The position numbers were made by a program, and so were the translations under genes. The notes below the pieces were generated by a model. The model was not told the origin of the DNA and made no database searches. It worked only from the letters and a program-made list of their open reading frames with translations. Below are positions 1 to 18,385 of a DNA stretch of 18,385 nucleotides, piece by piece (the first letter of the stretch is position 1; each line of letters begins with the position of its first letter). Where the stretch lies: NCBI GenBank assembly GCA_048886685.1, contig JBHLKM010000004.1, forward strand, positions 1 through 18,385, in the 5' to 3' direction. This stretch comes from Candidatus Hodarchaeota archaeon. Lineage in GTDB: Archaea > Asgardarchaeota > Lokiarchaeia > Sigyniarchaeales > SOKP01.

Positions 1-1006
1 TCTGGTTGCAGTTTATTAAGATAACTGAATTTAACAATGTTCTCATCTATAATTAAATCTAACATTTTATCAATTTTCTCATCTTCCCGAAAATAATAAG
101 TTTTATCCTCATTGAACCCTAACTTAAAGAAATTTATAGGGTATAAACGTTCTTCTGTTATATTTTGCACAAAAAAGTTAAGTGTGGCAATTCTTATATT
201 ATATTTAAGCGAAAAATTTTCAGGTGATATATATTCTGGATATTTATTTGGATGATTTATAGAAAGAAATAATAATATTTTATAAAAATCTTCTTTTGAC
301 GGCAGTGCATTCTCAATTTTCGCATAATCTAAATGATTATTCAAATCTAAGAATATAATTTCTACATCTTCATCTTCAATTTCATACTTATTAAGAAAAT
401 TCTTTACTTTTTCCTTGATATCTTCAATTTTTTCTATTTCTTCTTCTAAAACTGTTTGATAATCTAAATGATATTTTTTCAACATTTTATTATATTGCCC
501 TTCGCCTAATTTGGTAATTCTGTATTCCATGTTCTCACTATCTGCAAATCCCTTTTCTATTAAAAGATTTAGATTTTTAGATAGGGAATGGTGATTAATA
601 GAGAGAGGTTTCTCAAGGAAATCTGCCCATTTACAATAATCATTATTAAACAACATCCAAAGAATAATATGATCGTAATTTCTCTTATGCAAAATAATTT
701 CTGGAGGGTACCTTAACTTTCTTTCGAAAGAATCTTTGAATCTTAAGTCAATATATCGTTTTCTACCTTCAGAAGTAACCTCATAAATTCCTTTACTTTT
801 TTTCTCTACATAACCATTTGACATTAAGATATTCATATATTTAGATAATGTAGCTAAACTGATCTCTAAAGGTTCCTCTAAAAAATCAGACCAATTACAT
901 TCATCATTATTATTTAACATCCACAGAATAATATATTCAAAGTCTTTTTTTTCAATGCCGGAAGGATTGATTAATTCTTGAGGAGGATAATTTATCTTTT
1001 TCGCAC
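1..1006 (-). CDS. Partial protein with two tandem winged-helix-like repeats (putative DNA-binding regulator); runs off the left edge; start codon uncertain
   Basis: Manual translation, not in the ORF track: frame is open from 1040 to the window edge. It reads AKKINYPPQELINPSGIEKKDFEYIILWMLNNNDECNWSDFLEEPLEISLATLSKYMNILMSNGYVEKKSKGIYEVTSEGRKRY, then a second copy LRYPPEIILHKRNYDHIILWMLFNNDYCKWADFLEKPLSINHHSLSKNLNLLIEKGFADSENMEYRITKLGEGQY. The LSK..N.L...G....Y..T..G pattern is typical of wHTH domains. The first in-frame ATG (920) lies inside repeat 1; the GTG at 1006 is 1 nt out of frame. Confidence 0.8.
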
Positions 1007-1134
1007 AGATTTTACAAAACCACCTATCACATCTTAGTTTTCAATGTTATTGTAAAATTACAAATTATCATACTTTCATGTAAAAATCCCTATATATAAA
1101 TATGACAATAGAGTTTAAATAATTTAATTGAAAT

Positions 1135-1335
1135 ATTAAAAATCTCCTATTTCTCGTTTCTTTTCTCAATATTTTATTCTAATTTTGTAAGACTTCGCGC
1201 TTTAATCAAAGTTTCGAATAAACTAAGATAAAGAAGTATCGCACTTTGAGATAAGTTTCGAAGCTAAATCTAAAAATAAATATGTGATCTAAGAGTTAAT
1301 CAACAGTATTTAATTAAAAAAGGCTGATAAAAACG
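1135..1335 (+). repeat. Upstream element A, copy 1 (duplicated promoter/leader; core 1181-1277)
   Basis: Gapless alignment to 2605-2805 (offset 1470). Core 1181-1277 vs 2651-2747 is 86/97 identical by manual count; flanks are weaker but colinear. Confidence 0.9.
1195..1261. promoter_or_regulatory. Pair of imperfect palindromes TCG-N2-CTT-N6-AAG-TTT-CGA (1195-1217, 1239-1261), 44 bp apart; putative operator or recombination sites
   Basis: TCGCGCTT-TAATCA-AAGTTTCGA and TCGCACTT-TGAGAT-AAGTTTCGA; the same pair is conserved in element A copy 2. Confidence 0.55.
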
Positions 1336-2448
1336 AATTTAAATAGAGGTAAAGAAAAGATCCTATTTTATTTCTTACTTTATAGTATTATCATATTTTC
1401 TATGTTTATGGGGATTGAAATAAATGGGACAGAGTTAAATGATGAGATAAGTAAGAAATATTTTCCAAAAAACGCAGGAACTTGGGAATTATCACCATTT
1501 GAGATTGATGCTACTGCCACAGGCGTTGGTGGTCATAATTGGACATGGGCGGTAAGTCAAATGTGGTGTACAGGCTTAGGTACTTGGAATAATCCTTATG
1601 TCATCGAAGATCTTACTATTGACGGAGGAGGTTCAGATTACTGTATCTCAATTCGAAATTCGGATGTACATTTTAGAGTCGAAAATTGTAAACTTTCCAA
1701 TACAGGTTCTGGAACCGAAGACGCAAGTATTAAATTGCTCAATACTGATAATGGAATAGTAATATATAATACTTTATCGTTTAATGGGCGCTGTGGAATG
1801 TTTCTCAAGTATAGTAATAATAACACAATCTCAGAAAACACTGTTAATGATAATGATGTTTTTGGGATAAGATTGATGTTTAGCAATAACAATGAAATTT
1901 CAGGAAATACTGCTCTTAGAAATATAATAGGAATATATTCACATTTTGAGTGCAATAATAATACAATTTCAGGAAACACATGCAATAATGGAGAAGGGGG
2001 CATTACATCAGGATTAACACTCGAGTTTGAGTGTAATTACAACAGAATTTCAGGGAACATAGCAAAAAATAATCTAATGGGTATAACAATAGAAAATCTA
2101 TGTAATAACAACACAATTGAAGGAAATACTTTTAAAAGCAATTCATTGCGTGGGATATGGATAAAAAAAAGTAATTTTAACCTTGTAAGTGAAAATACGG
2201 TAAATAAAAATAACATCGGGATTGATTTAGAAGAATCTAATTATACTCATATTATAGAAAATACTTTACTTGGAAATAGTATATGTATAGATGAAGAAGA
2301 TTGTGTGGGGAATTTTTTTCAAAATAACAATTGCGACGAAATACAAACAACAGCTATCAATGGATACGAATTACATTTCTTAATTGGCGTAGTTGTCATA
2401 ATCTTTGGAATTTTAATTAGAAGACAATTGAAATTTTCATCCTCTTAA
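1333..2448 (+). CDS. NosD/CASH-type right-handed parallel beta-helix surface protein with a C-terminal Loki-CTERM-like membrane anchor (ORF track starts at 1402; probable true start is ACG at 1333)
   Basis: Repeated G(I/M)xLxxSNNNxISxNT-type beta-helix motifs; WCTGLGTWNNPYVIEDLTIDGGG; C-terminal INGY + hydrophobic helix + basic tail (INGYELHFLIGVVVIIFGILIRRQLK). The in-frame extension from 1333 gives a signal-peptide-like N-terminus. Confidence 0.85.
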   Translation, partial: TNLNRGKEKILFYFLLYSIIIFSMFMGIEINGTELNDEISKKYFPKNAGTWELSPFEIDATATGVGGHNWTWAVSQMWCTGLGTWNNPYVIEDLTIDGGGSDYCISIRNSDVHFRVENCKLSNTGSGTEDASIKLLNTDNGIVIYNTLSFNGRCGMFLKYSNNNTISENTVNDNDVFGIRLMFSNNNEISGNTALRNIIGIYSHFECNNNTISGNTCNNGEGGITSGLTLEFECNYNRISGNIAKNNLMGITIENLCNNNTIEGNTFKSNSLRGIWIKKSNFNLVSENTVNKNNIGIDLEESNYTHIIENTLLGNSICIDEEDCVGNFFQNNNCDEIQTTAINGYELHFLIGVVVIIFGILIRRQLKFSSS

Positions 2449-2470
2449 AGTCTTTTATTATTTTATAATC

Positions 2471-2567
2471 AAGCTATAGAATTGGAGGATCAAGTTTAGA
2501 TATCTAGCTTCTCGAATGACCACACCTAAACCAATAATCCTCCTATTCTATATTTTTTTTTCTTTTA
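2471..2567. repeat. Downstream element B, copy 1: long imperfect hairpin followed by poly-T (terminator-like or structured element)
   Basis: TATAGAAT-T-GGAGGAT...GTTTAG...CTAAAC...ATCCTCC-T-ATTCTATA then T9. 2471-2552 is 76/82 identical to 3479-3560. Confidence 0.9.
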
Positions 2568-2604
2568 TTGCTTTTTCTTAATGGAATAGTTATGAGGAAA
2601 TTTG

Positions 2605-2805
2605 ATTAAATACCTCCTGCTTGTCGTGACTTATCCTAATATTTCATTCAAAATTTATAAGACTTCGTACTTTGTTCAAAGTTTCGAATAACTTAAGAAA
2701 AAAAAGTATCGCACTTTGAGATAAGTTTCGAAGCAAAATCTAAAAATTGTATAGTCGCATAAATATCAATAACAACAATCTAACACAAAGAGGTTCAAAA
2801 AAATG
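2605..2805 (+). repeat. Upstream element A, copy 2 (core 2651-2747)
   Basis: Gapless match to 1135-1335, ending at the ATG of 2803..3438. Confidence 0.9.
2665..2731. promoter_or_regulatory. Second pair of TCG-N2-CTT-N6-AAG-TTT-CGA imperfect palindromes (2665-2687, 2709-2731)
   Basis: TCGTACTT-TGTTCA-AAGTTTCGA and TCGCACTT-TGAGAT-AAGTTTCGA, with the same 44-bp spacing as copy 1. Confidence 0.55.
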
Positions 2806-3438
2806 AAGAAATTAAAACTAATTCAAAAATTAACATTGGTAACTTTAGTAGGTCTTATGGTATTTGGTCTTTCAACAGGAGCTCTAGGGGCTAATACTGA
2901 AAAAATTAGACCGATTGAAGAATGGGGAGAAGTTAATCCTTTCCTTGGTGTTTGGTTTGTTTGGCCTAGACTATTTTTTGCTTATGACTGGTATGGTGAA
3001 CTTGCTGATCCCGATACAACCTATGATGGATTTATTCTTGAAAAGGAGAACTCTGATGGATCCCTTGATGTAAAAGTAAACTTGTTCATCCATAATGTGC
3101 CTATGGGTGTACTTGAATGGCAAATGGGATTAATTTTTATGGGTGCTGGAGAACTTCATTTTTATACAGAATTTACAATGGATAATGGTTACTATGGTAT
3201 TGAATTACCCACGTTAGATAATCTTATTGAGAATTACACCTTTGGAATTCATGGCCAACTAAAATCAATGCATTTTGTTGCTTATGGTTCTGGAGTTTAT
3301 TTTATAGAAGATGTGTCAGCAAAGCTTACATTTAAAGGATTGGGATTAGTAAAACCCGATTTACGAGATGATCATCCATTGCGTGGGATTTACCCTATAA
3401 TTTGGCCCGGTGAATTCATAAAAATCCATACAATATAA
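2803..3438 (+). CDS. Hypothetical secreted protein
   Basis: 211-aa ORF with a Sec-type signal peptide (MKKLKLIQKLTLVTLVGLMVFGLSTGALGA) and a GAGG SD-like motif upstream. No family recognised. Confidence 0.85.
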   Translation: MKKLKLIQKLTLVTLVGLMVFGLSTGALGANTEKIRPIEEWGEVNPFLGVWFVWPRLFFAYDWYGELADPDTTYDGFILEKENSDGSLDVKVNLFIHNVPMGVLEWQMGLIFMGAGELHFYTEFTMDNGYYGIELPTLDNLIENYTFGIHGQLKSMHFVAYGSGVYFIEDVSAKLTFKGLGLVKPDLRDDHPLRGIYPIIWPGEFIKIHTI

Positions 3439-3478
3439 GAAAGTGAGGTTAAACTAGCGAGGGTTGAATTACTTAACT

Positions 3479-3578
3479 AAGATATAGAAGCGGAGGAATA
3501 AGTTTAGATATCTGGCTTCTCGAATGACCACACCTAAACCAATAATCCTCCTATTCTATATATTTTTTTTTTCTTTTA
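3479..3578. repeat. Downstream element B, copy 2: hairpin + poly-T
   Basis: Near-identical to 2471-2567; begins 40 nt after the stop of 2803..3438; T10 tract at 3563-3572. Confidence 0.9.
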
Positions 3579-3783
3579 ATAACTTTGTTAATAAAGTAAT
3601 TGTTACAAAAGACTTTGTGTGAATAATCTTCTTAGAAATAAGAAAAAAGCAAAAAATTAAGATCATAAGGTTTAATAACAAATGTAATGAAATATTTATT
3701 TATTTATTACAAAAATGTGAAATCTTATAAAAAAGAATTTTAAAATTAATACTTCTGAATAAATTTTTGAATCATGAGTCTGA

Positions 3784-5484
3784 ATGACAGCAGAAACAAC
3801 CCGACCTAAGAAGAAAGTATCAATATTTAAAAAAAAGCCTTTTATTGTTGGAGGAATATCAGGTATTATAGCAATAATGGGTATTGTGATTGGTATTAAT
3901 CTTTACTTTAACATTTCGCACCCTGAGGTTGTTTTGGTTTTTGGTACACAGTATAATCCCAGTTTTATTGATCCACTTGCAGCATATGCTGAAAGCGACG
4001 TAAATCTCATCGATCAAGTTGCTGAAGGATTATTTGATTATAATTATTCTAGTGAATTTTTTGAACCCATTCCGAACTTAGCAAAAAATTTTTCATGGAA
4101 TAATAATGCCACAGAATTAACATGTTATCTTAGAGAAAATGTTTTGTTTCATGATGGAACAAAATTTGATGCTACAGCAGTCAAATGGAACTTTGAAAGA
4201 ATAAACAGGTTAATTAATCATACCGACTTTGCTGCGTCTCATTTATGGTTATTACCTGATGGTAGGACCATCATTAATAGAACTCAAGTTCTAGATGATT
4301 ACACTATTAAATTTATATTAAACGCCCCCTATGTGCCTTTTAAAGCTTTATTATCCTCTTGGACATCGTATATATTATCACCTGAATCTACACCTGCGGA
4401 TGATTTTATTGACCTTCTATCTGGTAAATTAGTAGGAACTGGTCCTTTTATTTATGATATATATGAGTATCCAGAAAAATTATCATTATCGACAAATTCA
4501 AATTATTGGGGTGTTAAACCAAAAATCGATAAATTAATTTTTTTTGTGGTAGGCACTAATCCCGTCCGAGTTGAAGCTATGCTTTCTGGGGAAATTCATA
4601 TGTTAGTTGATATTTCCTTTAATGAAACAACCCTCGATAGCTTCAGAAATAATTCCGAGTTTACTGTACAAGAAGGGATGCTTGATGCTAAGTTTAATTT
4701 TCTCATAATGAATAATAAATTAATTAATACAACAATGAGAAAAGCAATCTCTTTTGCTTTTAATTACTCATATTGGTTAGACCTTTTGCAAGTAGTTAGA
4801 GCAAAATCACCCCTTCCAGAAGTTATACTTTACTATAATATAACAGGTTTAAAAACTCCTTATTGTAATATTTCAATAGCAAGACAAACTTTGAAAGATG
4901 CAGGTTGGCCCGGAACTAGTAGTTTAACAGTAAACAATAACATCAGTACTGGTAATGAATGGGAAAAACTCGTAGAAGATGGAATCCCTCTTGCAACTTA
5001 TAATTTTTCTTATTTTCCAGAAGCGTGGTGGAAAGCACTTTCGGGACCTTTAGCTGAAAATCTTAAACAAATTGGAGTAAAAATAGAAAATGCTAATATG
5101 TCCTTTGGACAATGGTTGGATATAATGAATGAAGAGTCTGGTTATCATAGAAATATGCTTGGACTTACCTACACAGGTTGGATAGCAGATTTTAATGACC
5201 CTAGCACTTTTGTTAATCCATATTTCACAAATAAAGTACCTGCAGTAAATTGTGGTCAAGTCAATGATACTCTAACACAACAATGGATGGAGGAGGCATT
5301 AGGAGAGTCAAATGAGATTTCAAGAGAAAATCTTTACTATAAGATTCAAAAACGACTTATTGAAGACGTTTTTCCGCATGTTTGGCTATGGACATCAACA
5401 CGTACGGATATCTATATATCAAATTTAAGAGGATGGTATTCTAATCCATATAAACTTGTATTTAAATCAGTTTATTTCGTCTAA
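3784..5484 (+). CDS. ABC transporter substrate-binding protein, family 5 (DppA/OppA/NikA-like), N-terminally membrane-anchored
   Basis: Family-5 motifs PIPNLAKNFSW, LRENVLFHDGTKFDATAVKWNFER, VGTGPF, NYWG, MRKAISFAFN, GWIADFNDP; N-terminal TM helix. Confidence 0.92.
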   Translation: MTAETTRPKKKVSIFKKKPFIVGGISGIIAIMGIVIGINLYFNISHPEVVLVFGTQYNPSFIDPLAAYAESDVNLIDQVAEGLFDYNYSSEFFEPIPNLAKNFSWNNNATELTCYLRENVLFHDGTKFDATAVKWNFERINRLINHTDFAASHLWLLPDGRTIINRTQVLDDYTIKFILNAPYVPFKALLSSWTSYILSPESTPADDFIDLLSGKLVGTGPFIYDIYEYPEKLSLSTNSNYWGVKPKIDKLIFFVVGTNPVRVEAMLSGEIHMLVDISFNETTLDSFRNNSEFTVQEGMLDAKFNFLIMNNKLINTTMRKAISFAFNYSYWLDLLQVVRAKSPLPEVILYYNITGLKTPYCNISIARQTLKDAGWPGTSSLTVNNNISTGNEWEKLVEDGIPLATYNFSYFPEAWWKALSGPLAENLKQIGVKIENANMSFGQWLDIMNEESGYHRNMLGLTYTGWIADFNDPSTFVNPYFTNKVPAVNCGQVNDTLTQQWMEEALGESNEISRENLYYKIQKRLIEDVFPHVWLWTSTRTDIYISNLRGWYSNPYKLVFKSVYFV

Positions 5485-5536
5485 GGTATTATCTTTAATT
5501 TCAGCAAGAATGGAAATAAATTATAATGAGCTTTTT

Positions 5537-6508
5537 TTAGTGACTTATGATATCAATAATACGTGTACCAGTTATGTAAAATGACAAATTATAGTTATTT
5601 TTAGTAAGAAAATCAAAGGACTTATATAAATACCCCACAACACCCAAATATTTAATGTCAAATCCTTCTACACTTTCTAAGGGAGCGATGCCAATTTCTG
5701 ATATAGGAAAAGTAAACAATGCTCCAATTTCAGAATTATTATCTTTATAATTCAAATTTAGGTTTCCTGTGTTTATTGTTGCTAAGCCAGTTATGTTCGC
5801 ACCCATTTCATTATCTTGATGGATTTCAAGATACATATTACCAACTTCAATATTAAGAATCCAAGTGGTATTTTGAGTACACACTAAGTTAAATGAGTTT
5901 AATTTAATATCACCATATTTGGTAATTCCTGTTATATTATTTCCTATTATACAGCTATAAAAATCATAAAAAATATCACCTTTGGTAATATTTGTAAATA
6001 CTTTGCCAATAAAAACTCCCCACGGAACCGTTATTTTGAAATCTCCTTCAATAACTATTGTAAGAATATCAAGAGTGATGTCCTTCCTAATAAATATAAT
6101 TATTTCAATATTTTTCTTGATCCATTTTGAAGGATCATTCCAATTATCTGATAAAAGCTCCATAGTAAAATTGAGTGAAGAACTAGTGTTATCCCAATTA
6201 ATACTAAAGTAATCGGAATATGATTTCCCAGCCACATCAGAACCAATTACATCAAAATTTACATCTATCTTTACAGCATCTTCAACTTGAGGATCAACAT
6301 AGTTTATCTGAATATTTCCTATATCAATGTTAAGATTCAATTCTTCGATTGAAGAAATATTATCTGGAGCACATTTAAAAGAAATACCCCCATGAATTAT
6401 ACCATAAGGTGCGAGAGTGGTTGAAAGGAAAACTATTGGGAAAGTAATGATTAAACTAAAACCGAGAATAACAATAATACTAATTGCTATGATACTTTTA
6501 TTCGCCAT
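5537..6508 (-). CDS. Hypothetical membrane-anchored protein with beta-strand repeats (DUF4097/adhesin-like)
   Basis: 323-aa ORF with an N-terminal hydrophobic helix and recurring GNI/GDI/GDF turn motifs (IDIGNIQINY, ITKGDIFYDF, TKYGDIKLN, INTGNLNLNY). Family assignment is tentative. Confidence 0.7.
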   Translation of the reverse strand: MANKSIIAISIIVILGFSLIITFPIVFLSTTLAPYGIIHGGISFKCAPDNISSIEELNLNIDIGNIQINYVDPQVEDAVKIDVNFDVIGSDVAGKSYSDYFSINWDNTSSSLNFTMELLSDNWNDPSKWIKKNIEIIIFIRKDITLDILTIVIEGDFKITVPWGVFIGKVFTNITKGDIFYDFYSCIIGNNITGITKYGDIKLNSFNLVCTQNTTWILNIEVGNMYLEIHQDNEMGANITGLATINTGNLNLNYKDNNSEIGALFTFPISEIGIAPLESVEGFDIKYLGVVGYLYKSFDFLTKNNYNLSFYITGTRIIDIISH

Positions 6509-6726
6509 CGTATATTCTCATGATTAGAGTTAATGAATCTACAATTAATCATATAGAAAAGGATTATATTTAAACTAATTCTTCAAAACAAATTTTTAAT
6601 AATGATGTTTAACTCAAATTTAAAAGATTTATAATTGGAAACAATCTAATATTTCTAATGGATGTTTTTTTCAAAAAATTCTTAACATAATTTAATCTAT
6701 AAAATAGAATTGGAAAAGGTACTAAT

Positions 6727-8556
6727 ATGTTGGAAGAATCAAAGTCAGAAGACTCAAATTTCATTGATGTTAAAGAATTTAATAAAAGATTTCAAGAATG
6801 GGCTAAAAAATATGGGCCACTCCTCTTAGAACTTGGAAAGTTGGGGACAGAAGATAAACTTTCATGGGGATTGATTCTTGAAGAAAACGCACAAAAGTAC
6901 CCGGATAATCCTGCTATTAAGTTTGAAGATATCATTTTAACCTATAAAGAATTTAATGATATGGTTAATCAATATGCAAATTATTTTATCTCTTTAGGTT
7001 TGAAAAAAGGTGATGTAGCAAAAGTTTTAATAAAGAATCGAATAGAGTTTTTAGTTCTGTATTCCGCAAATGCGAAAATAGGAGCAATATCTTCATTGAT
7101 CAATACGGATTTACGCAAAAAAACTCTGGTGTATAGTCTAAATCTTACCCCTGGTAAAATTATTATAGTAGGTGAAGAATGTTCTGATACATTTAATATG
7201 GTTAAATCTGATGTCAATTTATCTGATGTAAATCAGCTCTGCTTTGTATATGATAGTGGAGAAATGAAACTCCCTGAAGGTTTTATAGATCTTCTTCAAA
7301 CTGTAAAAAATTTCCCTACAAGCAATCCAAATACCACAACCAATGTTGAACCATCAGATGTTATTGCTTATTTATTTACTTCCGGTACAACTGGATTACC
7401 TAAAGCAGCATTACTAACACATTCCCGAGTGATTGGGCCAGGGTTTGCATTTGGGAAGTTAATAGCACAATTTACTCCAGATGATACTATTTATATCCCA
7501 CTCCCTTTCTTTCATGGTACTGCATTAATGACAGGTTGGTCATCCGTCTTTGTTAATGGAGCTGCTTTAGCATTAGCTCGTAAATTTAGCGTTAGCCATT
7601 TTTGGAATGATATTCGAAAATTTAACGCCACCAGTTTTAATTATGTTGGAGAAATATGCCGTTATTTGATGAACCAACCTCCTAGTGATGACGATTCAAA
7701 CAATCCTGTGCGAGTGGTAATTGGAAATGGTCTTCGACCAGAAATTTGGGTGGATTTTAAGAAAAGATTTAATATCCCTGTTATAGGAGAATTTTACGGA
7801 TCATCAGAAGGAAACGGAGGATTTGCTAATCTATTAAATTTTGACTGTACCTGTGGATTATCGCTCGGGGGTCATGCAATTGTACGATACGATCATGAAG
7901 AGGAGAAAATAATTAGAAATCAAAGAGGATTTGCTAAAAAAGTTCGCCCAGGAGAAGCCGGCTTACTCATGTTTGAAAGCATAGAGACTAGTAAATTTAG
8001 AGGATACACTGATGAGAAAGCAACTGAAGCAAAATTAATTCATAATGTCTTTAAAGAGGGGGATGTTTGGTTTAACACAGGTGATTTAATGCGGGATCAA
8101 GGCTGTAACCATGCTCAATTTGTAGATCGTCTTGGAGATACTTTCCGATGGAAAGGGCACAACGTTTCAACATCTGAAGTGGAAGAAATTCTCAATATAT
8201 TTGACCAAATTACAATATCTTCTGTGTATGGTGTTAAAATCCCAAATACAGATGGACGTGCAGGAATGGCTGCAATAGTTCCAAAATCCAATGCTAATGA
8301 GTTTAACTTTAAGGAGTTGGTTAAACTTTTAGCAGAAAATCTTGCACCTTATGCGATCCCAATTTTTCTTCGATTCAAAACAAATATGACAACTACACAT
8401 AGTTTCAAACTTAAGAAATTAAAGCTCAAAGAAGAAGCTTTCAATCCTGAAATTATTGATGATCCATTATTTATTTTGATCCCAAAGGAATCAAGATATA
8501 TACCTCTAACAAAAGTTATCTATAAGAGAATTCAGAAACAGAAATATAAGTTTTAA
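6727..8556 (+). CDS. Long-chain fatty acyl-CoA synthetase, FATP/SLC27/FadD6-type
   Basis: ANL motifs FTSGTTGLPK, GEFYGSSEG, WFNTGDL, FVDRLGDTFRWKGHNVS, YGVKIPNTDGRAGMAAI and YVGEICRYL, characteristic of the FATP/VLACS subfamily. Confidence 0.93.
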   Translation: MLEESKSEDSNFIDVKEFNKRFQEWAKKYGPLLLELGKLGTEDKLSWGLILEENAQKYPDNPAIKFEDIILTYKEFNDMVNQYANYFISLGLKKGDVAKVLIKNRIEFLVLYSANAKIGAISSLINTDLRKKTLVYSLNLTPGKIIIVGEECSDTFNMVKSDVNLSDVNQLCFVYDSGEMKLPEGFIDLLQTVKNFPTSNPNTTTNVEPSDVIAYLFTSGTTGLPKAALLTHSRVIGPGFAFGKLIAQFTPDDTIYIPLPFFHGTALMTGWSSVFVNGAALALARKFSVSHFWNDIRKFNATSFNYVGEICRYLMNQPPSDDDSNNPVRVVIGNGLRPEIWVDFKKRFNIPVIGEFYGSSEGNGGFANLLNFDCTCGLSLGGHAIVRYDHEEEKIIRNQRGFAKKVRPGEAGLLMFESIETSKFRGYTDEKATEAKLIHNVFKEGDVWFNTGDLMRDQGCNHAQFVDRLGDTFRWKGHNVSTSEVEEILNIFDQITISSVYGVKIPNTDGRAGMAAIVPKSNANEFNFKELVKLLAENLAPYAIPIFLRFKTNMTTTHSFKLKKLKLKEEAFNPEIIDDPLFILIPKESRYIPLTKVIYKRIQKQKYKF

Positions 8557-8590
8557 AGATGGGATTTTTTAAAATCCTACAAATAATTAG

Positions 8591-9535
8591 TCATATATTA
8601 AAACCATCTTCAAAATCATCATAATCCTCAAGATCAAATCGTTTCCTTTCTTCTTCTTTCTTTTCCTTTTTAAGTTCTTTACGTTCTTTATATGTTAGTT
8701 CGTCGTATCTTTTTGTATATATTTCCTCATATTTTTCTCTTAATGCTTCAACATCTTCTACATGCCCTAATTTCTCTTCAAGACCATCCTCGAAAAAATA
8801 ATTTTTCTTAAATTTCTTAGCAGGAATTCCAACATAAATCCAACCTGTTTCTAACTCTTGACCTACAGTTGTTACTGAATTTGCTGCAAGAATACAATTA
8901 CGTCCGATGTGGGTACCTGGCATTACTATCGAATGAGATCCTATTCTAACCCCTTCTTCAATAATAGTTTTTCTCATAATCAAGAGATTTCCTATAATCG
9001 TGGCACTTTGTACAATTGCGCCCTGTCCTACCACAACATCCCGTCCAAACTCAATCATCTCAGTGTCAACCCACCCTTCGAATAAAGAGTTTGATATTTT
9101 AGTTTTTACCCCAAACATTTTGAAACAAATATTATCTAATATTCCTGGAAATGGAAATCTATGGGCAAGCCAAACTGGCCATCTCTTAATTGTGTTGCGA
9201 AGACTCCAATAACGATAGTCCCTATCTGCTGGAACTCTTAGGAACACCCCTTCTCTTGGTTTGTGAATAGCGTTTATTATAAGCAGTAGAATCTTTGTGA
9301 AAAATATTGCGGCAAACACGATGGTAACATACATTAAAAAAGCCAGAAGCGGGAGATATGTGTAAAAATGAACTGGTCTCGAATAACTCCATAATAATTG
9401 CCAATATACCCAAAATTCTAAGAGGAGGGGAATTATACTTGCCCATATTAACAAGAAGTAAAATATTAAATATCTTTTCTTCACTAACACTGTAGGAGTG
9501 AAAGGTCCTACACGCATTGTATTTGGTACACTCAT
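8591..9535 (-). CDS. Membrane-bound left-handed beta-helix (hexapeptide-repeat) acyltransferase-like protein, single module
   Basis: Two N-terminal TM helices, HKPREGVF...YWSLR, hexapeptide repeats (IEEGVRIGSHSIVMPGTHIGRNCILAANS), YVGIPAK, highly charged tail. Its start overlaps the stop of the upstream paralog (ATGA, 9532-9535). Confidence 0.85.
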   Translation of the reverse strand: MSVPNTMRVGPFTPTVLVKKRYLIFYFLLIWASIIPLLLEFWVYWQLLWSYSRPVHFYTYLPLLAFLMYVTIVFAAIFFTKILLLIINAIHKPREGVFLRVPADRDYRYWSLRNTIKRWPVWLAHRFPFPGILDNICFKMFGVKTKISNSLFEGWVDTEMIEFGRDVVVGQGAIVQSATIIGNLLIMRKTIIEEGVRIGSHSIVMPGTHIGRNCILAANSVTTVGQELETGWIYVGIPAKKFKKNYFFEDGLEEKLGHVEDVEALREKYEEIYTKRYDELTYKERKELKKEKKEEERKRFDLEDYDDFEDGFNI

Positions 9536-11394
9536 GATTTTTCAACCTCTTTTTCAACTTTAATTAAATCTTTTTTATCCTCATCTATATTTACGTCATG
9601 TTCCATTTCAAATTTCGTTGCTCCATCCACATCACGTTTCAGTATGACATCTCTCCTTTCTTCTGCGTATTTATTTTCTTTTAATTTAATTGCAGGGATC
9701 CCAAAATACACCCACATTGGTTCTAAAACTTGATTGACTGTTGTTGAAGAAAGTGCGCCTATCACCGATTCTTTACCCATAATTGTTCCTGGAGCGATAG
9801 TTGTATGACCACCAACCATTATATAGTCATCACATACAACTTTTTTAATAATCAAATATCGACCAACCACCATACTTGACATAATAGTAGCTCCTTGTCC
9901 GATTAAACTCTTTCGCCCAAATTTAATGAATTCAGCATCACACCATGCATCATTAAGATGGCTTGAAGCATCCATATCAACACCAAATAATCTTAATGCT
10001 ACTACGTCTGTCCATGGAAGTGGGGAATTTCTCATAAACCATAAGGCGATTTTTTTTAATTCAGTTCTTAACATCCAGAATTCAAAATCTTCATCGCCAA
10101 TCTCTGCTTTAAAGACTCCTTCTTTAGGTTTATGAATTAAATTTACAAGAATTAAAAATAATTTACTAAAAAGGATGCAGGCTAAAATGAAAAAATAAAT
10201 AGAGCCAAATATCGCAAAGGGAAGAAATGATAAGATAGCAATCCAGTTCTCATCAACTAAATACCAATACCAAAATATCGAAACAATTAATCCTGCTAGC
10301 CAAAAGATTGGTAAGTAGACTGCTAAGAATTTTATGTTGACTCTACTGATCGCAGAACTCGTAGTGAAATCAAGAGATAAATCTCCGTCGGTTAAATCAC
10401 TAATATTAATTCTTTTTTCATCTGAATCACTAATTAGTTGTTCTTTTTCAGGTTGGTCATTAGATATTTCTTTTGAAACCGCTTCTGTTTTTAAATCTTT
10501 CAATAGCTTTTTATCCTTATACCCTTCAATATTTTCATTTTTCTCTAAATCTTTAGGAGATACCTTTAAGTATTTCATAGTTTTTTTTCTAAAAATTTTT
10601 CTTAATGGAATTCCCCAATAGTAATTATTTCCTTTAATAACACTATGCTTATTCGTTGATGCTAATGGGAGAAGAAAAGATTCATCATGAATCTCTGAAC
10701 CTGGACCAATTTGGCTCATAGCACTAGAGGTTACATTATCGCCGACGTTTATTTTAAAATAGGTGATATTACCAAAAATCCCTTGAATTAAGTGGCTTGC
10801 CAATGTAGAATTAACTCCAAAATAGCAATTCTTCCCGATATCAACAAATTTATCATTGCCTACAGATTCTTCTAAAGTTGTGCCTTTTCCGATCTTATCG
10901 GAACCTACAAAATTAAAAAACCAATTACTTAACCAAGGAAAGGCACCTTTCGTAAAAGAATTTTTGCCATATTTGATCATAAAGCTTCTTATATGATAAT
11001 AATTGGCAGCTCTACTACGTATATTACGCGGTATTATTCCTGATCTTGATGGAGACATCTTTTCAGTAAACTTCCAGAAAATATTTGTAGTTAATCCTAA
11101 GATAAATAAATGAAGTAAATAGCATCCTATAAGAACTAATGGCATTAATAGAAAAGTAAGTAGAGGTTTAACTTGAATAAAAATTACAAAAAAATTTGTA
11201 GTTTCTAAAAAATATGGAAGAAAAAATTGAATCAAATAAAAGAAAAAACACAAGCCAGGAATAACCCATGAAGAGTAAAAAATACAACCAAAGATCAAAA
11301 TATATAAGTGATACTGAAGATTAACTTCTTCTTTAATAATTTCGTTATGATTTAGGGGATCACTCTCCTCAGAATCTTCACTCATTTTTACCAA
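9532..11394 (-). CDS. Membrane-bound left-handed beta-helix acyltransferase-like protein, two tandem [2TM+LbH] modules (paralog A)
   Basis: Two modules, each with a TM pair and hexapeptide repeats, ending in YWGIP and YFGIPA; charged linker between them. Confidence 0.85.
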   Translation of the reverse strand: MVKMSEDSEESDPLNHNEIIKEEVNLQYHLYILIFGCIFYSSWVIPGLCFFFYLIQFFLPYFLETTNFFVIFIQVKPLLTFLLMPLVLIGCYLLHLFILGLTTNIFWKFTEKMSPSRSGIIPRNIRSRAANYYHIRSFMIKYGKNSFTKGAFPWLSNWFFNFVGSDKIGKGTTLEESVGNDKFVDIGKNCYFGVNSTLASHLIQGIFGNITYFKINVGDNVTSSAMSQIGPGSEIHDESFLLPLASTNKHSVIKGNNYYWGIPLRKIFRKKTMKYLKVSPKDLEKNENIEGYKDKKLLKDLKTEAVSKEISNDQPEKEQLISDSDEKRINISDLTDGDLSLDFTTSSAISRVNIKFLAVYLPIFWLAGLIVSIFWYWYLVDENWIAILSFLPFAIFGSIYFFILACILFSKLFLILVNLIHKPKEGVFKAEIGDEDFEFWMLRTELKKIALWFMRNSPLPWTDVVALRLFGVDMDASSHLNDAWCDAEFIKFGRKSLIGQGATIMSSMVVGRYLIIKKVVCDDYIMVGGHTTIAPGTIMGKESVIGALSSTTVNQVLEPMWVYFGIPAIKLKENKYAEERRDVILKRDVDGATKFEMEHDVNIDEDKKDLIKVEKEVEKS

Positions 11395-11522
11395 TTGATT
11401 TATATTCCTATCTATTTATTATAAGTTTTATTCAATTAAAAAACAATTGATGCTTATAATACTTTATTAGATATTTCGTTTCCTTTTAAAGTTATGAATC
11501 TAAATTAAAAAGAAATTCTACG

Positions 11523-11918
11523 ATGAAAACTCTATGTGAGAATTGCGGAAAGTGTTGTCTAGAAACAGAAATGATTCTTTCTCAACAAGATGTTGAATTA
11601 ATAAGAAAAAAGTGTCCTAATAATTTAAAAGAACAGGATTTTGTATTCAAAAACAATAATAAAAAGTTTCAATTAAAAAATATGGAAGGACATTGCGTAT
11701 TTTTTGATTACTCTTCCAAAAATTGTAATATTTATAAATATAGACCTCAAGGATGTAAATTTTACCCACTAATATTTGATGTAAATGAAGGAAAATGTAA
11801 ACTTGATGAGGATTGCCCTAGAACTAATCTATTCTACAAGAATAAACGAGAGTTTAAAACTACCTGTCAAAAATTAAAGATATTTTTAAAGAATCAATTA
11901 AATTTGAAAATATCTTAA
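11523..11918 (+). CDS. YkgJ-family cysteine-cluster (CxxCxxCC) putative Zn/Fe-chelating protein
   Basis: CENCGKCC, CVFFD, CNIYKYRPQGCKFYP motifs. Confidence 0.9.
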   Translation: MKTLCENCGKCCLETEMILSQQDVELIRKKCPNNLKEQDFVFKNNNKKFQLKNMEGHCVFFDYSSKNCNIYKYRPQGCKFYPLIFDVNEGKCKLDEDCPRTNLFYKNKREFKTTCQKLKIFLKNQLNLKIS

Positions 11919-11933
11919 ACAATTTGGGATTAT

Positions 11934-13763
11934 TTAAGTAAGATCTTTTTTATCTTTATCGATGTTTACTTCGTATTCTATTTCAAATTTCTTTTCTTCA
12001 TCTACATCTCTTTTCATTAAAATCTCTCTCTTGGATTCAGCATATTTGTTTGGTTTAAGTTTGATGCAAGGTATCCCTAAATAGATCCATCCGGGTTCAA
12101 GAATTTGAGAATATATAGACGTAGAAAGAGCGCTGACAAATGTATCTTCTCCTATAATAGTACCTGGTGCAACAGTGGAATGTCCTCCGACAAGAGAATA
12201 ATCACCACATATTACATTTTTTATAATCAAATATCGACCTACCACCATTGAAGACATAATCGTGGCTCCTTGTCCGATTAAAACTCTACGCCCAAATGTT
12301 ATAAACTCCCCATCACACCAAGAATCATATAATGAACTTGATAAAGTCATCTTTACTCCAAACCATTTAAAAGCAAGAATATCCATCCATGGAATAGGCC
12401 AATTCCGTATAAGCCATAGAACAATTTTTTTTACTTCAGTTCGTAAACACCAAAATTCGAAATCTGGGTCTCCAATTTCTGCTTTAAAGACTCCCTCTTT
12501 TGGTTTATGAATTAAATTTATCAAAATTAAAAATAATTTACTAAAAAAGAAACATCCTAATATAAAAACAAACCACATAATAATAACCATTGTTGGGAGA
12601 AAAAAAATCATTAAAATTTTATTTTTAACGTATGAGGTGAATGTATAAAATAAAATGGTATCTAGCATACCGGATAACCAAAAAATTGGGAGGTATACTA
12701 TTAAAAACTTTATATTAACTTTTGAAATTGCACTACTAGTTGTAAAATCTAATGCCAAATCCGCTTCTTTTAAATTATTATTGTTATTTTTTTCTTGCTC
12801 TTCATAAGTGCTTTCTTTACTTTTTTCGATTGCTTCATTAAACTGTCCCAAAATCTTCTCATTTTTTAATTTCTCTATTATTTTTTTATCAGTATATCCT
12901 GCAATATTTTCATTTATCTCTAAATCTTTTTGTGTTAAAGAAAGATATTCCATAGTTTTCTTTCTAAATATTTTCCTTAAAGGAATTCCCCAATAGTAGT
13001 TATTTCCTTTTAATACGCTATGCTTTCCAGCAGAAGCTAAAGGAAGTAAATATGAATTATCATGTACTTCTGATCCGGCGGCGACTAAATTTGTTCCCGC
13101 AGCAGTAACATTATCTCCTACTTTTACATGAAAATAATTAATATTTCCAAAAGTTCCATCAACCAAATGAGTTGCTAAAGCAGAGCATGCACCAAAATAA
13201 CAATTTTTTCCAACGATGCCAAATTTTTCATTACATATACTCTCCTCCAAAGTTGATCCTTTTCCAATCTCGCTTGAACCCACAAAATTGTATAACCAAT
13301 TGCTCAACCAAGGAAAGATTCCTTTATTAAATGAGGTCTTACCATATTTTATCATGAAGCTTCGAAGGTGATAATAATTAAGAGTTCTACTCGGAACATT
13401 CCTAGGGATTATACCATCTTTACTAGGAGACCTTTTTTCACTCAAGCTCCAAAAAGATCGTGTTGTTAGCCCAATAAAAAATAATCGGACTAAATAACAT
13501 CCGATTATTACTAGGGGCATAGATATTAATGCAAGAATTGGCTTCACTTGCGTGAATAGAGCTAAAGCACTTGTTACTTCTAAGAAATTAGGTAAGAAAA
13601 AAAGTAAGAAATATGTCATAAATAAAAATGCTGGAACCAGTAATGATGTGAGATAAATTGTAAAAAATATAATCAAGTACAAAGAGTACTGAACTTTGAA
13701 TTCTTCTTGGGGAACTTCATCTTCTGAAACATTTTCAGGTAATTGTTGCTCCATCGTTGTCAT
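11934..13763 (-). CDS. Membrane-bound LbH acyltransferase-like protein, two modules (paralog B)
   Basis: Colinear with paralogs A and C; shared RSFMIKYGK, GNNYYWGxPLRKIFRKKTM, LDFTTSSAIS, HKPKEGxFKAE. Confidence 0.85.
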   Translation of the reverse strand: MTTMEQQLPENVSEDEVPQEEFKVQYSLYLIIFFTIYLTSLLVPAFLFMTYFLLFFLPNFLEVTSALALFTQVKPILALISMPLVIIGCYLVRLFFIGLTTRSFWSLSEKRSPSKDGIIPRNVPSRTLNYYHLRSFMIKYGKTSFNKGIFPWLSNWLYNFVGSSEIGKGSTLEESICNEKFGIVGKNCYFGACSALATHLVDGTFGNINYFHVKVGDNVTAAGTNLVAAGSEVHDNSYLLPLASAGKHSVLKGNNYYWGIPLRKIFRKKTMEYLSLTQKDLEINENIAGYTDKKIIEKLKNEKILGQFNEAIEKSKESTYEEQEKNNNNNLKEADLALDFTTSSAISKVNIKFLIVYLPIFWLSGMLDTILFYTFTSYVKNKILMIFFLPTMVIIMWFVFILGCFFFSKLFLILINLIHKPKEGVFKAEIGDPDFEFWCLRTEVKKIVLWLIRNWPIPWMDILAFKWFGVKMTLSSSLYDSWCDGEFITFGRRVLIGQGATIMSSMVVGRYLIIKNVICGDYSLVGGHSTVAPGTIIGEDTFVSALSTSIYSQILEPGWIYLGIPCIKLKPNKYAESKREILMKRDVDEEKKFEIEYEVNIDKDKKDLT

Positions 13764-13795
13764 TTTATTAAATTTTCAATTATGATTAATATTTT

Positions 13796-15625
13796 TTAAG
13801 TGAGATCTTTTTTATCCTCATCAACATTGATTTCATGTTCAATTTCATACTTTTTCTGATTATCTACATCTCTTTTCATAAGGATTTCTCTTTGCGATTC
13901 AGTATATTTGTTTTCTTTTAATTTTATAACAGGAATCCCAAAGTAAATCCAACCTGGTTCGATAATTTGATTATATGTGGTTGCACTAATAGCACCAACA
14001 ACAGAATCTTTACCTACTATAGTTCCAGGGGCGATGGTTGATTGTCCTCCTATCACAGCAAAATCATCACAAGTTACCCTCTTTATAATTAAATAACGCC
14101 CAACAACCATAGAGGACATAACGGTGGCACCTTGACCTATAATATTCCTACGTCCAAATTCAATAAATTCGCCATCACACCAAGCATCCCATAATGAACT
14201 GGAAAGAGACATTCTTATTCCAAACCATTTAAAGGCTAATATATCCATCCAAGGAAGAGGCCAATTGCGTATAAGCCATAAAACAATTTTCCTTATTTCG
14301 ATCCGTAAACACCAAAATTCGAAATCTGGGTCTCCAGCTTCTGCTTTAAAGGTTCCTTCTTTAGGTTTATGGATTAAATTGATTAATATTAGAAATAATT
14401 TGCTGATGAAGAAACAGGCCATAATAAATATAAACCACAGAAGAATGACCATCGCAGGTAAAAAAAATGCTAAAATTATCCAAATTTGGACATAATAGGT
14501 AAATGTATAGAACCCTATTGTTACTAACATACCAGAAAGCCAAAAAATAGGTATATAAACAACTAAAAATTTTATATTTGATCTTGAAATTGCACTACTT
14601 GTTGTGAAATCAAGTGCTAAATCTTCCTCTGATAATGTATTTTTATCTATTTTTTCTTCATAAATTTCTTCGATTTTTTTTTCTTTTTCACAATTTTCAT
14701 CAATTTTAGTTGAACTATTCTCCAATTTTAAGTTTTGATAGAAAATTTTATCTCGATATTGTTTAATATTCTCATTTTTTTCTAACTCATCAGGTGTTAT
14801 ATCTAAATATTCCATGGTTTTTTTTCTGAATATTTTCCTTAACGGTAATCCCCAATAGTAATTATTTCCCTTTATTACGCTATGTTTTCCTGCAGAAGCT
14901 AAAGGAAGTAAAAAAGAGTTGTCGTAAACTTCTGAACCAGGACCTATGATGTTCATTACTGCTCCTGTAACATTGTTTCCTACTTTTACCTTAAAATAAG
15001 AGATATTTCCAAAAATTCCTTCAGTAGTGTGACTAGATATGGCAGAATTAACGCCTATATAACAGTTCTTCCCTACCTCAATAAATTTATCATTGGTAAC
15101 TGATTCTTCAAATGTTGTGCCTTTTCCGAATTTGCTGGCTCCAATAAATGGAAAGAACCAATTACTAAGCCATGGAAAGATACCTTTGGTAAATGAATTC
15201 TTTCCATATTTAATCATGAAGCTCCTTATAAGGTAATATTTAAGAATTCTACTGGGAAAATTTCTCGGGATTATGCCATTTTTAGTGGGAGACTTTTTTT
15301 CGCTCCATTTCCAAAAACCACGAGTTATTAATCCCACAAAAAATAAACGAATTATATAACAACCTATGAGAACTAATGGCATAGAGATTAATGCTAAAAA
15401 TGGTCTAAATTCAGTAAAAAGTGTAATAAAATTTGTAGTGTCTAAGAAATATGGCAAGAAAAAAAGGATCACATAACTCATAAATAGGAGCGCAGGAATA
15501 ACTAATGAACCTAAATAAATCGTAAATAACATAAAGAGATACCAAAAATATTGGAATTTAATTTCTTCTCTAATTAACTCGTTCCCAGTTTCGTTTTCAA
15601 TTGATTCCAATTTAGTCTCTGCCAT
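13796..15625 (-). CDS. Membrane-bound LbH acyltransferase-like protein, two modules (paralog C)
   Basis: Same architecture and same length (609 aa) as the adjacent paralog B; 32-bp intergenic gap; tandem duplication. Confidence 0.85.
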   Translation of the reverse strand: MAETKLESIENETGNELIREEIKFQYFWYLFMLFTIYLGSLVIPALLFMSYVILFFLPYFLDTTNFITLFTEFRPFLALISMPLVLIGCYIIRLFFVGLITRGFWKWSEKKSPTKNGIIPRNFPSRILKYYLIRSFMIKYGKNSFTKGIFPWLSNWFFPFIGASKFGKGTTFEESVTNDKFIEVGKNCYIGVNSAISSHTTEGIFGNISYFKVKVGNNVTGAVMNIIGPGSEVYDNSFLLPLASAGKHSVIKGNNYYWGLPLRKIFRKKTMEYLDITPDELEKNENIKQYRDKIFYQNLKLENSSTKIDENCEKEKKIEEIYEEKIDKNTLSEEDLALDFTTSSAISRSNIKFLVVYIPIFWLSGMLVTIGFYTFTYYVQIWIILAFFLPAMVILLWFIFIMACFFISKLFLILINLIHKPKEGTFKAEAGDPDFEFWCLRIEIRKIVLWLIRNWPLPWMDILAFKWFGIRMSLSSSLWDAWCDGEFIEFGRRNIIGQGATVMSSMVVGRYLIIKRVTCDDFAVIGGQSTIAPGTIVGKDSVVGAISATTYNQIIEPGWIYFGIPVIKLKENKYTESQREILMKRDVDNQKKYEIEHEINVDEDKKDLT

Positions 15626-15760
15626 TCGTGTTCAATATATTGAGAATAATTTAACGATTTTTAAGATATATTTTATAATAAGGTAATTTCTCTAAAAAAA
15701 TCAATGTTTAGATTTTTTCATCTTTATGGATTTGAGAAGAAAGAAATGAACGGATAAAGA

Positions 15761-16771
15761 TTAGATATGGATAATAGTTTTGATGTAATCGTTTTTTTCT
15801 TTAAAAGAACTAAAGGCTTTCATAATATCTTCTAAGTTATATTGCTTAGAAATTAATTTATCTACTTTAATTCTTCCTGACTTTAATCCCTCAATAGCTT
15901 TATCAAAAGGACCACATCTACTGCTGTATAGAGTTAACTCACGAACTACAATATCAGTGAGATTAATAGGGGTATCAATTCCATGAGTACTTTTGAAATG
16001 AATCTTACCACGGGTTCTGCATGATGCAATAACATCTTTAAGTGCATTAGGGTTTCCACTCGCATCAATTACAATATCAGCACCTAGATTATTAGTCAAT
16101 TTTTTAATTTTTTCTTGAATATTCTTTTGTTTTAACCTATTAATTATATGATGAGCTCCATATTCCTTAGCTAATTGAAGTTTATAATCTGAACCATCTA
16201 TAGCAATTAGTTCTAAATTTTTTGATAATGCTACTTGTGTAATTAATAAGCCTAACTTCCCAAGGCCGAATATAGCCATTATTTTGTCTTTCTTATCAAT
16301 TGGCATTAACTCAAATATTTGATAAGCAGCAGCAAGGGGTTCTATAAACGTAGCTGCATCGTATGGGAATGAATCTGGTATTTCATGTAATAAATAAGAT
16401 TCTAAAGCAATATATTCTGCTAATGCACCATCAATATCAATACCAATTGCTTTACGAGATTGACATTGTGAGTATAATCCTCGCTTACAATAATAGCAGT
16501 TGAAATCAATATTACTATTAATCTCAGATACAACTCGTTTATTGATCCATGATTTCTCAACATCTTTACCTATTCTTACTACTTTCCCTGCAAGTTCATG
16601 ACCTAGAACTATTGGAGTAGGGGTAGGTAAATCTCCTCTCATTATAGCCAAATCAGTCCCACAAATTCCCACAGCTTTAATGCGAACTAATACTTGAGAA
16701 TCATTAATAATCGGATCATCAACATTTTTAATTTTAATTTCCTTACCGTCAAATACCGCTGCTTTCATCAT
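15761..16771 (-). CDS. Zinc-dependent medium-chain dehydrogenase/reductase (alcohol/threonine dehydrogenase-like)
   Basis: GICGTD, LGHE, CYYC...C Zn loop, EPLAAA, Rossmann GLGKLG, SSRCGPF. Confidence 0.92.
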   Translation of the reverse strand: MMKAAVFDGKEIKIKNVDDPIINDSQVLVRIKAVGICGTDLAIMRGDLPTPTPIVLGHELAGKVVRIGKDVEKSWINKRVVSEINSNIDFNCYYCKRGLYSQCQSRKAIGIDIDGALAEYIALESYLLHEIPDSFPYDAATFIEPLAAAYQIFELMPIDKKDKIMAIFGLGKLGLLITQVALSKNLELIAIDGSDYKLQLAKEYGAHHIINRLKQKNIQEKIKKLTNNLGADIVIDASGNPNALKDVIASCRTRGKIHFKSTHGIDTPINLTDIVVRELTLYSSRCGPFDKAIEGLKSGRIKVDKLISKQYNLEDIMKAFSSFKEKNDYIKTIIHI

Positions 16772-16986
16772 ATCATCTTCTATTATAAATATTTAGTTTT
16801 AAATTTACAGAATATAATTAAAAAGGTATAATTATAGTATATAATTAATCCCTCTTTCTATAAAGCTTATAGAATCTAAACAACACTTTTTTTATCTCAG
16901 ATTAAATATAATATAACATAAATATTATTTTAAAGGATAATCTTAAACAATTTCATATAAAATTATTATTTAAAAATTCTAAAATT

Positions 16987-17529
16987 ATGAAGAAAACAAT
17001 TCTAAAATGGGAAGCGCTTGGTATATTATTTGTTGTACTAATTGGGGCTTTATTTCATTTTATGTTTGAGTTGCTGAATTATTGGAGACCTATAGGGGCA
17101 ATTTTTCCTGTCAACGAAAGTGTATGGGAGCATCTTAAATTACCTTATTGGCCATTAATAATATTTTCACTAATTGAGTACAATTTCATTAAGGAACAAG
17201 CAAAAAACTTTATTTTAGGTAAAGTAGTTTCATTTATAATAAGTATTAGTACAATATTAATTGTTTTTTATTCATACACAGCCATACTTGGAACAGAATT
17301 ACTAATTGTGGATATATTAAGCTTTATACTTGGTGTAATATTAGGGCAATTCGTAAGTTATAAAATTTTGCTACAGGAAAAACTACACATATGGTATATT
17401 TATGCATCTTGGACAGTAGCAATTGGATTTGGCATAATATTTATGATTTTTACATATTTTCCTCCAACCTTACCATTATTTCAAGACTCTGAGACCGGAC
17501 TTTATGGAATTATCGAGCATTTTATTTAG
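16987..17529 (+). CDS. DUF6512-like integral membrane protein
   Basis: About five hydrophobic helices with LFHFMFE and PVNESVWEHLKL, a motif I recognise from DUF6512-type proteins (from memory, not searched). Confidence 0.75.
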   Translation: MKKTILKWEALGILFVVLIGALFHFMFELLNYWRPIGAIFPVNESVWEHLKLPYWPLIIFSLIEYNFIKEQAKNFILGKVVSFIISISTILIVFYSYTAILGTELLIVDILSFILGVILGQFVSYKILLQEKLHIWYIYASWTVAIGFGIIFMIFTYFPPTLPLFQDSETGLYGIIEHFI

Positions 17530-17585
17530 TTTTAAAACAATTTTTATTTTCCTTTTCCTTTCTAAATATAAAAAAAATTTTTATA

Positions 17586-18385
17586 ATGAATTTGAATTCC
17601 TTCGATTTTGATTTAGAAACTCAAGAAATATTCAATAAGCAATTTTCCGATATTAAATCTATAGATTGGAAGAACTGGCTTGAAATATCATCAAAAGAAG
17701 AATATGAAGAACTGGTATTGAAAAATTCTGGATTAATTGCAATAAACGATGTTTTCGAGAAAATTAAAAAGGAAGAAACAAATCCAAAAGAATTATCCAT
17801 TGATCTTTATTATTTTCTAAAGAAATATCAAACCTCTGAACCTCCGATTGTGTGTCATAGTTCGGGTACAACAAACAATAATTTATCTGCTCTTAAATGG
17901 CTCCATATGTCAAAAAATATTGTTCAAAAATATTGGGCTCCTGGAATGCAAGCTATTTTTGAATCAGGTGGTTTAGATTCAAATTCTTCTGTTGTAATAT
18001 TCGTTCCATCAAGGCTAAAAAACGATGGGTTAAATTTTTACGAAGGTAGGGATTATATTTCTCTTTATTCATCAGAGTTTTCTCAAAGGATTATGTTATC
18101 GATTGTTAAACCGAAGTCATATCTATTTTATGAATATAAATATTCAAAGAATCTTGAAATTATCTCTCAAATTTTAACAATGGAAGAAATTTCAGTAATT
18201 TCTGCTCCTGCTATTACAATTTTAGGATGGGCAGATATTAATAGACTTAAAACAGGTTTAAAAAAGTCAGTTGATTTATTAAAACAAACTCGAAATTCAC
18301 AACTTGACCAACTTATATTAGAAATCAAGAGAAAAGGATTAGAAAGCACTGCCAGAAGACTTCAAAGTAAATTATCAGAAAAATT
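17586..18385 (+). CDS. Partial adenylate-forming (ANL superfamily; GH3/PaaK/LuxE-like) protein; runs off the right edge
   Basis: Manual translation, not in the ORF track: ATG at 17586, open for 266 codons to the edge. MNLNSFDFDLETQEIF...PPIVCHSSGTTNNNLSALKWLHMS... carries an SSGTT-x-K P-loop-like motif. Subfamily is uncertain. Confidence 0.7.
   Translation, partial: MNLNSFDFDLETQEIFNKQFSDIKSIDWKNWLEISSKEEYEELVLKNSGLIAINDVFEKIKKEETNPKELSIDLYYFLKKYQTSEPPIVCHSSGTTNNNLSALKWLHMSKNIVQKYWAPGMQAIFESGGLDSNSSVVIFVPSRLKNDGLNFYEGRDYISLYSSEFSQRIMLSIVKPKSYLFYEYKYSKNLEIISQILTMEEISVISAPAITILGWADINRLKTGLKKSVDLLKQTRNSQLDQLILEIKRKGLESTARRLQSKLSEK

Follow-up and report, generated by a model that had tools for sequence, protein, structure and literature searches.

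Separate promoter-like and 3' hairpin modules probably underlie the shared flanks of two unrelated exported-protein genes in a Lokiarchaeia genome

Introduction

Why should two unrelated genes for exported proteins, lying one behind the other, carry nearly the same non-coding DNA on both sides? The question is raised by an 18,385-nt stretch of a Candidatus Hodarchaeota genome (hereafter the window), in which ORF1 and ORF2 are each preceded by an element A and followed by an element B (Table 1). A first-pass annotation had read this arrangement either as a system of integron-like or MITE-bounded gene cassettes or as a co-regulated gene set with a common promoter and 3' element. To our knowledge, almost nothing is known of gene regulation in Asgard archaea, and our literature searches on Asgard promoters and terminators returned nothing specific. 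Comparison of the locus with related genomes leads us to regard A and B as probably separate, conserved regulatory modules rather than the ends of a mobile cassette.

Table 1. Features of the two-unit locus, in window coordinates
Feature	Coordinates	Strand	Description
wHTH regulator gene	3..920	-	tandem winged-helix protein; N-terminal 306 codons; divergent from A1
A1	1135..1335	+	promoter module (predicted)
A1 distal dyad	1194-1218		
A1 proximal dyad	about 1238-1262		
A1 TATA-like box	within 1263-1277		AAATCTAAAAAT
A1 leader	1278-1332		
A1 ACG	1333-1335		where orthologs have ATG
ORF1	1333..2448	+	NosD/right-handed beta-helix surface protein; C-terminal TM anchor
B1	2452..2570	+	hairpin 2475-2552; T-run from 2553
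A2	2605..2802	+	promoter module (predicted)
A2 distal dyad	2664-2688		
A2 proximal dyad	about 2708-2732		
A2 TATA-like box	2733-2747		
A2 leader	2748-2802		GAGGT at 2790-2794
ORF2	2803..3438	+	secreted protein, 211 aa; Asgard-restricted family
B2	3460..3578	+	5' extension 3460-3481; hairpin 3482-3561; T-run 3562-3577
SBP_bac_5 gene	3784..5484	+	solute-binding protein (Pfam)

Results

Repeated flanks and the genes between them

A repeat finder aligned A1 (1135–1277) with A2 (2605–2747) at 84% identity over 143 nt with an offset of 1470, and B1 (2466–2569) with B2 (3474–3577) at ~88–90% over ~100 nt with an offset of 1008; gapped alignments of both pairs were in agreement. BLAST E-values within the 4.4-Mb genome (1.5e-38 for A1 against A2, 2.6e-33 for B1 against B2) exclude chance similarity, so the same flanks around two unrelated genes, as first described, are real. 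Identity is unevenly distributed along the copies. Between A1 and A2 it amounts to 39/52 in the far distal segment, 35/43 in the distal dyad, 46/48 across the proximal dyad and TATA-like box, and 33/59 in the leader; between B1 and B2 the 5' arm agrees at 16/21 positions and the remaining hairpin at 58/59. Beyond the repeats, identity lies at background (15/38 upstream of A, 19/37 after B).

The dissimilarity claimed for the two enclosed ORFs was likewise borne out, with a BLASTP E-value of 0.11 between them. ORF1 matches the Pfam family NosD/Beta_helix and has no close ortholog in the genus, the best matches reaching 44–46% identity. ORF2 matched no Pfam family; its orthologs are 77% identical in genome G013 and 63% in G012, and its predicted fold is beta-rich (model pLDDT 85.7). 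Foldseek returned no match to this model at E ≤ 0.001. The best VIA-align score (Z = 6.3) went to assorted small beta-barrels, which is below the level that would mean more than a common arrangement. An ordinary tandem duplication, its ORFs being remote homologs diverged beyond recognition, would produce the tandem layout and the similar flanks, but we give it next to no chance: a NosD-type beta-helix with a C-terminal anchor stands against a different beta-rich fold of 211 aa, the BLASTP value offers no link, and ORF2 orthologs (63–77%) sit beside the regulator in species that have no ORF1.

That element A ends exactly at each gene start holds for ORF2, whose ATG begins at 2803; for ORF1 it holds only if the ACG is the start codon. 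The ORF1 frame is open from 1318, its first ATG/GTG/TTG lies at 1402, past the signal-peptide-like stretch, and the protein has a signal-peptide-like N-terminus only if translation begins near 1333. Since ORF1 carries this ACG and a weakened Shine-Dalgarno sequence at the place of the ATG in orthologous leaders, translation of unit 1 may be poor, or the unit may be in decay.

Element A and its neighbouring regulator gene

An imperfect dyad, CTTCG-N17-CGAAG, occurs twice in each of A1 and A2. It is followed by an invariant CTAAATCTAAAAATAAA block, the putative BRE/TATA, and then by a ~55-nt leader that closes with GAGGT and the start codon. Across the genus we collected 23 distinct A copies with the dyad, the invariant AAATCTAAAAAT box and a leader ending in GAGGT, all sharing the same spacing to the start codon. 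They stand before five unrelated gene families: the ORF2 family, two beta-helix families, a 227-aa anchored protein and a ubiquitin-like gene that belongs to a Ubl-E2-E1-JAB cluster. This organization suggests that A is an archaeal promoter module. A was also seen before genes for which no B was found, among them cl3 and the ubiquitin-like gene. For the A2 leader, the nearest matches are leaders of cl2 beta-helix genes of other species (70–73%). Upstream regions of the 14 tRNAs called in the genome yielded no clear promoter box for comparison.

The gene divergent from A1 encodes a tandem winged-helix (wHTH) protein with Pfam matches to HTH_45 and HTH_34. It is split across contigs: the reverse complement of positions 1–77 of the window contig, C4, equals positions 1–77 of contig C11, and joining the two through this 77-nt overlap places the remainder of the gene at C11:78–411, giving 417 aa in all. 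After the join, the genome (G000) contains four A copies, all in one ~13.6 kb cluster around the wHTH gene. Homologs of the regulator with 50–82% identity (417–419 aa where full-length) adjoin A and the ORF2/B loci in relatives; the gene is adjacent in G000 and at loci of G005, G006, G009, G011–G015 and others, and nearly all A copies have a wHTH homolog inside the 1.5-kb flanks examined. Loci with paralogous wHTH genes carry a variant dyad plus TATA. This association makes the A dyad the putative operator of the neighbouring tandem wHTH protein.

A known parallel in archaea is found in local regulons whose palindromic operator adjoins the BRE/TATA box, such as that of the Thermococcales glycolytic motif, to which TrmB-family regulators bind. 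A resembles such regulons in that its dyad keeps a constant spacing to the TATA-like box downstream of it before several unrelated genes, the regulator gene sits in the same cluster, and paralogous regulators go with variant motifs. It differs in having half-sites 17 nt apart, a ~55-nt conserved leader common to unrelated genes and, as the predicted binding protein, a single-chain tandem wHTH regulator of 417 aa rather than one of TrmB or Lrp type.

History of the locus

Orthologous loci were compared in the species genomes G013, G012 and G005. Each holds a single unit, with A, ORF2 and B next to the wHTH gene, and the intergenic region can be aligned over its whole length with window positions 921–1338. 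In this genome an additional 1,470 bp, comprising ORF1, B1 and A2, is present. The expectation that orthologous loci would vary in unit number was thus confirmed, with one unit in the three relatives and two here. A1 is the positional ortholog of the wHTH–ORF2 intergenic region of G013 and G012, and B2 that of the B copy after the ORF2 ortholog in G013. B2 retains the 5' arm variant of this ortholog while its interior matches B1, and the leaders of A1 and A2 have different closest relatives. Such mosaic identity fits short gene-conversion tracts, and gene conversion is our candidate for the process that homogenised neighbouring A and B copies.

Structure of element B

Covariance-model hits locate B1 at 2452–2568 (E = 9.7e-16) and B2 at 3460–3576 (E = 4.2e-18). 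Both copies fold as long hairpins with a T-run after each; B1 lacks the usual 5' extension AGGGTTGAAATCTCTAAATT. The element spans ~117 nt; its hairpin has three helices and a highly conserved loop of 26 nt, with oligo-T directly after it, the T-run of 8–10 being present in all aligned copies. Its arms are terminal inverted repeats (TATAGAAnnnGGAGGA / TCCTCCnTTCTATA), 91% paired, and are less conserved than the loop.

Pairing was examined against controls. Stem cells pair in 91% of cases versus 38–54% in slid controls, and the covariation score of 0.098 exceeds that of shuffled alignments (0.078; 0/500 reach it); the sequence is so conserved that this covariation is weak, and slid controls show similar counts of double changes. 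Stem mismatches are balanced between G-U (26) and A-C (22) with no strand asymmetry, so an RNA of the sense strand is not favoured over a palindrome acting at the DNA level or in antisense. The antisense strand folds more stably (−31.7 versus −21.1 kcal/mol). Rfam 15 covariance models gave no match at E ≤ 1 in window positions 900–3900 on either strand, and a scan for bacterial promoters and terminators was uninformative, since its rule does not allow for a loop as long as that of B. A coding role was rejected: sense-strand ATGs are not conserved, the first being absent in both window copies, and one-nt indels together with variable T-runs disrupt every frame. A possible 18-aa ORF across the 5' extension of the C37 copies is interrupted in other copies.

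Archaeal termination has been described as depending on a U-tract together with aCPSF1 and doing without a long hairpin (PMC8716108). B resembles the oligo-U terminators described there in its T-run of 8–10 directly at the unit 3' end, where archaeal termination would be expected; it differs by its conserved loop and a further ~80 nt of conserved structure, neither of which this mechanism requires.

Distribution of element B and competing readings

The covariance model detected B in 45/120 genomes of the order, at about 150 places, all within one family: two genera and one weak hit in a third genus. In the genus of this genome, B follows 27/29 ORF2-family genes at 6–73 nt past the stop, 26 of these copies being co-oriented with the gene, even though the proteins are merely 20–30% identical; in the second genus, 16 of about 23 copies follow ORF2-family genes. 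Among 74 distinct copies, 43 follow the ORF2 family and 17 follow other genes with signal-like N-termini, and at least 60/74 are co-oriented and within 150 nt of the upstream ORF. A stands before only 6 of the 29 ORF2-family genes of the genus. Two further expectations of the cassette reading consequently gave way: A and B occur independently rather than as a fixed pair, and the cargo around B does not vary freely, being tied to one protein family in 27/29 cases.

Should [gene-B] units nonetheless be integron-like cassettes, with B as an attC-type site and movement by a site-specific recombinase? The likeness of B to attC and Vibrio cholerae repeats lies in highly similar, imperfectly dyad-symmetric palindromes of ~120 nt placed directly after unrelated ORFs, and unit number does vary between species. 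Against this, no integron integrase was found in this genome, which is 100% complete by markers: the best TIGR02249 match, on contig C2, scores 48 bits against a cut-off of 265, a level typical of a generic tyrosine recombinase. Both window units come with an A promoter of their own, arrays and an attI/Pc are absent, with at most two units in tandem and the copies dispersed over four contigs, and the cargo is not variable. The core-site order, judged by eye on a consensus of 39–71 B copies, also fails to match: the inner repeat GTTTAG...CTAAAC on the gene strand is the reverse of the attC order RYYYAAC...GTTRRRY, and the outer arms TATAGAA/GGAGGA do not fit attC. We consider this origin very improbable, and the tempting claim of an archaeal integron-like system is removed as unsupported, as is that of a MITE-bounded cassette.

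Some copying or mobility beyond a pure cis-element model is nevertheless indicated at one locus. Among 24 genomes compared, G000 alone has B after the PNP gene; its PNP/HTH intergenic region measures 194 nt, versus 10–70 nt without B in the 23 others. Flanks at this locus have diverged and show no visible duplication, and the inserted stretch, at about 180 nt, does not match a clean copy of ~117 nt.

Bacterial genomes harbour REP/BIME, ERIC and Neisseria Correia elements, intergenic palindromic repeats at gene 3' ends. B could accordingly be a REP-, Correia- or MITE-like mobile palindrome that favours 3' ends and was co-opted as a terminator, with spread and not selection behind the similarity of its copies. 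It shares with these elements an imperfect palindrome of about 100–130 nt (arms of about 15–16 nt), several copies per genome just after stops, a hairpin with terminator or stabiliser potential, and occasional new copies such as that at the PNP locus. Genomes carry between 0 and 8 copies, with a patchy distribution in the genus, one copy is inverted relative to its gene (on C11), another is decayed (C4:28338–28421), and the strand symmetry of stem mismatches would suit a DNA palindrome. On the other side, the loop is conserved above the arms, opposite to typical MITEs; neither a transposase partner nor a target-site duplication was found; and an arm-pattern scan of this genome recovered noise and known copies, with no longer arm-bounded element. 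The host is archaeal and the number of copies small. In two genera the element keeps to one exported-protein family although the proteins have diverged to about 20% identity, and its copies stand about equally far apart (80–90% identity) when they are paralogs as when they come from different species, a pattern more in keeping with constraint than with recent bursts. A literature search on MITEs in Lokiarchaeia returned nothing specific. On balance a mobile origin of this kind appears unlikely.

A further reading makes B an independently transcribed small RNA gene that is merely co-located with ORF2-family genes. In that case the 5' extension GGGTTGAAATCTCTAAATTnAAATATAG would provide the promoter, the T-run would serve as terminator, and the RNA would consist of the inner hairpin and a single-stranded CCUCC tail able to pair with Shine-Dalgarno sequences. 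Many copies conserve the extension irrespective of which gene lies upstream, and it looks like the AAATCT...AAAT box of A; conservation within B peaks in the loop; the C11 copy is inverted, several copies are antisense to all neighbouring genes, and the PNP-locus copy comes without an ORF. Yet of the 27 copies behind ORF2-family genes, 26 share the gene's orientation and begin no more than a few tens of nt past the stop, B1 has a perfect hairpin while lacking the extension, and the outer stems, which would lie outside such an RNA, are conserved and 91% paired. We rate this reading as a minor contender, rather unlikely.

Discussion

Our preferred reading is that of two separate modules. The wHTH protein would bind the A dyad and thereby control a local regulon of surface and secreted proteins together with the ubiquitin-like gene, and B would act in the transcript 3' end as a terminator plus a stability or recognition element, although a terminator role does not account for the conserved 26-nt loop. 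Two reasons may explain why both window genes share these flanks: both would be members of the regulatory set, and adjacent copies would have been homogenised by short gene-conversion tracts or by a recent local rearrangement that added the ORF1–B1–A2 segment. With A copies near the wHTH gene and B after exported-protein genes, the proposal of a co-regulated set with a common promoter and 3' element finds support, as does that of a shared expression frame around different exported-protein ORFs.

The B loop contains the A half-sites in compact form: the main type has CTTC..CGAA, and a sub-family has ACTTC-N4-CGAAGC. A more speculative and quite unlikely extension builds on this. B would be a new class of cis signal on exported-protein mRNAs of Loki-type Asgard archaea, either a 3'-UTR element for localisation, stability or translation or the source of a 3'-derived sRNA with an anti-Shine-Dalgarno CCUCC tail; the tandem wHTH protein, recognising these half-sites too, would read its target genes at both ends; and the A/B flanks would serve as homology arms through which unrelated surface-protein genes enter and leave the cluster without a dedicated recombinase.

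The locus offers several points of entry into Asgard gene regulation. A wHTH protein next to a dyad before surface-protein genes makes a candidate operator–regulator pair that can be tested, and the dyad before the Ubl gene of the Ubl-E2-E1-JAB cluster provides a lead to the control of an Asgard ubiquitin system. B is an uncatalogued non-coding element of 117 nt, not in Rfam and restricted to one family, that marks exported-protein genes and stays 80–90% identical while the adjacent proteins drift to 20%. Together, A and B document the reuse and, probably, the local homogenisation of a promoter and a 3' end around unrelated genes.

The surroundings of these units are also recurrent. An SBP_bac_5 gene is the regular downstream neighbour of units made of an ORF2-family gene and B, and its paralogs lie 165–260 nt after B in G000 (contig C11), G005, G006, G009, G014 and G015.

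Paired flanks around two unrelated genes

The first-pass annotation held that two unrelated genes share the same 5′ and 3′ non-coding flanks, here called modules A and B, and both halves of that claim proved real. By repeat finder, with concordant gapped alignment, the A pair is 84% identical (offset 1470; E = 1.5e-38 by BLAST against the whole 4.4-Mb genome) and the B pair 88% (offset 1008; E = 2.6e-33), and the enclosed ORFs show no relationship (BLASTP E = 0.11). ORF1 encodes a NosD/right-handed beta-helix protein whose C-terminus carries a membrane anchor; its best relatives in the genus are 44–46% identical and none is a close ortholog. ORF2 encodes 211 aa with a signal peptide, and a Pfam search matched no family. 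Its relatives, always annotated as hypothetical, occur only in Lokiarchaeota/Promethearchaeota MAGs and one Hodarchaeota MAG; the AlphaFold model is beta-rich and confident (pLDDT 85.7), with no clear match in PDB (best Z 6.3).

Coordinates of the features (C4 numbering equals that of the window)
Feature	Contig	Positions	Strand
Contig-end repeat	C4	1–77	
Contig-end repeat, exact reverse complement	C11	1–77	
wHTH gene, C4 part (306 codons)	C4	920–3	-
wHTH gene, end of continued frame	C11	411	
A pair, first repeat	C4	1135–1277	
A pair, second repeat	C4	2605–2747	
ORF1, open frame	C4	1318–2448	
ORF1, ACG codon	C4	1333–1335	
ORF1, first canonical start	C4	1402	
ORF1, C-terminus	C4	about 2350–2448	
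B pair, first repeat	C4	2466–2569	
First B hairpin	C4	2475–2552	
ORF2	C4	2803–3438	
B pair, second repeat	C4	3474–3577	
Second B hairpin	C4	3482–3561	
Degenerate B	C4	28338–28421	-
A copy	C11	425–468	+
A copy	C11	9748–9647	-
A-core/ubiquitin-like region (L204)	C11	425–2796	
Ubiquitin-like gene	C11	510–764	
wHTH paralog locus	C9	123560–124946	

Within window 1318–1402, an ACG codon with a weakened Shine-Dalgarno (AAGG) in ORF1 occupies the position of GAGG...ATG in the orthologous leaders of relatives G013 and G012, and the first canonical start lies downstream of signal-peptide-like codons; ORF1 either uses a non-AUG start or is heading to decay. Many A- or B-linked proteins, including ORF1 and members of clusters cl3, cl4 and cl13 (loci L047, L023, L034 and L033), share a C-terminal layout of (P/N)G(Y/F), hydrophobic helix and basic tail, in that order, which in sequence resembles archaeosortase-type (PGF-CTERM-like) sorting signals.

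History of the locus

Orthologous loci differ in the number of units. In G013, G012 and G005 the locus is a single unit, wHTH (a tandem winged-helix regulator gene)/A-ORF2-B, with ORF2 orthologs 77% (G013) and 63% (G012) identical. The wHTH–ORF2 intergenic region of these relatives aligns end to end with window 921–1338 (A1, the first A copy, plus leader), placing their ATG opposite the ORF1 ACG, and B2, the B copy behind ORF2, retains the 5′-arm variant of the G013 ortholog; the extra segment in the source genome is therefore the 1,470 bp comprising ORF1, B1 and A2. Mosaic identity and differing leader affinities do not fit a fresh duplication of a whole unit: A1 and A2 agree at 46/48 positions across the proximal dyad and TATA box but at only 33/59 in the leader, and B1 and B2 at 58/59 in the interior versus 16/21 in the 5′ arm. 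Among leaders, that of A2 comes nearest to those of cl2 beta-helix genes in other species (70–73%), and that of A1 groups with the ORF2 type; neither A core exceeds 76% identity with any third copy. The pattern fits short tracts of gene conversion between modules that already lay side by side, which would homogenise the flanks, and rearrangement using such modules as homology could also fit.

Module A and its proposed regulator

Comparison of 23 distinct A copies collected across the genus revealed three common blocks: an imperfect dyad (CTTCG-N17-CGAAG), an invariant CTAAATCTAAAAATAAA, and a ~55-nt leader ending in GAGGT and the start codon. Behind them stand five unrelated families: the ORF2 family, two beta-helix families, a 227-aa anchored protein and a ubiquitin-like GG protein. 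Within the flanking sequence fetched, almost every A copy and many ORF2/B loci have a wHTH homolog (50–82% identity), and where a more distant paralog is present, the dyad and TATA box are related but different. Such a layout is what one expects of a local transcription factor acting on operator-bearing promoters, whose binding we infer. Paralogs of ~50% identity (on C9 and at L135, L138, L141 and L153) sit beside promoters with the dyad CTCGGAA...TCCGA and a AATAAAAACTATATATGG box, often upstream of ORF2-family genes; the regulators and operators appear to form a family of pairs.

Because their 77-nt ends are identical as reverse complements, C4 and C11 abut. Joining them completes the wHTH gene (Pfam HTH_45/HTH_34) at 417 aa, as long as the homologs found in relatives, and brings the only four A copies found in the genome by nhmmer into a single ~13.6 kb cluster: SBP (SBP_bac_5 solute-binding gene) <- B2 <- ORF2 <- A2 <- B1 <- ORF1 <- A1 / wHTH -> / A -> ubiquitin-like gene, followed by <- E2 <- E1 <- JAB ... 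<- SBP <- B <- ORF2 paralog <- A.

Module B as a probable 3′ element

BLAST and nhmmer located six B copies in the source genome and one to eight per genome in about half of the genus (80–89% identity). Of 120 genomes in the order, 45 gave a hit with a covariance model built from 39 copies, every one of them within a single family (g1, 23/34; g14, 20/35; g16, 1/7, a weak match), and none of 19 genomes of three other families did so; Rfam gave no match. The consensus is AGGGTTGAAATCTCTAAATTnAAATATAGAAAAAGGAGGAAAAAGTTTAGATAAATGGCTTCTCGAATGACCACACCTAAACCAATATTCCTCCATTCTATATATC followed by 8–10 T, with the loop most conserved. Main-type loops contain CTTCTCGAA; in a sub-family (L035, L078 and L079, from G007, G012 and G002) the stems are kept and the loop is replaced by ...ACTTCCAGACGAAGC..., a compact inverted repeat of the A-dyad half-sites ACTTC/CGAAGC.

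B tracks the ORF2 family. It lies 6–73 nt past the stop codon of 27/29 ORF2-family genes in the genus (26/27 co-oriented), and A is present at only 6/29; an SBP_bac_5 gene regularly comes next after such ORF2-family-plus-B units. Genomes lacking the family have at most a weak or partial match. In a second genus the preceding gene is likewise ORF2-family for 16 of about 23 copies. Among 74 distinct copies, the upstream gene is ORF2-family in 43 and another gene with a signal-like N-terminus in 17; seven have only a convergent neighbour, two have none, and the remaining five follow three ORFs truncated at the locus end, ORF1 and a PNP gene. Copies of B are 80–90% identical and ORF2-family proteins ~20–30%, so B is strongly constrained.

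Both window copies fold into a long hairpin followed by a T-run, and stem cells are paired in 91% versus 38–54% in slid controls. With few true compensatory changes and balanced mismatches (26 G-U, 22 A-C), sense-strand RNA structure is no more than plausible. On the antisense strand the fold is more stable still. B is most likely a 3′-UTR/terminator RNA element; the live rivals are a separate sRNA gene and a mobile palindrome of REP type. Some copying does occur: a copy in the PNP/HTH intergenic region is confined to the source genome (10–70 nt without B in the other 23 genus genomes), the C11 copy is inverted, and a decayed copy outside the window (nhmmer E = 1.5e-5) follows another beta-helix gene whose product has a C-terminal membrane anchor.

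A probable regulon rather than mobile cassettes

The suggestion of an integron-like or MITE-bounded cassette system was not supported. No integron integrase was found in the genome (best 48 bits, cut-off 265), arrays are absent, every unit brings a promoter of its own, B lacks the core order of attC and the cargo is not variable; for a MITE, neither target-site duplication nor partner element was found, and the B loop is more conserved than the arms. The alternative offered alongside it, a regulon with shared promoter and 3′ element, is supported by the A dyad, box and leader with wHTH, and by B after exported-protein genes; in refined form, a putative wHTH-controlled promoter module would combine with a family-specific 3′ hairpin marking such genes.

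On C11, the gene for an 84-aa ubiquitin-like protein with a GG end stands behind an A-core promoter (dyad plus AAATCTAAAAAT), with convergent E2 (UQ_con), E1 (ThiF) and JAB genes beyond. The Asgard ubiquitin-like gene and the surface-protein genes may have a common regulator; the order wHTH -> A-core -> ubiquitin-like gene also occurs in G012, G013 and G014.
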